From assembly GCA_029550965.1 (NCBI GenBank), contig JAKPGJ010000038.1, positions 3,057 through 67,056 on the forward strand: a stretch of 64,000 nucleotides of DNA, read 5' to 3'. Below are positions 1-64,000 of the stretch, one piece after another. How positions within the stretch are numbered: position 1 is the first letter of the stretch; every line of letters begins with the position of its first letter. The DNA comes from Bacillota bacterium. GTDB taxonomy: Bacteria > Bacillota > Clostridia > Oscillospirales > CAG-382. A program made the position numbers and the translations under genes. The notes beneath the pieces are model-generated. The model worked only from the letters and a program-made list of their open reading frames with translations, did not search any database and was not told the DNA's origin.

Positions 1-2713
1 CGGCGATCTGCCCGCTGTTTTCCGAAAGCGAATATTCTCTTGACACGTCGCTGTCCGTTCCGCCGTTTCCGATTACGATATCGCTTACCTTCTCGCGGAA
101 AACCGCAAGATATTTGTTGGTTTCGGCGTTGATTATGTATTGATCGGTAAAGAGAAGCCCGCCCGAAATGAGAAGGCATTTCTCCGCGCTGTTCTCGCTG
201 ATTTTCTCAAAACGGTCGGTGAGAAAAACGCTGCTGCCCACCGCGAGCATATTGCTTCCGAAAGCGAAGCTCTTCTCGAACGTGCCGACCGGCAGCGTCA
301 TTTCCGAAAGTTCGCCGGTTCTTATGTCAAATACGTTGACGGACCTGGTATTGTCTCGGCTGGACAGCAGATACAGATACGCGCCGTCCGGCGTGACAAA
401 CGCTTTGTCCGCGTTGATGGTCAGGCTGGCGAGCGTGGTCTTCTTGCCTGTGTTCAGGTCATACTTCTTCAGACTTTTTCCGCTTGCGTAATACAGGAAA
501 GTATCATACAGCACTACCGCGGAGATATTTTCTCCCATGTCGATTATGCTCTCGACAGGATTTGTCTGGTTGAGAATACGGCCGCGGTTCAGCTTGGTTA
601 CCGAACTGTCGTGGAAAATCAGAAGGTAATCGTCCCAGAACGCGTACCCGTTCGCTTTTCCGATGTTGATGAACTTCTTGGAAACCGTCGGATTATTGAC
701 GTCGTATATCCGGATTCCCTGAATATTCTGCGAGTACAAAGCGATATACCCGTTCGGCTGGTCCACGATCGCCTTCGCGTTTATGAAATCCGACTGGTAG
801 GAAGCGGAGTTCCCGTTTTGTATGGTAAAGTTATAGGTTCTGGACTTGCTCTTGTTGCCGTTGTAAACCACCAGCTTATGCCGGCCGCTGGTTCCCACGA
901 CAATCTCGCCGCTGAACGCGGACCCGTTCAACGTAGCGGACCCGGTTCCGATCACGCGGATGCAGACCGCGGTGTCGTACACGCCGTTGTCCGTCACGCC
1001 GGAAACATACGGCAGTTCGAAATTCAACGTGATGCGTTTTGTAATCGTGTTGCTGTACTCGCCGGTCAATTCAAACACATGCTCGCCGGACGCGGTTATA
1101 TGCTGTCCGGATGCGTACGGAAAACCGTCGAGCGTTGCGGTGCCGCGCTTAAAGGTAAAGACGGCGTAGCTGCTTTCTTCCTTATATTCATAGCTCAGCG
1201 GGCTGTTGTCGACGGTGAAGCGGATGGTCTTGGAATACTCGCCGTCCGAAACGACAAGCGTGTGGGAACCGTTCTCATAGACCACTTCGCCGCTGTTGAT
1301 GGGAATCCCGTCCAGCGTAGCGCTTCCGCGGTTAAAGCGAATCGTAACGCTGCTGTAATAGGTCTCGCCGTCGGCCACGCCGGTGACGATCGGGTAATTG
1401 ACGTTCTTTAAAATCTTCAGCGCGTTGATGACGCCGTATCCGTAATAGTCGGTGCGCTTGACGGTCGAAATGCTTCTTAAAAGCGACATAAACTCTTCCG
1501 AACCGAACCGGACCGAATCGTTCAAGTAGGACGCCGCGAGCGCCGCGATGCCGGATACATAAGCGGCCGAGTACGAAGTGCCGTTCCGGAGCGTGTAGGC
1601 GCTTTTATCGTCGGTATACAGCATGACAAAAATGTCCTCGCCCGGCGCCGCGATGTCAACGGCGTCGTTGTGCTGCGAAAACTTGCTTACGTTTCCGTTG
1701 ATGTCCACCGACGCGACGCTGATAACCCCGTCGTACGAAGCCGGGTACATTTTCTCGGAGCCGGACAGCGTTTCGCCTTCGTTGCCTGCGGACGAAACCA
1801 GAATGCAGCCCTTTCGCAAAGCGTAGTTGACCGCTTCCCGCTCGGCGTCGGAGGAGGAATAGCTGCCCAAAGACATATTGATGACCTTCGCGCCGGCGTC
1901 GGCGGCAAACCGGATGCCCGCGATCAGGTTCGACGAATAAATCGTAGTCGAAGCGGTGGAAACCCTGACCGGCATAATGGACACGCTGTACGCGACGCCC
2001 GCGCTGCCCTTGCCGTTGTTCGCGGTAGCGGCAATCAGACCGCAGATTTCGGTGCCGTGTCCGCTGGTGTCGATGGAAACCCCCACTGTTTTCGTAACCG
2101 TATCATAGCCGGCGACAATGTTCGTGCCGGCAAAATCCTCATGCCTTCTCTCGATGCCCGTATCCAAAACCGCGACGACGACCTCGCTTTTGCCCGTCGT
2201 ATAATCCCAGGCTCTGAAAATATCCATTTTTCCGAAAGCCCAGGTTTCGGGCAGATACGGGTCGTTCGTGACCGCAGCCGTCGTGCGGATTAAATCCTCG
2301 CTGATATAGCTGATGTAATTTCTATATTTTTCGGCAAACGCGCCGTAGTCGTCGATCCGTATCCGGAACAGCCTGTCGGAACTGTCGGCAAGCAGGCTGA
2401 AGTCCATATCTTTGACAATCTTATAGATGTCGTAAAGCGACAACGCGTCGCTGAATTTGACGACATAGGCTTGCTTTCCGCTTTGGTCTTCGCCGCCGTA
2501 CGAGGCGTAGTAGCGGTTGAGCGCGACAGTTCTTTTCGGTGCGTTCTCGATTGCTTCTTCGAATGGGGCGCGAGCGTTCTTAAGCGCTTCGTTGCGCAGC
2601 GCGTCAAACTCGCCGAAAGGATTGAGCGTCGCTTCAAACGCCTCCGCAGTGAAAATGAGTTGCGGGAGCAGTAAAAAAAGCGCGACAAGAAAAGCTATAA
2701 AACGCTTTTTCAT
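1..2713 (-). CDS. Secreted subtilisin-like serine peptidase (S8 family). It has a signal peptide, a propeptide, a catalytic domain, three ~60-aa tandem repeat modules and a further repeat-rich C-terminal region. The 3' end runs off the window.
   Basis: Hand translation of the minus strand from ATG at 2713, with a GAGGAG RBS upstream, gives MKKRFIAFLVALFLLLPQ... Catalytic triad contexts are VAVLDTGI (Asp), SGHGTEI (His) and NGTSYSAAYVSG (Ser). The frame stays open to position 1, so the gene is absent from the supplied ORF track. Confidence 0.85.
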   Translation of the reverse strand, partial: MKKRFIAFLVALFLLLPQLIFTAEAFEATLNPFGEFDALRNEALKNARAPFEEAIENAPKRTVALNRYYASYGGEDQSGKQAYVVKFSDALSLYDIYKIVKDMDFSLLADSSDRLFRIRIDDYGAFAEKYRNYISYISEDLIRTTAAVTNDPYLPETWAFGKMDIFRAWDYTTGKSEVVVAVLDTGIERRHEDFAGTNIVAGYDTVTKTVGVSIDTSGHGTEICGLIAATANNGKGSAGVAYSVSIMPVRVSTASTTIYSSNLIAGIRFAADAGAKVINMSLGSYSSSDAEREAVNYALRKGCILVSSAGNEGETLSGSEKMYPASYDGVISVASVDINGNVSKFSQHNDAVDIAAPGEDIFVMLYTDDKSAYTLRNGTSYSAAYVSGIAALAASYLNDSVRFGSEEFMSLLRSISTVKRTDYYGYGVINALKILKNVNYPIVTGVADGETYYSSVTIRFNRGSATLDGIPINSGEVVYENGSHTLVVSDGEYSKTIRFTVDNSPLSYEYKEESSYAVFTFKRGTATLDGFPYASGQHITASGEHVFELTGEYSNTITKRITLNFELPYVSGVTDNGVYDTAVCIRVIGTGSATLNGSAFSGEIVVGTSGRHKLVVYNGNKSKSRTYNFTIQNGNSASYQSDFINAKAIVDQPNGYIALYSQNIQGIRIYDVNNPTVSKKFINIGKANGYAFWDDYLLIFHDSSVTKLNRGRILNQTNPVESIIDMGENISAVVLYDTFLYYASGKSLKKYDLNTGKKTTLASLTINADKAFVTPDGAYLYLLSSRDNTRSVNVFDIRTGELSEMTLPVGTFEKSFAFGSNMLAVGSSVFLTDRFEKISENSAEKCLLISGGLLFTDQYIINAETNKYLAVFREKVSDIVIGNGGTDSDVSREYSLSENSGQIA

Positions 2714-2730
2714 TTCTCTGACTCCTCACC

Positions 2731-3465
2731 TCATTCGAATTCTTTGTATATCTTCTCCATCTCTTCGCTGTAAACGGTATGGCTCTTGTCCGCGTAAACG
2801 CAGAGGTCGGGCTCTATCTTCAGCCCTTCCCGCGCGTCTTTCTTGCCTTCTATCAGCACCAGCGAAGGCGGTTTTCCGCAGGACGGAACCACAAACCGCA
2901 TTCTTTTCGGCTCAATGCGGTGGCTGCGCAGCGAAAACAACAGCCCCGCCAGTCTTTCCGGACGGTAAACCGCAAAGAACTTCCCGCCCGACTTCAAGCA
3001 CCAGGAAGCAGCCCCGCAGATATCGTCGATACTGCAAAAAACCTCGTGAAACGCGATGTTCTTCTGGTCCGACGCGTTCTTTTTGCCGCAGGTGGTTTTT
3101 AGATAAGGCGGATTGGTAAAGACCACGTCGCAGCTTCCGGCTTCGAAATACTTCTTTATTTCCCGAATATCGCCCTGTATAATCTTAAAGCTCTCTAAAA
3201 GGCCGTTTTTTTCAGCGTTCATTTCCGCAGCCCGGCAGTACTCGGGCTGTATCTCGATTCCGGTGATGTTCGCCCGGCACCCGCCGCTCAGAAGCAGCAG
3301 CGGTATAATGCCGCTGCCGGTTCCCAGCTCCGCGCCGGTTCCTTTTTTAAAGCTTTTCATGAAATGCGCGAGCAGAAGAGCGTCGGTACCGAAATAGATA
3401 CCGCCTTCCGGTTCGTATAATACAAGTTTTCGGTTTATCATGGACTGCTTCATATTTAATTCCAT
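2731..3465 (-). CDS. SAM-dependent N6-adenine methyltransferase, tRNA1(Val) m6A37 methyltransferase-like (YfiC/TrmN6 family)
   Basis: 244-aa ORF with a SAM-binding loop (AELGTGSGIIPLLL) and the catalytic VFTNPPY motif. It ends 17 nt upstream of the protease start. Confidence 0.75.
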   Translation of the reverse strand: MELNMKQSMINRKLVLYEPEGGIYFGTDALLLAHFMKSFKKGTGAELGTGSGIIPLLLLSGGCRANITGIEIQPEYCRAAEMNAEKNGLLESFKIIQGDIREIKKYFEAGSCDVVFTNPPYLKTTCGKKNASDQKNIAFHEVFCSIDDICGAASWCLKSGGKFFAVYRPERLAGLLFSLRSHRIEPKRMRFVVPSCGKPPSLVLIEGKKDAREGLKIEPDLCVYADKSHTVYSEEMEKIYKEFE

Positions 3466-3617
3466 TATATAACACAGAATATTAATTAAAAAAGTTGCAA
3501 ATATTAGATAATAATTAACAATTGTTTAAAATCTGATAATAAAACTAACGCGCCCATAAATGAATTTGACGATCATCCATGGACGCGAATTAGTTTTCTG
3601 TTTTTACAGAAGCGGAT

Positions 3618-3794
3618 TTATTCTCCTTTAATTGCTTCGACAGGGCATACGCTTGCGCAAGCGGCGCAGTCAACGCACTTCTCAGCATCAATTTCATATT
3701 TTCCGTCGTCTGCAACAGAGATGGCGCCTGTGGGGCATTCAGCCTCGCATGTGCCGCATCCGATACATTCGTCTTTATTTATCGAATGAGCCAT
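3618..3794 (-). CDS. fdx: Clostridial-type 2x[4Fe-4S] ferredoxin (58 aa)
   Basis: Below the ORF-track size cutoff. Hand translation gives MAHSINKDECIGCGTCEAECPTGAISVADDGKYEIDAEKCVDCAACASVCPVEAIKGE*. It has two CxxCxxCxxxCP motifs and a GGAGG RBS about 9 nt upstream of the ATG. Confidence 0.85.
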   Translation of the reverse strand: MAHSINKDECIGCGTCEAECPTGAISVADDGKYEIDAEKCVDCAACASVCPVEAIKGE

Positions 3795-3829
3795 TTATAT
3801 GTACCTCCGTGTAAAATTTTGTTTGTTTT

Positions 3830-3858
3830 ATAGTACCACACCAGTATATGTTTTTCAA
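3830..3858 (-). promoter_or_regulatory. Putative sigma-A promoter for the ferredoxin gene
   Basis: Minus strand reads TTGAAA (3858-3853), a 17-nt spacer, then TACTAT (3835-3830), about 35 nt upstream of the ferredoxin ATG. Confidence 0.45.
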
Positions 3859-3906
3859 GTGCTTTTTGTTAAGTTTATGAAGGAAATCAATCACTATATA
3901 AAAAAC

Positions 3907-5172
3907 TTACCCGTTTCCGAGCGCGTCATTCAGGTCCTCGATGATATCCTCCGCGCTTTCGATGCCGACCGAGAGCCGGATCATGCCCGGATTGATGCCG
4001 GCGGCGACCAGCTGCTCGTCCGTAAGCTGTCTGTGGGTTTCCGAGGCGGGGTGCAGCACGCAGGTCTGAACCGTCGCGACGTGCACGACGTTTTTGCACA
4101 GTTTCAGGCTGTCCATGACCTTAACGGCGGCCTGCTTTCCGCCTTTTACGGTGAACGAGATAACGCCGGCGCAGCCGTTCGGCAGATACTTCTGCGCGAG
4201 CGCGTGATACCTGCTGCTCTTTAAGCCCGGATAATTGACCTGCTCGACTTTCGGATGCTTCTCTAAAAACTTTGCGACGACGAGCGCGTTTTGCGAATGC
4301 CGCTCCATGCGCAAATGCAGCGTCTGCAAGCCGAGGTCCAGATAAAACGCGTTGGTTGCCGACGGATAAACGCCCAAATCCCGAACCAGCTGAACCCTTG
4401 CTTTGGTGATATAGGCGGCTTTTCCGAACTGTTTTGTGTATATGACGCCGTGGTAGGATGCGTCCGGCTCCGTAAACTCGGGGAACTTTCCGTTTGTCCA
4501 GTCGAAGTTGCCGCTGTCGACGATCGCGCCGCCCACCGAAACCGCGTGCCCTTCCATGTACTTGGTCGTAGAATAGACCACGATATCCGCGCCGAACTCA
4601 AAAGGACGGCAAAGCACCGCGGTCGGGAACGTGTTGTCGATAATCAGCGGGACGCCGTGCTTATGCGCGATGCGCGCGAACTTCTCGATATCCAAAACGC
4701 CGAGCGCCGGGTTGGCAAGGGTTTCGCCGAAAACCGCTTTTGTGTTCGGGCGGAACGCTTTTTCGATTTCCGCTTCCGGCGCGTCCGGGTCCACAAACGT
4801 ACATTCGATTCCGAGCTTCTTCATGGTTACCGCGAACAGGTTGATGGTTCCGCCGTATATGGTCGCGGACGCGATAAAGTGGTCGCCGGCGCCGAGTATG
4901 TTGAACAGCGACAAAAAGGTCGCCGTCTGGCCGGAGGTCGTGCAGAGCGCGCCGACGCCGCCTTCCAGCGCGGCAATTTTCTCCTCGACATAGCTTACCG
5001 TCGGGTTCGAGATTCTGGAATACATGTGCCCCTCGGCGGCGAGGTCAAACAATTTGCCGATATGCTCGGTGGAATCGTATGTAAACGTCGTGCTCTGATA
5101 AATCGGGAGCGCAAGCGGCTCGCCGTTGCCGGATTGATAGCCGGCGTGAATACATTGTGTTTCTTTTCTCAT
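3907..5172 (-). CDS. metY: O-acetylhomoserine sulfhydrylase / aminocarboxypropyltransferase (PLP-dependent, Cys/Met metabolism family)
   Basis: The ORF-track ORF is 3907..5205. I prefer the ATG at 5172 (MRKETQCIHAGYQSGNGEP...), which is preceded by a GGGAAAAGGG purine tract. The TTG at 5205 lacks an RBS. The protein shows family-typical length and motifs (CIHAGY N-terminus, STTKYMEGH lysine region). Confidence 0.85.
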   Translation of the reverse strand: MRKETQCIHAGYQSGNGEPLALPIYQSTTFTYDSTEHIGKLFDLAAEGHMYSRISNPTVSYVEEKIAALEGGVGALCTTSGQTATFLSLFNILGAGDHFIASATIYGGTINLFAVTMKKLGIECTFVDPDAPEAEIEKAFRPNTKAVFGETLANPALGVLDIEKFARIAHKHGVPLIIDNTFPTAVLCRPFEFGADIVVYSTTKYMEGHAVSVGGAIVDSGNFDWTNGKFPEFTEPDASYHGVIYTKQFGKAAYITKARVQLVRDLGVYPSATNAFYLDLGLQTLHLRMERHSQNALVVAKFLEKHPKVEQVNYPGLKSSRYHALAQKYLPNGCAGVISFTVKGGKQAAVKVMDSLKLCKNVVHVATVQTCVLHPASETHRQLTDEQLVAAGINPGMIRLSVGIESAEDIIEDLNDALGNG

Positions 5173-5220
5173 ACCAAAAACCCTTTTCCCTGTTTTTTCG
5201 CGCAAAAACCGCTATACGTG

Positions 5221-5248
5221 TTTTTCGGTCGGGAAACCCGACCGAAAA
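5221..5248. other. Perfect hairpin between the membrane-protein gene and metY (not a canonical terminator)
   Basis: The sequence is TTTTTCGGTCGGG-AAA-CCCGACCGAAAA. A GC-rich stem is flanked by A/T runs, but no U-tract follows the stem on the transcribed (minus) strand. Confidence 0.4.
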
Positions 5249-5266
5249 CAATTTATAATTCATTAT

Positions 5267-6175
5267 TTAGTCTCGAAACATCGGGGCTATTTTTGTCCAG
5301 TCCGAGCTGGAGGAAATCTTTATCTCGTTCCTTCGATAAATGTCATAGGTGAAAATCAGATCCATATACTCTTCGACGATTACCGCGTTGAGGTTGGTGT
5401 TGGTGACGACGCCGAAAAGACTGCTGATAGCCTCTCGGTTCTTCTTGGTTCCGGGGTCGGTAAAGAACTGGGTAAATACCGCCTCGTACAGCTGCTTGGT
5501 GAGCACATGGTACTCCTCGTTGTTCGTCGTCGGGTTGTAAGCCATAATCTTGTGCACCAGCTCGCCGTCCAGCTTATTGTCGCCAGCCGGCACGACAACC
5601 TCGGGCGTCGAAGTATCGCCGAACGGGTCCTGCGGATTCTCCGCGTTCGGGTCCGCATAGCGGATCTCGTTCGGAAGGTTGAACTTCGCGTTCGTAAACC
5701 TGTCCGCGATCGCGGCAAGCTCGTCTTCGCCTAAAATGGCGTAATAGTCAATCCGGACGCCCAGCAGGGACGACAGCTTGTTCAGCGCGGAACTGCCATC
5801 GATTCGTGCGAGGAGGTATTTCAGCGGCTCGTTCTTGCCGATATTGTTGCTGGCTGTGGTATCGGTCGGGATAAAGCAGTAGGTAAACGTCTGCGTGCCC
5901 TCGTTCGCGCGCATATAGATAATGCTCGCCGCGAGCCCGTCGGTCGCTTTGCCGATGATCACCGCGGTGAAAGTATTGCCGTTTATAACCGGCTCCGCGC
6001 TTTCCGTATCGGAGGTTTCGACGGGGTCAGTGCTGGAAATATCTGTATTCGAGGTATCTGTCGGGTTTTCCGTCTCGTCGGTGATTAAAGGATAAACCAA
6101 AAAAACGCCAAGCAGTCCGAAAACCAGCAGTCCGATTCCGAACGTGATGCAGAAATTTTTAAACGCGCTCGACAA
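5267..6175 (-). CDS. Membrane-anchored extracytoplasmic protein, distantly LytR-CpsA-Psr (LCP)-like. Function is uncertain.
   Basis: 302-aa ORF with a TTG start after TAAGGAG, an N-terminal TM helix (ITFGIGLLVFGLLGVFLVY) and a low-complexity T/S/E linker. The segments TAVIIGKATDGLAASIIYMR...FIPTDT and RIDYYAILGEDEL resemble LCP-domain patterns by eye only. Confidence 0.6.
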   Translation of the reverse strand: MSSAFKNFCITFGIGLLVFGLLGVFLVYPLITDETENPTDTSNTDISSTDPVETSDTESAEPVINGNTFTAVIIGKATDGLAASIIYMRANEGTQTFTYCFIPTDTTASNNIGKNEPLKYLLARIDGSSALNKLSSLLGVRIDYYAILGEDELAAIADRFTNAKFNLPNEIRYADPNAENPQDPFGDTSTPEVVVPAGDNKLDGELVHKIMAYNPTTNNEEYHVLTKQLYEAVFTQFFTDPGTKKNREAISSLFGVVTNTNLNAVIVEEYMDLIFTYDIYRRNEIKISSSSDWTKIAPMFRD

Positions 6176-6324
6176 ATATCAGCAACTCCTTATATTTTTT
6201 ATCTGTTTTTCGCTTTTACTTTGCTTTTACAAAGTAAGATTATACTATATCTTCGGATATTTGTCAAACCAAACTTGTAAACGTATTGTAGCCCAACGCG
6301 AAATTCTCTATTTTTTATGTCTGC

Positions 6325-6353
6325 TTGACAAGGATTATTTGTTATATTATAAT
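6325..6353 (+). promoter_or_regulatory. Consensus sigma-A promoter for solute-binding lipoprotein paralog 1
   Basis: TTGACA (6325-6330), a 17-nt spacer, then TATAAT (6348-6353). AAGGAG lies before the ATG at 6395. Confidence 0.65.
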
Positions 6354-6394
6354 GAACAAATAATAGCAGATATTTTTTCTAAGGAGATTTTGCA

Positions 6395-7879
6395 ATGAAG
6401 AAACTATTGATCGTTATCGTTTCGCTAATGTTAATGCTGCCCTTGCTGGTAAGCTGCAAGACCGACACGGACGGACAAAAAGATACTTCCGCTACGCAGT
6501 CGGATGAGAAACAGATTATCGTAAAGAACATGCAGGGCAGAGAGATCGTCATTCTTTGCTGGGATTTTGGCTATAATTCAAAATCCATTCTCGGCTATAC
6601 CGGAGAAGTCATCACGAAAATTGAAAACGAAGAAGATTACTCTTCCGTCGACGTTGCGAAAGCAAAAATGCGCGCCAAAATCGAAGAAGAGTATAACTGC
6701 AAAATTACCGGCGAAGTCGTCGGCGGAGACCACAACGCGTTTACCAACCGAATCAGAAACATGGTTCAAAGCGGCGTCAAGGACTTTGACATCGTATTTG
6801 ACAACCTAACCTTCCTTTCTCCGTTTGTTTCCAGCAATATTCTGTATGACTTAAACAAAATATCGACGATAGACTTTACCAACCCCTGGTGGGACCAGAA
6901 CGCCAGAGAGGATCTGTCGATCGCCAACAGGCTCTACTTTATGTGCGGCGACCTGAATACATACGACAACGACGGAACCTGGTGCATCCTATTTAACAAA
7001 AACTTGCTGAACAACCTCAACCTGGACATCGACCTTTACCAGCTTGTTCGGGACAACCAGTGGACCTTTGACAAACTGGTCGAAATCTGCAAGAGCGCGA
7101 ACATCACCCGCGATTTAAACGGCGACGGCGTGCTGGATGAAAAAGACCAGTGGGCGTTCGGAACCGAAACCTACAACATTTTCGTTCATGTGCTCGCCGG
7201 CGGCGACAAGATCGTCAAGAAGGACGCGAACGACATTCCCTACTTTACCGTAACCGAGGAAAGCGTTTTCCGTTCGCTCGGCAAGATTCTTGAGTTCTAC
7301 AACGACCAAAACACCGTTATGGTCGGAAACGCTCCGCCCTATACCGGCAAAGGCTTCGAAAACGTCTGGGAAGCAACCGTGCATAAGGCGTTTATCGAAG
7401 GCAGAGAGCTGTTCTACATGTGCGGCCTTATCAACGTTCCTTCCTTCAGAAACATGGAGGACGATTTCGGCATTCTGCCGGTTCCCAAGATGAGCGCGGA
7501 CCAGGACAGATACTACCACACCGTTTCGGTTGCGAACATGTCGGTTCTTGCGCTTCCGCTGAACGTTGAGAACGTTGAGGACCTCGGCATCGTAATCGAG
7601 GCGATGGGCAAATATTCAAGAGAATACGTCACCCCCGCTTACTACGATATTCAGCTTAAGTACAGAGATACCCGCGACAACGAAAGCAGCGAAATGCTGG
7701 ACCTTATCTTCTCGTCCCGTACATTCGACATCGGCGCGGCTTTCAACTGGGGAAATACGCTTACCAACCTGATGCTGCTGGATATGAACTATACCTCCCG
7801 TTTTGATGCGATTATGGACGCCGCTCAGGTCGCGCTCGAACAGACCTTAGAGAGCATCAACGAGGCAACATTAGATTAG
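6395..7879 (+). CDS. Extracellular solute-binding lipoprotein (ABC transporter family-1 SBP-like), paralog 1 of 3. No adjacent permease or ATPase gene.
   Basis: 494 aa with a lipobox (LLVSC). It shares PWWDQNA, YFMCGD, DNQWTFDKLVEI and LDLIFSSRTFDIGAAFNWG motifs with the ORFs at 11230..12720 and 53335..54828. Confidence 0.8.
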   Translation: MKKLLIVIVSLMLMLPLLVSCKTDTDGQKDTSATQSDEKQIIVKNMQGREIVILCWDFGYNSKSILGYTGEVITKIENEEDYSSVDVAKAKMRAKIEEEYNCKITGEVVGGDHNAFTNRIRNMVQSGVKDFDIVFDNLTFLSPFVSSNILYDLNKISTIDFTNPWWDQNAREDLSIANRLYFMCGDLNTYDNDGTWCILFNKNLLNNLNLDIDLYQLVRDNQWTFDKLVEICKSANITRDLNGDGVLDEKDQWAFGTETYNIFVHVLAGGDKIVKKDANDIPYFTVTEESVFRSLGKILEFYNDQNTVMVGNAPPYTGKGFENVWEATVHKAFIEGRELFYMCGLINVPSFRNMEDDFGILPVPKMSADQDRYYHTVSVANMSVLALPLNVENVEDLGIVIEAMGKYSREYVTPAYYDIQLKYRDTRDNESSEMLDLIFSSRTFDIGAAFNWGNTLTNLMLLDMNYTSRFDAIMDAAQVALEQTLESINEATLD

Positions 7880-8154
7880 AATAATAACGTAATCATCCCA
7901 ACAACAGACGAAAAACCGGGGTTTTCTCCCGAAAACGCATAGCGCAGCGCCGCGATGGCAGAAAGACGGCCGTGGCGAACTGCCGGATTTGCTCGTTGAC
8001 TTTGAATAGTTATTCGCGTATCAGGTCCCGGAAACGGGACCTGATATGGAATTAATCCGCTTTACGCGGTTTGTTCATATTGATTATTTGCATTATTTTA
8101 TTTTTTTAGTTATCATAGAGTGGAGAATTACAAAATTTAGGAGAAGCAATCGAA

Positions 8155-10596
8155 GTGGCCGCATCGAAAAAAAGCAAAAAATCTACCAGTTCAAAAAAAT
8201 ACACGGCGAAAAAAGAGGCTCGGGAGAAGAAGAAACCGAATCCTTTTGTTCCATATATCATAGGTTTCTTCGCCGTTTTTTTGATCCTGACCTTTTTTCT
8301 GACCGATTCGGGTTTGCTCGGCGAAGTGATACCGGCTACCCTGCTCGGCCTGTTCGGCCCGGGGTATTATTACTTTCCGTTTTTGCTGCTGCTGATCGCT
8401 TTTTACTGGAAGCGCGACAGCGCGAACGGCACCGCCCGGTCAAAGGTCGCGCTCGCCATCGCAAATTTCATCCTGCTTTTGGTGATCATTCATGCCTTTA
8501 CCGCGGAACAGCCTGACAGTTACGCGGATCTCTACAAATTGGGGCAGAATATGGAAGGAGCCGGCTTAATCGGCGGATTAATCGGCGCATCCATTGTCAA
8601 TCTGCTGGGCAAAATACCCACGTTGATTCTCACGATACTCTCCGCGCTTATCACGGTTATTTTTCTTTTCGGCAGCACGCCGAAAGCGACGCTCAAAGCG
8701 ATCGTAGATTTCTTCCGCAGCCTTGATTTCAGCGCGGACGAAGACGACGAAAAAACCGATGCGGACAAGAATAGCGAGCCTGCGGCGCAGAAGAAAACCG
8801 CGGAATCAGCTGAAGCGGACGAGCAGAAGAAGTTTGAACTGCCCGATGTCCCGGCATCCAAACCGGCTGAGAAAGATATTGTAAACATCCGTGAAATAAA
8901 CCGCGAAAAACCCTGGCAGCAGCCCGTTTCCGCCGGCGAACCCGGCGCGGAAAACGAAGACGCCGGCATCAGCATCGCTTTCAATGAGAACAGAACCGAA
9001 AGCGCCCAAAATATTCATTTTGACGCCGACGCCGAAACAGACCGCGCGGACGGCGAGGATGCGGCCGGCAGCATTCAGTCCGAGGAACTGCGCATCGTCG
9101 GCGAAAAACCGCAGTACGTGTTCCCGCCGATGTCCCTGCTTGCGGACAGCGACGAGGACGGCTATATCTTGACGGAAAACGATCTCCACCGGACCAGCCA
9201 GAAGCTGGTTGAAACGCTGGAGAGCTTCGGCGTCCGGACAAAGGTCATCAGCGCAAGCTGCGGTCCTACCGTTACCCGCTATGAGCTGCAGCCGGAAACC
9301 GGCGTGCGCGTCAAGTCCATCGCGAATCTTGCGGACGACATCGCTTTGCACCTTGCCGCCACTTCGGTGCGCATTGAGAGCATACCGGGCAAAGCCGCCG
9401 TCGGAATCGAAATCCCGAACAAAAGCGTTTCCACGGTCCGGCTGCGCGGACTGCTGGAGAATCCCACGTTTAAAGAGAGCAAGAGCAAGCTGTTTGTCGC
9501 GCTCGGCGTGGATATCGGCGGCAACCCGGTTTATCTTGACATCGCAAAAATGCCGCATTTGCTCATCGCCGGCGCGACCGGTATGGGCAAATCGGTTTGC
9601 ATAAACTCTCTTTTGATTTCTCTGCTTTACAGGGCGACCCCCGACGAGGTCAAATTAATCTGCATCGACCCGAAGCGGATTGAGCTGACCGATTACAACG
9701 GCATCCCGCATCTCATGGTGCCGGTCATTACCGAGCCGAAGAAAGCGGCGGGTACGCTGAACTGGGCGTGCATTGAAATGGAAAAGCGCTACACCCTGAT
9801 ACAGGAGGTGGGCGCGCGAAACCTTGCCGAGTACAACGCGACGGTCAAGGACGACCCGGAACGCGAGCAGCTTCCCTATGTCGTGATCGTCATCGACGAG
9901 CTTGCCGACCTGATGATGACCGCGCCGGACGACGTGGAAACCTCTATCTGCCGTTTGGCGCAGAAGGCGAGAACGGCGGGAATGCACCTGATCATCGGCA
10001 CGCAGAGACCGTCCGTCGATGTTATTACGGGCCTGATCAAAGCGAATATCCCCTCCCGCATCGCGTTTACGGTCGCTTCGCAGGTTGACTCGAGAACCAT
10101 TCTTGACATGGCGGGCGCCGAAAAACTGCTGGGCCGAGGCGATATGCTGTACTACCCCGTCGGTGCGATGAAGCCCATCCGCGTTCAGGGCGCTTTTGTG
10201 GACGGCAAAACCGAGGTTACCGCGGTTACGCAGTTTATCAAGGAAGCCGCCGAGGTCCAGTACAACGAAGACGTTATGAACATCATCGAGCAGGAAGCGA
10301 AGCTCTGCGGCGTCAAGCACTCCAGAAGCGCCGAGGCAGCGGAAGAAGAGGCGGACAGCAAGGACGACCCGATGATCGTCGACGCGCTCGAGGTCGCTTT
10401 GGAGTGCGGCAATATCTCTACTTCCCTGTTGCAGAGAAGGCTTTCGCTCGGCTACGCGCGCGCCGCAAGAATCGTGGATAAGTTAGAGCGTAGAGGATAT
10501 ATCGGTCAGTTTGACCCCACGACAAAAAAGCGGCAGATTCTTATTACGCGCGAAGAATTTATGGAGCTTAAACTGAACAGCAAAAAAGACGAGTAG
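8155..10596 (+). CDS. ftsK: DNA translocase FtsK/SpoIIIE
   Basis: 813 aa with N-terminal TM helices, an acidic linker, a motor domain with Walker A (GATGMGKS) and Walker B (VVIVIDELADL), and a C-terminal winged-helix gamma domain (LLQRRLSLGYARAARIVDKLE). Confidence 0.95.
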   Translation: MAASKKSKKSTSSKKYTAKKEAREKKKPNPFVPYIIGFFAVFLILTFFLTDSGLLGEVIPATLLGLFGPGYYYFPFLLLLIAFYWKRDSANGTARSKVALAIANFILLLVIIHAFTAEQPDSYADLYKLGQNMEGAGLIGGLIGASIVNLLGKIPTLILTILSALITVIFLFGSTPKATLKAIVDFFRSLDFSADEDDEKTDADKNSEPAAQKKTAESAEADEQKKFELPDVPASKPAEKDIVNIREINREKPWQQPVSAGEPGAENEDAGISIAFNENRTESAQNIHFDADAETDRADGEDAAGSIQSEELRIVGEKPQYVFPPMSLLADSDEDGYILTENDLHRTSQKLVETLESFGVRTKVISASCGPTVTRYELQPETGVRVKSIANLADDIALHLAATSVRIESIPGKAAVGIEIPNKSVSTVRLRGLLENPTFKESKSKLFVALGVDIGGNPVYLDIAKMPHLLIAGATGMGKSVCINSLLISLLYRATPDEVKLICIDPKRIELTDYNGIPHLMVPVITEPKKAAGTLNWACIEMEKRYTLIQEVGARNLAEYNATVKDDPEREQLPYVVIVIDELADLMMTAPDDVETSICRLAQKARTAGMHLIIGTQRPSVDVITGLIKANIPSRIAFTVASQVDSRTILDMAGAEKLLGRGDMLYYPVGAMKPIRVQGAFVDGKTEVTAVTQFIKEAAEVQYNEDVMNIIEQEAKLCGVKHSRSAEAAEEEADSKDDPMIVDALEVALECGNISTSLLQRRLSLGYARAARIVDKLERRGYIGQFDPTTKKRQILITREEFMELKLNSKKDE

Positions 10597-10606
10597 CGGG
10601 GCGTTT

Positions 10607-11140
10607 ATGTTGAAAAAGATACTGTTGGCATTTTCACTTTTGATGTGCTTTGCGTTTCTGGCAGGCTGCTCTTCGGGCAATATCGGCGACGAGACGACCG
10701 AGCCGCTGGACAAAATCATCAGCGGCGTCCTGAAAAAGAACGCCGCCGTGTATAAGTCCGCTTTCCCGCCCGATTATATCGCCGAGGTGGAAAAGGCTTT
10801 TAGAATCGTCGGCAACGATATCGACCAAGAGCTGGAAAACACCTTTGCCAGCGCGGCCGAAGTGCTGGAGGCAAACTACGGCAAAAAGGTAAAAATCAAT
10901 TACAGGCAGGTTTCCAAAACTGCGATGACGACGGAAGACCTGACCGAAAAATACTGGGACCTGTTTATCAACGATTATTCCATTCCGGTCGACAGAATCA
11001 CAGAGGCTTACAAAGAAAGCATTGAAATCACCATCAAAGGCTCTGAAAACCAGGAGACCATTACGGCCGCTTTCAAGTTTTTAAAAATCGACGGCAAGTG
11101 GTATATTCACCCCGAATCGTTCATGTATGTCTTTAACTAA
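10607..11140 (+). CDS. Small lipoprotein of unknown function
   Basis: 177 aa with a signal peptide and lipobox (FLAGCSSG). The start lies 11 nt after the ftsK stop. No recognisable family. Confidence 0.7.
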   Translation: MLKKILLAFSLLMCFAFLAGCSSGNIGDETTEPLDKIISGVLKKNAAVYKSAFPPDYIAEVEKAFRIVGNDIDQELENTFASAAEVLEANYGKKVKINYRQVSKTAMTTEDLTEKYWDLFINDYSIPVDRITEAYKESIEITIKGSENQETITAAFKFLKIDGKWYIHPESFMYVFN

Positions 11141-11167
11141 AAAAAGCAGCGCGCGCCGCTTTTTTAT
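11139..11167 (+). terminator. Rho-independent terminator after the lipoprotein gene
   Basis: AAAAAGCAGC-GCGC-GCCGCTTTTTT, a hairpin with one bulge followed by a T-run. Confidence 0.6.
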
Positions 11168-11180
11168 GGTTATGTATGCG

Positions 11181-11219
11181 CAAAAAAAAGCGTGCTGTGT
11201 TATGCAGCACGCTTTTTTC
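11181..11219 (-). terminator. Rho-independent terminator of SBP paralog 2 (usable in both directions)
   Basis: AAAAAAAGCGTGCTG-TGTTATG-CAGCACGCTTTTTT. On the minus strand the stem is followed by a U8 run. Confidence 0.85.
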
Positions 11220-11229
11220 ATTTATTCGT

Positions 11230-12720
11230 TTAGCTTGCCAGCTCTTTGTACCGTGCGACGGTCTGCTCCATATCCGCCTCGACAGCATCTTTAATGGTAT
11301 CGATGTAGGAAACGAGGGTGTTCGAACCGGACCGCAGTGTTCTGCTGTAAACATCGAGCAGCAATCCGCCCCAGTTGTAAATCGCGCCGATATCGTACAG
11401 ACGGTTGCTGAAGATAAGGTCCAGCATCTCCTCGTCGTCCTCGGAGTTTACAGACTGCAGCTTGAGCGTCGTCTCGTAATACGCATGCGCCACGCTCTCG
11501 CCGCCGAAGAAGTTCTTGCTGTAATAGCCTAACGCTTCGAGCAGGTAAACGGTAGCATCAAACTTCTCGACGTTGGTTGTGGGAATCGCGAGCACCGTTG
11601 ACTGATAAATGTTGATTCCGTTGTAGTATTTTTCCTGCTCTTCGTCGTATTTCGGAATCGGCAGTACGCCGTAATCGACGATATTCTCGGCTGTCGAGTT
11701 CTTGATTGAGCTGATCGAAGAGGCAGTGGTCATATAGAAAAGTCCCTGCTTGTTGATAAACATGTTGGAAACTTTGCCCCAGCCGGAATCGCCCAGCTGC
11801 TCGACTCTTAACGTCAAGGACTTATCCGACATGATCTCAAACACTTTGGCGAACGCGTTTACGCTCCTTTCAGAGCCGACCGTGAGTCTGAAACCTCCGT
11901 CCGTTGTTTTCTCTGCCGAGGTCGCGCCGGAACCGGAAACGAGTATGCCGGAACCGTAGTTGTCGCCTAACAGGCCGTATATTCCGCCTTCTGTTCCCCA
12001 GTCGCCGTTCGTATCCGGCTGAGAAACCAGTTTGGCCATTTCAGCCAATCTATCATAGGTCCATTTTCCGTCTCTGACAAGCTTATAGATGTCGCCGTAT
12101 TTACCGCCCAAATCCGAGTTGTTCGCATACATTTCCTTGTTGAAAAGTATAAGGTATGTATGGTCGTCGTCGGTAATCAGCGCATCGCCTGCGACAAAAT
12201 AGGTTTTATCCGTAACGGTAAGGTTTTCGATAGCGTTCTGGTCCCACCACGGGCTGTCCAGTTTCAGATATTTCTCGAGCGACCAGTAAAAATTCTCCGT
12301 CGCGTTGGGCAGCATCTTATAGACAGCGTCGTTGACCAATTGATACTCGTCGATACCGCTCTGAATCGAGAGCTTAATCTCGTCTCCCGGATATTGAACC
12401 GGAGCGACTTCAATCTTTAAGCCGTATTTTTCCTCGATGTAGTCGTTTCTTTTCGCAACGGCATCGTTGATAACGTTGCCGGTTTTCTCTTCATCCGCAA
12501 CGAACTGCACCTCGCCGTATCTGTGCCGCGAACTGGATACGCACAGAATTTTGATGGTGGTGTCAAACCGCTTAGGCTCCAGCGGGAACTCGTCCTTTTG
12601 CGCACTGGTGGTCGAAGTGTTTTTTCCCTTATCGTCGTCTCCGCCGCCGCAGGCAGCGAACAAAGGAACCGCTATTAACAGAATTGCCAGGATACATAAA
12701 ATGAATTTTCTGCCTCGCAT
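11230..12720 (-). CDS. Extracellular solute-binding lipoprotein, paralog 2 of 3 (orphan)
   Basis: 496 aa with a lipobox (LFAACGGG). Shared motifs are PWWDQNA, YFVAGD, DGKWTYDRLAEMAK and LDLIFSNRLYDIGAIYNWGG. Confidence 0.8.
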   Translation of the reverse strand: MRGRKFILCILAILLIAVPLFAACGGGDDDKGKNTSTTSAQKDEFPLEPKRFDTTIKILCVSSSRHRYGEVQFVADEEKTGNVINDAVAKRNDYIEEKYGLKIEVAPVQYPGDEIKLSIQSGIDEYQLVNDAVYKMLPNATENFYWSLEKYLKLDSPWWDQNAIENLTVTDKTYFVAGDALITDDDHTYLILFNKEMYANNSDLGGKYGDIYKLVRDGKWTYDRLAEMAKLVSQPDTNGDWGTEGGIYGLLGDNYGSGILVSGSGATSAEKTTDGGFRLTVGSERSVNAFAKVFEIMSDKSLTLRVEQLGDSGWGKVSNMFINKQGLFYMTTASSISSIKNSTAENIVDYGVLPIPKYDEEQEKYYNGINIYQSTVLAIPTTNVEKFDATVYLLEALGYYSKNFFGGESVAHAYYETTLKLQSVNSEDDEEMLDLIFSNRLYDIGAIYNWGGLLLDVYSRTLRSGSNTLVSYIDTIKDAVEADMEQTVARYKELAS

Positions 12721-12745
12721 ATCACTACCTCCATTTCTTGTTATT

Positions 12746-12774
12746 ATTATACAATTTTACATCGATTTAGGCAA
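12746..12774 (-). promoter_or_regulatory. Sigma-A promoter for SBP paralog 2
   Basis: Minus strand reads TTGCCT (12774-12769), a 17-nt spacer, then TATAAT (12751-12746). A GGAGG RBS lies before the ATG at 12720. Confidence 0.6.
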
Positions 12775-12873
12775 GTATAATTTACATTATTTTTATTATA
12801 TTTTCAGCTATAACGCAACATAATTTAAACATATCGAATATATTTCATCGTATTTCCAAAAATTATTCAAGGA

Positions 12874-14127
12874 GTGTCGCCCATGTTCGCTTTTCTATAC
12901 AGCCTGATTGAAAAAATATACAGCGGCAGTCTGACCAATCTGATCACTTACGTTTTTTCTTTTCTCGTGATCCTTATTTCCTGCGCGCTTATCTTTTGGA
13001 TTCTTCGGTATATCAGCGTCAGGATAATGAAGCGCATAACAAACCGGTTTGGACGCAACTGGCTCCATATTTTATACAATAACAGATTTTTCCACCGGCT
13101 GGCATGGATTGCGGTACCTTTTATGCTCAATCTGTTCGCATCCATCGACAGCCTGCCCGGCTACAACACATTGCTGGTGAAATTCTCCCATGTGTTCTCC
13201 GTAATCGTCTTTTTGCTTCTCGCGAGCTCGGCGATCAGCTCGGCGGACGATATTTACCGCGGCTACGAAATCTCCAAAATACGGCCCATTAAGGGGATTT
13301 TGCAGGTTGTTCAGACCTTTATCTACATCGTCGGCGGCGTAACCGTCATCGCAATCTTCATCGGTCAGAATCCGGTCGTGCTCTTAGGCGGAATCGGCGC
13401 GCTCACCGCCGTCATCACGCTGGTGTTCAAGGACGCCATTCTCGGCTTCGTCGCAGGCATACAGCTTACGGCGAACGACATGATCCGCATCGGCGACTGG
13501 ATAGAAATGCCCAAATACGCCGCGGACGGCACGGTGATCGACCTTTCGCTGACGACGGTGAAGGTTCAGAATTTTGACAAGTCGGTCACTTCCGTGCCGG
13601 CGTACGCGCTAATTTCCGACTCGTTTATCAACTGGCGCGGCATGGAAAAAGCCGGCGCAAGGCGCATCAAGCGCGCGCTGTATATCGATGTTTCCGGCAT
13701 CCGGCTCTGCGACGATCAAATGATCGAGAAATTCTCCAAAATCGAACTGATTCAGTCCTATATCCAAAATAAAACCCGGGAAATCGACGAATACAATCAG
13801 AAAAACAACACCGATCTGTCCGTACCTGTAAACGGCAGGCACCTGACCAATCTCGGTGTTTTTCGCATCTATATCGTCGAATATCTCAAACAGCGAAACG
13901 GCATACACAAGCAAATGCCGATTATTGTCCGGCAGCTTGAATCGAAGGGAGAAGGCATCCCGCTTGAGATTTACGCCTATACCGACACCACCAAATGGGC
14001 GGAATACGAGGTCATTCAGGCGGATATTTTCGACCATCTGTACTCTGTCATTTCGGAATTCGGCTTGTCGCTCTACCAGCTTCCCTCCGGAAACGACTTG
14101 ATGAAAGCGTTCCGCAAAGGGCAGTGA
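12874..14127 (+). CDS. Mechanosensitive ion channel, MscS family
   Basis: 417 aa with N-terminal TM helices and a conserved pore-helix/beta-domain region (LLGGIGALTAVITLVFKDAILGFVAGIQLTANDMIRIGDWIEM). The start could be the GTG at 12874 or the ATG at 12883. Confidence 0.85.
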   Translation: MSPMFAFLYSLIEKIYSGSLTNLITYVFSFLVILISCALIFWILRYISVRIMKRITNRFGRNWLHILYNNRFFHRLAWIAVPFMLNLFASIDSLPGYNTLLVKFSHVFSVIVFLLLASSAISSADDIYRGYEISKIRPIKGILQVVQTFIYIVGGVTVIAIFIGQNPVVLLGGIGALTAVITLVFKDAILGFVAGIQLTANDMIRIGDWIEMPKYAADGTVIDLSLTTVKVQNFDKSVTSVPAYALISDSFINWRGMEKAGARRIKRALYIDVSGIRLCDDQMIEKFSKIELIQSYIQNKTREIDEYNQKNNTDLSVPVNGRHLTNLGVFRIYIVEYLKQRNGIHKQMPIIVRQLESKGEGIPLEIYAYTDTTKWAEYEVIQADIFDHLYSVISEFGLSLYQLPSGNDLMKAFRKGQ

Positions 14128-14138
14128 GGAGTGCTTGT

Positions 14139-14534
14139 CTATATTTCGATAAAAACATTGTTAATGTTCATGCCCAGCTCGATGTGGCCGTCGAGTTTCG
14201 CCGATACCTCAAGCACATCGACAAGGCACAGGATTTTTATAAACTCGGTAAGCTCGTCGTGGACCAGATTCAATAATGACAATTCGACATTGATAAACCC
14301 GCATAGTTCTTCAGGATTCAGAACGTATGTAACTTTGCCGAACCTGTACTCCTTTGCGATTTCTTGAAAGTATCGTAAAACTCGAACGAACTTATTGGCT
14401 TGGGGCGGATTGATGATGGTTTTAACGCCCCTTTTTAAGCGGGCTTCCTCTTCCTCCGCAAACCACTTTGCAAATAAGTAGTCGTCAAGGTCCCAATCGT
14501 CATCTTCCGTTTTCTTTCTTCTGTATTTCGCCAT
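14139..14534 (-). CDS. Hypothetical cytoplasmic protein (131 aa, acidic N-terminus)
   Basis: ORF-track ORF with coding-like composition. It converges on the MscS gene with only an 11-nt gap. No family recognised. Confidence 0.5.
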   Translation of the reverse strand: MAKYRRKKTEDDDWDLDDYLFAKWFAEEEEARLKRGVKTIINPPQANKFVRVLRYFQEIAKEYRFGKVTYVLNPEELCGFINVELSLLNLVHDELTEFIKILCLVDVLEVSAKLDGHIELGMNINNVFIEI

Positions 14535-14715
14535 AAAACTCCTGAAAAATTAAAGAATTTACTGCGCCAAAATCGCTTTTTTTCTGATTGAAAATATATT
14601 AACAAATATTATCGAAACTGTCAATAATTTTTTGCGTCTGACGTCGGGCAAGCGATTTATAGATTTTTGCGGGTATTATCGGGTTCGCGTAGCTATTGCA
14701 TTCATTTAATAAAAA

Positions 14716-14764
14716 GAAAAATCCCTTCAAAATGCCGTATTTCTTAGCAGTTTGAAGGGATTTT
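14716..14764 (-). terminator. Rho-independent terminator of the tRNA operon
   Basis: Minus strand reads AAAATCCCTTCAAA-(19-nt loop)-TTTGAAGGGATTTTTCTTTTT, immediately 3' of tRNA-Thr. Confidence 0.8.
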
Positions 14765-14767
14765 GTC

Positions 14768-14843
14768 TGGAGCTGATGACGGGGATTGAACCCGTGACCT
14801 CATCCTTACCAAGGATGTGCGCTACCGACTGTGCCACATCAGC
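14768..14843 (-). tRNA. tRNA-Thr (anticodon GGT)
   Basis: 76 nt. The minus strand reads GCTGATGTGGCACAGTCGGTAGCGCACATCCTTGGTAAGGATG...GGTTCAATCC...CATCAGCTCCA. The anticodon stem is CATCC/GGATG with loop TTGGTAA. A T-loop is present and CCA is encoded. Confidence 0.93.
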
Positions 14844-14869
14844 AAAAGTGTTTCCTATAAAGGAAACGC

Positions 14870-14946
14870 TGGCGATTCGGATGGGGCTCGAACCCACGAC
14901 CTCTAGCGTGACAGGCTAGCGTTCTAACCGACTGAACTACCGAACC
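14870..14946 (-). tRNA. tRNA-Asp (anticodon GTC), copy 1
   Basis: 77 nt, GGTTCGGTAGTTCAGTCGGTTAGAACGCTAGCCTGTCACGCTAGAGGTCGTGGGTTCGAGCCCCATCCGAATCGCCA. The anticodon stem is CTAGC/GCTAG with loop CTGTCAC. It is identical to the copy at 15673..15749. Confidence 0.93.
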
Positions 14947-14970
14947 GTATGACGGAGTAATATCCGTTTT

Positions 14971-15046
14971 TGGAGCGGATTACGGGGCTCGAACCCGCTA
15001 CCTCAACCTTGGCAAGGTTGCGCTCTACCAGATGAGCTAAATCCGC
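14971..15046 (-). tRNA. tRNA-Gly (anticodon GCC), copy 1
   Basis: 76 nt, GCGGATTTAGCTCATCTGGTAGAGCGCAACCTTGCCAAGGTTGAGGTAGCGGGTTCGAGCCCCGTAATCCGCTCCA. The anticodon loop is TTGCCAA. It is identical to 15409..15484. Confidence 0.93.
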
Positions 15047-15139
15047 GTTTCCCGTTCGGGCGAATCCGATGCAAACCCGCCCGACATTACTCCGTTTTGA
15101 ATGTATTGCAATGTATAAACGAAGCAACAAAGGAGTATT

Positions 15140-15215
<76 letters not shown>

Positions 15216-15330
15216 AAATGGCTGTTGCTTGTACAAACACAAAAGAATTTAAACCGTTATCCTAAACGTAAAATTGATAGCGAAAGAATTCACGAAGTGA
15301 ATTCTTTCTAACCGAACTTTGTTCGGTTTT

Positions 15331-15405
<75 letters not shown>

Positions 15406-15408
15406 GTT

Positions 15409-15484
15409 TGGAGCGGATTACGGGGCTCGAACCCGCTACCTCAACCTTGGCAAGGTTGCGCTCTACCAGATGAGCTAAATCCGC
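15409..15484 (-). tRNA. tRNA-Gly (anticodon GCC), copy 2
   Basis: Sequence identical to 14971..15046. It starts 3 nt downstream of tRNA-Cys in plus-strand coordinates. Confidence 0.93.
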
Positions 15485-15547
15485 GCATGCTTTTGATACG
15501 CCAACAAAAGAATTCGCCAAGCGAATTCACAAAACAAATTTTTATTT

Positions 15548-15623
<76 letters not shown>

Positions 15624-15672
15624 AGATCCCTTTTGCTTTATACCGCCCCTGTTGTATGTATAAAGGGGAATT

Positions 15673-15749
15673 TGGCGATTCGGATGGGGCTCGAACCCAC
15701 GACCTCTAGCGTGACAGGCTAGCGTTCTAACCGACTGAACTACCGAACC
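15673..15749 (-). tRNA. tRNA-Asp (anticodon GTC), copy 2
   Basis: Sequence identical to 14870..14946. It is the first gene of the operon in the direction of transcription. Confidence 0.93.
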
Positions 15750-15790
15750 GTACCATTTCTATTTCATCTGCCGGTCAACAGCGCTTGAAT

Positions 15791-15819
15791 ATAATAGCAT
15801 ATCTTTCTCAATTTTGCAA
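15791..15819 (-). promoter_or_regulatory. Sigma-A promoter of the tRNA operon
   Basis: Minus strand reads TTGCAA (15819-15814), a 17-nt spacer, then TATTAT (15796-15791), about 40 nt upstream of the first tRNA. Confidence 0.6.
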
Positions 15820-16016
15820 TACCTTTTCGCGAAAAATTTGCAGAAAAATTTACACGCGTTTTTGTGGTTTTTCACGACGCGCCCGCGCTGTTTTTGCCTG
15901 CCAAAACTGCCGAAAAACCAAAGAACCGGCGCCGTCGAACGGATCATCCGCCGCGCCGTCGGCGCGTTCATAGCCGGCGCGCTTTCCTGCCGAATCGGAC
16001 TGTTTTAAAGGCGGAT

Positions 16017-16523
16017 TTAATAGCCGTAATACCAGCCGACGCCCGACTTTACGGCATACACGGTCTGCTTCTGATTCTGTTTGCCGTTCACATACACTTT
16101 GACCGTGATTTTCGCGATTTTGGAAAAGTCGGCGTTGCCGGTAATTTCCTGATATTCCTTTACGAACTGCCGATACTCCTCGCTGTCGGAATCCACTTCC
16201 GCGATGCTCTCGATCACAAAGGTAATCGCGCTGCCGGCGTAAATGTTATCGACGCTTGCGTAAGTCTTCTCCAGTTTTTTGCGCAGTGCCGCGTTTGTGT
16301 AGTTTTTGCTTCCGTACAGTTTTACTTTCTGATATTCGGACGCGTAGCGCACCATGTCGGACACGTCCTGCCGCAGCGAAGCCTCGATATAGCCGGTCAC
16401 GGCTTTCTCGGCCGTCAACGCCGGAAGCCAGAACAGATAAGAAGCGATGATGATTCCCGCGAGCCCCAGTCCGATGACGACCGGCAGTAAAACGCGCAGA
16501 ACGCTTTTTGCTTTTCCTTTCAA
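16017..16523 (-). CDS. Hypothetical single-pass membrane protein (start uncertain)
   Basis: The ORF-track ORF is 16017..16652 with a TTG start and no RBS. I prefer the in-frame TTG at 16523, preceded by GGAAGG 8 nt upstream. This gives MKGKAKSVLRVLLPVVIGLGLAGIIIASY..., a basic N-terminus followed by a TM helix. No family recognised. Confidence 0.55.
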   Translation of the reverse strand: MKGKAKSVLRVLLPVVIGLGLAGIIIASYLFWLPALTAEKAVTGYIEASLRQDVSDMVRYASEYQKVKLYGSKNYTNAALRKKLEKTYASVDNIYAGSAITFVIESIAEVDSDSEEYRQFVKEYQEITGNADFSKIAKITVKVYVNGKQNQKQTVYAVKSGVGWYYGY

Positions 16524-16715
16524 GATATCAGCCTTCCGTTTCTTTGTTAGTTTATTATATTGAGTTTTTCGGAAAATGTCAACTTTCATACGCGCAGTCC
16601 GGCTGGTCCCGCAAAGTTCGATAAGACCATTTTTTGAATAAAATTTTGACAAAAGGATACATTATTTATCGAAAAAGCGATTTACGGGAACAACTAAAAA
16701 AGAAAGGTAAGCGAT

Positions 16716-17165
16716 ATGCATAATAAAATTTTTCCACCAACAGCAAAAAGAGTGCAGATGAGCACCGACTGCTCGGCAAACAACGACATTCGGAACTGCA
16801 CCGTCAACAGCATACAAATTCATAAGGACGCTTCCGCCGAGCTGCAGAACAAGCGTATCTGCGAACTGGACCACGAATGGGACGTCGAACGGGTTTTAGG
16901 CACGAGCGCAGGCGCGCTTGTTTTACTGACCTCGCTTTTAGGGCTTCGGCGCAGCAAAATGTTCCTCCTGACGGGGGTCGTGGGCTTCTTTATGCTGCAG
17001 CACGCGATTCAGGGCTGCTGCCCGCCCCTTGCGCTCTTAAGAAAAATGGGCGTTCGGACCGCCGAGGAAATTTTCCAGGAGAAAACAGCGCTCAAACTGG
17101 CAAGAGGCGATTTCGACGCCAAACCGACCGACGCGGCAGAAATGCTCAAGGCGGCGGAAAAATAA
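16716..17165 (+). CDS. DUF2892 (YgaP-like) membrane protein
   Basis: 149 aa with two TM helices followed by a G-CCPP motif (FFMLQHAIQGCCPPLALLRKMG), typical of DUF2892 by memory. The N-terminal ~60 aa are unusual, so the start is uncertain. Confidence 0.5.
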   Translation: MHNKIFPPTAKRVQMSTDCSANNDIRNCTVNSIQIHKDASAELQNKRICELDHEWDVERVLGTSAGALVLLTSLLGLRRSKMFLLTGVVGFFMLQHAIQGCCPPLALLRKMGVRTAEEIFQEKTALKLARGDFDAKPTDAAEMLKAAEK

Positions 17166-17301
17166 AGACGATGAAAACAGGGCTTTCCGCTCTGTTTTTT
17201 GCTTACGGGGGGAATACGATATTTTCGTTTTTGATATTGATTTGTCCCGGGAATTGCAATATAATACAGATACAGATTATGATACGAACGGAGATTGCGC
17301 T

Positions 17302-18189
17302 ATGAAGAACTATATAGAATCGTTTTGCAAAGAATTCGGTTTTCCCGATGAAGCGAAAGAAGCGCTTCTGAACTGTTACGACGCCGTCCGCGCGAATCCG
17401 GAAGCGTTCTCCCTCTTTCAGGAGCCGGTGGAACTGTACTTCGGCGGCCAGCTGACCGACTATACGCGCGCTTTGGGAATGATGGACAAAGCCGCCGAGC
17501 TGGCCGGCGTTCATCGATTTACGGTTCATATGCTGTTTTACGTCTGCCTGTCCAAGCACACAAGGGCGCTTTACCTGAAGCGCGGGATTCCCTATTCGGT
17601 TTACTTTGATTCCATGAGCGACCTGAAGTGGAAGCTGTTTGAATGCAAAAAGGTGGAGAACATTTGGGGTACGGCTTCCGGATGGTGGGCGCCGCGCTTC
17701 TTCGACCTGACCCGCTTCGCGCTCGGCCGGCTGCAGTTTGAGACAGCGCTCGCCGAAATGACATACGCCAAAAACGGCTATACCGTAAACCCCGACGACA
17801 CGGTTCTAAACATACATATTCCTTCCAGCGGGCCGCTTTACCACGAGGAATGCCTTGCGTCCTACCGCATGGCCGCGGAGTTTTATAAAGACACGTTCAA
17901 GGACAAGCCGATTGTTTTCAAATGCTCTTCCTGGCTGCTTTATCCTGCGCATTACGAGTTTCTGCCCAAGAACTCCAACATTCTCAAGTTTATGGACGAT
18001 TTTGACATCGTTTCTTCGTACGTCGACGAAAAAAAGGGTTTTCTGTGGCGGATTTTCCATACCCTGAATTGCGACGACCTTGACGCGCTCCCCTGCGAAA
18101 CCTCCCTGCAGCGCGCTTACATCGACTGGCTGAAAAAAGGGAACCCGGTCGGCGTCGGAATCGGTTTTTTCATTTACAACCAAAAATAA
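17302..18189 (+). CDS. Acyltransferase-domain protein (N-acyltransferase N-terminal / GNAT-like C-terminal type), function unknown
   Basis: The ORF-track ORF begins at 17242. I prefer the ATG at 17302 (MKNYIESFCKEFGFPDEAKEAL...), which has GGAG 8 nt upstream. The family call rests on resemblance from memory only. Confidence 0.55.
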   Translation: MKNYIESFCKEFGFPDEAKEALLNCYDAVRANPEAFSLFQEPVELYFGGQLTDYTRALGMMDKAAELAGVHRFTVHMLFYVCLSKHTRALYLKRGIPYSVYFDSMSDLKWKLFECKKVENIWGTASGWWAPRFFDLTRFALGRLQFETALAEMTYAKNGYTVNPDDTVLNIHIPSSGPLYHEECLASYRMAAEFYKDTFKDKPIVFKCSSWLLYPAHYEFLPKNSNILKFMDDFDIVSSYVDEKKGFLWRIFHTLNCDDLDALPCETSLQRAYIDWLKKGNPVGVGIGFFIYNQK

Positions 18190-18192
18190 AAG

Positions 18193-18230
18193 AACACCCT
18201 TAAAGCGCGCAACGCTTTAAGGGTGTTTTT
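18193..18230 (+). terminator. Rho-independent terminator
   Basis: AACACCCTTAAAGCG-CGCAA-CGCTTTAAGGGTGTTTTT. Confidence 0.85.
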
Positions 18231-18257
18231 GTGCGGTTATAACTAAATAAGCAGGGC

Positions 18258-18680
18258 TTATTCCGTTTCGGCTTTGCCGGCCGGGGCGCCTGAAGCGGCA
18301 GACGCCTGCTTGTTTTTGCTTTTCATTCTGATGTTGTATAGTAAGAATAACACGATGAAAACATTCAATATGAAAACGATTGCAAAAACTTTATTATCTT
18401 GTGTTTCAGAATATATTCCATACGTAAAGACTTCCTGATAACCCGGATAGCCGATTAACTTTCCCGCAATCAGCTGAACTGTTCCGTCCAAAAGGGACAA
18501 AACCGAAAAAAACGCCGCGGTTGTAAGGAATAAATCCTTTAAGCCATTGAACTTAAAGGCGATAATGCAGATCAGGCAGGAAACGGCCAAACTCAATAAA
18601 ATCGAGGAATACCAGGTCATTGGGAATATAAGGAAAAAGACGATTGCGTATAGCGAACCCGCAAACGATGCGGCCGCCAT
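18258..18680 (-). CDS. Polytopic small membrane protein. It is possibly the 3' part of a longer gene interrupted by an in-frame TGA (see findings).
   Basis: 140-aa ORF with 4 hydrophobic helices and no RBS before the ATG at 18680. An in-frame upstream segment (TTG at 18794 after AAAGGAG) is separated from it only by the TGA at 18698-18696. Confidence 0.6.
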   Translation of the reverse strand: MAAASFAGSLYAIVFFLIFPMTWYSSILLSLAVSCLICIIAFKFNGLKDLFLTTAAFFSVLSLLDGTVQLIAGKLIGYPGYQEVFTYGIYSETQDNKVFAIVFILNVFIVLFLLYNIRMKSKNKQASAASGAPAGKAETE

Positions 18681-18832
18681 ACGAACAATATTGAATCAGC
18701 CGGAAGTCAGCACTACAATGAGAACGCATATAAAAACCAACGCGAAATTTTTAATGGCTATATCATCGATATATAGGATAATTACATCTTCCAACGAAAC
18801 TGCTCCTTTGAAGACTTGTTCAGGAGTCGTTT

Positions 18833-20002
18833 TTACTTTATGACAAACTTCGCGAACTTGTTCTTTCCTTTGCTGAGAACGTATGTGCCCGCTTTGTCAA
18901 TCACCGCGTTGACGTCGCTGACCAGTTCGCCGTCCAGTTTAATGCCGTTGCCCTGAATCAGTCTTCTTGCCTCGCTGATGGAGGGCGCAAGGTTCGCTTG
19001 CACGAGCAAGGCCGTGATTCTGCTTCCCGCTTCGGCCTCATACTCGTCGATGTTGTCCGGAATTCCGCCCTTCGCAACGCTTCTGTACCGTTCAGCCGCG
19101 GGCGCGACCGCTTCCTCGCCGTGATACAGGCGCACGATGGCGGAAGCGTACAGGAAGTGCGCTTCGCGGATGTCTTTCTCAATGAGCGGTTTGTAGTCGG
19201 ATTCTTTTAAGTCGGTCGTCAGGTTGAAGTAGGTTAAAAGCAGATGGTCCGGCACCTTCATGCACTTCTCGAACATAATGTCCGCCGGCTCGTCGATGCC
19301 GATGTAGTTGTCGAGCGACTTGCTCATCTTCTCGACGCCGTCCAGTCCGGGCAGCAGCGGGAAGGTGATAACCTCCTGCGAGGGCTGGCCATAGTCCTTC
19401 TGCAGTTCTCTGCCCACCAACAGGTTGAAGGTCTGGTCGGTTCCGCCGACCTCAATGTCCGCGCGCAGCGCGACCGAGTCATAACCCTGCATCAGCGGAT
19501 ACAAAAGCTCGTGGATGCCGATGGCCTGATTCTCTTTGAAACGCTTGCTGAAGTCGTCGCGCTCCATAATGCGGGCGACCGTATACTTTCCGGCGAGCGA
19601 GAGCACGTCGGCGAAATTCATTTTTCCGAGCCACTCGGAGTTGTACGCAATGATGGTCTTGTCTTTGTCCAGGATTTTGGTTACCTGCTCCAAATAGCTC
19701 TGCGCGTTCCTTCTGGTTTCCTCAAAGGTCAGCGGAACGCGGGTTTTGCTTCTTCCCGAAGGGTCGCCGATCATGCCGGTGAAGTCGCCGATGACGAATA
19801 TGATTTCGTGGCCTAAATCCTGCAGCATCTTCAGCTTGCGCAGAACGACGGAATGCCCCAAATGCAAATCGGGCCTGCTCGGGTCCGCGCCCATTTTTAC
19901 TCTCAGTTTTCTGCCGCTTTCCAGTTTTTCTTTCAGCCCTTCCGCAGAATATACGGAAACGGCGTCTCGCATAATATTCTCGTATACTTCTCTGGGTGTC
20001 AT
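18833..20002 (-). CDS. tyrS: Tyrosine--tRNA ligase (short, type 2 TyrRS with a C-terminal S4-like domain)
   Basis: 389 aa with the class I signatures HLGH (PDLHLGHSV) and KMSKS (EKMSKSL). Confidence 0.92.
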   Translation of the reverse strand: MTPREVYENIMRDAVSVYSAEGLKEKLESGRKLRVKMGADPSRPDLHLGHSVVLRKLKMLQDLGHEIIFVIGDFTGMIGDPSGRSKTRVPLTFEETRRNAQSYLEQVTKILDKDKTIIAYNSEWLGKMNFADVLSLAGKYTVARIMERDDFSKRFKENQAIGIHELLYPLMQGYDSVALRADIEVGGTDQTFNLLVGRELQKDYGQPSQEVITFPLLPGLDGVEKMSKSLDNYIGIDEPADIMFEKCMKVPDHLLLTYFNLTTDLKESDYKPLIEKDIREAHFLYASAIVRLYHGEEAVAPAAERYRSVAKGGIPDNIDEYEAEAGSRITALLVQANLAPSISEARRLIQGNGIKLDGELVSDVNAVIDKAGTYVLSKGKNKFAKFVIK

Positions 20003-20090
20003 ATGCTCCTCTATACAGTTTCATCGGCATGCGATGCCGATGAAAACTTCCTTTCTATTTCTATATAGTTAGTTTTATTATATAGCCTGA

Positions 20091-21545
20091 TTAATAATAC
20101 AATGACGGGAACGACTGAACAGCCGGGATGTTGTCGTATTTCGCCAGCTCTTCCTCGTTAATTGCGATGGAATCGTAATGTGTCTGGACATACTCGAAGT
20201 ATTTTGCGTCCTTCATTTCGTCCTCGACCGTCTCGTAATAGTTCCGCAGGTCGCTTTCGTCCAGTTCGACTCTTCTAAAGATATAATACCCGTAGGTAAC
20301 GCCGCCGTCTTTGAACTCATACAAAATATACTCGCCGGGTTTGGCGGCGTCAATCGCCTGGATGATGTCCTCTTTGGCGTCTTCCCTGGATATTACCCTG
20401 CCCGCCTGGAACTGGTATAAAGCGTCGGCACCGCCCTCTTTGAACTCTATCTTGTTCTCTTTGAGATTCTCATACATTTCCTCGGCGCCGGCTTTGACCT
20501 TCTCTTTTGACATTGCCTGCCTTACTTCGGTGATTTTTTTATCGAAATCGTCGTCCGAAGTCGTCAGCTTGCGGATAATATGCCAGCCGTACTTGGTTTG
20601 AACCAGCCGTACTTCATCGGGCTCCATTTCGAAGGAAGCGTTTTCAAACTCGCTGACCATATCGCCGCGGGTAAATATCATGGTCGCGGACGAATCGGAT
20701 TTTTCCTTCATGATATCGTCGTAGTTAACCGAGCCGTTCAGAATGCCTTCGTAAGCGGCCTTCGCTTCCTGCTCGGCCTGCGCGACCTTGTCGTCCGAGA
20801 GCGGGTTTTCGTTGGTGTCAACGGTCATATATAAGATATGCTGCACCTTGACGTAATTCTGGTCAAAATACGCTCTTGCCTGCTCGTCCGTAATGGATTT
20901 GTCCACATAAGGAACGGTGTTGTTGTTTTCATCCAGCGTGTAGTAGCTGAAGTACGCCATGTCTATTTTGTAGAAGTTGTTAAAGAACTTTTCGCGCACT
21001 TCGGCTTCCGGAATCCGCATGGTTCCGTTCTCGCCGTACCAGTAATCCAGCAGAAGCTGATAATAATAGAGATACTCATAATACTCGCGCAGCTGGGCAA
21101 GCGTGATTCCGTACTTGGCAAGCTCAAGCTTCAGCTCGTCCTCGCCGCCGAAGGTTTCCATCACTTGGTCCATCAGCTCGTCAATTTCCTGAATTTGCGT
21201 TTCGTCCGTAATCTTCAGCTCGTACTGGTTACAGAAATACTTTACAATCAGTATTCTCTTGCACAGTTCCTCGGTAGTATCCTTCAGCCATTCCGCGTAC
21301 GTCTTATTGTCCTCAAACGGCGAGCTCCAGAAGGAATCGTCGGAAGATATGTCCCGTCCGTAGTAGGCTTTGAAGTAATCGACGATTTCCCCTTTTCTCT
21401 CCGCCAGGATAAACGCGTACATGCCCGAGGACATCGTCATGTCCTTATACGTAAACATGGCCGGCGTTGATTTTTTACACGCTGAAAACGAAATGACCAT
21501 GATGGCCGCCAGTAAAAGGCATAACACTCTGCTAATCTTTTTCAT
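20091..21545 (-). CDS. Parvulin-type peptidyl-prolyl isomerase lipoprotein (PrsA/SurA-like foldase)
   Basis: 484 aa with a lipobox (ISFSACKKS), long helical chaperone-like regions and a PpiC rotamase segment (VQHILYMT...FENASFEM...TKYGWHIIRK). Confidence 0.75.
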   Translation of the reverse strand: MKKISRVLCLLLAAIMVISFSACKKSTPAMFTYKDMTMSSGMYAFILAERKGEIVDYFKAYYGRDISSDDSFWSSPFEDNKTYAEWLKDTTEELCKRILIVKYFCNQYELKITDETQIQEIDELMDQVMETFGGEDELKLELAKYGITLAQLREYYEYLYYYQLLLDYWYGENGTMRIPEAEVREKFFNNFYKIDMAYFSYYTLDENNNTVPYVDKSITDEQARAYFDQNYVKVQHILYMTVDTNENPLSDDKVAQAEQEAKAAYEGILNGSVNYDDIMKEKSDSSATMIFTRGDMVSEFENASFEMEPDEVRLVQTKYGWHIIRKLTTSDDDFDKKITEVRQAMSKEKVKAGAEEMYENLKENKIEFKEGGADALYQFQAGRVISREDAKEDIIQAIDAAKPGEYILYEFKDGGVTYGYYIFRRVELDESDLRNYYETVEDEMKDAKYFEYVQTHYDSIAINEEELAKYDNIPAVQSFPSLYY

Positions 21546-21740
21546 ACCGCTCTCTTTTCTCCGGTGATTTTATTTTAACTGCTTTCCGCTGGTCGCCGGG
21601 CAGGCGGAAGCCGTCGTTTGGTTATGAATACCCAATTTTATATAGTGAATTATATATTATTTTACGCATTTTGTCTATACTCTAATTGTTAGAAATTTGT
21701 GTAAATAATTCATTGTCTTTTTGTAAATACGCAGGACCGC

Positions 21741-24700
21741 TTACGCGCTGGCGTATTTGCTCAGAATCTTCCGAATCATGTCCAGATTGTTCTCGCCGCC
21801 GCGCAGCTTATAGGCGATATGCGGCTTTGCGCCCGCGGAGAACATAATGCCGCCCTTCAGCTCGGGGTCGCCCGCCAGGCGAGAGACCGCGCCGATGTCG
21901 ATATTCCTGTTGTAGAGGGAGATAATATTTCCCTTCTGCTCGATCGCGGTAAATCCCAAAAGGCTCGCCGCGTTCCGAATCAGCGAAATATCCACCAGAT
22001 TCTCAACCGGTTTGGGCAGGTCGCCGAACCGGTCGGTCAGTTCGTCGAGCAGGTCGTCCCTGTCCTCGTTGTTTTCGATGTTCGCGATTTTTCTGTAAAC
22101 ATCCATACGGATTTTCGACGAGCCGATATACTGCTCGGGTATGAACGCGTCGACCGCGATGTCCACCGAGCAGTCCATCTTGGGCTTGGGCGGGATACCC
22201 TTTTCCTCGTTGACCGCTTCCTCGAGTATTTTAATATAAAGGTCGTAACCGATGGCTTCCATATGACCGCTCTGCTCCGCGCCGAGAATATTGCCGGCGC
22301 CGCGCAGTTCAAGGTCGCGCATGGCGATTTTGAAACCGGAGCCGAACTCGGTGTATTCCTTGATCGCTCCAAGCCGCTTTGCGGCAATGTCGCTCAAAAG
22401 CGCGTCGTTGCGGTAGGTAAAGTAAGCGTACGCTTTTCGGGTAGAGCGCCCGACCCTGCCCCTTAACTGGTGCAGCTGCGCAAGCCCCATCTTGTCCGCG
22501 TCCTCGATGATCAGCGTGTTCGCGTTGGGGACGTTGACGCCGGTTTCGATAATGGTGGTGCATACAAGAATATCGATTTTTTCCGCAAGCATATCCGCCC
22601 AGACATCCGAAAGCTGCTCTTTGTCCATCTTGCCGTGTGCGACGGCGATGCCGACGTCGGGGAACGCTTCGGCAAGTTTTGCCGCCTTTGAATAGATGGA
22701 ATCAACATAGTTATGCAGGTAGAACACCTGCCCGCCTCTGCGCAGTTCCTTGCGGATCGCTTCGTGGATGATTTCCTCGTCGTACTCGAGCACATAGGTC
22801 TGAACCGGCACCCTGTCCGACGGCGCCTCCTCAAGTATGGACATATCCCGGATGCCGGACAGCGCCATGTTTAAGGTTCTCGGAATCGGCGTTGCCGTCA
22901 GCGTGAGCACATGGACGTTGTTCGCGAGCTGCTTTAGCCGCTCTTTGTGCGCGACGCCGAAACGCTGTTCCTCGTCGACGATCAACAGCCCCAAATCACG
23001 GAACTCTATATCCTTCTGCAAAAGCCTGTGGGTGCCGACGACAATATCGATTTCGCCGCGCCTTAACCCTTTTATAATCTGCGCCTGCTCGGTCTTGCTG
23101 ACAAAACGCGAAAGCATCGCGATTTTAATCGGAAACCCCCTGAACCGCGCCTGCATCGTCTGGTAATGCTGCAAAGCAAGGATGGTCGTCGGCACAAGGA
23201 AAGCCACCTGCTTTCCGCCGTACACGCACTTAAAGGCGGCGCGCAGCGAAACCTCGGTTTTTCCGAATCCGACGTCGCCGCACAGCAGCCTGTCCATCGG
23301 CACGGTCCGCTGCATATCCTCCTTGATTTCTTTGGACGCGATGATCTGCCCTTCGGTCTCGGTGTATTCGAACAGCGACTCAAACTCATCCTGCATCTCG
23401 TCGTCCGGACCGAACGCGTACGCCTGCTTTTTCTGACGCTCGGCGTACAGGCGGATTAACTCTTTGGCGATGTCGGAAGCCGCCGCTTTCGCCCTCGCTT
23501 TGGCGCGCTTCCACTCGGCGGAACCCATTTTCGAGAGTTTCACCGTTTCCTTGCCGCCGATAAACTTGCTGACCATGTCCAGCTGGTTGCAGGGAACATA
23601 CAAAATGCCGTTGTCGGCGTATACAATTTTGATAAAGTCCTTTGTAACGCCCTCGGTGGTCAGCTTCTGGATTCCCGCGAAGCGTCCGATGCCGTGGTTG
23701 ACGTGCACCACGAGGTCGCCCGGTTCTAAGTCGGCGTAAGAAGCGATCTTCTCGCCCTTTTTGACCTTGAGCGCCCTGCCTTTGCCCAATTTTGAAAGTC
23801 CGGCGCTCTCGCGCACCGATTCCGCGTCGGTCAAAAGCACAAAACCGGCGCGGTCAAGCTCGAACCCTCCGACCGGATTTGCGGAAGCCAAAACGCCGAC
23901 CGCGACCATTCCCGGATACAATGCGCCGGCGAAGGGGAAGGCTTTGAATCCCCTGTGCTCAAGGTTCTCGATCATGTTCTTTGCGGCGCGTTCGCTGCCG
24001 GTTAGAATCAGCGCTTTCTGCTTTAAGCTGACATAGGTTTGAAGGTCGTCGTACAAAAGCTCGATGTTGTGTCCGAACGAGGTTACGCTTTTTGCGACGA
24101 TGTTGTACTGCGCCTTGTAGTCGAACAATTTTCCGGACGCCAGGAAAAGGTCGAGCGCGATAACCTTGCGCCCTAATTTTTCAAAGATATATTCGCCGGC
24201 GATGGCGACGTCCGCCGTTTTGTACGTGCAGCTGCCGGCAGCGACATGCGACTCTATGCTCTGGCTGACCGTGAAGTCAAACCCCTTTTTCCGTTCCTTT
24301 ACCCTGCTGGTTTCATACACAAACGCGATATAATCGCCCATATAATCCAGCAGGCATTCCTTCTCGGGATAAATGAGCGCGAAGAACCGGTCTGCAAAGG
24401 CGACGCGCTCGCCGTTCTCGGTTTCCTCCAGCTCTTTTTTCAGCGTTTCGCGCTGTTTCTCCGTCCCTTTAAAGTTCCTGATCAGCCGGTTCAGTTCGTT
24501 TTGGACGCGCTGAAGCGCTTCGCCGTCGATCAGCAGTTCCTGCGCCGGAATCACGGTCGCTTCGGTCAGATTCTCGTACCTGCGCTGCGTGACGATGTCA
24601 AAAAATCCGATCAGATCGACTTCGTCTCCGAAAAAGTCGATTCTGAACGGTTCCTTGTACTGCGGCGAAAAAATATCGATAATGCCGCCGCGCAGCGCGA

Positions 24701-25211
24701 ACTGCCCGGCGCCCTCCACGACTTCGGTGCGGGTATAGCCCAGATCGACCAGCTTCGCGCATACCTCCTGAATCGGGATGCTCTGCCCCCTTTTCAGCAC
24801 CAGGCTGTTTTGCATAATTCTGCGGGGAATGGTATATTGCGACATCGCGTCGGGCAAAGTAATAATTACATCGAAGTTGCCGGTCAGTATGTTCTGCAGA
24901 ACGCTCAGGCGCTCGTGCTCCCACTCGCGCGAATAGCTTTTTACGTTGTCAAACACGAAATCCCTGACCGGATAAATCAGAACCCGGTCAAAGAAAAGCT
25001 CCAAGTCCTTTTGCAGCCGGTAGGCGTCCTTCTCGTCGGAAACCACTACCAGCCCTTTGGAGTTGGTTTCCTTTAATACCGCCGCGGTTAAAAAAGGGCG
25101 CGCGGAATCGCATATACCGTTGACCATACAGGGTATATGTCCGTCGCGTATGCCTTTTATCAGGGCGTTGTATTCGTTTTCAGCATTGAACTGCTTTAAG
25201 ATTGCTTCCAT
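21741..25211 (-). CDS. mfd: Transcription-repair coupling factor Mfd
   Basis: 1156 aa with a UvrB-homology N-terminus, an RNAP-interaction (CarD-like) domain, superfamily-2 translocase motifs (GDVGFGKTEV, LLIVDEEQRFG) and a TRG motif region. Confidence 0.95.
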   Translation of the reverse strand: MEAILKQFNAENEYNALIKGIRDGHIPCMVNGICDSARPFLTAAVLKETNSKGLVVVSDEKDAYRLQKDLELFFDRVLIYPVRDFVFDNVKSYSREWEHERLSVLQNILTGNFDVIITLPDAMSQYTIPRRIMQNSLVLKRGQSIPIQEVCAKLVDLGYTRTEVVEGAGQFALRGGIIDIFSPQYKEPFRIDFFGDEVDLIGFFDIVTQRRYENLTEATVIPAQELLIDGEALQRVQNELNRLIRNFKGTEKQRETLKKELEETENGERVAFADRFFALIYPEKECLLDYMGDYIAFVYETSRVKERKKGFDFTVSQSIESHVAAGSCTYKTADVAIAGEYIFEKLGRKVIALDLFLASGKLFDYKAQYNIVAKSVTSFGHNIELLYDDLQTYVSLKQKALILTGSERAAKNMIENLEHRGFKAFPFAGALYPGMVAVGVLASANPVGGFELDRAGFVLLTDAESVRESAGLSKLGKGRALKVKKGEKIASYADLEPGDLVVHVNHGIGRFAGIQKLTTEGVTKDFIKIVYADNGILYVPCNQLDMVSKFIGGKETVKLSKMGSAEWKRAKARAKAAASDIAKELIRLYAERQKKQAYAFGPDDEMQDEFESLFEYTETEGQIIASKEIKEDMQRTVPMDRLLCGDVGFGKTEVSLRAAFKCVYGGKQVAFLVPTTILALQHYQTMQARFRGFPIKIAMLSRFVSKTEQAQIIKGLRRGEIDIVVGTHRLLQKDIEFRDLGLLIVDEEQRFGVAHKERLKQLANNVHVLTLTATPIPRTLNMALSGIRDMSILEEAPSDRVPVQTYVLEYDEEIIHEAIRKELRRGGQVFYLHNYVDSIYSKAAKLAEAFPDVGIAVAHGKMDKEQLSDVWADMLAEKIDILVCTTIIETGVNVPNANTLIIEDADKMGLAQLHQLRGRVGRSTRKAYAYFTYRNDALLSDIAAKRLGAIKEYTEFGSGFKIAMRDLELRGAGNILGAEQSGHMEAIGYDLYIKILEEAVNEEKGIPPKPKMDCSVDIAVDAFIPEQYIGSSKIRMDVYRKIANIENNEDRDDLLDELTDRFGDLPKPVENLVDISLIRNAASLLGFTAIEQKGNIISLYNRNIDIGAVSRLAGDPELKGGIMFSAGAKPHIAYKLRGGENNLDMIRKILSKYASA

Positions 25212-25232
25212 TCGTAACTCTGACCGTCGTTG

Positions 25233-25823
25233 CTAATTGTACAGGCTCATCGCCTTGTCGATCTCGTCATTCAGTATAAGTTCGACCGCGCTGAAAACTT
25301 TGTCGAAACCGGAGGCAAGCGCATTTTTCTCCGCGGGCGTCAGCTTGGAAAGTACATAGTCGGCAAGGTCGTACTCCTTGTTTTCCCGGTCGCCGATTCC
25401 GATTTTGATGCGCGGGAAGTTCTCCCCGATATGCTCGATGATGCTTTTTATGCCGTTATGACCGCCGCTGCTGCCCTTGCGCCGGATGCGCAGTCTGCCC
25501 GGTTCGAGCGAGATGTCGTCAAAAATAACGATAATCTTCTCGGGCGGTATTTTATAGAACCGCGCGGCGTCCGCAATCGCTTCGCCGGAATTGTTCATAT
25601 AGGTCTGGGGCTTCATGAGAAGAACGCCCTTTCCCCCGATTACGCCTTTTCCGGTCAACGCCATGTGCTTGAGGCTTTTTACGGATATATCCGCTCTGCC
25701 GGAGATATAGTCCAGCGCCATAAAGCCGATATTGTGCCGCGTGTTCGCGTACTGTTCTCCCGGATTGCCGAGCCCGGCGATGATATACTCACAGGATTTT
25801 TCCTTTATTCCAAACAAACTCAC
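25233..25823 (-). CDS. pth: Peptidyl-tRNA hydrolase
   Basis: 196 aa containing IIAGLGNPGEQYANTRHNIGF and GGHNGIKSI motifs. It lies directly upstream of mfd, which is the conserved pth-mfd order. Confidence 0.92.
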   Translation of the reverse strand: MSLFGIKEKSCEYIIAGLGNPGEQYANTRHNIGFMALDYISGRADISVKSLKHMALTGKGVIGGKGVLLMKPQTYMNNSGEAIADAARFYKIPPEKIIVIFDDISLEPGRLRIRRKGSSGGHNGIKSIIEHIGENFPRIKIGIGDRENKEYDLADYVLSKLTPAEKNALASGFDKVFSAVELILNDEIDKAMSLYN

Positions 25824-26112
25824 TTTTTCTTACTCCAAATACGTTTATAGTATGAAGCAGCTAATTCAATATCCATATTAGTTTACTTCCCATATACTTT
25901 TTTGTCAATACGGTTAAAAAGACATAATAATGTAACTATTTGAAATTTTAAACAAAAATCTATGGACAAATTATTAGGATTTGGTATAATATATATGTTT
26001 GAAAAAAATTCCATACCGTGTCCCCGCGTCCGTTTTTGTTTTCTCCGCGTTACTTACATAAAAATATATTTTATTTTAAATATATATTTTAAAAACGGAG
26101 GACATAAAATTT

Positions 26113-28737
26113 ATGGCAAAAAAGTACTTGTACCTCTTTTCAGAGGGCAACGGTTCCATGCGCAACATCTTGGGCGGGAAAGGCGCCAATCTCGCAGAAA
26201 TGACCAATCTCGGTCTGCCGGTTCCTCAAGGGTTTACGATCTCGACGGAGGCCTGCACGAAGTATTATGAGGACGGGGAGACGCTTTCTCCGGAGCTGGA
26301 AGAAGAAATTTACGCATACGTAGCCAAACTGGAGAAAATAACGGGTAAAAAGTTCGGCGACCCGAACAATCCGCTGCTGGTGTCGGTTCGTTCCGGCGCG
26401 CGGGCGTCGATGCCGGGTATGATGGACACCATCCTGAATCTCGGACTCAACGACGAGGTGGTAGCCGGCCTTGCCAAACTCACGTCCAACGAGAGATTCG
26501 CTTACGATTCTTACCGAAGATTTATACAAATGTTCTCCGACGTCGTTATGGGGCTGGATAAGAAAGACTATGAAGCCATCATTGACAAAATCAAAGCGGA
26601 AAAAGGCGTAACGCAGGATATCGATTTGGACGCGGCGGACATGAAGCGTCTTGTTTCGGAATTCAAGCAGTATTATAAAGCGCAAAAAGGCGTCGATTTC
26701 CCCTCCGACGCGAAGGTTCAGCTGATCGAAGCGATAAAAGCGGTATTCCGTTCCTGGAACAACGAGCGCGCCATCGTTTACAGGCGCATGAACGATATTC
26801 CCTCCTCCTGGGGCACCGCGGTCAACGTTCAGGCGATGGTATTCGGCAACATGGGCAAAACCAGCGGCACCGGCGTCGCCTTCACAAGGAACCCCGCCAC
26901 CGGCGAGAAAAAGCTGTACGGCGAATTTTTGATGAACGCGCAGGGCGAGGACATCGTCGCGGGCATCCGCACGCCGCAGCCGATTTCCACCCTCAAAGAA
27001 GTCATGCCCGAGGTTTACGAGCAGTTCCTTGAAATCGCCGAAAAGCTGGAGAAGCACTACAAGGACATGCAGGATATGGAGTTTACCATCGAAAACGGCA
27101 AACTCTACATGCTCCAGACCAGAAACGGCAAGCGCTCCGCCGAAGCGGCAATTAAAATCGCGGTCGATTTGGTAAACGAAAAAATGATTACGATCGACGA
27201 AGCGCTGTTAAAGGTCGATCCCAAACAGCTGGACACGCTCCTGCATCCGCAGTTTGACGAGGACGCGCTGAAGAAAGCCAAAGTCGCCGGAACCGGAATC
27301 CCAGCTTCGCCCGGCGCCGCCTGCGGAAAGGTCTATTTTACCGCCGAAAGCGCGAAAGAAAAAGCGGCAGACGGCGAAAAGGTCATCCTTGTCCGCCTGG
27401 AGACCTCGCCCGAGGATATCGAGGGCATGTACGCCTCCGAAGGCATATTGACGGTGCGCGGCGGCAAGACCTCGCACGCCGCAGTGGTCGCGCGCGGAAT
27501 GGGCAGATGCTGTGTCGTCGGCTGCGGCGCGATTGAAATGCACGAGGAAGAAAAATACTTTGTGCTCAACGGAAACATTGTCCGCGAGGGCGATTTTATA
27601 TCCATCGACGGTTCGACCGGAAACGTTTACATCGGTCAGATTCCGACCACGGACGTCACAATCTCTGGCAATTTCGAGACCTTTATGCAGTGGGCCGACC
27701 AGCGCCGCAAACTGAAGGTGCGCGCGAACGCCGACACGCCGATGGACGCCGCGCAGGCTTTGAGCTTCGGCGCGGAGGGCATCGGGCTTTGCCGTACCGA
27801 GCATATGTTCTTTGACGCCGACCGAATCATGGCGATGCGGGAAATGATTGTTTCCAAAACCGAACAGCAGCGCCGCGCCGCGCTGGAAAAGCTGCTTCCC
27901 ATGCAGCGGAGCGACTTTATCGGCATTTTCCGCGCGATGAAAGGACATCCGGTGACCATCCGCTTCCTGGATCCGCCTTTGCACGAATTTCTCCCCACCG
28001 CGGACGAGGACATCCGCGCGCTGGCGAAGGAATTGAACGTATCCTTCGAGGAGCTGAAGGCAACCGTCAAGTCCCTGCACGAACTGAACCCGATGATGGG
28101 ACACAGAGGATGCAGGCTTGCCGTCAGCTTTCCCGAAATCGCCGAAATGCAGACCAGAGCGGTGATCGAGGCGGCGATCGAGGTCAACAAAGAGGGCTTG
28201 GGCGTGGTTCCCGAGATTATGATTCCGCTGGTCGGCGACGCGAAAGAGCTGAAGTTCGTCAAAAACGTCGTGACCAAAACCGCGGACGAGATCATCAAAA
28301 AAGCCGGCGTAAACCTTCCCTACAAGGTCGGCACGATGATCGAGATTCCGAGAGCGGCGCTTACCGCCGACGAGATCGCCGCCGAAGCCGAGTTCTTCTC
28401 TTTCGGAACCAACGACTTAACGCAGATGACCTTCGGTTTCTCCAGGGACGACGCAGGCAAGTTCTTAAATGATTACAAAGACAAGAATATTTTGGAAAGC
28501 GATCCGTTCGCCAAGATTGACCGCAACGGCGTCGGCAAGCTCGTGAAAATGGCCGCAGAGCTGGGACGAATTGTCCGTCCGGACATCAAGCTGGGCATCT
28601 GCGGCGAGCACGGCGGCGACCCGTCCACCGTCGAGTTCTGCCACGAGGTCGGCTTGGATTATGTGTCCTGCTCGCCGTACCGAGTGCCGATCGCGCGTCT
28701 CGCCGCGGCGCAGGCTGCGATTCGCTGCAAACAGTAA
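26113..28737 (+). CDS. ppdK: Pyruvate, phosphate dikinase
   Basis: 874 aa with an ATP-grasp N-terminus, a phosphohistidine swivel domain (GGKTSHAAVVARGMG) and a PEP-utilising TIM barrel (FFSFGTNDLTQ). Confidence 0.95.
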   Translation: MAKKYLYLFSEGNGSMRNILGGKGANLAEMTNLGLPVPQGFTISTEACTKYYEDGETLSPELEEEIYAYVAKLEKITGKKFGDPNNPLLVSVRSGARASMPGMMDTILNLGLNDEVVAGLAKLTSNERFAYDSYRRFIQMFSDVVMGLDKKDYEAIIDKIKAEKGVTQDIDLDAADMKRLVSEFKQYYKAQKGVDFPSDAKVQLIEAIKAVFRSWNNERAIVYRRMNDIPSSWGTAVNVQAMVFGNMGKTSGTGVAFTRNPATGEKKLYGEFLMNAQGEDIVAGIRTPQPISTLKEVMPEVYEQFLEIAEKLEKHYKDMQDMEFTIENGKLYMLQTRNGKRSAEAAIKIAVDLVNEKMITIDEALLKVDPKQLDTLLHPQFDEDALKKAKVAGTGIPASPGAACGKVYFTAESAKEKAADGEKVILVRLETSPEDIEGMYASEGILTVRGGKTSHAAVVARGMGRCCVVGCGAIEMHEEEKYFVLNGNIVREGDFISIDGSTGNVYIGQIPTTDVTISGNFETFMQWADQRRKLKVRANADTPMDAAQALSFGAEGIGLCRTEHMFFDADRIMAMREMIVSKTEQQRRAALEKLLPMQRSDFIGIFRAMKGHPVTIRFLDPPLHEFLPTADEDIRALAKELNVSFEELKATVKSLHELNPMMGHRGCRLAVSFPEIAEMQTRAVIEAAIEVNKEGLGVVPEIMIPLVGDAKELKFVKNVVTKTADEIIKKAGVNLPYKVGTMIEIPRAALTADEIAAEAEFFSFGTNDLTQMTFGFSRDDAGKFLNDYKDKNILESDPFAKIDRNGVGKLVKMAAELGRIVRPDIKLGICGEHGGDPSTVEFCHEVGLDYVSCSPYRVPIARLAAAQAAIRCKQ

Positions 28738-28746
28738 AGGATATAC

Positions 28747-28782
28747 GGGTGTATCGTTTTTAACGGTACACCCTTAATTTTA
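28747..28782 (+). terminator. Probable terminator after ppdK
   Basis: GGGTGTATCG-TTTTTA-ACGGTACACCC followed by TTAATTTTA. Confidence 0.5.
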
Positions 28783-28841
28783 TAAACGAGGTTTGATTTG
28801 AGCGGACTCGCCCGATAAGCGAATTTTCGCATTGCCGCGCC

Positions 28842-28876
28842 GCAAAAAAAACAGCTGCGGTTTAATACCGCAGCCG
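28842..28876 (-). terminator. Rho-independent terminator of the DUF368 gene
   Basis: Minus strand reads GGCTGCGG-TATTAAA-CCGCAGCTG followed by a T8 run. Confidence 0.8.
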
Positions 28877-28887
28877 GTTTTGATTTT

Positions 28888-29745
28888 TTAATCCTCCTGG
28901 AATCTTGACAAAAACTGAATCGCTAAGAATCCTAAAACAAAGGTAACAAGGCATATCAGAATCATACCGATCCACCAAAGAGCGTCCGTTTCTTCCGGAA
29001 CGGCGGGCAGTATCTTGTCCTGGAAAATCTCCCAGGTGGAACCGATTACAAAACCGATAATCATCCAGTACGTCTGATGCGGGAAGGTGTTCATAATCCA
29101 TTCCAGCGGTTTCGTAATCAGGAAAACGCCGACCACCGTCGCGATTCCCAATATGCCCAGGTAGGGAATATCGATGTTGGTAATCGCATTCACGACGGCG
29201 TCGTACATTCCCAGCACCAAGAGCATGTGTGAGGTACTGATGCCCGGCAAAACCAACGCCAACGCAACGACGACGCCGACCACCAGCAGCATCAGATAGT
29301 ATGTAATGCCCGAACCGCTGCTGATGTCAATGCTGCCCGTAGGGATAAATCCGATGGCGATTACGACTGCCAGACCGATCAGGAAGTAAACAGCCGACGA
29401 CACTTTGAACTTTGACCCCTTTGTTTTTTTATACAAAGCGGGAATACCGCCGACCACGCAGCCTAAAAAGAACACCGATACCGGCAGCGGGAAGTTTTCC
29501 AAAAGCCATTTCAGCAAAAACGCAAGAGAGAAAATGCCGGCGCCCGCGCCGATGCAGAATTTTAATAAAAACAAAAAGTTGTTTTTGATATCCTTAAAGA
29601 AATTACTGATCGCGCCAATCAGTTTGTCAAAAATCCCGAGCAGTATGGCCATCGTGCTGCCGCTTACGCCGGGAACGCTCATGGAAGAGCCGACAATATA
29701 TCCTTTTAGAATTATTTTCGCATTCTCTTTCAGTTTGTCGTTCAT
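28888..29745 (-). CDS. DUF368 family membrane protein (family implicated in undecaprenyl-phosphate recycling, PopT-like)
   Basis: 285 aa, polytopic, with a duplicated PGVSGS/PGISTS motif (SVPGVSGSTMAILLG and LVLPGISTSHMLLVLG) characteristic of DUF368. Confidence 0.75.
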   Translation of the reverse strand: MNDKLKENAKIILKGYIVGSSMSVPGVSGSTMAILLGIFDKLIGAISNFFKDIKNNFLFLLKFCIGAGAGIFSLAFLLKWLLENFPLPVSVFFLGCVVGGIPALYKKTKGSKFKVSSAVYFLIGLAVVIAIGFIPTGSIDISSGSGITYYLMLLVVGVVVALALVLPGISTSHMLLVLGMYDAVVNAITNIDIPYLGILGIATVVGVFLITKPLEWIMNTFPHQTYWMIIGFVIGSTWEIFQDKILPAVPEETDALWWIGMILICLVTFVLGFLAIQFLSRFQED

Positions 29746-30044
29746 CTACAATACTACACCTTACGAAGCAGTGTACTCCTTTTTTCTGTTTTTAAATTGC
29801 GTAAAAAAACAAGCCGATTCGTCATAAACTTTCGTTTTACTGCAAGCGCGCATCACCTCGTCCCAATTATACAAAAAAACAACCCGATTGTCTATATATT
29901 TTTTCGCAGAATTTGTCGTCAATATAAAATTTCGTTTAAATATTTACAAACGGCTGTTTTTATGTTTTAATTGTTTTCAAAGCGGCACAGCAGAAAAAAG
30001 GTCGAGGGGAATTCGGCATCAATTCAATTTTAAACATAAAGAAA

Positions 30045-30542
30045 GTGGTAGATATGCGAAACATCAAAGTAAGAAAAGCCGAGATTTCGGACATGGATGC
30101 CCTGATCGAGCTGCGGTTGAACTATCTGCGCGAGGATTTAGGGCGGCTGTCCGCAAAAACAGAGGAAAAAATTATTTTGCAGTTAAAAGAATATGTCTCG
30201 AAATACATCGATACCATTTTCACCGCCTTTCTTGCCGAAACGGACGGCAAAATCGTCGCGACCGCGTTTATGTCGATCGCGGACAGACCGGCGAACCCGT
30301 TTATGATTACGGGCAGGACCGCGCTGGTGCAGAACGTTTACACCCGCCCCGAATACCGCAAAAAAGGAATTGCCACGCAGGTTTTAAAAGAACTGATCGC
30401 GGAAGCGAGAAGGCAGAACGTGTCGTACATCGAGCTTTCCGCGACCGACGACGGCAGACCGGTTTATCAAAAACTGGGTTTTGTCGAAAAGCGGTCGAAA
30501 TACACCGACATGAAACTTTTGTTGATTCCGGAAGAATTCTGA
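30045..30542 (+). CDS. GNAT family N-acetyltransferase
   Basis: 165 aa with the acetyl-CoA binding motif VYTRPEYRKKGIATQVLKELI. Confidence 0.8.
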   Translation: MVDMRNIKVRKAEISDMDALIELRLNYLREDLGRLSAKTEEKIILQLKEYVSKYIDTIFTAFLAETDGKIVATAFMSIADRPANPFMITGRTALVQNVYTRPEYRKKGIATQVLKELIAEARRQNVSYIELSATDDGRPVYQKLGFVEKRSKYTDMKLLLIPEEF

Positions 30543-30546
30543 CGAA

Positions 30547-30586
30547 AACCCATTCGGTATATCCATATCGAATGGGTTGCTTTTTT
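30547..30586 (+). terminator. Rho-independent terminator
   Basis: AACCCATTCG-(12-nt loop)-CGAATGGGTT followed by GCTTTTTT. Confidence 0.85.
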
Positions 30587-30624
30587 ATTAAAATATGGTA
30601 AACTAAAATATACTCAGAAAGAAG

Positions 30625-31572
30625 GTGTCGCAATTGAATTTACTGCATTTGAAATACGCTGTCGAAGTGGACAAGACCCGTTCCATCAACAAAGCGGCGG
30701 AAAACCTCTTCATGGGGCAGCCGAATTTGAGCCGCGCCATCAAGGAACTGGAGGAGACGCTGGGCATAACCATTTTCAAACGCACCTCGAAAGGCATCAT
30801 CCCCACCCCCAAAGGCGAGGAGTTTTTGGAATACGCGCGGAACATTCTTGCGCAGGTGGACGAAATGGAGGCCTTGTACAACAAAAAGAAAAAGGGCAAG
30901 CAGGAATTCAATATTTCGGTACCCCGCGCCAGCTATATCTCGCTCGCCTTCTGCGCTTTTGTGAACACGCTGGACCAGTCGAAGGAAATCGAGGTCAACT
31001 ACAAGGAAACGAACGCGCTCAAAGCCATCAACAACATTCTGCAGGCGGATTACAATTTGGGCATCATCCGCTACAAATCCGTTTTCGAACCCTATTTCGC
31101 AAATCTGATGCAGGAGAAAGGGCTGAAATCCGAAGAAATCTGGGAGTTTCGGCACCATGTTCTATTGTCGGAAGGGCACCCGCTCGCCTACAAGGACATC
31201 ATCACCTATGACGACTTGAAAAACTTTACCGAAATCGCGCACGGAGACCCCTACGTTCCCTTTGTGCCGGTCTCGGACGTCAAAAAAGAGGAGTTTCCGG
31301 ACTTTATCAACAAGCGGATTTTCGTGTACGAGCGCGGAAGCCAGTTCGATTTGCTGGTCAACGTTCCGTCAACCTATATGTGGGTGTCCCCGATGCCGAA
31401 AAGTCTGCTGGCGCGCTACGGCCTTGTGGAAAGAGTGTGCGACGACGACCACAACCTTTACAAGGACGTTTTGATTTATAAGAAGAACTACAGACTGACC
31501 GAGCTGGACAAACGCTTTATCGCCGAGCTGAAGCGCGTCAGAGACGAGCTTTTAACGCAGGTTGTGGATTAA
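30625..31572 (+). CDS. LysR family transcriptional regulator
   Basis: 315 aa with an N-terminal HTH (LHLKYAVEVDKTRSINKAAENLFMGQPNLSRAIKELEE) and a C-terminal substrate-binding domain. The true start may be the TTG at 30634 (MNLLHLKY...). Confidence 0.85.
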   Translation: MSQLNLLHLKYAVEVDKTRSINKAAENLFMGQPNLSRAIKELEETLGITIFKRTSKGIIPTPKGEEFLEYARNILAQVDEMEALYNKKKKGKQEFNISVPRASYISLAFCAFVNTLDQSKEIEVNYKETNALKAINNILQADYNLGIIRYKSVFEPYFANLMQEKGLKSEEIWEFRHHVLLSEGHPLAYKDIITYDDLKNFTEIAHGDPYVPFVPVSDVKKEEFPDFINKRIFVYERGSQFDLLVNVPSTYMWVSPMPKSLLARYGLVERVCDDDHNLYKDVLIYKKNYRLTELDKRFIAELKRVRDELLTQVVD

Positions 31573-31684
31573 ATAAATATTTATCGATATAATTATATCG
31601 TTATAAACATATCGATATGTAATATAAGCATTACCATTTTTAGACAAAGCATTGTATTATATTGAGCAGAAAGGATAATAAAAA

Positions 31685-32305
31685 ATGTTTCATCTGAACA
31701 TATCAAAATCCACCCTTCAAAGGCTTCCGCTGTATCTAAACTATTTAAAGTCCGTACGGGATAAGTACGTGAACATCTCCGCTACCATCATCGCGGACGC
31801 GCTGAAGCTCAACGACGTTCAGGTCCGCAAGGACTTGGCGTCGGTCAGCTCGTCGGGCAAACCGAAAGTCGGGTATGTTACGGAGGACCTGATAAAGGAG
31901 TTAGAGGACTTCCTCGGCTACAACACCGTCAACAACGCGATTATCGTCGGCGCCGGCAAGCTGGGGAAAGCGCTGATGGGTTACAGCGGGTTTAAGGAGT
32001 ACGGGTTGAACATCCTGATGGCGTTCGACTCGGACCCGAAAGTCATCGACGAAGCGGAACGGATTATGCCGATCGAAAAACTGCCGGAGTTCTGCCGGAA
32101 GATGAACATCAAAATCGGCATCATCACGGTTCCGGCGCAGAACGCGCAGGAGGTCTGCGACCTGCTCGTCGAGAGCGGCGTGCTGGCGATATGGAATTTC
32201 GCGCCCGTACATCTCAGGGTTCCCGAAGACATTTTGGTTCAGAATGAAAACATGGCTGCAGCGCTTGCCGTATTATCCAATCACCTTGCGGAAAAACTAA
32301 AATAA
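31685..32305 (+). CDS. rex: Redox-sensing transcriptional repressor Rex
   Basis: 206 aa with a winged helix (TLQRLPLYLNYLK) and a Rossmann fold (IIVGAGKLGKAL). It lies directly upstream of adhE. Confidence 0.9.
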   Translation: MFHLNISKSTLQRLPLYLNYLKSVRDKYVNISATIIADALKLNDVQVRKDLASVSSSGKPKVGYVTEDLIKELEDFLGYNTVNNAIIVGAGKLGKALMGYSGFKEYGLNILMAFDSDPKVIDEAERIMPIEKLPEFCRKMNIKIGIITVPAQNAQEVCDLLVESGVLAIWNFAPVHLRVPEDILVQNENMAAALAVLSNHLAEKLK

Positions 32306-32380
32306 AATTTTTATGATAGTGTTCTCCTCCCGGGGGTGCCGTAAGGAAGTTTGCATAAAACGGTGAAAAGGAGAATGGTT

Positions 32381-34993
32381 ATGAACAATTACACGGTTAT
32401 TGACAGCGTTGAAAAGCTGAACGAAGCGATTGCGCAGGTTCGCAAAGCGCAGAAGATTTTTTCTACCTACACGCAGGAGCAGGTGGATAAGATTTTCTTT
32501 GCCGCGGCGTCCGCAGCGAACAAGGAAAGGATCACCCTTGCCAAAATGGCGGTCGCCGAAACCGGAATGGGCGTCGTAGAGGACAAAGTAATAAAAAATC
32601 ATTACGCTTCCGAATATATTTACAACGCCTATAAGGACGTAAAGACCTGCGGCGTGATTGAAGAGGACAAAGCCTACGGCATTAAGAAAATCGCCGAGCC
32701 GGTCGGCGTCATCGGCGCGGTTATTCCGACCACCAACCCGACCTCCACGGCAATCTTCAAATCGCTTTTGGCGCTTAAAACGCGGAACGGCATGATCATC
32801 AGCCCGCATCCCCGCGCGAAGAACTGCACGATAGCGGCGGCGAAAATCGTACTGGAAGCGGCGGTGAAAGCCGGCGCGCCCGAAGGAATTATCCAATGGG
32901 TGGACGTTCCCAGCCTTGAACTGACCAACCTTGTCATGCGCGAATCGGATTTAATCCTCGCGACCGGCGGACCCGGCATGGTAAAATCCGCTTATTCGTC
33001 CGGCAAGCCTGCGGTCGGCGTCGGCGCAGGCAACACGCCGGCAATCATAGACGAGAGCGCGGACATTCGGCTTGCCGTCAATTCGATTATTCACTCCAAG
33101 ACCTTCGACAACGGCATGATCTGCGCTTCCGAGCAGTCGGTTATCGTGCTGGACAAGGTTTACGACGCGGTCAAGCAGGAGTTCGCCGCCAGAGGCTGCT
33201 ACTTCCTGAACCCCGAGGAAACCGAAAAGGTCAGAAAAACCATTATCATCAACAACTCGTTAAACGCGAAAATCGTCGGTCAGACGGCGCACACCATCGC
33301 GCAGCTTGCCGGCATCGAGGTTCCCGCGAACACAAAGGTTTTAATCGGCGAGGTCGAGAGCGTATCCCTCTCCGAGGAGTTCGCGCACGAAAAACTCTCG
33401 CCCGTGCTCGCGATGTACCGCGCGATGACTTTCGACGAAGCGCTGGACAAGGCGGACCATTTGATAAACGACGGCGGATTGGGACACACTTCCGTAATCT
33501 ATATTGACGAAAAAACCGAAAAAGAAAAGCTTGAGAAATTTATCAATAAAATGAAGACCTGCCGCGTGCTGATCAACACGCCCTCCTCGCACGGCGCGAT
33601 CGGCGACCTTTACAACTTCAAGCTCGCGCCCTCTCTTACGCTCGGCTGCGGCACCTGGGGCGGCAACTCAGTTTCGGAAAACGTCGGCGTCAAGCACCTT
33701 CTCAACATCAAAACCGTCGCCGAAAGGAGAGAAAACATGCTTTGGTTCAGGACACCCCAGAAGGTTTACATCAAGAAAGGCTGCCTGCCGGTCGCATTGA
33801 GCGAGCTGAAAGACGTGCTGGGCAAAAAGAGAGTCTTTATCGTTACCGACAGCTTCCTGTTTAAGAACGGCTACACCAAGCCGGTCACCGACAAGCTGGA
33901 CGAGATGGGCATCGTGCATACCACCTTCTTCGACGTCGAGCCCGACCCCTCCCTCGCCAGCGCGAAAGCGGGCGCGGAAGCGATGCGCGCCTTTGAGCCG
34001 GACTGCATAATCGCTGTCGGCGGCGGTTCGGCAATGGACGCCGCGAAGATTATGTGGGTTCTGTACGAGCATCCGGACGCGGACTTTATGGATATGGCGA
34101 TGCGCTTCGCGGATATTCGCAAACGCGTCTATACCTTCCCGAAGATGGGCGAAAAAGCGTACTTCATCGCCATCCCGACCACCTCCGGCACCGGCAGCGA
34201 AGTAACCCCGTTCGCGGTGATTACCGACGAAAAGACCGGCATCAAATACCCGCTCGCCGATTACGAGCTGATGCCGAACATGGCGATTGTGGACGCTGAT
34301 TTGATGATGAATCAGCCGAAAGGACTGACGGCCGCATCGGGCATCGACGCGCTCACCCATTCGCTCGAAGCCTACGCTTCGATGCTGGCGACCGACTTTA
34401 CCGACGGGCTGGCGCTCAAAGCGATTAAAATGATTTTCGAGTATCTGCCCCGCTGCTACGAGAACGGTCAGACCGACGCGGAAGCGCGCGAAAAGATGGC
34501 GCACGCGGCGACCATCGCGGGCATGGCGTTCGCGAACGCGTTCCTCGGCATATGCCATTCGATGGCGCACAAGCTGGGCGCGTTCTATCACCTGCCGCAC
34601 GGCGTCGCCAACGCTTTGATGATCAACGAGGTCATCCGCTTCAACGCCGCCGAGGTTCCGACCAAGATGGGTACCTTCCCGCAGTACGGCTACCCGCACA
34701 CCCTGAAACGGTACGCGGAGATTGCGGATTATCTGGGACTGGGCGGAAACAGCGACGCGGAAAAACTGGAAAAACTGATTGCGAAAATAGATGAACTGAA
34801 AGAAACGGTCGGCATCCGAAAAACCATCAAGGATTACGGCATCGACGAGCAGACCTTCCTTGACCGGCTGGACGAGATGGTCGAGCAGGCGTTTGACGAC
34901 CAGTGCACCGGCGCGAACCCGCGTTATCCGCTGATGCGCGAGATGAAACAGATGTACCTGAACGCTTATTACGGCAGAAAGGAAAGTGTTTAA
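32381..34993 (+). CDS. adhE: Bifunctional acetaldehyde-CoA / alcohol dehydrogenase
   Basis: The ORF-track ORF begins at 32351. I prefer the ATG at 32381, which is preceded by AAAGGAGAA with 7-nt spacing. The protein has an ALDH domain followed by an Fe-ADH domain (GGGSAMDAAK, HSMAHKLG). Confidence 0.95.
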   Translation: MNNYTVIDSVEKLNEAIAQVRKAQKIFSTYTQEQVDKIFFAAASAANKERITLAKMAVAETGMGVVEDKVIKNHYASEYIYNAYKDVKTCGVIEEDKAYGIKKIAEPVGVIGAVIPTTNPTSTAIFKSLLALKTRNGMIISPHPRAKNCTIAAAKIVLEAAVKAGAPEGIIQWVDVPSLELTNLVMRESDLILATGGPGMVKSAYSSGKPAVGVGAGNTPAIIDESADIRLAVNSIIHSKTFDNGMICASEQSVIVLDKVYDAVKQEFAARGCYFLNPEETEKVRKTIIINNSLNAKIVGQTAHTIAQLAGIEVPANTKVLIGEVESVSLSEEFAHEKLSPVLAMYRAMTFDEALDKADHLINDGGLGHTSVIYIDEKTEKEKLEKFINKMKTCRVLINTPSSHGAIGDLYNFKLAPSLTLGCGTWGGNSVSENVGVKHLLNIKTVAERRENMLWFRTPQKVYIKKGCLPVALSELKDVLGKKRVFIVTDSFLFKNGYTKPVTDKLDEMGIVHTTFFDVEPDPSLASAKAGAEAMRAFEPDCIIAVGGGSAMDAAKIMWVLYEHPDADFMDMAMRFADIRKRVYTFPKMGEKAYFIAIPTTSGTGSEVTPFAVITDEKTGIKYPLADYELMPNMAIVDADLMMNQPKGLTAASGIDALTHSLEAYASMLATDFTDGLALKAIKMIFEYLPRCYENGQTDAEAREKMAHAATIAGMAFANAFLGICHSMAHKLGAFYHLPHGVANALMINEVIRFNAAEVPTKMGTFPQYGYPHTLKRYAEIADYLGLGGNSDAEKLEKLIAKIDELKETVGIRKTIKDYGIDEQTFLDRLDEMVEQAFDDQCTGANPRYPLMREMKQMYLNAYYGRKESV

Positions 34994-34996
34994 AAA

Positions 34997-35746
34997 ATGA
35001 AGCTGGACAACATTATCGCGGTCAGGGCGAAGAAAACCGTTTACCGCGATGGCGATTTGGCGATCAAGGTTTTTGACGAGAGTTTCTCAAAATCCGACAT
35101 CCTCAACGAGGCGCTCAACCAGGCGCGCGTCGAAGAGACCGGGCTGAACGTTCCGAAGCTGATGGAGGTCACCAAAATCGACGGCAAATGGGCGATTGTT
35201 TCCGAGTTCATCGAGGGCAAAACGCTCGAAACGCTGATGAAGGAAAACCCGGATAAGTTCGACCAGTACCTAAACCAGTTTGTGGATATTCAGCTTGAGA
35301 TGCACACCAAAAAAGCGCCCAAGCTCAACAAGCTCAAGGACAAAATGGCAAGCAAAATCAACGAATCCAAGCTGGACGCGACGACGCGGTACGACCTGCA
35401 CACGCGGCTTGCCAGCCTTCCCACGCACGACAAACTCTGTCACGGCGATTTCAACCCGAGCAACATCATCATCAAGCCCGACGGCACGCCGTACATCCTC
35501 GACTGGTCGCACGCCACGCAGGGAAACGCGAGCGCGGACGCGGCAAGAACCTATCTTCTGTTCTGGCTGGCGGGCGAAGCGGATACGGCGCACAAATACC
35601 TAAACCTGTTCTGCCTGAAAAGCGACACCGCGAAGCAGTATGTCCAGAAGTGGATTCCCATTGTCGCGGCTTCGCAATCGGTAAAAGGAAAGCCTGAGGA
35701 ACGCGAATTATTGCTGCGTTGGGTCAGCGTCGTGGACTATCAATAA
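34997..35746 (+). CDS. Phosphotransferase enzyme family protein (APH / choline-kinase fold kinase), substrate unknown
   Basis: 249 aa with a Brenner-type catalytic motif (LCHGDFNPSNIII) and a DW metal-binding region (YILDWSHA). It starts 4 nt after the adhE stop. Its last 20 codons seed the downstream tandem repeat. Confidence 0.8.
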   Translation: MKLDNIIAVRAKKTVYRDGDLAIKVFDESFSKSDILNEALNQARVEETGLNVPKLMEVTKIDGKWAIVSEFIEGKTLETLMKENPDKFDQYLNQFVDIQLEMHTKKAPKLNKLKDKMASKINESKLDATTRYDLHTRLASLPTHDKLCHGDFNPSNIIIKPDGTPYILDWSHATQGNASADAARTYLLFWLAGEADTAHKYLNLFCLKSDTAKQYVQKWIPIVAASQSVKGKPEERELLLRWVSVVDYQ

Positions 35747-36081
35747 TACCCCCATCAGGCTTTCCTTTCTGGAAAACCCGAGGAACGCGAATTGCTGCCG
35801 CGTTGGGTCAGCGTCTTGGATTATCAATAATACCCCCATCAGGCTTTCCTTTCTGGAAAACCCGAGGAACGCGAATGATTGCTGCGTTGGGTCAGTGTTG
35901 TAGATTATCAATAATGCCTCCATCAGGCTTTCCTTTCTGGAAAACCCGAGGAACGCGAGTTATTGCTGCGTTGGGTCAGTGTTGTAGATTATCAATAATA
36001 CCCCCTTCAGGCTTTCCTTTCTGGAAAACCCGAGGAACACGAATTGCTGCCGCGTTGGGTCAGCGTCGTGGATTATCAATA
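35696..36081 (+). repeat. Tandem repeat of 4.6 x 84 bp. Each unit re-copies the last codons and stop of the upstream kinase gene plus a 24-nt linker.
   Basis: Unit starts (GAGGAACGCGA) fall at 35696, 35780, 35864, 35948 and 36032, an exact 84-nt period. The units are about 90% identical by eye. Each contains ...TGGGTCAG(C/T)GT(C/T)...GA(C/T)TATCAATA(A/G). Confidence 0.97.
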
Positions 36082-36159
36082 GAACAATTTTAAAACGCTT
36101 TTTCGCGCCCTTGCGGATGCGTTGCAGTTGAAAATTCTTACAAGCAACAAGGAGAAAAA

Positions 36160-36552
36160 ATGTTAACCACAGGAATCAAAGGAGTAAAAACCGTTACCGT
36201 AAACGAAACCAACACCGCCGCCGCGATGGGCAGCGGAGAGCTTGGGGTTTTCGCTACGCCGGCGATGCTCGCGCTGATGGAAGCCTGCGCCGCCGAGAGC
36301 GTTAAGCCCTATCTCGACGCGAACAGCTCGACCGTCGGCATTTCGGCAAACATCCAGCACGTCGCCGCGACGCCGGTCGGCATGACCGTCACCTGCGAGA
36401 GCGAGCTGGTCGCGATCGACGGCAGAAAACTTGTGTTTAAGCTGACCGCCCGCGACGAAAGCGGCCTGATCGGCGAGGGCACGCACGAACGGTTTATTAT
36501 CAGCAAAGAGAAGTTCGTAAGCAAGACCTACGCGAAACTGAATAAGCAATAA
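36160..36552 (+). CDS. Hotdog-fold thioesterase (FlK-like / YbgC-superfamily small thioesterase)
   Basis: 130 aa with a GGAG RBS. The sequence pattern (GSGELGVFATPAMLALME...GTHERFII) is typical of this small thioesterase family from memory. Confidence 0.7.
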   Translation: MLTTGIKGVKTVTVNETNTAAAMGSGELGVFATPAMLALMEACAAESVKPYLDANSSTVGISANIQHVAATPVGMTVTCESELVAIDGRKLVFKLTARDESGLIGEGTHERFIISKEKFVSKTYAKLNKQ

Positions 36553-36556
36553 AAAG

Positions 36557-36596
36557 AAAGCTCCCGAAAAAATCCGGGAGCTTTTTTATTTTTTCC
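36557..36596 (+). terminator. Rho-independent terminator
   Basis: AAAGCTCCCG-AAAAAAT-CCGGGAGCTTTTTTATTTTTT. Confidence 0.9.
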
Positions 36597-36944
36597 TCAA
36601 ATGCTCGTATCCGTGCGCTTTTTATATTTTTCATCAAACGCCCGTATCCGAACAGTATCGCCGCGGTTTCAACGTCGTCCGCAAGCCGGCGATTCCATAC
36701 AATGAATCAAACCGCTGCCGGCTGCGTTTTCGAGATAAGGCTGAAACACCAACAAACCTTTGGCGCAGTTAACGAAGCGCGCATGATAATTTTAAACAGA
36801 ACAAATGCAAAGCGGACTTCTTCTCCCGGCCGGCCCTGCGATATCCGGAATTGATATTTTTTATATTTTAATGATACATTTTTAACTTGTTATGCATATC
36901 ATAATAACGGTTATTAATTTTCTTAATATTTTGTTAAATTTCTA

Positions 36945-36973
36945 TTGATTTGCGCGATGCGGTATAGTATAAT
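36945..36973 (+). promoter_or_regulatory. Sigma-A promoter for the surface-protein gene
   Basis: TTGATT (36945-36950), a 17-nt spacer, then TATAAT (36968-36973). A GGAGAG RBS lies before the ATG at 37009. Confidence 0.6.
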
Positions 36974-37008
36974 AGACAAAAATAAAACATACATAGAGGA
37001 GAGAAATT

Positions 37009-38079
37009 ATGAAAAGAATACTTGTGCTTTTTTGCGTTCTCGCGTTTCTCGTTCCCCTGTTATGCATAAGCACCCGCGCGGCAGAACCCATCACCATATG
37101 GAAGACCGCACAGGCTCCGAAAATCGACTGCGTCCTTGAGGACAGTTACCAGCTCATCGCGGATTCTCAGAAAAATCCAAGTCTGTTTGATATAAAGAAC
37201 AAGCAAAAGCAAAACGTTCAACACCACGTTCAGATATACGCGTGCTGGGACAAGGATTATCTCTACCTATACGTCAAAGCGTCCTGCAACGATCCGCATA
37301 TCGCTTACCGGGACGATGCGGCGATGCATTGGATCTTCAACGCCCATTACGTTATGACGGCGATTCTGCCGGACGACCCGACAAAGGAGATTTACAAAGG
37401 CACGAACGACGATCAAGGCGGCTGGGATTGGAGCACGCTTTACAATAAGAATTACCTGTACGAATGGACTACCATTTACGATTCGAAAAAGAACGAAAGA
37501 GACAGAGCTGACCACTTCGGCGCGCTCGGCAATAAAACCGGATATGACTACCAAGCAAAATCCGAAAAAGGTTACGATATATACGAGGAAAGAATTCCGC
37601 TCAAACAGCTTTCGACGAGCGTCGTGCCCGCCGGTTTGAAACCCGCTGTCGGCTCCGTGTTCGGTTTGGGCGTGAGCGTCGGTTTTGTGGACGTCGGAAC
37701 CGATTATAAAGAAGAAGAACAGGTAAACACGAACTTCAGCAAATACTTTGACGGCAAGAATCTAAGCGCACTGACGCTCTGCAAGCTCGACAGCAATCTT
37801 GACGAGTCGGAGGAAAGCGAAGCCGAGGAGACCAGTTCCGCAGCTTCTTCGCAGACTTCCTCCGTAACCTCCAGCGCCGCTTCGTCCGCGGTATCGAACG
37901 CAGGCGAAACGTCTTCCAAGACCGAGAGCAGCAAATCCGCCGCATCCGTTTCCGAGACGGAAGACATCGGCGATGAGAGCAGCGATTTTGACTACTGGTG
38001 GCTGATCATCAGCGGCACTGCGGTTGTGATCGCCGTTGTCGTCATCGTTCTGATTGTCAGAAAACGCAGACAGGCATAA
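37009..38079 (+). CDS. Secreted, C-terminally membrane-anchored surface protein with a possible CBM9/DOMON-like domain and a Ser-rich stalk
   Basis: 356 aa with a signal peptide (LVPLLCISTRAAEP), a domain containing the YACWDKDYLYLYVKA pattern, a serine-rich linker (SSAASSQTSSVTSSAASS...), a terminal TM helix and a basic tail (VRKRRQA). Confidence 0.7.
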   Translation: MKRILVLFCVLAFLVPLLCISTRAAEPITIWKTAQAPKIDCVLEDSYQLIADSQKNPSLFDIKNKQKQNVQHHVQIYACWDKDYLYLYVKASCNDPHIAYRDDAAMHWIFNAHYVMTAILPDDPTKEIYKGTNDDQGGWDWSTLYNKNYLYEWTTIYDSKKNERDRADHFGALGNKTGYDYQAKSEKGYDIYEERIPLKQLSTSVVPAGLKPAVGSVFGLGVSVGFVDVGTDYKEEEQVNTNFSKYFDGKNLSALTLCKLDSNLDESEESEAEETSSAASSQTSSVTSSAASSAVSNAGETSSKTESSKSAASVSETEDIGDESSDFDYWWLIISGTAVVIAVVVIVLIVRKRRQA

Positions 38080-38090
38080 TCACAAACAAT

Positions 38091-38119
38091 AAAAGCCCGG
38101 CGATGCGCCGGGCTTTTTT
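38091..38119. terminator. Bidirectional rho-independent terminator
   Basis: AAAAGCCCGGCG-ATG-CGCCGGGCTTTTTT, located between convergent genes. Confidence 0.9.
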
Positions 38120-38125
38120 ACTACG

Positions 38126-39331
38126 CTATCTTTTTGCGATCGCGTCCGCGATTTTCTCGCTGAAACCGCCAAGATGATTGCAGTAAATAATCGTATAGGT
38201 ATCGCCGTCCAGCATGATGATTTCCAGAAAACCGCTGTTCTCTATATAATAGTACCTGCCCATGTCTATCTTCATCTTTTTGCACTCTTCTTCCGTGAAC
38301 GCCGTGCTGGGCAGCTCGTCTTTCTGGTTCTTATCCGTCAGATTGTACGTTTTGTCCCGCGCGTACACGTCTCTGGCAATCTTTTCCGAAGAAAACTTGT
38401 AGTTGATAACCGTTATGCGCGCGTTGTCGCTGGACGTAGGCTTCACAATGCTCGGAAGGTTGGCGGCATTGCCGCTTGAGGACGGCTGGGCGCTGTCGTC
38501 GATCGGCAGGTTTTCCTGATAATAGTAATCATAATCGGCAAAAATGCTCATGCGGTACGAACCGCTCTCGGTTCTCTGTTTGTCGGCTTTGATAATGTTG
38601 CTGAGCTTGATGTTGTTGGATTTATTGGATATGTAAGTGTCACTGTAACTGAACGCGCCCGGCCTGATCAGAATCATCGCCGCCGCCGGGACGAATAAAA
38701 GGCCGGATAATGTATAAAGGACCTTCTTTTTCAGAACCGCCGCTTGATAGCCCTTTTTGTTCGGCGTCTGATTGCTTTCAACCATCTCGCACGCTTTTTT
38801 ATACCGAATGCGCATAAACATCCTGCCGACAACCGTCGCGATCATCGCCGCCAGAATAAACGCCCATCCCATGAGCAAAAAGTTCGTCGTATAAAAAGCG
38901 AGTATATCGTCGTTATAGACGTTTATGGACAGCGCGGCCGCGATGATAAAAGCGATTGTTAGAAAAATCTGATAATTGTCGGGCATCGGCATCGGCTTGA
39001 GCGATTCCATTATCTCCGCTTCTATGTTCTTGTCCGAAGGAATCGGAGGAAGATGGCTGCTCTCGGAGCAAAAAACGTACAGCTTCCCGATGATGGAAAC
39101 GAACCGCCAGCCTTCTTTTTCGCAGCTTGCGATAAACTGACCGCGTTTTTCATAGTCTTCCTCGTCGAGCGCGCCGATACCGTAATACAAACGCTTGTCA
39201 TGCAGCGACTCGAAAATTAGCTTTCTGCGGTACGGAATCGGATCCGGGTCTTCGGCGTCCGACTCGACAAACCGCCATCCTTTCGCGGACATATCGGAAA
39301 GATACTCGGCGAAAGCCTCTATTTCATACAT
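38126..39331 (-). CDS. DUF2812-like membrane protein with a C-terminal extracytoplasmic domain (start uncertain)
   Basis: The ORF-track ORF extends to 39523. I prefer the ATG at 39331 (MYEIEAFAEYLSDMSAKGWRFVES...) or the TTG at 39364, which follows GGAGGGG. A duplicated (K/E)GWRFV motif and central TM helices resemble DUF2812. No PadR partner gene is adjacent. Confidence 0.55.
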   Translation of the reverse strand: MYEIEAFAEYLSDMSAKGWRFVESDAEDPDPIPYRRKLIFESLHDKRLYYGIGALDEEDYEKRGQFIASCEKEGWRFVSIIGKLYVFCSESSHLPPIPSDKNIEAEIMESLKPMPMPDNYQIFLTIAFIIAAALSINVYNDDILAFYTTNFLLMGWAFILAAMIATVVGRMFMRIRYKKACEMVESNQTPNKKGYQAAVLKKKVLYTLSGLLFVPAAAMILIRPGAFSYSDTYISNKSNNIKLSNIIKADKQRTESGSYRMSIFADYDYYYQENLPIDDSAQPSSSGNAANLPSIVKPTSSDNARITVINYKFSSEKIARDVYARDKTYNLTDKNQKDELPSTAFTEEECKKMKIDMGRYYYIENSGFLEIIMLDGDTYTIIYCNHLGGFSEKIADAIAKR

Positions 39332-39584
39332 CGGGATACGGCAGTTCTTTTTAATGATATACAACGTTACCCCTCCAGTTCTACGCCCCGCGTTCTTTCT
39401 GCTTTCGGTATAACATATAAATTTGAAAATGTCAACGTATAGTTGCCTTCCGTTGAATTCGACGCGCGCGGAGAATAGATCGAAGATACTTATCAAAAAT
39501 ATAGGTTTTCTTATTGACAGCAACCGATTTAAAAGATATACTTTTATTAATATTAATTCGTAATCATCGGAGGGAGTATATATT

Positions 39585-39959
39585 ATGGCTTATTGCAGCA
39601 ACTGCGGAAATCAAATCAGCGACCAGGCGGTGTTCTGCTCGCGTTGCGGTTTCGTCGTCAATACGAACGTATATAACAGTCCGTTAACCAACAACCCGTT
39701 CACGAACCCTCCGGTCCAAAACGGCTATGCTACCGCTTCGATGGTGCTGGGGATACTCGGCGTGGTGTTTGGCGCCATTTTTTATGCCGCAATTCCCCTG
39801 AACATTATCGGCCTTGTGTTTGGCGTAAAAAGCAGAAAAATCTCCATCAACGGAAAAGGCACTGCGGGACTGGTCTTATCCATAATAGGACTAACGCTTT
39901 CAGTTTTTGCTTTTATCGGGTATTTAAGTTACTATGATTCTCTGTTTTCCATTCGATAA
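39585..39959 (+). CDS. Zinc-ribbon plus DUF4190-like small membrane protein
   Basis: 124 aa with an N-terminal CxxC-x14-CxxC (YCSNCGNQISDQAVFCSRCG) followed by two TM helices. A GGAGGGAG RBS is present. Confidence 0.7.
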   Translation: MAYCSNCGNQISDQAVFCSRCGFVVNTNVYNSPLTNNPFTNPPVQNGYATASMVLGILGVVFGAIFYAAIPLNIIGLVFGVKSRKISINGKGTAGLVLSIIGLTLSVFAFIGYLSYYDSLFSIR

Positions 39960-40470
39960 ATCAAATGACAAGTTTATAAAGGAAGCGGCGGAACTGCTTA
40001 TAGCCTGTTTTCCGCAGGCGTATTCCGACTGCGCGCTTGAAGAGATGGAAAGCATCCTCGACGAAGAGCGTATCGCGATTATGGCGGTGGAAAATGACCG
40101 TTTAATCGGTTTGGCGGGCGCTATTCCGCAATACGGCGTTACCGCATGGGAGCTCCATCCGCTCGCTGTACGCAGCGAGTACCGGGGCAGAGGCATCGGC
40201 TCGCAGCTTGTCGCGGCGCTGGAAAAAGAGGTTGCTTCGCGCGGCGGCATCACCCTTTATCTCGGTACGGATGATGAGTTCGGTCAGACTTCGCTTTCGG
40301 ATACGGATTTATACGAAGACACCTGCGAAAAGATAAAAAACATAAAGAATTTCAAAAAGCATCCCTATGAGTTTTATCAAAAGATCGGATACAAAATCGT
40401 CGGCGTTATTCCGGACGCGAACGGAATCGGCAAACCGGACATATGGATGGCGAAAAGAGTGGTAAAGTGA
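39934..40470 (+). CDS. GNAT acetyltransferase closely resembling aminoglycoside 6'-N-acetyltransferase AAC(6')-Ii
   Basis: 178 aa. GAIPQYGVTAWELHPLAV, LEKEVASRGGITLYLGTDD and HPYEFYQKIGYKIVGVIPDANGIGKPDIWMAKR match my memory of Enterococcus faecium AAC(6')-Ii almost motif for motif. The start overlaps the preceding gene by 26 nt. Confidence 0.75.
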   Translation: MILCFPFDKSNDKFIKEAAELLIACFPQAYSDCALEEMESILDEERIAIMAVENDRLIGLAGAIPQYGVTAWELHPLAVRSEYRGRGIGSQLVAALEKEVASRGGITLYLGTDDEFGQTSLSDTDLYEDTCEKIKNIKNFKKHPYEFYQKIGYKIVGVIPDANGIGKPDIWMAKRVVK

Positions 40471-40525
40471 GATACATTAAAAAAATGTATCTCCTAATTT
40501 TTGTTGCTTTTTCAGGAGTAAAGAA

Positions 40526-41245
40526 ATGAAAATCAATCTGATGACCTTTAACATCCAGCACGGATTCGACCATCGGACAAAAGCGGGGATTAATCTGCCT
40601 CTGATGGCCGAAACCATCAAGAAGTGCGGCGGCGAAATCGTCGGGCTGAACGAAGTCCGCGGCGAAAGCGACCACCCCGAGTACACCGCGCAGGCAGCGT
40701 TTTTAGCAGAACAGCTCGGGTATGAATACTACTTCGCGCCGGCGCTTATATTGGCAGGTCCCTACGGAAACGCGCTGCTCTCGAAATACCCGATTTTAAA
40801 AGCGGAAGTATTCCCCATCGAGGACCCGCCCGTCAAGGACGAGAACGCGTATTACGAAACCCGCTGCATTCTCAAAGCGCTTATCGGCATTCCCGGTTTA
40901 AAAGAAGGGCTTACCGTATTCGTCAGCCATTTCGGGCTTGCCAAAGCGGAGGAACGGAACGCGGTAAAGAAAATCTGCGAACTCTTAAAAGACGTATCCG
41001 GCCCCTGCGTCTTTATGGGCGATTTGAACATGGAGCCGCATGACGAGATATTAAAACCCGTCTACGAGATTCTCAAAGACACCGCGGTGCTGTTTGACAA
41101 ACCGAAGCTCAGCTTCCCTTCCAACAACCCGCGCGTCAAAATCGATTATATTTTTGTGGATAAAAACATGGAGGTTCTGTCGGCGGACATTCCCGAAATC
41201 GTCGCTTCCGACCACAGACCGCATATCGCGACGATCGACCTGTAA
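40526..41245 (+). CDS. Endonuclease/exonuclease/phosphatase (EEP) family protein
   Basis: 239 aa with an N-terminal LMTFNIQHG, an internal GLNEV, and C-terminal GDLNMEP and SDHRP motifs typical of the EEP fold. Confidence 0.8.
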   Translation: MKINLMTFNIQHGFDHRTKAGINLPLMAETIKKCGGEIVGLNEVRGESDHPEYTAQAAFLAEQLGYEYYFAPALILAGPYGNALLSKYPILKAEVFPIEDPPVKDENAYYETRCILKALIGIPGLKEGLTVFVSHFGLAKAEERNAVKKICELLKDVSGPCVFMGDLNMEPHDEILKPVYEILKDTAVLFDKPKLSFPSNNPRVKIDYIFVDKNMEVLSADIPEIVASDHRPHIATIDL

Positions 41246-41247
41246 AC

Positions 41248-41278
41248 AAAAAAGTGTGCCGGAAAAGGCACACTTTTT
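41248..41278. terminator. Bidirectional rho-independent terminator
   Basis: AAAAAGTGTGCC-GGAAAA-GGCACACTTTTT, located between convergent genes. Confidence 0.9.
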
Positions 41279-41289
41279 ATTGTCTTTTT

Positions 41290-42234
41290 TTACTTGAACA
41301 TTCTTTTTTTCATAAAGTAAACCGCCGAGGCGATGCAGATGACAACCGTCAGAACAATGACGTAAAAGAAGCCCCAGGCGCCGTTTACCAGCGGAATATT
41401 GCTGAAGTCAAGATTCATGCCGAACGCGCTGAAAATAATGTTCGGGATCGACAATACGATCGTGATGATCGCCAAAAACTTCATGACGATGTTCAGGTTG
41501 TTGGAAATGACCGAAGCGAAGGCGTCCATGGTGCCGCTCAGAATTCCGCTGTAAATGTTCGCCATTTCGATCGCCTGCTTGTTCTCGATGATGACGTCCT
41601 CAAGGAGGTCAGTATCCTCGGGATATTTCTTGATGTTATCGGTCCGCAGCAGTTTTTCAAGCACGATTTCGTTCGAGCGCAAAGCGGTGGTAAAATACAC
41701 AAGGCTCTTTTCGAGCTTTAAAAGCTCGATCAGCTCGCTGTTCTGGGTCGAGCCGTGCAGCTTGCGTTCAACAATCTCGCTCTTCTTATCAATGTTATGC
41801 AGATACTGCAAAAACAAAGTGGCGTTTCTATAAAGAATCTGAAGCACAAACCGCGTCTTCATATGGGTATAAAAATCCCTGACCCGCCCGTTCATAAACG
41901 CGTCCAAAATCGGCGTATCGGTAAGACATACGGTTATAATGATTTCTTTGGTTAAAATAATAGAAAGCGGAATGGTTGTATAGAGTTCTTCTTTTTTCCG
42001 CTGTTCGATCATGGGTATGTTCACGACAATCATGTTATAATTGTCGCCGATTTCAATTCTCGAACGCTCTTCTTCGTCCAATGCCGCTCTCAATGTGTCA
42101 ACGTCGAGGCTGCATTTCTCGGAAACCAACGCAAGTTCGCTCTCGGTCGGGTTTGTCAGGCAAATCCAGCATCCGGGCTGCGGCTGCTCGATCTTGTTCA
42201 AACTGCCGTTTTCAGAAAGAAACATTCTGATCAT
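41290..42234 (-). CDS. corA: CorA family magnesium/cobalt transporter
   Basis: 314 aa with a cytoplasmic N-domain, two C-terminal TM helices and the signature FGMN motif (IIFSAFGMNLDF). Confidence 0.9.
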   Translation of the reverse strand: MIRMFLSENGSLNKIEQPQPGCWICLTNPTESELALVSEKCSLDVDTLRAALDEEERSRIEIGDNYNMIVVNIPMIEQRKKEELYTTIPLSIILTKEIIITVCLTDTPILDAFMNGRVRDFYTHMKTRFVLQILYRNATLFLQYLHNIDKKSEIVERKLHGSTQNSELIELLKLEKSLVYFTTALRSNEIVLEKLLRTDNIKKYPEDTDLLEDVIIENKQAIEMANIYSGILSGTMDAFASVISNNLNIVMKFLAIITIVLSIPNIIFSAFGMNLDFSNIPLVNGAWGFFYVIVLTVVICIASAVYFMKKRMFK

Positions 42235-42540
42235 TTTGTATTCTCCTTTCGATTACCCGTACGGACAGAGTAATCTCCAAAGAGAATACGCCTGTCCTAC
42301 GCGGTATTATTGTGATTTCTACTGTCTGGTTCTGGCCGAGGACTCATAAAATCACTCTCCCGTAAGACTTTTTTTAAAAAAAAGCTATCCTCGAATTCCG
42401 TTTTTTAGCGCTGTTTTTTGAGCACCTTGAATATAGTATCACAAGCTTTATAAAAAATCAACAGGGCAAAGCCGGTTTCGCGTTTAAATTAATATTATTT
42501 TTACTTATAATGAATTTTCTGTTAATTCTAAACAACCCGA

Positions 42541-42569
42541 TGGACAAAAACCGGCTGGAATGGTATAAT
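42541..42569 (+). promoter_or_regulatory. Sigma-A promoter (extended -10) for the large membrane-protein gene
   Basis: TGGACA (42541-42546), a 17-nt spacer, then TGgTATAAT with the -10 at 42564-42569. A GAGAGGGA RBS lies before the ATG at 42599. Confidence 0.55.
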
Positions 42570-42598
42570 ACGGTCGAAAATACCAAGAGAGGGAAAAT

Positions 42599-44740
42599 AT
42601 GGATTCAAGCATAGAGTTAACACCGCAGAAAGAAAAGAAAAAACCGAGTATTTATTTGAAAATTACAATCATCTGTTTTTTAATCAGCACCATCCTCGAG
42701 ATATTCGTATTCAACTTTAACTCGTTCCATTTGCTGTTTGGCGACTATGAGAAGAAGAACCTGCCTATCGCCAAAGCGCAGATACAGGAGTTTGTCGAGA
42801 GCGACGGGGTGCTTTTTCTTGCGGGCGACGCGTTGTCGGGCAGCAGCGCCTATGTCGAGTTTTCAAACATCGACGAGCCCGTCGGGACCATTTCCTTCGA
42901 TATTGAAATGAACGATAAAATCGCGCAGACGACCGCGACAATCGAGTACACCGATATCACCAACAATTATCAGTACCGATACGGTCCCAGCATTACCTTT
43001 ATCAACGGCGACAGCAGAAGCTATACGATTCCCTGCCACTTTTCCGGCAAGGTTTCCAACCTGAAAATTCATTTTAATATTTCAAAAAACCAGACCATCA
43101 CCATCCGAAACATTATGATCAATAAGCCGATCCCGTTCCGGTTCTCGCTTATTCGATATCTTGTTTTGTATGTCACCGTGCTTCTGGTATATATTTTTGC
43201 CAAATCTCCGGCTTTTAGAAAGCCTTATCGTGAAAATCAGACGCTTTGCTTCCGCTCGGTGCTGATTGCGACCGGCGTTTTCGTGATTATCGCGATTACC
43301 CTGACCGCCGCGTACAGGACCAAATACTCGTCCTCGATTAAAGACGACTTTGCCGCGAAATCCGGCGACCAGCTAACGCAGGAGCTGGTGGACGCGTTTA
43401 AGAACGGTCAGGTTCATCTTCTGGCAGAGCCTTCGTCAAGCCTGAAGAGTTTAAAAAACCCGTATGATTACAGCGAACGCAGGGTTGAAGGCGCATATTA
43501 TCTGTGGGACCACTGCTTCTATAACGGAAAGTATTACTCCTACTACGGAATCGCGCCGGTCATTTTCCTGTTCCTGCCCTATCATTTGATCACAGGGTAT
43601 TATTTCCCCTCGATCTGGGCGGCGCTGCTTTTCGGCGTCATTGGCATCATATTCCTGACAAGGCTGTATATGCTGGTGATTAAGAAATGGTTTTCAAACC
43701 TGCAGATTAATTATATTCTGATGGGTCTGATTATCCTGCAGCTGTCCTCCGGCATATGGTTCAGCATCGCGCGTCCGGTGTTCTACGAAGTCGCCATTTC
43801 GTCCGGTTTCGCGTGCCTGCTTGCCGGCGCGTACTTCTTCCTGTCGTCCAATGTCGTCGGAGAGGGCAAGATTTCCTTCGTCCGGCTGATGGTGGGCACG
43901 CTTTTCATGGCGCTGTCGGTAATGTGCCGTCCCACGCTCGCCGTTTACTGCGTCATTGCGCTTGTGTTTATCTGGTTCGGATTCAAAAAGCTCAAAGCGA
44001 GCAAGGACTATAAGAAGTCCAAAGCGGTGCGGTATTTTGTCTGCGCCCTGCTGCCCTTTGTGTTCTTCGGCGGCATCCAGATGCTGTATAACTACGCCCG
44101 CTTTGATTCGCCTTTTGAGTTCGGCATCAAGTATTCGCTGACCATCAACGACTTCACCCAGGCGGAATACCATACCCACTTCGTTTTGGTGCTGGCATAC
44201 GCGTATCTGTTCGCGGCGCCCTATTTTGTCCCCGATTTCCCGTTCGTCTCGTCGTCGTTCCACACCTTCAATATGAACGGGTATATGTATATCGACGACC
44301 GGTACGTAAACGCGATTTCCATCGGTCTGTTCTACCGCGCCGCAATCCCGCTGATTTCGTTCTTCTTCGCCGGAAAAGCGATCAAACTGCTCGACGGCGA
44401 AGCCAGAAAGAAGGCTATGATCGGCATCGGGCTTCTCAGCGTCCTGGCGCCTTTTGGCATCATTTTCGCGGCCTGGGAGAGCGGATACGCCGCGCGGTAC
44501 AACGCCGATATTTCCTGGCAGATGATGATCGGCGCGTTCTTTATCCTCTACACCCTTCTTGCGAACTGCAAAAACAAGAGCGTTCACAAGATGGTCACGA
44601 CCGCGTTTACCGTGTTTACGTTCTTAAGCTTCATGATGAATTTCGCGCAGATTTATTCCTTTATCAATCCCAACCATGTTTCCACCGAGCTGTCCGCAAA
44701 GCTGTATTCGCTCGAGCGGCTGTTTGAGTTCTGGAAGTAG
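42599..44740 (+). CDS. Large polytopic membrane protein, putative GT-C-type glycosyltransferase. The family is not identified.
   Basis: 713 aa with one N-terminal TM helix, a ~150-aa extracytoplasmic beta-rich domain and then at least 12 TM helices. A loop (NPYDYSERRVEGAYYLWDHCFYNGKYYSYYGIAP) is reminiscent of GT-C/PMT-like first-loop regions. Confidence 0.6.
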   Translation: MDSSIELTPQKEKKKPSIYLKITIICFLISTILEIFVFNFNSFHLLFGDYEKKNLPIAKAQIQEFVESDGVLFLAGDALSGSSAYVEFSNIDEPVGTISFDIEMNDKIAQTTATIEYTDITNNYQYRYGPSITFINGDSRSYTIPCHFSGKVSNLKIHFNISKNQTITIRNIMINKPIPFRFSLIRYLVLYVTVLLVYIFAKSPAFRKPYRENQTLCFRSVLIATGVFVIIAITLTAAYRTKYSSSIKDDFAAKSGDQLTQELVDAFKNGQVHLLAEPSSSLKSLKNPYDYSERRVEGAYYLWDHCFYNGKYYSYYGIAPVIFLFLPYHLITGYYFPSIWAALLFGVIGIIFLTRLYMLVIKKWFSNLQINYILMGLIILQLSSGIWFSIARPVFYEVAISSGFACLLAGAYFFLSSNVVGEGKISFVRLMVGTLFMALSVMCRPTLAVYCVIALVFIWFGFKKLKASKDYKKSKAVRYFVCALLPFVFFGGIQMLYNYARFDSPFEFGIKYSLTINDFTQAEYHTHFVLVLAYAYLFAAPYFVPDFPFVSSSFHTFNMNGYMYIDDRYVNAISIGLFYRAAIPLISFFFAGKAIKLLDGEARKKAMIGIGLLSVLAPFGIIFAAWESGYAARYNADISWQMMIGAFFILYTLLANCKNKSVHKMVTTAFTVFTFLSFMMNFAQIYSFINPNHVSTELSAKLYSLERLFEFWK

Positions 44741-44806
44741 GCGTTCACATTGTAATTTTCAACATTTTGATCGCGTAAATTTCGATAAAACTATACTTTT
44801 TTAATA

Positions 44807-44835
44807 TTGACTTGATTTTTACTTTATGTTATACT
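44807..44835 (+). promoter_or_regulatory. Sigma-A promoter for ldh
   Basis: TTGACT (44807-44812), a 17-nt spacer, then TATACT (44830-44835). Confidence 0.55.
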
Positions 44836-44922
44836 CCTTGCTAATGACCGGAAAAAAGGTTTTCCGACAGAATAAACTATTTAAGAGAGGTACTTTTACA
44901 CGGAAGGTGTAGGAAAATAGCG

Positions 44923-45867
44923 ATGAGAAAGAAGATTACCATTTTAGGCGCCGGAAATGTCGGCGCGACAATCGCATATACCCTCGTACAGAAGGGTCTG
45001 TGCTCAGAAATCGTTTTAATCGATATTAACAAGCAAAAAAGCGAAGGCGAAGCTCTCGATATAGTACAGGGTTCACCTTTCAGCAATCCCGTCAAAATAT
45101 TCTCCGGCGAGTATCCCGACGCCGTAAACTCCGATATTATTATCGTTACGCTCGGCATCGCAAGAAAACCGGGTCAGTCCCGTCTTGACCTCGCCCAGGT
45201 CAACGTCAACATCGTAAAATCGGTTATTCCCGAAATCAAGAAGTACGCTCCGGACGCCGTTTACCTCGTCGTCAGCAATCCGGTCGACATCATCACATAC
45301 ACGCTGATTAAGGCGTGCGGTCTTTCCGAGAAGCAGGTCGTCGGTTCGGGCACGATGCTTGACACCTCAAGACTTCGTTCGCTGCTCGGCGACAAGCTCC
45401 ATATGAATTACAGGAATATTCACGCTTACGTATTCGGTGAGCACGGCGATTCCTCTTTTGTTCCGTGGTCTCTCTGCACCGCGATGGGTCTGAATATCGC
45501 CGAAAACATCGACGTTCTGTCCGACCTGATCACGAGCGAAGAGTTCGACCGCGCAGCGATCGAGCAGGCAGTCAGAGACGCGGGCGCGAAGGTTATCGCC
45601 TGCAAGGGCGCGACCTATTACGCGATCGCCGCTTCCGTAGCGCAGCTTGTTGAGTGCATCAATCAGGACCTGAACGCGTGCGTCTGCGTATCCGGCATGA
45701 TTAACAACAGATACGGCATCAGCGACGTGTGCCTGAGCCTTCCCTTCGTTCTTGGCTCCAGGGGCATCCGTCGTGAAGTCAACCCGCCGCTCACAGCGGA
45801 GGAAATCGAGAAGCTTCAGGCAAGCGCGAACGTTCTGAAGGGTCTCATCAAGAAGCTGGATATCTAA
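44923..45867 (+). CDS. ldh: L-lactate dehydrogenase
   Basis: 314 aa with the NAD-binding ITILGAGNVGATIAY, substrate/catalytic motifs (ITLGIARKPGQSRLDL, GEHGDSSFVPWS) and LDTSR. Confidence 0.9.
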   Translation: MRKKITILGAGNVGATIAYTLVQKGLCSEIVLIDINKQKSEGEALDIVQGSPFSNPVKIFSGEYPDAVNSDIIIVTLGIARKPGQSRLDLAQVNVNIVKSVIPEIKKYAPDAVYLVVSNPVDIITYTLIKACGLSEKQVVGSGTMLDTSRLRSLLGDKLHMNYRNIHAYVFGEHGDSSFVPWSLCTAMGLNIAENIDVLSDLITSEEFDRAAIEQAVRDAGAKVIACKGATYYAIAASVAQLVECINQDLNACVCVSGMINNRYGISDVCLSLPFVLGSRGIRREVNPPLTAEEIEKLQASANVLKGLIKKLDI

Positions 45868-45905
45868 AATTAAACCGGTCCGCCGGGGAAAGGAACAACA
45901 CAAAC

Positions 45906-47084
45906 ATGAATTACGCAGAAGAGTCATTAAAAAAACACTACGAATGGAAAGGTAAAATAGAAGTTATCTGCAGAGCGCCGCTGAACACAAGAGAGGACCT
46001 TTCTCTTGCCTACACGCCCGGCGTTGCGCAGCCCTGCCTTGAGATTCAGAAAAACGTAGACCTCAGCTACGACCTGACAAGACGCTCCAACCTGGTCGCT
46101 GTCGTTACCGACGGTACGGCGGTTCTCGGACTCGGCGACATCGGCCCCGAGGCCGGAATGCCGGTTATGGAGGGCAAATGCGCGCTGTTCAAGGCGTTCG
46201 GCGACGTCGACGCGATCCCGCTCTGCATCCGCTCTAAAAACGTTGACGATATCGTAAATACGGTCAGCCTGATCGCCGGCAGCTTCGGCGGCATCAACCT
46301 TGAGGACATCTCGGCGCCGAGATGCTTTGAGATTGAGAGAAGACTTAAGGAATGCTGCGACATTCCGATTTTCCACGACGACCAGCACGGCACGGCCGTC
46401 GTTACGCTCGCCGCAATGATCAACGCGCTCAAGCTCACCGGCAAGAAGCTGGACGAGGTCAGAGTTGTCACCAGTGGCGCCGGCGCCGCCGGAATCGCGA
46501 TCATCCGCCTTCTCATTTCAATAGGATTGAAGGACGTTATTCTCTGCGACAGAAAAGGCGCGATCTACGAAGGCAGAGAGGACCTTAACGAAGAGAAAAT
46601 CGAAATGGCAAGAATTACGAACCGCGAGCGCCGCAAGGGTACGCTTGCCGAAGTTCTCAAGGGCGCCGACGTGTTCATCGGCGTATCCGTTCCCGGCTGC
46701 GTAACCCCCGAAATGGTGAAGAGCATGGCGAAAGACCCGATTCTCTTCCCGATGTCCAATCCGGTTCCCGAGATTATGCCGGAAGAGGCGAAAGCGGCAG
46801 GCGCGGCCATCGTCGGCACCGGAAGAAGCGACTTCCCGAACCAGATCAACAACGTGCTCGCGTTCCCCGGAATCTTCAGAGGCGCGCTGGACGTTAGAGC
46901 GAGCGACATCAACGACGAAATGAAGATTGCCGCCGCTTATGCGATCGCATCCTACATTCCCGAAGATAAACTTACGCCGGACTACATCATCCCGAGCGCG
47001 CTCGACAAGAACGTCGCAAAGGCCGTCGCGAAGGCAGTCGCGGAAGCCGCAATCAAAACCGGCGTCGCAAGAATTAACAAGTAA
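45906..47084 (+). CDS. NAD(P)-dependent malic enzyme (short form, oxaloacetate-decarboxylating malate dehydrogenase)
   Basis: 392 aa containing LSLAYTPGVAQPC, FHDDQHGTAVV and GAGAAGIAI motifs. Confidence 0.9.
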   Translation: MNYAEESLKKHYEWKGKIEVICRAPLNTREDLSLAYTPGVAQPCLEIQKNVDLSYDLTRRSNLVAVVTDGTAVLGLGDIGPEAGMPVMEGKCALFKAFGDVDAIPLCIRSKNVDDIVNTVSLIAGSFGGINLEDISAPRCFEIERRLKECCDIPIFHDDQHGTAVVTLAAMINALKLTGKKLDEVRVVTSGAGAAGIAIIRLLISIGLKDVILCDRKGAIYEGREDLNEEKIEMARITNRERRKGTLAEVLKGADVFIGVSVPGCVTPEMVKSMAKDPILFPMSNPVPEIMPEEAKAAGAAIVGTGRSDFPNQINNVLAFPGIFRGALDVRASDINDEMKIAAAYAIASYIPEDKLTPDYIIPSALDKNVAKAVAKAVAEAAIKTGVARINK

Positions 47085-47096
47085 TCTAATAACCTG

Positions 47097-47130
47097 AAAA
47101 AAAAACTCACGTTCATCGTGAGTTTTTTTC
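47097..47130 (+). terminator. Rho-independent terminator
   Basis: AAAAAAAAACTCACG-TTCAT-CGTGAGTTTTTTT. Confidence 0.9.
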
Positions 47131-47372
47131 ATTTCCCGATTAACCGAGCGGGTTGAAAAGCGACGCCGAACCCTGCCGGACCCGCCCGTACCCCCTGACT
47201 ATTTGATTTCCGCAAGTAATATACAGCGTAAACTTATCCTTTCCCGCAAAGAAAACGGGAAAGAGTATTCTTTTTCAACCAATGGTTGATGTGACTTAAA
47301 CAACAATCGCTGTACATTGCTTTGTTAAATTGTTATAGTATTTTCAGAAAACAAACAGAAAGGATATAGAGA

Positions 47373-48131
47373 ATGGAAAACAAAATCGGTCTCGTCATCA
47401 AAAACCTCCGCAAAGAAAAGGGCATCAGTCAGGAAGCATTAGCGCAGGCGATGGGCGTCAGCGTGCAGGCGGTCAGCAAATGGGAAACGCAGTGCTCCTA
47501 CCCGGACATTTTGCTAATCCCGCAGATAGCTGAATTCTTCGGCGTCTCGATCGATTACCTGTTCACCGAGCGCGAGTATAACGCGACCGCCGCTTCCCTG
47601 CCGGACGATGACGTTCTGCGCATCGTTCAGTACAAAGGCAACCAGATGCTGACAAAGAATACTTATGACGCGGACGTAAGGATTCGGTTAAAAATCGACA
47701 AGGAAACCTTCCCGAACAACACAACCGTAAACGTGGAGATATGGGGAAGCGCCGACATCGAAGGCGATGTAAACGGAAACGTCATCGCAGACGACAGTGT
47801 CACTTGCGGCAATGTCGGCGGCGGCGTCAATGCGGGCGACTGCGTCAACTGCGGCAATGTCGGCGGCAGCGTCAGCGCAGGTGAAGAAGTCAACTGCGGC
47901 AATGTCGGCGGCAACGTCAGCGCGGGTGAAGAAGTCAACTGCGGAAATGTCGGCGGCGACGTCCGCGCGGATGAAGATGTCAACTGCGGCGACATCGACG
48001 GCAGTGTCAGCGCGGGCGGCGACATCACCTGCAAAGATATACGGGGCGATGTTCAAAAATGCGAAGGCGACATAAGCTGTCAGGAAATCAAAGGGAATGT
48101 GAACTGCAAGGGCGATATCTATTACGAATAA
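47373..48131 (+). CDS. XRE-family HTH protein fused to a Cys-containing 15-aa tandem-repeat (beta-helix/bactofilin-like) C-terminal domain
   Basis: 252 aa with an N-terminal HTH_3 (LRKEKGISQEALAQAMGVSVQAVSKWE) and a C-terminus of CGNVGGxVxAGxxVN repeats. Confidence 0.8.
   Translation: MENKIGLVIKNLRKEKGISQEALAQAMGVSVQAVSKWETQCSYPDILLIPQIAEFFGVSIDYLFTEREYNATAASLPDDDVLRIVQYKGNQMLTKNTYDADVRIRLKIDKETFPNNTTVNVEIWGSADIEGDVNGNVIADDSVTCGNVGGGVNAGDCVNCGNVGGSVSAGEEVNCGNVGGNVSAGEEVNCGNVGGDVRADEDVNCGDIDGSVSAGGDITCKDIRGDVQKCEGDISCQEIKGNVNCKGDIYYE
47805..48029 (+). repeat. Five in-frame 45-bp tandem repeats inside the XRE-family gene
   Basis: Units start at 47805, 47850, 47895, 47940 and 47985 (TGCGGCAATGTCGGCGGC...GTCAAC). 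The middle units are nearly identical, and degenerate copies continue downstream. Confidence 0.95.
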
Positions 48132-48143
48132 CGGCAAGGCATA

Positions 48144-48176
48144 AAAAAGTCCGGCTCATGAAAAGCCGGACTTTTT
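48144..48176 (+). terminator. Rho-independent terminator
   Basis: AAAAAGTCCGGCT-CATGAAA-AGCCGGACTTTTT. Confidence 0.9.
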
Positions 48177-48256
48177 ATATATATCTGTTGTAAAAAACGC
48201 GCCGTTCGTATATTATAAAAGTATTCTAATCTATTCATAAAATAAGGAACTAAAAA

Positions 48257-49477
48257 ATGAAAATACAAAGAAGTTATCCATCCTTTACCGTAACGAAAAA
48301 AGCGGAGCTTTCCATTAAAAACGGACACCCCTGGGTTTACGACACCGAAATCACCGCCGGCGAACAGGTCGAGAACGGCGCGGTCGTCGACGTTTTCTCG
48401 CAAAAAGGCGCCTATCTCGGCTCGGGTTTTTACAGCGAAAAAAGCAAAATCCGCATCCGGCTGCTTTCCGCCAACGCGAACGACAAGTATGACGAGGCAT
48501 TCTTCGAGCGCAGGCTGCGGTACGCGGTCAACTACCGCAAAACCGTCATGCGCGACGACTTTGCCTGCTGCCGTCTCGTGTTCGGCGAAGCGGACGGGCT
48601 TCCGGGACTGACGATCGACCGGTTCGGCAGCGTTTTGGTCGCGCAGGTGCTGTCCTACGGCATAGACATAAGAAAAGAAATGATCTTCCGCCTGCTGTAC
48701 CAAATCCTGACCGAAGCCGGCGAAACCGTCGACGGGATATACGAGAGAAACGACGTTGCCATCCGCCAGCTCGAAGGGCTTGCGGAATACAAGGGCTGGT
48801 ACGAGGGAGTGCCGCATATTGCTCAAACAAAAACCGAGATTATTGAGAATGGCATAAAATACGAAGTGGATTTTGAGAACGGTCAGAAAACCGGCTTTTT
48901 CCTCGACCAGAAATACAACCGCCTTGCCGTTTCCAAACTCGCGAAGGACAAAAACGTGCTCGACTGCTTTACGCATACCGGTTCGTTCGCGTTGAACGCG
49001 CTCAAGGGCGGAGCCGCGCACGTGACCGCCGTCGATGTCTCGGAATCGGCGATCGCGCTCGCAAAGCGGAACGCCGCGCTCAACGGGTTTGACAAAAACA
49101 TTGAGTTTGTCGCCGCCGACATGTTCGACCTGCTGCCCGCGCTTGCCGAGACCAAAAAGAACTTTTATGATTTTATCATTCTGGACCCGCCCGCGTTTAC
49201 GAAAAGCCGAAAGACGATCAAAAACGCAGCCGGCGGCTACAAGGAAATCAACTACCGCGCGATGAAGCTGCTGCCGCGCGGGGGCTATTTGGCGACCTGC
49301 TCCTGCTCGCATTTCATGCGCAGCGAACTGTTCGTAAAGATGCTAAAAGAAGCCGCCGCGGAAGCGAGCGTACAGCTCAAGCAGATTGAAGCGCGCCAGC
49401 AGTGCTGCGACCATCCGATTCTCTGGAACGTACCGGAGACGGATTATTTGAAATTTTATATTTTTCAGGTGATATAG
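48257..49477 (+). CDS. rlmI: Class I SAM-dependent rRNA (cytosine-C5) methyltransferase, RlmI-like (PUA plus MTase)
   Basis: 406 aa with an N-terminal PUA-like region (HPWVYDTEI), RLVFGEADGLPGL, FFLDQK, a SAM pocket (VLDCFTHTGSFAL) and DPPAF. Confidence 0.85.
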   Translation: MKIQRSYPSFTVTKKAELSIKNGHPWVYDTEITAGEQVENGAVVDVFSQKGAYLGSGFYSEKSKIRIRLLSANANDKYDEAFFERRLRYAVNYRKTVMRDDFACCRLVFGEADGLPGLTIDRFGSVLVAQVLSYGIDIRKEMIFRLLYQILTEAGETVDGIYERNDVAIRQLEGLAEYKGWYEGVPHIAQTKTEIIENGIKYEVDFENGQKTGFFLDQKYNRLAVSKLAKDKNVLDCFTHTGSFALNALKGGAAHVTAVDVSESAIALAKRNAALNGFDKNIEFVAADMFDLLPALAETKKNFYDFIILDPPAFTKSRKTIKNAAGGYKEINYRAMKLLPRGGYLATCSCSHFMRSELFVKMLKEAAAEASVQLKQIEARQQCCDHPILWNVPETDYLKFYIFQVI

Positions 49478-49648
49478 GTCGAAATTATAACTTCAAGAAA
49501 ATAAGATGTCGAATAATCATATACACTTCCTATTGACAATAACCGGCTTGTATAATAAAATATTTTGTGAATAAAGTATTTATTTTTTGAACATCTCTTC
49601 CCCGGCAAGAATTTAAGATACTTTATAATATACTTAAGGTGGGTCCTG

Positions 49649-50194
49649 ATGAAAAAGAATCAAAGCTCCTCGAACGTGCTTATTTACTTTACGCCTACCG
49701 CCATGAAGGATGCGAATACGGGGCGATTCATGTTCAGAAAAATAGAAGCGGCCGAGACGAACGCGCTGACAGAGAAGTTCGGCGACTATCTGACGCGGTT
49801 TAAGTGCCTGCATTTCGGCGAAAGCGCGCTTACGGTCGGCGCGTTTCTGGAAGGCGAGCCGGTTGGCATCATTTCGGTTTATATGCGCCCTTTGCCCGCG
49901 CCGCTCGACGACGTGCGGGAGACGGTTATCGACGTGCTGGAAGTGGACAAAGCGCACCGCCGTCAGGGCATCGCCAGAGAGCTGATCAACCGCGTCGAAC
50001 AATGGGCGAAGGATTACCGCTCGCTGCAGATTCGCACCTGGTGCAGCGGCGAAAAGACGGACATGATCAAAACGCTGTACGCTTTGGGATTCTGCATGTG
50101 TCCGGTGAAAATCTGGGTTGATTCGCGCAAAGAGGAAGCCGGCGGTTTTTACGCCGTCAAGCAGCTCAATTCGTTTACAAGAACCATACTATAA
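49649..50194 (+). CDS. GNAT family N-acetyltransferase
   Basis: 181 aa with an AAGGTGGG RBS and the motif VDKAHRRQGIARELINRVEQWA. Confidence 0.75.
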   Translation: MKKNQSSSNVLIYFTPTAMKDANTGRFMFRKIEAAETNALTEKFGDYLTRFKCLHFGESALTVGAFLEGEPVGIISVYMRPLPAPLDDVRETVIDVLEVDKAHRRQGIARELINRVEQWAKDYRSLQIRTWCSGEKTDMIKTLYALGFCMCPVKIWVDSRKEEAGGFYAVKQLNSFTRTIL

Positions 50195-50213
50195 TCAAAT
50201 TACATAAAAAACA

Positions 50214-50257
50214 GACGGTTCAAAAACGAAATGAAGGTTTTTGAACCGTCCTTTTTT
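50214..50257. terminator. Bidirectional rho-independent terminator
   Basis: GACGGTTCAAAAAC-(9-nt loop)-GTTTTTGAACCGTC followed by CTTTTTT. The T-run overlaps the stop of the Fur-family gene on the opposite strand. Confidence 0.85.
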
Positions 50258-50690
50258 ATTCGATATTCTTTCCGGCGCTTGCGCATTCGGGACAGTATCC
50301 GTAAATATCCAGCCTGTGCCCGGAGATTTTGTAATCGGTTTTCGCCTCAATCTCGAGCTCGTACTCATGCAGCGGACAGCCCTGTATCGGAATCATCTTT
50401 TTACACCCGATGCAGACAAGGAAATGCCTGTGCACCACCCGGAACAGTTCGTAGTATGCCCTGCCCTCGCCCATCAGCCCGAATTTTTGAATCAGCCCGT
50501 GCTCGGACATAGTGTCGAGCGTCCGGTACACCGTAGAAAGGTTCGCCGGCACGTTTTGTTTTTTCAGTTCGATATAAACGTCCTCCGCCGCCAGCGGCAG
50601 CTCTTTTTTTCTTAAGATCTCAAGGATCGCTCGGCGCTGTTTGGTGCTTTTCAGCCCGCTTTCCTTCAGCATTGTTTCTATCTCCGACAT
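50256..50690 (-). CDS. zur: Fur family transcriptional repressor, probably Zur
   Basis: 144 aa with a winged helix (STKQRRAILEIL), HRHFLVCIGC and CPEC Cys pairs. It is the last gene of the metal ABC transporter operon. Confidence 0.75.
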   Translation of the reverse strand: MSEIETMLKESGLKSTKQRRAILEILRKKELPLAAEDVYIELKKQNVPANLSTVYRTLDTMSEHGLIQKFGLMGEGRAYYELFRVVHRHFLVCIGCKKMIPIQGCPLHEYELEIEAKTDYKISGHRLDIYGYCPECASAGKNIE

Positions 50691-50695
50691 ACCCT

Positions 50696-51535
50696 TTATC
50701 CCTCTCTGACAGCGGTTTTTCTCTTTTTCCGATAGAGCAGCGCGCGGACCGCAAACAGAACAAAGTATATGATTACAGAAACAAACACGATGGTCGCGCC
50801 GGACGCGATACGCAGGTTATACGATAACCACAAGCCGAAGAAGGCGTAAAACAGCCCGAACAGAATCGACAGCCAAATTCTGTTTTTCAGCTTCGACGTA
50901 AAGAGCGACGCGGTCGCGGCGGGCGCGGTCAGCATCGCGATTGCCAGAATAATGCCCGCGACGCGGATTAACACGACCACCGTCATCGCGATTAAAATCA
51001 GCAGCAGATAGTCTAAAAACGCGGTGTTGATGCCGGTGACAAAGGCGAACTCCTCGTCGAACAAATAAGACTTCCAGTGCGCAAACAAAGCCGCTATCAC
51101 AAACACGATTGCGGCCGACAGAATGAGCATGACGTAAATGTCGGTCCGCGTCACCGCAAGAATACTGCCGAACAAATACGAGGAGATATCGGGCGGATAC
51201 CCTTTCATCATCCCGATAAAGAAGATGCCGCACGCCATTCCGAACGACCACAAAAGACCGATGACGACATCCGAGCGAACCTTGCCCTTGCGGTTGACAT
51301 AGCCGATGCCCAAAGCCGAAGCTGCCGAAAAGGCGAGCGCGCCGATCATCGGCTCAAAGCCTAACAAATAGCCCAGTCCGACGCCGCCGTAAACGGTGTG
51401 CGCGATGCCGCCGCTCATCATCACCAGTTTTTTCTCAATAATGATTACGCCGATGATGCCGCAGATAACGCTCGACAACAGGCAGGCGACGCAGGCGTTC
51501 TGCATAAACTGATACTGCGCGATCGCATTCAGCAT
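50696..51535 (-). CDS. znuB: Metal (Zn/Mn) ABC transporter permease
   Basis: 279 aa, polytopic, with ABC-3 family-like sequence (GGVGLGYLLGFEP...). It overlaps the ATPase gene by 7 nt. Confidence 0.85.
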   Translation of the reverse strand: MLNAIAQYQFMQNACVACLLSSVICGIIGVIIIEKKLVMMSGGIAHTVYGGVGLGYLLGFEPMIGALAFSAASALGIGYVNRKGKVRSDVVIGLLWSFGMACGIFFIGMMKGYPPDISSYLFGSILAVTRTDIYVMLILSAAIVFVIAALFAHWKSYLFDEEFAFVTGINTAFLDYLLLILIAMTVVVLIRVAGIILAIAMLTAPAATASLFTSKLKNRIWLSILFGLFYAFFGLWLSYNLRIASGATIVFVSVIIYFVLFAVRALLYRKKRKTAVREG

Positions 51536-52317
51536 AAGCCGCCGCCCTCCTTTTCGTCGTGCTCCTTCAATACCCGGTGCGGCACGCCGTGGGCGATTAA
51601 GTCGACCGGGCAGCCGTACAGACTGTTGACCACATGCTCGTTCAACTCGGGTTCTCCGTGGTAGATCAGCGTCCTGTTCAGGCAGGCAAGGCGGGTCACC
51701 TGCGCGGACACCGCCAGCAGGTCGTGCGTGACGATAATAATGGTCATTTCCTTATTTAACTCCGCGAGCAAAGCGTAAATCTGTTCCCGCGATGCCGCGT
51801 CAACGCTTGCGGTCGGCTCGTCGAGCAGCAGCAGTTTCGGCCGTACGGCGAGCGCGCGCGCAATCAGCATTTTCTGAAACTCTCCGCCGGAAAGCTGCGA
51901 AACCTGCCGGTTCGCAAGTTTTGTCAGCCCCACTTTTTCAATCAGGCTGTCGGCAAACTCTTTTTCCTGTTTGGAGTACCGCGCGAACAATCTCAGCTTC
52001 GGCTTTAAACAGCCGGTCAGCACCACTTCCGAAACCGTAATCGGGAACTGCTTGTCCACAGCGGAAATCTGCGGGACATAGCCGGTCAGCCTTCTGCCCT
52101 TTTCCGGCTTTTCGCCGAAGAGGGTTACGCTCCCCTCGGCGCGCGGCACAATGCCGATTATCGTTTTTAACAGCGTGGATTTTCCGCCGCCGTTCGGACC
52201 GATAATGCCGAGGTATTCCCCTTCCTGAACTTCTAAATTGATATGCTCGAGCGCCGGTATGGCGCCGTAATAAACGCTTAAATTTCGAACCGAAACTATC
52301 CCATGGTTACCGTCCAT
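51529..52317 (-). CDS. znuC: Metal (Zn/Mn) ABC transporter ATP-binding protein
   Basis: 262 aa with Walker A (GPNGGGKST), the signature LSGGEFQK and Walker B (LLLLDEP). Confidence 0.9.
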   Translation of the reverse strand: MDGNHGIVSVRNLSVYYGAIPALEHINLEVQEGEYLGIIGPNGGGKSTLLKTIIGIVPRAEGSVTLFGEKPEKGRRLTGYVPQISAVDKQFPITVSEVVLTGCLKPKLRLFARYSKQEKEFADSLIEKVGLTKLANRQVSQLSGGEFQKMLIARALAVRPKLLLLDEPTASVDAASREQIYALLAELNKEMTIIIVTHDLLAVSAQVTRLACLNRTLIYHGEPELNEHVVNSLYGCPVDLIAHGVPHRVLKEHDEKEGGGLC

Positions 52318-53195
52318 CTCATCGTACCTGCTATCTGTTCCGCCATATATTTCATGTTATTGATGTAATCGCTCGAAAGCGGGTCGAGGGTAATCACTTC
52401 GCCGCCGATTTCCTCCGCGAACGCCTTCGGCTGTCTGCTGTCGCTTTCCTTCTGCGTGAATATCGCCTTTAAGCCGTTCTCCTTCGCGTAGTCGATTAAT
52501 TCCTGCAGATCCTGTGCGGTGGCTTCTCTGCCCTCGGTTTCGAGCGAGATCATCTCCAGTCCGTAATCGTTCGCGAAGTAGCCGAACGACGGATGGTAGG
52601 TGATAAACTTCCGCTTATCGCTCTGGACGTACGAGAACATATTCTGAATGGTGTTGTCCAGTTCCTCCAGCTGCGTAATATACGAGAGCGCGTTCACGGC
52701 GTAAACCTCGGCATGCTCCGGGTCCAGTTTTTCCATCTCCTCGGCGATGGTTTTTACCATCACGACCGCCCGTTTCAGCGACAGCCAAATATGCGGATCT
52801 CTGCCCGCGCCCTCGAGCGTCAAGTCGGGATACGCCTTCGCGACGACTTCCTCAAGCCTTACCAGCTTTTTCTTTTCGGCCTGAAACAGGCTTTTCGACT
52901 GCTCGGCGGGAACGCCGATGGTAAAATAGATGTCCGCTTTCGCGAACTCTTCCATCTGCATGGCAGTCGGCTCGTAGCTCTCGGGGCTGCTTCCCGGCGG
53001 AACGATGGTCAGAACATTGACCAGATCGCCGCAAACCGCCTTTACAAAAGCCTCCTGCGGCAGGATGGTCACCGCCACGGTCAGCTTTTTCGGCTCGCTG
53101 ATTTCGCTGGGCGCTTCTCGTTTGCATCCGTAAAAAAACGGTATCGCAAGGATCAGCGCAAGCAGAAAAATAGCTGCTTTTTTTGTTTTATACAT
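52296..53195 (-). CDS. znuA: Metal (Zn/Mn) ABC transporter substrate-binding lipoprotein (cluster A-I / TroA-like)
   Basis: 299 aa with a lipobox (PFFYGCKRE) and the conserved DPHIWLS and YHPSFGYF motifs. No His-rich loop is evident, so metal specificity is inferred only from the Zur-like neighbour. Confidence 0.85.
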   Translation of the reverse strand: MYKTKKAAIFLLALILAIPFFYGCKREAPSEISEPKKLTVAVTILPQEAFVKAVCGDLVNVLTIVPPGSSPESYEPTAMQMEEFAKADIYFTIGVPAEQSKSLFQAEKKKLVRLEEVVAKAYPDLTLEGAGRDPHIWLSLKRAVVMVKTIAEEMEKLDPEHAEVYAVNALSYITQLEELDNTIQNMFSYVQSDKRKFITYHPSFGYFANDYGLEMISLETEGREATAQDLQELIDYAKENGLKAIFTQKESDSRQPKAFAEEIGGEVITLDPLSSDYINNMKYMAEQIAGTMRWTVTMG

Positions 53196-53213
53196 AGCAT
53201 CACTTCCCGGAAT

Positions 53214-53267
53214 TGCAAATAGTTTGCATCTGCATTTATTTTATCACAGTTCCGCGCTGCTTGTCAA
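53214..53267 (-). promoter_or_regulatory. znu operon promoter with an overlapping 6-3-6 palindrome (candidate Zur operator)
   Basis: Minus strand reads TTGACA (53267-53262), an 18-nt spacer, then TAAAAT (53243-53238). The palindrome TGCAAA-CTA-TTTGCA (53228-53214) lies about 10 nt downstream of the -10. Confidence 0.5.
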
Positions 53268-53334
53268 ATAAATCTTTATGACAAGAAAAAAGCGCATCCG
53301 CGATCAGCGGATGCGCCGTTGTTTGCGCTTTTAT

Positions 53335-54828
53335 TTACTCGAACGCGGCAACCGTCTTATCCATATCGGATTCAATCATATCCCGAATGGACTCAAACTT
53401 GGACGTAAAGGTGTTGCTGCCGCTGAACGCGATATTGTTCATAAACGCGGCGAGGCTGTTCGCATCGAAGTTGGTTCCGCCCCAGTTGTAAACAACGCCG
53501 AGGTCATATACTCTGTTGCCGAAGATGATGTCGAGCATTTCCTCAGATTCGTAGTCCTGAATCTTTCTGTCTTTGAGAAGAACCTGATAATAATTGTATT
53601 TGACAGTCTTGGTCGACGCCTGGCAGAGCGCGTCCAGGACAATGGCGGTTCTCTCCAGTTCCGGATTCGACAACGGAATCGCAGCGCAGGAAGCGTAAAT
53701 GGTGGAAACCATGGAATAATACTCTTCCTGATCTTCGCTGTACATCGGAATCGGAAGGACGCCGAAGTTGCATTCATACTCGCCGAGCTCCGGCAAATCC
53801 GCGATCGACATTGCGCGGAACAAACATCTCTTGTTCGCTACCGACTCGGTCGCGGCCTGCCATACGCTGGACTTGCCGGCCGCCTGCGCTTCCGACAGGA
53901 AGCTCTCGATATGTCCGGTAGCCTGCTTATCGTTTACAAGCTCGAAAATCTTGTTGAAAACATCTACGCCTTTTGCCGTATTGACGCTTATGAACGGCAT
54001 GTCGTTGTCGTCCTTGTTGGAAAGACGCTCGCCGGAACCGACAAACATGGATGTGACGAAGTTGTTGTTGATCAAAAATCCGTAAGTGTCGTCAAACTGC
54101 ATGCCGGGTTTGCCGTTGGAATCCTGCGTGATGACTTTCGCCATTTCCCTAAGCTTATCGATGGTCCATTTATTTTCCTTTACCAGCGTATAGGGGTTTT
54201 CGAGCTTATTGTCGTTGACGACGTCCTTATTGAACACGATTGCGTGCGTGCAGGCAAGGCTCAATAAGCTGAAGTCGCCGGTTGCGAAATAATTCTTGTG
54301 GTTAATGGACAAACCTTTGACAGAACCCTGGTCCCAGTAAGGCTCATCAAGATGGAGATACTCCAAATCGTTCAGGAGAACAAAGGTGCCCTGCGTCGCA
54401 AGGCTCGCGGCGGTGGGAATGTACGGCATAACGATGTCGTACTCATTAGAACCGCTCAACTGGCTGTTCTTGATGTTGTTCGCCATCTCGCCGCTGGCTG
54501 TGGTTCTTATTTCCTTCAGTTTTACGTTGAACCTTTCCTCAACGAGCGCGTTTCGGTTCGCGACCGCAGTGTTGATAATTTCCGGCGAATCCTCCTGCGG
54601 CATAATCTCAATAGACTTGTAGGTGGTCATGTAATCGCCCTCTACAAGTATTGTGATCTCCGCACCGCCAAAATCTCTTGCAGGCAGATTTCCGAACAGC
54701 GTCGTTTCGGAAGTAGTGCTGACCGTCCTGCTTGCCTCTCCGTCATCGGCGTCGGAACACGCGGCGAACAAAGAGGAAACCAGCGCGATCAATACCAGGA
54801 AAACTCCAAAGCGACCATACTTTTTCAT
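53335..54828 (-). CDS. Extracellular solute-binding lipoprotein, paralog 3 of 3 (orphan)
   Basis: 497 aa with a lipobox (LFAACSDA). Shared motifs are PYWDQGS, YFATGD, ENKWTIDKLREMAK and LDIIFGNRVYDLGVVYNWGG. Confidence 0.8.
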   Translation of the reverse strand: MKKYGRFGVFLVLIALVSSLFAACSDADDGEASRTVSTTSETTLFGNLPARDFGGAEITILVEGDYMTTYKSIEIMPQEDSPEIINTAVANRNALVEERFNVKLKEIRTTASGEMANNIKNSQLSGSNEYDIVMPYIPTAASLATQGTFVLLNDLEYLHLDEPYWDQGSVKGLSINHKNYFATGDFSLLSLACTHAIVFNKDVVNDNKLENPYTLVKENKWTIDKLREMAKVITQDSNGKPGMQFDDTYGFLINNNFVTSMFVGSGERLSNKDDNDMPFISVNTAKGVDVFNKIFELVNDKQATGHIESFLSEAQAAGKSSVWQAATESVANKRCLFRAMSIADLPELGEYECNFGVLPIPMYSEDQEEYYSMVSTIYASCAAIPLSNPELERTAIVLDALCQASTKTVKYNYYQVLLKDRKIQDYESEEMLDIIFGNRVYDLGVVYNWGGTNFDANSLAAFMNNIAFSGSNTFTSKFESIRDMIESDMDKTVAAFE

Positions 54829-54882
54829 AAATCATTCCTTTCCCCGGCTTTGGCCGGAAACTCACAATAATTATTAATTATT

Positions 54883-54911
54883 ATTATAATACTGTATTAA
54901 ATTTATGTCAA
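54883..54911 (-). promoter_or_regulatory. Perfect-consensus sigma-A promoter for SBP paralog 3
   Basis: Minus strand reads TTGACA (54911-54906), a 17-nt spacer, then TATAAT (54888-54883). Confidence 0.7.
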
Positions 54912-55034
54912 CACGGAGAACAGAAATTAAAAAACACTCTATACAAACATTTAAAAATATGATATACTTATTGTGGATATAAATATACTAATACAGCAGC
55001 TAACCGAACCCTTTGGTTAGACAGAGGTTTTGGA

Positions 55035-56033
55035 ATGTACGAAAAAATACTCTCATCCTTATCCATTGATTTTGTGCTCAAATTGTTTGGAACGCTTGAT
55101 ACGAACACCGAGAATATAGAAAACGCTTTTTCAGTCACGATCTCCAACCGCGACGGCGCGATTCGAATTACCGGTGAAAACCCCGCCAACGTCAACATGG
55201 CGGCCGCTTCAATCGAGCAGCTCGAGCGCATATCCGCGCTTTCCGACAACATTGACGAGAACAGCATCAATTACGTCATCTCCATGGTCAAAGAGGAGAA
55301 GCAGAACGAGCTCTCCGCCATTTACAACGACTGCATATGCCTTACCAACAAGGGAAAACCTATCATGGCGAAAACCGTCGGACAGCAGAAGTATGTCGAC
55401 GCCATTAAGAAGAATACGATCGTATTCGGCATCGGTCCGGCGGGCACGGGCAAGACCTTCCTTGCCGTCGCCATGGCGGTGACCGCGCTCAAACAGAAGC
55501 AGATTTCGCGCATTATTCTGACCCGCCCCGCGGTGGAAGCCGGCGAGAAGCTGGGATTTCTCCCCGGCGACCTGCAGAGCAAGATCGACCCCTACCTTCG
55601 TCCTCTTTACGACGCGCTCGGCGAAATGCTGGGACAGGAGAGCTTCGCGCGGCATCTGGAGAAAGGCATCATCGAAATCGCGCCGCTCGCCTACATGCGC
55701 GGCAGAACGCTGGACGACGCGTTTATCATCTTAGACGAAGCACAGAACACGACGCCGGAGCAGATGAAGATGTTCCTGACGCGTCTTGGAAACAACTCGA
55801 AAGCCATCGTCACCGGCGACGTGACGCAGATAGACCTGCCGTATATTAAGAAGAGCGGACTGGTCGAGGCGCTCTCCATTCTGGACGACATCTCCGGCAT
55901 CGAAATCTTTAAGTTCACCCACAAAGACGTCGTGCGCCATCCGCTGGTGCAGAAGATTATTCTTGCTTACGAGAAAAAGCAGAACGCCACCCAGACCGCG
56001 CAAAAGCGTTTTGTCAAAAAGAGGACCCTATGA
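55035..56033 (+). CDS. phoH: PhoH family ATPase (YbeZ-like)
   Basis: 332 aa with Walker A (GPAGTGKTFLAV) and ILDEAQN. It is the first gene of the conserved phoH-ybeY-era-recO cluster. Confidence 0.9.
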   Translation: MYEKILSSLSIDFVLKLFGTLDTNTENIENAFSVTISNRDGAIRITGENPANVNMAAASIEQLERISALSDNIDENSINYVISMVKEEKQNELSAIYNDCICLTNKGKPIMAKTVGQQKYVDAIKKNTIVFGIGPAGTGKTFLAVAMAVTALKQKQISRIILTRPAVEAGEKLGFLPGDLQSKIDPYLRPLYDALGEMLGQESFARHLEKGIIEIAPLAYMRGRTLDDAFIILDEAQNTTPEQMKMFLTRLGNNSKAIVTGDVTQIDLPYIKKSGLVEALSILDDISGIEIFKFTHKDVVRHPLVQKIILAYEKKQNATQTAQKRFVKKRTL

Positions 56034-56479
56034 CGCGAGTTTACTACGAAAACATCACCGACCAGGATATTCCGAAAAGCTATGCCGCTTTGATGAAGAA
56101 GGTCGTGCGCACCTGCGTAGAGGAACAGTATCCGGCGCACAAGTTCGAGGTCAACCTCACGATTTGCGGCAACGAGACCATCCGGCAAATCAACAAGGAA
56201 CAGCGCGGCATCGACGCGCCGACAGACGTGCTGTCGTTTCCTTTTTATGATTTCGATACGCCAGATATTACAACCCTTTTGGGCGATATCGTCATCTCCA
56301 TTGACAAAGCGAAAGAGCAGGCGGAAGCGTACGGACACTCCCTGAAGCGGGAGTTATGTTTTCTTGCCGCGCACGCCGCGCTGCACCTGCTCGGCTATGA
56401 CCATGAGGACGATAACGAGCGGGAGATCATGGAGGAAAAGCAGCGGAATATCCTGAACGGGCTCGGCATCAAACGATAA
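56030..56479 (+). CDS. ybeY: rRNA maturation endoribonuclease YbeY
   Basis: 149 aa with the zinc motif HAALHLLGYDH. It overlaps phoH by 4 nt. Confidence 0.92.
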   Translation: MTRVYYENITDQDIPKSYAALMKKVVRTCVEEQYPAHKFEVNLTICGNETIRQINKEQRGIDAPTDVLSFPFYDFDTPDITTLLGDIVISIDKAKEQAEAYGHSLKRELCFLAAHAALHLLGYDHEDDNEREIMEEKQRNILNGLGIKR

Positions 56480-56499
56480 AACTTCTTTTAAAAAGAGGT

Positions 56500-57420
56500 A
56501 TGACAGGAAACATCAATATTATGGAAAATACAAAAACTGCGTTTATACTCATTACCGGAAAACCGAATGTCGGCAAATCCACGCTGATGAACGCTTTGCT
56601 GGGCGAGAAGGTCGCGATCGTTTCCAGCAAGCCGCAGACGACGCGCAACCGGATTCAAGGCATCCTGACCAAAGGCGAAAAGCAGTATGTCTTTATCGAC
56701 ACGCCCGGTCTGCACAAGCCGAAGACGCTGCTCGGCGAGTATATGATGAAAGCCGTCGGAAGCGCGTCCGAGGACGCCGATATCGTCCTGTTTGTCATCG
56801 AGGCGTGCGTTCCCCTGAACAAAGCGGAGCAAAAAGCGCTTGCCAGCTATATGGACGCGAAAGCGAAAGTGATATTGCTGATCAACAAAATCGACAAGGT
56901 CAACAAAGCCGACCTCGCAAAGCAGATCGCCGAGGTCTCGCAGCAGTATGCCTTTCACGCGATTATCCCCATCTCCGCTTTGAACAACGACGGACTGGAT
57001 ATTATTTTTGAAGAGATAGACCCGCTTTTGACAGACTCGCCCCACTTCTTTCCGGACGACATCTCCACCGACCAGTCGGAACGCCAGATTGTCGCGGAAA
57101 TCATCCGCGAGAAGATTCTGCGCCTGACCGAGGACGAGATTCCGCACGGCGTCGCCGTCGTCATCGAGGAGTTCAAGGAGAAGAAGGACTTAATTTCGGT
57201 ACGCGCCGAGATTTACTGCGAAAAGGAGAGCCACAAGCGGATTTTGATCGGCAAAAACGGCGAGATGCTCAAAAAAATCGGCATGTACGCCCGGGAAGAA
57301 TGCGAAATGCTGTTCGGAACCCGCATATATCTCGACCTTTGGGTCAAAATCAAAGAGAACTGGCGGGACAAACCGACGCTGCTTTCCAATTTCGGCTATA
57401 ACGTAAAAGATTTTCAATAA
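56500..57420 (+). CDS. era: GTPase Era
   Basis: 306 aa with G1 (GKPNVGKST), G3 (DTPG), G4 (NKID) and a C-terminal KH domain. Confidence 0.93.
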   Translation: MTGNINIMENTKTAFILITGKPNVGKSTLMNALLGEKVAIVSSKPQTTRNRIQGILTKGEKQYVFIDTPGLHKPKTLLGEYMMKAVGSASEDADIVLFVIEACVPLNKAEQKALASYMDAKAKVILLINKIDKVNKADLAKQIAEVSQQYAFHAIIPISALNNDGLDIIFEEIDPLLTDSPHFFPDDISTDQSERQIVAEIIREKILRLTEDEIPHGVAVVIEEFKEKKDLISVRAEIYCEKESHKRILIGKNGEMLKKIGMYAREECEMLFGTRIYLDLWVKIKENWRDKPTLLSNFGYNVKDFQ

Positions 57421-57441
57421 ACAAAGGAAAGTCTGTTTTCC

Positions 57442-58197
57442 ATGCATCATAAGGTAAAGGGAATCGTAATCAAAGAGAGCCCTTACGGCGAAAACGGCAA
57501 ACTGCTCACCGTCCTGACCGAGCTGGACGGCGTACTTCTGGTCAAAGCGAAGGGCGCAAGGTCCATTCTTGCCTCCAACCTCAAGAGCGTGCAGCTTTTT
57601 GCCTGCTCGAATATGCTGCTTTACCAGAAAAACACTTCCTATACCCTTGTGGACGCCGAACTGATAGACGATTTTTACGCGCTGCGGGACAATATCGACA
57701 GCTTCGCGCTGGCTTCCTACTGCTGCGAGGTTGCCGGCAGCGTCGCCGTCCGCGGGGCCGACAACAGCTCGAATCTGCAGCTGCTGCTCAACACGCTGTA
57801 CGCCGTTTCAAGGGGAATGATTTCGGTCAAATTCGCGAAAGCCGTATTCGAGTTCAGGCTCGCCTGCATCCTCGGCTTTACGCCCGAAATATCCGAATGC
57901 GCCGGCTGCGGAAGCCCGCTGGAAACGAAAAAGGCCGGTTTTTTAGACATCGAGGACGGCGTTATGCTGTGCGCCGCGTGCAAGGAAAGCCCGGAAGCGG
58001 CAGGGCGAATGATTCCGGTTTCCCCGTCCGTTTATGATGCGTTGCGGTACATATCCGGCGCGAAGAGCGGCAGGATTTTCTCTTTTTTAATCGACGAAAA
58101 CGCTTTGGACGAGCTCGCGAAGCTGTCCGAGGCCTACCTGCACCTGCGCCTGGACAAAAAATACAAAACGCTTGATTTTTTAAAGACAATCATCTAA
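57442..58197 (+). CDS. recO: DNA repair protein RecO
   Basis: 251 aa with an OB-fold N-terminus and a CxxC...CxxC zinc motif (CAGCGS...CAAC). Its position after era is conserved. Confidence 0.88.
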   Translation: MHHKVKGIVIKESPYGENGKLLTVLTELDGVLLVKAKGARSILASNLKSVQLFACSNMLLYQKNTSYTLVDAELIDDFYALRDNIDSFALASYCCEVAGSVAVRGADNSSNLQLLLNTLYAVSRGMISVKFAKAVFEFRLACILGFTPEISECAGCGSPLETKKAGFLDIEDGVMLCAACKESPEAAGRMIPVSPSVYDALRYISGAKSGRIFSFLIDENALDELAKLSEAYLHLRLDKKYKTLDFLKTII

Positions 58198-58212
58198 TCG
58201 AGGACAATTACA

Positions 58213-60588
58213 ATGGGCAATTTTGACAAGAGTTTGAAAACTCTTGAATATGATAAAATACGAAAGATAGTATCCTCGCTTGCCGCGACCGAAGGCGCGG
58301 CGGAAGCGATTTTGAATCTGGTTCCGAGCGACGATATCGTCGCCGTCAACCGGCTGCTGGACGAAACCGCCGCGGCGGTCGGCATGATTACCCTAAAAGG
58401 CGCTCCGCCGTTCGGCGGCGTAAAAAACATCGCGCCCGCGGTGGACAGAGCCGAAAAGGGCGCCGTCCTGACCCCGCGCGAGCTGCTGGACATCGCGTCG
58501 ATGCTCCGGACCGTCGCCGCGCTCAGGCGTTACGCCGCTTCCAGAAACCAGACGGAGCCGGCGCTGGACGCGTACTTCGGCGCGCTGGCAGAAAACCCTG
58601 CTTTGGAGAAAAATATCAGCCGCGCGGTCGTCGCCGAGGACATTATCGCCGACGACGCGTCCGACAAGCTGTACCGCATCCGGCGGGAAATTAAAAAATG
58701 CGAGAACAGCGTCAAAGACGCGCTCGCGTCCTATACGACCGGCGCTTACGCAAAATACCTGCAGGAAAACATTGTGACCATGCGTTCCGGACGCTATGTC
58801 ATACCGGTCAAGGCGGAGTTCCGCAACGAGGTCAAGGGGCTTATCCACGATACCTCCTCTTCCGGCGCGACCTTGTTTATCGAGCCGCTCGCGGTGCTGG
58901 AAATCAACAACCGTCTGCGCGAGCTGAAAAGCGAAGAGCAGAACGAAATCGAGCGGATTCTGACCGAGCTGTCCGGTTTGGTCGCGCAGAGCGCCGATCT
59001 GCTTTATACCGATTACAAGGCGATTACCGACCTCGCGGTCATTTTCGCCAAAGCGAACTACGCGATTCAGACCGAAAGCATGCGGCCGGAGATTACGACC
59101 GACAAGAATATCAAACTGATCAAAGCGCGGCATCCCCTGATCGACAAAGACAAAGTCGTGCCCATCAGCGTTGAGTTCGGAAAGCAGAACAGCACGCTGG
59201 TGATTACCGGTCCGAACACCGGCGGCAAAACGGTTACTTTGAAAACCATCGGCCTGTTTGCGCTGATGGCGCAGAGCGGACTGCATCTCCCCTGCGCGCA
59301 CGGCAGTTCTCTTTCGCTGTTTACGTCGGTGCTCGCGGACATCGGCGACGAACAGAGCATCGAGCAGTCGCTTTCCACCTTCTCGTCGCACATGGTGAAC
59401 ATCGTCAGCATCCTGAACAGCTGCGACAGCGCGTCGCTCGTGCTTTTGGACGAGGTGGGCGCCGGCACGGACCCGGTCGAGGGCGCCGCACTCGCGATCG
59501 CGATTTTAGAATATCTAAAGAAAGCCGGCGCCGTAACCGCGGCGACCACCCATTATTCGGAACTTAAACTGTACGCGCTGGAAACCGAGGGCGTGCTCAA
59601 CGCCTCCTGCGAGTTTGACGTCGAAACCTTGCGTCCGACCTACCGGCTGATCACCGGACTTCCCGGCAAATCGAACGCCTTCGCGATTTCCCTGCGGCTC
59701 GGGCTGAATCCGACCCTCATCGACCGCGCCAAGGAACTGATGGCGGAGGACAACAAGCGGTTCGAGGAAGTGCTGACCCGGCTCGAGGACACCGAAAACA
59801 AACTGGAAAAGGAAAAGCAGAAAGCCGAGAAAATCAAAGCGGAAGCCGAAGCCATGCTCGCGGCGGCAAAAAAGCAGGCCGCCGAATTAAAAGCGAAAGC
59901 GGAAGCGGAGCTTGAAAAAGCGCAGGTTCAGGCGCAGCGCATCCTGACCACCGCGAAGGCGTCCAGCGAATATATATTCGACGAGCTGAACAAACTGCAG
60001 CGCGAGAAGGAAAAAGCGGACGCGAAAGAGCGGCTCGAACAGGCAAGAGCCGCGATAAAGAACTCCTTAAAGAACGCGTCGGCTTCCCTCTCCCTGACCG
60101 CAGAAGAAAACGACGACGATTACACCCCGCCCCGTCCGTTTCAAGCGGGCGACAGCGTGCTTTTGCGGGACGTCAACAAAACCGGCATGATCAAGAGCAT
60201 TGCCGGCGATACCGCTGTCGTGCAGGCGGGCATTATCGAGGTAAAAACCGAGCTTTCCAATCTCAAACTGCTTGAAGCGGACGCGGCGAAAAGCAAAACC
60301 GCGAAAAAAGGTTCTTCTACGTTTGTCAAAACAAGCGCGCCCGCAAAATTAGAACTCGACGTTCGCGGACAAACCGGCGAGGACGCGTGGTTCATGGTGG
60401 ACCGCTATCTGGACGAGGCAATCCAGAACAACTACGAAAACGTAACCATCATTCACGGCAAAGGCACCGGCGCGCTGCGCAACGCGCTCTGGCAGTATTT
60501 CCGAACAGACAAGCGCATCGCGTCCTTCCGCAGCGGCCGCTACGGCGAAGGCGACTACGGCGTAACCATTCTGACGCTGAAAAAATAG
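58213..60588 (+). CDS. mutS2: Endonuclease MutS2 (MutS ATPase plus C-terminal Smr domain)
   Basis: 791 aa with Walker A (GPNTGGKT), DEVGAGTDP, a long coiled coil and an Smr domain (LDVRGQTGEDA...IIHGKGTGALR). Confidence 0.93.
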   Translation: MGNFDKSLKTLEYDKIRKIVSSLAATEGAAEAILNLVPSDDIVAVNRLLDETAAAVGMITLKGAPPFGGVKNIAPAVDRAEKGAVLTPRELLDIASMLRTVAALRRYAASRNQTEPALDAYFGALAENPALEKNISRAVVAEDIIADDASDKLYRIRREIKKCENSVKDALASYTTGAYAKYLQENIVTMRSGRYVIPVKAEFRNEVKGLIHDTSSSGATLFIEPLAVLEINNRLRELKSEEQNEIERILTELSGLVAQSADLLYTDYKAITDLAVIFAKANYAIQTESMRPEITTDKNIKLIKARHPLIDKDKVVPISVEFGKQNSTLVITGPNTGGKTVTLKTIGLFALMAQSGLHLPCAHGSSLSLFTSVLADIGDEQSIEQSLSTFSSHMVNIVSILNSCDSASLVLLDEVGAGTDPVEGAALAIAILEYLKKAGAVTAATTHYSELKLYALETEGVLNASCEFDVETLRPTYRLITGLPGKSNAFAISLRLGLNPTLIDRAKELMAEDNKRFEEVLTRLEDTENKLEKEKQKAEKIKAEAEAMLAAAKKQAAELKAKAEAELEKAQVQAQRILTTAKASSEYIFDELNKLQREKEKADAKERLEQARAAIKNSLKNASASLSLTAEENDDDYTPPRPFQAGDSVLLRDVNKTGMIKSIAGDTAVVQAGIIEVKTELSNLKLLEADAAKSKTAKKGSSTFVKTSAPAKLELDVRGQTGEDAWFMVDRYLDEAIQNNYENVTIIHGKGTGALRNALWQYFRTDKRIASFRSGRYGEGDYGVTILTLKK

Positions 60589-60661
60589 ACCCAGAATACT
60601 AAAAAAACCGCTTTATTCCTGCTGATGGCAGACATTTTGGAAGAAAGGCAAGGTGTTTTCA

Positions 60662-60846
60662 ATGAGTAAAAAGCTGTACAGAATCAATGAAGGCACTGCG
60701 GCGTCTGCACCGGACTTGCAGATTATTTTTCACTGGACGTCAGTATCGTCAGGCTTCTGTTCGTATTCGGCGCGCTGATGGGTTTTGCGGGCGTTATCGC
60801 CTACTTCGCGGCGGCGTTTATCATTCCTGAAAAACCTGTCATATAG
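60662..60846 (+). pseudogene. PspC-domain small membrane protein gene, apparently frameshifted
   Basis: Frame 1 gives MSKKLYRINEGTA... and terminates early. A shifted frame continues with the canonical PspC body GVCTGLADYFSLDVSIVRLLFVFGALMGFAGVIAYFAAAFIIPEKPVI*. That frame has a TGA and no start codon upstream. The total length of 185 nt is not a multiple of 3. Confidence 0.7.
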
Positions 60847-60858
60847 TTTCTTTGAAGA

Positions 60859-60893
60859 ATCCGGCGCAAAAAAGCGTCGGATTTTTTTTTTTT
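60859..60893 (+). terminator. Rho-independent terminator
   Basis: ATCCGGCGC-AAAAAA-GCGTCGGAT (9-bp stem with one G-U pair) followed by a T12 run. Confidence 0.9.
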
Positions 60894-60984
60894 AAATTTT
60901 CAATGTAATACTTGTTTTTTAAGAAAATACACTTTATAATAGGTTAATGTGCTAAAGCGCGAAATGGTTTTTAGGAGGAACAAA

Positions 60985-63582
60985 ATGAAGCGTATTCTTG
61001 CAATACTGTTGATTTGCGCATTTGCTTTTTCTTTCGCGGCATGTGAAAAAGACGAGCCTGGAACCAGCAGTGAAACTGGTTCTGAAGATACGACCTCTGA
61101 AGCGCCGAGCATCAGTCCGAAAATCAAAGCCATCGACGAGCTGTTGGGCGCTGCGCCGGACCGTACCAAAGGCCGCACGAATATATTAAAAGGCATACCC
61201 TACAAGCCTTCCGCGGAACCGGGCAGCAACGGTTCCTATACCGACCCCGAACATAAGCTGCTGACAGACGGCGTTTTCGCCGATTCCTTCAACAAATACG
61301 CCTGGGCCGGCTTTACCGTGTCCGGCGGCGTTACGCTCACCTTTGACCTCGGCAAGGTCGTTGAAGGGATCGCCGATATCGAAATGGGCTGTTTAAGACA
61401 GCTCGCGTACGCGATCGGACTGCCCGGATATGTGGACGTTCTGGTGTCCGTAGACGGCGAGAAGTACACGCAGGTCGGCAGAATGTTTAAGCCCGACGAC
61501 GTCAGCGAAACGCAGAAATACACCTATGTATTCCGTCTGCAGGGCGTTGTCAGCGCGCAATACATACAGGTTCGATACGGAGCTCCGGAAAGCGGATTTG
61601 TATTTATAGACGAAATCGCCGCTTATGTATATGACGGCGGCGGAAGCGATGTCACGCAGGTAAGCGATTATTATGAGCCGTTTACGCCCGACCCCAACGG
61701 CACCTATTGGGACGAGAGCGAGCCCGACTACGCGACCAAACAGAACCTCGCGCTGGGCAAAAAGGTTTCCGTCATCAGCTTTTCGTCGTTCGACTCGAAT
61801 AACGCGAATACAAAGCAGAATTCCAAGCCCGACGACGGCGTTTTGACGGACGGCACCTATGCGCGGTTCGCTTCGTGGGAAAGAGCGGACGTTTTCCGCT
61901 TCACACAGGGAGACGGCCGGCAGATTATCATAGACCTTGAGAAAATATCCGCGGTTTCACAGGTAAAAGGCGATTTCCTGCAGCAGACCGCGTGGGGCGT
62001 TCGACTGCCCGAAGCCGTCGGCATCAGCGTCAGCCTGAACGGCATTGACTGGCAGGGCGTCGCTACGGTGGACATTACATCGGACAATACAAGCGAAGTG
62101 AAATTCGTTCCGTTCACCGCGGATTTCAAGAAACCCTACCGCGCCCGCTACGTAAAGGTGCAGTTTTTGGTAACCCCGTTCGCCGCGCTTTCCGAAATTG
62201 AGGTGATCGGAACCAAAAAGATTCCGGCAGACGCGCTTACGCCCGACCCGGACGCGAACGTGACCAGAATGAGAGACCGCTATGTCACGCCGGACGAGTT
62301 CGACGGCATGAGCAATATTCTCTGCACGCCGATCTGCCGCGGCGACGGCACTACCTATGACGAAAGCGCGATGATTACACACGACGAGTTTTTGAAATAC
62401 GTCGGCTATTATGAAGGCGACAAACTCATCGACACCTTCTTTGACACCTTCCTGTTCTCCCCCTGCGCCGACTTTACGAACGCCAACGACCGGTTCAACC
62501 TCAAGGGTTGGAAGTTCTACATCGACAGCCAGTTTGTCCCCGACCGCAACCTTTACGCGCTCAACGAAGCGGTCAAGACCGTCGGCAACGGGCTCGGCAT
62601 AAACGACCTGAAGGTGAACGTATTCCTGTCCATTTTGCGCACGTTCCCGCGGAACCCTGACGGCAGCCTGAACACCTTCGGAGACATTGACGGCGACGGC
62701 GTGAACGATTCCTTCGACAATATCGAAAACCGCAGGAAGGCCATGAAGTGGATGATCGACACGCAGCTGCGGATGTATAACGAGGCCGGCTTCGACCGCC
62801 TGAAACTGGCCGGTTTCTATTGGCAGGAAGAAGTTCTCCACCTCAACGACGACCCGCAGGAAGCCGAACTGGTAAAATGGGCCGTCGATTACGTCCATCA
62901 GCTCGGATATAAAATCATGTGGATTCCTTACTATCAGGCAACCGGTTTCACGAAATGGCAGAATTTCGGCTTTGACCTTGCCTGCCTGCAGCCGAACTAC
63001 TCGTTTATGCCCGTTTACGACGAGGACCGCCTGGACTCCGCGGCTTTACAGGCAAAAATGCACGGCATGTGCGTAGAGCTTGAGCTGGGCTCCTATACCA
63101 ACCGGGTAAACATCGAGCGATATAAGGAGTACCTTGAGTACGGCGTGAAATACGGATATATGAACGCCGTCAAGGTCTATTACGTCGGCGTTATTCCGTC
63201 GGATTTGTCCATGGCATTGACCAGCGACGACGCTTATACGAGAGCGGTATATCGCGACACTTACCTGTTCGCGAAAGGAAAGCTGGACGAGAACTACAAC
63301 AAACAGGAAGCAACGGATCTGCCGGCTCCGAAACCCGCTACCGTTTCCGGCTCGAAAAAGCGCGCCGTATCCGGCAGGATTGAAATTGACGCGGAAGATT
63401 ACAGCTACTTAGCTGTTACCGTATCGCCGAAATACGGCATGCTCAAACTGAACCGCGACGGCAGCTTCTCTTACACGCCGTTCGACGCGTTTGAAGGAAC
63501 CGACAGTTTCAGCGTTGCCGCCGTGTATCCGTCCGGCATCAGCGAAAGCGTTGCCATCACCATAGAATGGAGCTTTGAATAA
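60985..63582 (+). CDS. Large lipoprotein with two discoidin/F5-8-type-C-like domains, a DUF4855-like (TIM-barrel-like) core and a C-terminal Ig/cadherin-like domain
   Basis: The ORF-track ORF begins at 60949. I prefer the ATG at 60985 after AGGAGG (MKRILAILLICAFAFSFAACEKD, a lipobox). Two LTDG-containing ~150-aa modules end in DEIAAYV and SEIEVIG. The core carries FDTFLFSP, GFYWQEE and MWIPYY motifs, recalled from DUF4855. Confidence 0.75.
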   Translation: MKRILAILLICAFAFSFAACEKDEPGTSSETGSEDTTSEAPSISPKIKAIDELLGAAPDRTKGRTNILKGIPYKPSAEPGSNGSYTDPEHKLLTDGVFADSFNKYAWAGFTVSGGVTLTFDLGKVVEGIADIEMGCLRQLAYAIGLPGYVDVLVSVDGEKYTQVGRMFKPDDVSETQKYTYVFRLQGVVSAQYIQVRYGAPESGFVFIDEIAAYVYDGGGSDVTQVSDYYEPFTPDPNGTYWDESEPDYATKQNLALGKKVSVISFSSFDSNNANTKQNSKPDDGVLTDGTYARFASWERADVFRFTQGDGRQIIIDLEKISAVSQVKGDFLQQTAWGVRLPEAVGISVSLNGIDWQGVATVDITSDNTSEVKFVPFTADFKKPYRARYVKVQFLVTPFAALSEIEVIGTKKIPADALTPDPDANVTRMRDRYVTPDEFDGMSNILCTPICRGDGTTYDESAMITHDEFLKYVGYYEGDKLIDTFFDTFLFSPCADFTNANDRFNLKGWKFYIDSQFVPDRNLYALNEAVKTVGNGLGINDLKVNVFLSILRTFPRNPDGSLNTFGDIDGDGVNDSFDNIENRRKAMKWMIDTQLRMYNEAGFDRLKLAGFYWQEEVLHLNDDPQEAELVKWAVDYVHQLGYKIMWIPYYQATGFTKWQNFGFDLACLQPNYSFMPVYDEDRLDSAALQAKMHGMCVELELGSYTNRVNIERYKEYLEYGVKYGYMNAVKVYYVGVIPSDLSMALTSDDAYTRAVYRDTYLFAKGKLDENYNKQEATDLPAPKPATVSGSKKRAVSGRIEIDAEDYSYLAVTVSPKYGMLKLNRDGSFSYTPFDAFEGTDSFSVAAVYPSGISESVAITIEWSFE

Positions 63583-63586
63583 AGTA

Positions 63587-63622
63587 AAACAGACGGTGTT
63601 GAAACACACCGTCTGTTTTTTT
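63587..63622. terminator. Bidirectional rho-independent terminator
   Basis: AAAACAGACGGTGT-GTTGAAAC-ACACCGTCTGTTTTTTT, located between convergent genes. Confidence 0.9.
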
Positions 63623-63626
63623 ATGC

Positions 63627-64000
63627 TTACGTTCTTCTGACGCTTGCTCGTATCGCCACGGTTATGCCTGCCAGTATGATTACGGAAGCGATCAGCATAT
63701 ACACAGAGCTGGGGTCACCGGTCGGAACCTTCGGCGGTGCCGAAGACGTGCCGGTGCTCAAAGTGGATAACGCGAATCCGCCGTTGCCGTAAACCTTGTT
63801 CAGATCGTTGTCCAGCGCTTCCGTCATCCGATGCGGCACCTGCCATGCGATGGTGCCCGTCGCGGTCGATTTGATCTTAAACGGCACTTTAATCACCAGC
63901 GAACCGTCTTCTTTCGCCGCGGAATCGGTCGATGCCGTCGCGAACGAAATGTCGTACCGGTTCTGTTCCTCGTCCAGTTTCGAGATGCCCTCCCATTTGT
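63627..64000 (-). CDS. C-terminal end of a cell-surface protein with a terminal membrane anchor. The 5' part lies beyond the window.
   Basis: The minus-strand frame is open from the window edge (..KWEGISKLDEEQNRYDISFATAS...). It ends ...SSAPPKVPTGDPSSVYMLIASVIILAGITVAIRASVRRT*, which is a hydrophobic helix plus a basic tail. The ORF-track start at 63896 is an internal GTG. Confidence 0.65.
   Translation of the reverse strand, partial: KWEGISKLDEEQNRYDISFATASTDSAAKEDGSLVIKVPFKIKSTATGTIAWQVPHRMTEALDNDLNKVYGNGGFALSTLSTGTSSAPPKVPTGDPSSVYMLIASVIILAGITVAIRASVRRT

Follow-up and report, generated by a model that had tools for sequence, protein, structure and literature searches.

The end of a conserved kinase gene in the 64-kb window (the whole stretch of 64,000 nucleotides that was analysed here) is part of a tandem array of 84-nt units, which consists of the gene's own end and four copies 3' of the gene. 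Our analysis favours, with a probability of roughly one half, the explanation that the array is a hairpin-associated, lineage-specific minisatellite lying across the kinase stop codon, with ends that are exchanged by out-of-register homologous recombination. It is probably to be regarded as an unusual, recombination-driven minisatellite rather than as a new translation mechanism.

Tandem Repeats Finder detected a period of 84 nt with 4.7 copies, 90% matches and no indels at positions 35687-36081, and this result, along with independent assemblies, confirmed the tandem array reported in a preliminary description of this DNA. The in-frame 84-nt period given in that description was correct, whereas its start (35696) had to be moved to 35687. 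The full array spans positions 35687-36082, its units start in register (Table 1), and the 84-nt unit comprises the last 19 kinase codons, the stop codon and a 24-nt spacer. In every unit 60 nt read GKPEERELL(L/P)RWVS(V/L)DYQ-stop in the kinase frame and are followed by the spacer, with the exception of unit 5. The unit was found nowhere else in the 64-kb window.

The kinase shows Pfam matches to APH (5.8e-11) and RIO1 (5.5e-9), scores under the TIGR02172 cut-off and is 71-78% identical across many Clostridia. The gene coding for the downstream thioesterase is probably co-transcribed with the kinase gene. Scanning for promoters and terminators revealed no such pattern inside the array, and a terminator-like hairpin was detected by the terminator scan at positions 36554-36587, 3' of the thioesterase gene. 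The adhE gene ends in TAA, and the adhE-kinase junction is not colinear between the compared loci. A +1-frame ORF (35719-36093) and an antisense ORF (35708-35923) were rejected as genes: neither has real Pfam support, and the variable sites alter their amino acids. Antisense and +1-frame ORFs have been called across the array in several public assemblies.

Table 1. Location of the array units and of the adjoining features in the window
Feature	Positions	Strand	Remarks
Kinase gene, 249 aa, APH / RIO-Bud32-like phosphotransferase	34997-35746	+	Open reading frame; last 60 nt form array unit 1
Gene-internal arm AAAGGAAAGCCTGA	35684-35697	+	Complementary to the spacer inverted repeat; 5' arm of the long-range stem around the last 19 codons
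Unit 1, type A	35687-35770	+	Expressed gene end 35687-35746, stop TAA; spacer 1 at 35747-35770, with inverted repeat 35755-35768
Unit 2, type B	35771-35854	+	Silent; L>P and V>L; followed by spacer
Unit 3, type C	35855-35938	+	Silent; in-frame TGA 35876-35878; followed by spacer variant TGCCTCCA
Unit 4, type D	35939-36022	+	Silent in the window; wild-type peptide; followed by spacer variant TACCCCCT
Unit 5, type E	36023-36082	+	L>P, R>H, TAG stop (36080-36082); without spacer; adjoins unique sequence
Unique 77-nt spacer	36083-36159	+	Holds the ribosome-binding site of the next gene; conserved among strains
Downstream gene, FlK-like hotdog thioesterase	36160-36552	+	Pfam FlK 4e-39

Pairwise comparison of the window units revealed 2-9 differences in 60 nt (85-97% identity), with unit 4 (type D) differing from unit 1 by seven synonymous changes. 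The 60-nt part contains 14 variable columns among these units, of which nine fall on codon position 3, three on position 2 and two on position 1. Ten of the 14 changes are synonymous or stop-to-stop, three replace an amino acid (L>P, V>L and R>H) and one is a nonsense change, a tally that agrees with the one given earlier. The synonymous excess was significant in a formal test (P about 0.002): given 12 transitions and two transversions at random sites, the probability of at least ten synonymous changes is 0.0019 for the window units, and it becomes 0.0025 when the unit types of other strains are added (15 sites). The codon-like pattern of substitution is confined to the kinase frame; the same changes alter amino acids in the other two forward frames and in the antisense ORF. 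Old differences between the unit lineages comprise about 10 synonymous and 2 non-synonymous changes; recent strain-level changes comprise 3-4 non-synonymous and at most 1 synonymous. The earlier suggestion that the copies evolved, or were sampled, as coding sequence is thus upheld by a significant excess, by its recurrence in a sister species and by the expression of unit 4 in other strains.

CpG-type deamination hot spots were considered as a source of the synonymous excess and rejected: four of the 15 variable sites are CpG transitions, but the process has no bias towards synonymous outcomes. A clonal simulation of duplication and decay or unequal crossover, in which lethal-or-neutral selection acts on the first unit only, did not reproduce the excess; it yielded a synonymous fraction of about 0.3, and the probability of at least 10 synonymous changes out of 15 was at most 0.007.

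Programmed stop-codon readthrough, as proposed in the preliminary description, or else reinitiation might allow the downstream units to be translated, either as modular extensions of the kinase or as small peptides. Such translation would be in line with a period that is a multiple of three and with codon-like substitutions in the kinase frame only, and it would be expected to give rise to peptides such as YPHQAFLSGKPEER. The structure of the array makes this proposal scarcely credible. All units end in TAA or TAG, the stops in the window being TAA followed by T, and adhE also ends in TAA, so that TAA works as a stop; unit 3 additionally carries an internal TGA. All three spacer changes fall on codon position 2 and would change amino acids if translated, and the spacers have neither an in-frame ATG or GTG nor a conserved start. 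The frame is moreover broken in the sister species with a 94% identical kinase, where one spacer opens with a second TAA and another shifts the period to 92 nt.

A comparison of orthologous loci, as suggested earlier, revealed variation of copy number and of units among strains and sister species. The identical five-unit array A-B-C-D-E has been assembled independently from at least seven samples by SPAdes, MEGAHIT and JGI pipelines, all of which gave the same order of units; hence, the array is not a one-off assembly product. Among strains with flanks that are 99.6-100% identical (at most 0.4% divergence), about 10 arrangements with 2, 4 or 5 units were observed: A-B-C-D-E, A-B-C-D-F, A-B-C/D-E, A-F, D-G-C-G-H, D-G-I.., J-C-D-F, N10-F, A-G-N11-N11-F and D-G-C-N11-H. 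The copy number shifts the distance between the kinase and thioesterase genes from 162 to 414 nt. Three of the unit types are hybrids: N10 is A on its left and D on its right, N11 is G on its left and A on its right, and J is an A that carries the right end of a neighbour. These hybrids are the products expected of unequal crossover; at the join of N10 the parental types share only 11 nt.

Unit D is silent at position 4 in the window and is expressed at position 1 elsewhere (L002, L004 and L199). Selection acts on the expressed position: the variants found there (A, D, J and N10) all four encode GKPEERELLLRWVSVVDYQ. Of the silent unit types in the window species, the majority are defective, owing to L>P in the G family and to the TGA in C. 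The idea of silent C-terminal cassettes exchanged by gene conversion, put forward in the preliminary description, therefore needs to be divided: exchange is documented by the hybrids N10, N11 and J, but the cassettes are no store of diversity, as they encode the same peptide or are defective. Over its last 1.2 kb, the gene body 5' of the arrays does not differ between those that begin with A and those that begin with D, and no imported tract is visible. The difference between A and D starts abruptly at unit column 6, and in D-first arrays the join has to lie in the unit's first 5 nt. No mosaicism was detected along the kinase gene, in which informative sites are too few.

All of these arrays derive from short-read metagenome assemblies, in which several contigs end inside the array (L004, L173, L174, L186, L189, L191 and L192) and two-unit arrays from low-coverage assemblies could be collapsed. 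The nature of the data, the many contigs that stop inside the array and the low coverage of some two-unit contigs could be taken to mean that short-read assemblers have strung together strain variants of a locus with one or two copies and that the synonymous bias is a matter of luck. We consider such an artefact very unlikely, given the recovery of one five-unit order by different pipelines from at least seven samples. In addition, the markers that distinguish neighbouring units are less than 100 nt apart, so that each junction should lie within a single read, and the 11-nt shared join in N10 is far under the k-mer sizes of assemblers, so that the hybrids would have to exist in the reads. The synonymous bias, with P = 0.002 here, reaches 4e-5 in an independent species.

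That species, the sister species with a 94% identical kinase, carries four units. Its unit 2 differs from the gene end by eight synonymous changes and one non-synonymous change (P = 4e-5), and its distal unit shows 7-8 non-synonymous changes. The units of this array have diverged (pS 0.59, and about 50% in the spacer outside the repeat) as far as the species themselves have, which would fit old paralogous units under selection as well. A second sister species, with a 97% identical kinase, contains a decayed second copy in which a perfect 11-bp hairpin has been kept. Neither a copy nor an inverted repeat was found in the 91%, 86% and 83% relatives. Likewise, 160 orthologous loci of other species contained no 60-nt copy and no direct or inverted repeat of at least 11 nt between the tail and the downstream DNA.

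Expressed tails turn over between the array-bearing species, to judge by their synonymous sites, of which 12 of about 12 differ as compared with a gene body pS of 0.37; a second comparison of tail and body in array-bearing species gave 0.58 vs 0.30. Unit D and the sister-species unit U2 are as close or closer to the tail of the array-less 91% species than to their own expressed units, and the silent units look older than the expressed ones. The synonymous divergence between units is far above the strain divergence. Among all orthologues compared there was no donor tail nearer than 8 nt, the nearest tails differing by 8-10 nt. Outside the arrays, the unit was absent from the related-locus stretches that were read, and an exact scan of metagenome contigs with the junction 32-mer gave 0 matches in a collection that appears to be without this species. 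The sequence covered in this way lends no support to a dispersed repeat of the REP or MITE-like type.

The spacers differ from one another by 0-3 of 24 nt. Variable sites amount to 3/24 in the spacer vs 14/60 in the coding part, and all three spacer changes lie within the first 8 nt. Thus, the preliminary observation that the linker is better conserved than the coding part amounts to a trend for the linker as a whole, and the 16-nt inverted-repeat part is invariant (0/16 vs 3/8 variable, P = 0.03). It had also been noted that part of the linker is the reverse complement of a sequence inside the gene, and this was borne out: the gene-internal AAAGGAAAGCCTGA and the spacer sequence TCAGGCTTTCCTTT are complementary at 14/14 positions in three of the four spacers, and in the fourth TCAGGCTTTCCTTT lies inside a longer repeat that is 86% complementary. 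The corresponding long-range stem was seen in the centroid fold (stem-loop z = -3.5). The local hairpin proposed previously, GGCUUUCC-UUUCU-GGAAAACC, can fold, yet it contains a C-A mismatch and is weak in the window (-11 kcal/mol, z = -1.6), where the local hairpins have two mismatches. The junction sequence forms a 10/11-5/7-10/11 palindrome. The hairpin is conserved with one compensatory change, U-A to G-C, in the sister species. In view of it, a structured leader of the thioesterase gene, one of the explanations suggested earlier, may be considered. Compared with shuffled sequences, the long-range stems proved more stable (z = -3.5, -5.9 and -2.9), as did the local hairpin of the sister species (z = -5.3 and -3.2); the fold of the whole array was no better than shuffles (z = -1.56).

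Several candidate structures and known element classes were rejected. An interior helix predicted by RNAalifold shows wobble changes only and is 63% paired in 129 distinct orthologous tails, and hence is not the cause of the third-position pattern. Searching Rfam gave nothing at the gathering threshold, and at E values up to 10 there was no match in this region near a family's gathering score. A CRISPR array was dismissed because the spacers are nearly identical rather than unique, and type III antitoxin repeats (ToxIN type) because the adjoining gene codes for a hotdog thioesterase and not for an endoribonuclease toxin.

The invariance of the 16-nt spacer part and the compensatory change go beyond recombination alone and hint at a function. 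One could assume that stem-loop modules in the adhE-kinase-thioesterase transcript, formed by the unit start and the spacer inverted repeat or by the local junction hairpin, set processing, stability or expression of the thioesterase, with copy number acting as a heritable rheostat. Such an RNA-level role would account for the unchanged inverted-repeat part of the spacer, the U-A to G-C change, the perfect hairpin that persists in the 97% species despite decay of the rest of the copy, the stability of the stems relative to shuffles and the dependence of the kinase-thioesterase distance on copy number. We nevertheless hold it to be improbable as the explanation of the array. The array as a whole does not fold better than shuffles and the local hairpins of the window are mismatched and weak, no Rfam match and no promoter or terminator pattern was found in the array, and the RNAalifold interior helix is lost in the 129 orthologous tails. 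Codon-periodic substitutions are left unexplained by structure, and templated repeat copying might by itself have produced the compensatory change.

Another possibility, raised at the outset, is that mobile elements repeatedly entered and left a specific site at the 3' end of the kinase gene. The copies would then be scars of a phage or an integrative element, each insertion having brought a replacement end. Elements that integrate into tRNA, tmRNA or protein genes are known to push the native 3' end of the gene downstream. The junction palindrome recalls the core sites of recombinases, and the join of the D-first arrays is confined to the first 5 nt of the unit. On the other hand, any 'element' lying between two copies would measure just 8-19 nt and be identical each time, and the other hybrids cross over inside the unit, as homologous recombination predicts. 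No integrase or mobile-element genes were found among the window ORFs scanned or the genes called at related loci, and the neighbouring genes scanned are housekeeping genes. Two degenerate pattern scans of 2.9 million viral contigs gave 0 matches to the unit or the junction. The array was not found in phage and plasmid records, each blastn search giving only one match, to the kinase coding sequence; the 'phage' record concerned (MT835503.1) was set aside, as it contains a whole bacterial adhE-kinase-hydrogenase locus with a complete kinase gene. A site-specific integration origin of the copies is therefore very improbable. The related notion that old ends are shunted downstream is retained, with homologous recombination as the means.

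It may also be asked whether the silent copies are themselves selected as intact 'spare ends', either through recombination load or as repair templates at a fragile hairpin. In the first case frequent recombination would time and again attach a defective downstream copy to the gene, with death of the recombinant; in both cases non-synonymous changes would be removed in place. About 10 rearrangements at no more than 0.4% flank divergence would imply, by our estimate, that rearrangements arise roughly 1000 times as often as mutations at a given site, and in a simulation of indirect selection the synonymous fraction rose only part of the way, reaching 0.44 at 2Ne*r = 300 and 0.57 at 3000. Unit 2 of the sister species, moreover, has acquired a single non-synonymous change although divergence within that array is as old as the species split. 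These points are offset by the very large Ne*r that would be required, the strain diversity of about 0.2% suggesting a small one, and by the defects in more than half of the silent unit types of the window species. The model further expects 9-11 variable spacer sites where 3 were seen, and almost every recent change in a silent unit is non-synonymous. Selection of this kind on the silent copies is, in our judgement, doubtful. The same applies, with slightly less credence, to a combined explanation in which spare ends are under purifying selection, being recombination-tested or serving as repair templates, and the array operates as a copy-number rheostat of the thioesterase.

The favoured explanation, a minisatellite whose ends are exchanged by homologous recombination, may be outlined as follows. 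A single ancestral rearrangement would have produced a second copy of the gene's terminal 60 nt, separated from the first by a short spacer in which the opening 11-14 nt of the unit recur in inverted orientation, resembling the leftover junction of a fold-back (tandem-inversion) duplication. As the comparison of strains shows, the array has since grown, shrunk and been reshuffled by out-of-register homologous recombination, in which units pair with other units, with those of the sister chromosome and probably also with those of other strains or close lineages. These events swap the unit that is fused to the gene, shunt old ends downstream and bring downstream units or their right-hand parts into the expressed position; at the expressed position only wild-type 19-residue tails were seen. 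The downstream copies are presumably transcribed and not translated. The main lineages (A and D, and U1 and U2 of the sister species) would have diverged while each was the expressed end and would have been united in one array later, whereas the G/B/E/F/H family and C, which have never been tried at the expressed position, would decay neutrally. The process may thus represent a homologous version of 'C-terminal displacement'. A dedicated cellular function is not required by this scheme, and a role of the hairpin in processing or stability of the operon mRNA is possible.

If the recombination-driven explanation is true, the array illustrates two points for genes other than those of toxins and antigens: out-of-register recombination can drive the turnover of a gene's 3' end, and 'silent' DNA can bear a signature of purifying selection by cycling through the expressed position. 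If instead the silent copies are maintained as spare ends, the array would be a cis-acting reservoir of gene ends, of a class that is new and does not involve toxins or antigens; if it is merely a neutral minisatellite, it is a curiosity. With 84-nt units, 2-5 copies and many haplotypes among near-identical anaerobic-digester strains, the array is a small and tractable system, which might be used for measuring recombination-driven turnover, second-order selection on untranslated copies and hairpin-associated duplication. Arrays of this kind break short-read assemblies and cause spurious ORF calls. The synonymous divergence of the tail is inflated vs the gene body and would therefore mislead dating or recombination scans.

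Similar to bacterial minisatellites (VNTRs), the array is arranged head-to-tail at a single locus and has no indels, its copy number and unit order vary among near-identical strains, and its hybrids show unequal homologous recombination or slippage. Ordinary VNTRs sit either in a coding region, where they are translated, or in non-coding DNA; unlike them, the kinase array starts in the gene and repeats its stop codon; presumably only the first unit is translated, and units enter and leave the translated position. It also bears a signature of purifying selection that simple VNTR models do not give. Tandem inversion duplications of Salmonella and E. coli, which are remodelled by junction deletions, span kilobases and are held by gene-dosage selection. 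The kinase array shares with them two direct copies flanking a short inverted remnant (as the 14-nt inverted repeat in the spacer appears to be) and differs from them in measuring 84 nt and in being now a stable multi-copy array.

Serial integration events at one site yield tandem 3' fragments. As with the displaced 3' fragments at phage and island integration sites, the downstream partial copies described here differ from the gene end and would have evolved as functional sequence elsewhere. Unlike at integration sites, no integrase, inter-copy element DNA or phage-borne copy was found in the records and loci searched, and crossovers occur inside the unit and not only at a fixed core. The array further resembles the Neisseria pilE/pilS and Borrelia vlsE systems, in which promoterless partial copies by an expression site stay open through recombination into it. 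Those systems encode variants for antigenic variation and rely on specialised initiation mechanisms, whereas the expressed units A, D, J and N10 of the kinase array are synonymous and leave the protein unchanged.

The statement that no element with this layout had been described proved roughly right, as our literature search for an equivalent of the array gave only the work on C-terminal displacement in Rhs and CdiA, which is its nearest counterpart (PMC2935791). The ends displaced in Rhs/CdiA are non-homologous kilobase toxin domains with immunity genes and serve functional diversification. The kinase array, by comparison, consists of 60-nt tips that encode the same 19 residues or are defective, has no genes between its units and 8-33-nt hairpin spacers in their place, and belongs to a conserved cytoplasmic kinase with no apparent benefit from switching. 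In other respects the two correspond closely. In both, dissociated 3' ends are lined up behind one complete gene, in CDI systems as orphan cdiA-CT/cdiI modules (PMC2935791), and each dissociated end keeps a piece of the conserved upstream sequence, the four ends here starting at the same codon. When a new end recombines onto an Rhs gene, the old tip is moved by homologous recombination to a silent downstream position (PMC2935791), as proposed here for the kinase, and in both systems silent and attached ends interchange between strains, as unit D does in the present array.

Tandem Repeats Finder revealed one strong array at the 3' end of the kinase gene, with five units lying in register (see table). 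Each unit consists of 60 nt reading GKPEERELL(L/P)RWVS(V/L)DYQ-stop in the kinase frame, followed by a 24-nt spacer; unit 1 is the kinase gene's own end, unit 3 carries a TGA in frame, and unit 5, with a TAG stop, directly abuts unique sequence. No further copy of the unit is present anywhere else in the 64-kb window. The array is by definition a minisatellite, but an unusual one in that its units pass through a translated position. As the repeat period is divisible by three, frames free of stops cross the array, and antisense ORFs of 67-123 aa, almost certainly spurious, have been annotated over it by gene callers in several public assemblies (loci L002, L165, L168, L171, L172, L195, L198 and L199).

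Features located in the window
Feature	Position	Strand	Description
tRNA cluster	14768-15749	-	eight tRNAs: Thr, Asp, Gly, Phe, Cys, Gly, Phe, Asp; Asp-Gly-Phe set duplicated
Kinase gene	34997-35746	+	small APH / RIO-Bud32-like kinase
AAAGGAAAGCCTGA	35684-35697		perfect inverted copy, TCAGGCTTTCCTTT, in the spacer
Array	35687-36081		period 84, 4.7 copies, 90% matches, 0 indels
Unit starts	35687, 35771, 35855, 35939, 36023		units 1 to 5
Stop-free frame	35708-35923	-	crosses array
Stop-free frame	35719-36093	+	crosses array
Thioesterase gene	36160-36552	+	FlK-like hotdog; next gene after array
Hairpin	36554-36587		terminator-like, of thioesterase gene
Tandem duplication	36572-36650		37 nt, 2.1 copies, 83% matches; directly 3' of hairpin
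Serine-rich protein gene	~37009-38079		356 aa, membrane-anchored
ORF	47373-48131		252 aa; N-terminal HTH_3 / RstR-like repressor domain
Tandem repeats within ORF	47774-48049		45/90 nt, in frame (4.7 and 2.7 copies); no family match

AdhE and Rex are encoded upstream of the kinase gene. The kinase is unusually conserved (69-83% protein identity over many families of Clostridia), and its gene, next to Rex-AdhE in the window, elsewhere neighbours 2Fe-2S thioredoxin-like and sensory [FeFe]-hydrogenase-like genes (L005-L164, L183, L201), a setting that points to a function in redox or fermentation signalling. Its score falls far under the TIGR02172 cut-off, yet JGI gives relatives that name. L201 (GenBank MT835503.1, 14953-21092) is a complete bacterial adhE - kinase - 2Fe-2S - PAS/[FeFe]-hydrogenase-like locus in a record deposited under the title 'UNVERIFIED: Bacteriophage sp.', which looks like a bacterial contig within a phage collection. 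The duplication behind the thioesterase gene is the second small gene-end tandem duplication of the kinase-thioesterase operon. Farther downstream, ungapped alignment of other strains to the window fails within the serine-rich gene (apparent differences of 4.8% in L165 and 8.3% in L171, where the protein has 358 aa), suggesting indel polymorphism between strains in its low-complexity region.

Strain loci were retrieved as contigs encoding an identical kinase, or an identical or near-identical thioesterase, from a large number of metagenomes assembled independently with SPAdes, MEGAHIT and JGI pipelines; all strain arrays come from short-read assemblies, and several contigs break off within the array. 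Their flanks were 99.6-100% identical to the window. With sequence types of units denoted by letters, the window arrangement A-B-C-D-E was found in at least six other samples, and other strains carried A-B-C-D-F, A-B-C/D-E (four units), A-F (two units), D-G-C-G-H, D-G-I..., J-C-D-F, N10-F, A-G-N11-N11-F and D-G-C-N11-H. The comparison of orthologous loci proposed in the preliminary description hence yielded about ten arrangements among strains differing at a few sites per thousand, so that gains, losses and reordering of units are rapid compared with point mutation. Type N10 matches A in its left part and D in its right, N11 likewise joins G on the left to A on the right, and J is A with the right end of a neighbour; hybrids of this kind are what out-of-register homologous exchange should produce, one form of it being the passage of sequence from the expressed unit to silent ones. 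An assembly artefact is unlikely as the source of the array, which is reproducible across independent assemblies, and the sequence shared at hybrid joins is far shorter than any assembler k-mer.

The same unit can be silent in one strain and expressed in another: D occupies silent position 4 in the window, and other strains have it, along with its own spacer variant, as their first, expressed unit. Only wild-type tails occupy the expressed position. The four sequences seen there (A, D, J and N10) all encode the same peptide, and units with L>P, V>L, R>H, Q>H or TGA were never first among the arrays examined. Only three proteins make up the 90% cluster of the kinase, and each has the wild-type tail.

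Among window units, the 60-nt part varies at 14 columns, nine of them at codon position 3, and the count of ten synonymous or stop-to-stop, three amino-acid and one nonsense change in the preliminary description proved exact. The synonymous excess is significant on a formal test (P = 0.0019 for at least 10, with transitions and transversions fixed at the 12 and 2 observed), also over 15 sites with the extra unit types of other strains added (P = 0.0025). In the 94% species (relatives are named by kinase identity to the window kinase), nine sites separate unit 2 from the gene end, eight of them synonymous (P = 4e-5); unit 3 has 2-3 non-synonymous changes and the distal unit 4 has 7-8. Within the window species, A and D, separated by a deep unit-lineage difference, show seven synonymous and no non-synonymous changes, A and G five and one, and D and G six and one; changes distinguishing strains are nearly all non-synonymous (V>L, R>H, Q>H). 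Variation was frequent at synonymously changeable sites and the first 8 spacer nucleotides (13/31) and rare at the remaining coding sites and the spacer's 16-nt repeat part (5/53; Fisher P = 8e-4). Between the window and 94% species, 12 of about 12 synonymous sites of the expressed tail differ (gene body pS 0.37), and against the 97% species synonymous divergence is 0.58 in the tail and 0.30 in the gene body. This excess in the tail over the gene body across three array-bearing species implies that the expressed end is itself turning over.

Arrays simulated under point mutation and unequal crossover, with selection solely on the first unit, gave a synonymous fraction of about 0.3, with at least 10/15 synonymous in at most 0.7% of runs, and 6-10 variable spacer sites versus three observed. 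Adding indirect selection against arrays that yield lethal recombinants improved the outcome only at very large Ne*r and predicted even more spacer variation. The coding-like pattern is supported statistically in two species, and simple neutral models fail to explain it. It is possible that selection maintains spare ends, through recombination load or as a repair template, although this is quantitatively workable only with a very large effective population and is awkward with many defective units. Translation of downstream units by stop-codon readthrough, proposed in the preliminary description, conflicts with the strength of the stops, the TGA inside unit 3, spacer changes unlike those of coding DNA, and, in the 94% species, a frame break and a double stop.

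No second gene-end copy, and no direct or inverted repeat of at least 11 nt between tail and downstream DNA, was found in any of 160 orthologous loci of other Clostridia (69-83% protein identity). A protein search uncovered closer relatives at 97%, 94%, 91%, 86% and 83% kinase identity. In the 97% relative, a 22-nt spacer follows the kinase stop, then a perfect 11-bp hairpin TCAGGCTTTCC-TTTTT-GGAAAGCCTGA, whose 3' arm doubles as the beginning of a second, otherwise decayed copy. The 94% relative has four units with periods 93, 93 and 92. The 91% relative, where the thioesterase starts 10 nt past the kinase stop, and the 86% and 83% relatives have no copy after that stop. Hence, the array probably arose once, on the branch leading to the three array-bearing species, and later expanded to differing extents. 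Since a short inverted copy of the unit start sits in the spacer between two direct copies, the origin may have been a fold-back (tandem-inversion) duplication, the remodelled junction of which we take this inverted copy to be. Serial integration of mobile elements, also proposed earlier, lacks support as the source of the units: no integrase, element DNA or phage-borne copy emerged from the genes scanned or from viral, phage and plasmid searches.

The spacers of the 94% species have diverged in about half of the positions outside the repeat and keep GGCTTGCC-TTTTT-GGCAAGCC, a compensatory change versus the window (GGC codon, G in the repeat). Invariance of the repeat part together with this change suggests an additional constraint on the spacer. 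Such hairpin conservation would favour an RNA role of the stem-loops, in mRNA processing or stability or in tuning thioesterase expression by copy number, which may coexist with recombinational turnover; however, the hairpins are weak in the window, the whole-array fold is non-significant, the array has no Rfam match or terminator signal, and codon periodicity is left unexplained.

The array is real, local, rapidly rearranging and limited to three related species, its units being exchanged by out-of-register homologous recombination, and recombinational turnover, not a novel molecular function, is its most likely basis. The main unit lineages may have diverged while each served as the expressed end in different strains or lineages, as A and D, both expressed alleles in the present-day population, do now. 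Diverged ends would later have been united in one array, the older being shunted downstream, where decay begins. Silent D and U2, the second unit of the 94% species, are at least as similar to the tail of the 91% species, which lacks an array, as to their own expressed units, and decay in the 94% species rises with distance from the gene; both hint at such end displacement and its polarity. No donor lineage was found among the tails of fetched orthologues, and strain comparisons showed no imported tract adjoining the array.

Our literature search found no described tandem array of synonymous, stop-bearing gene ends behind a conserved non-toxin gene. In the C-terminal displacement of Rhs proteins, incoming tips recombine homologously and incumbent tips are shunted to silent positions (PMC2935791). 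The array appears to work by the same logic, the old end moving to a silent downstream position; however, Rhs/CdiA tips are non-homologous and functional, whereas those of the array are homologous and synonymous, and since that defining feature fails, the array lies outside the Rhs/CdiA family.
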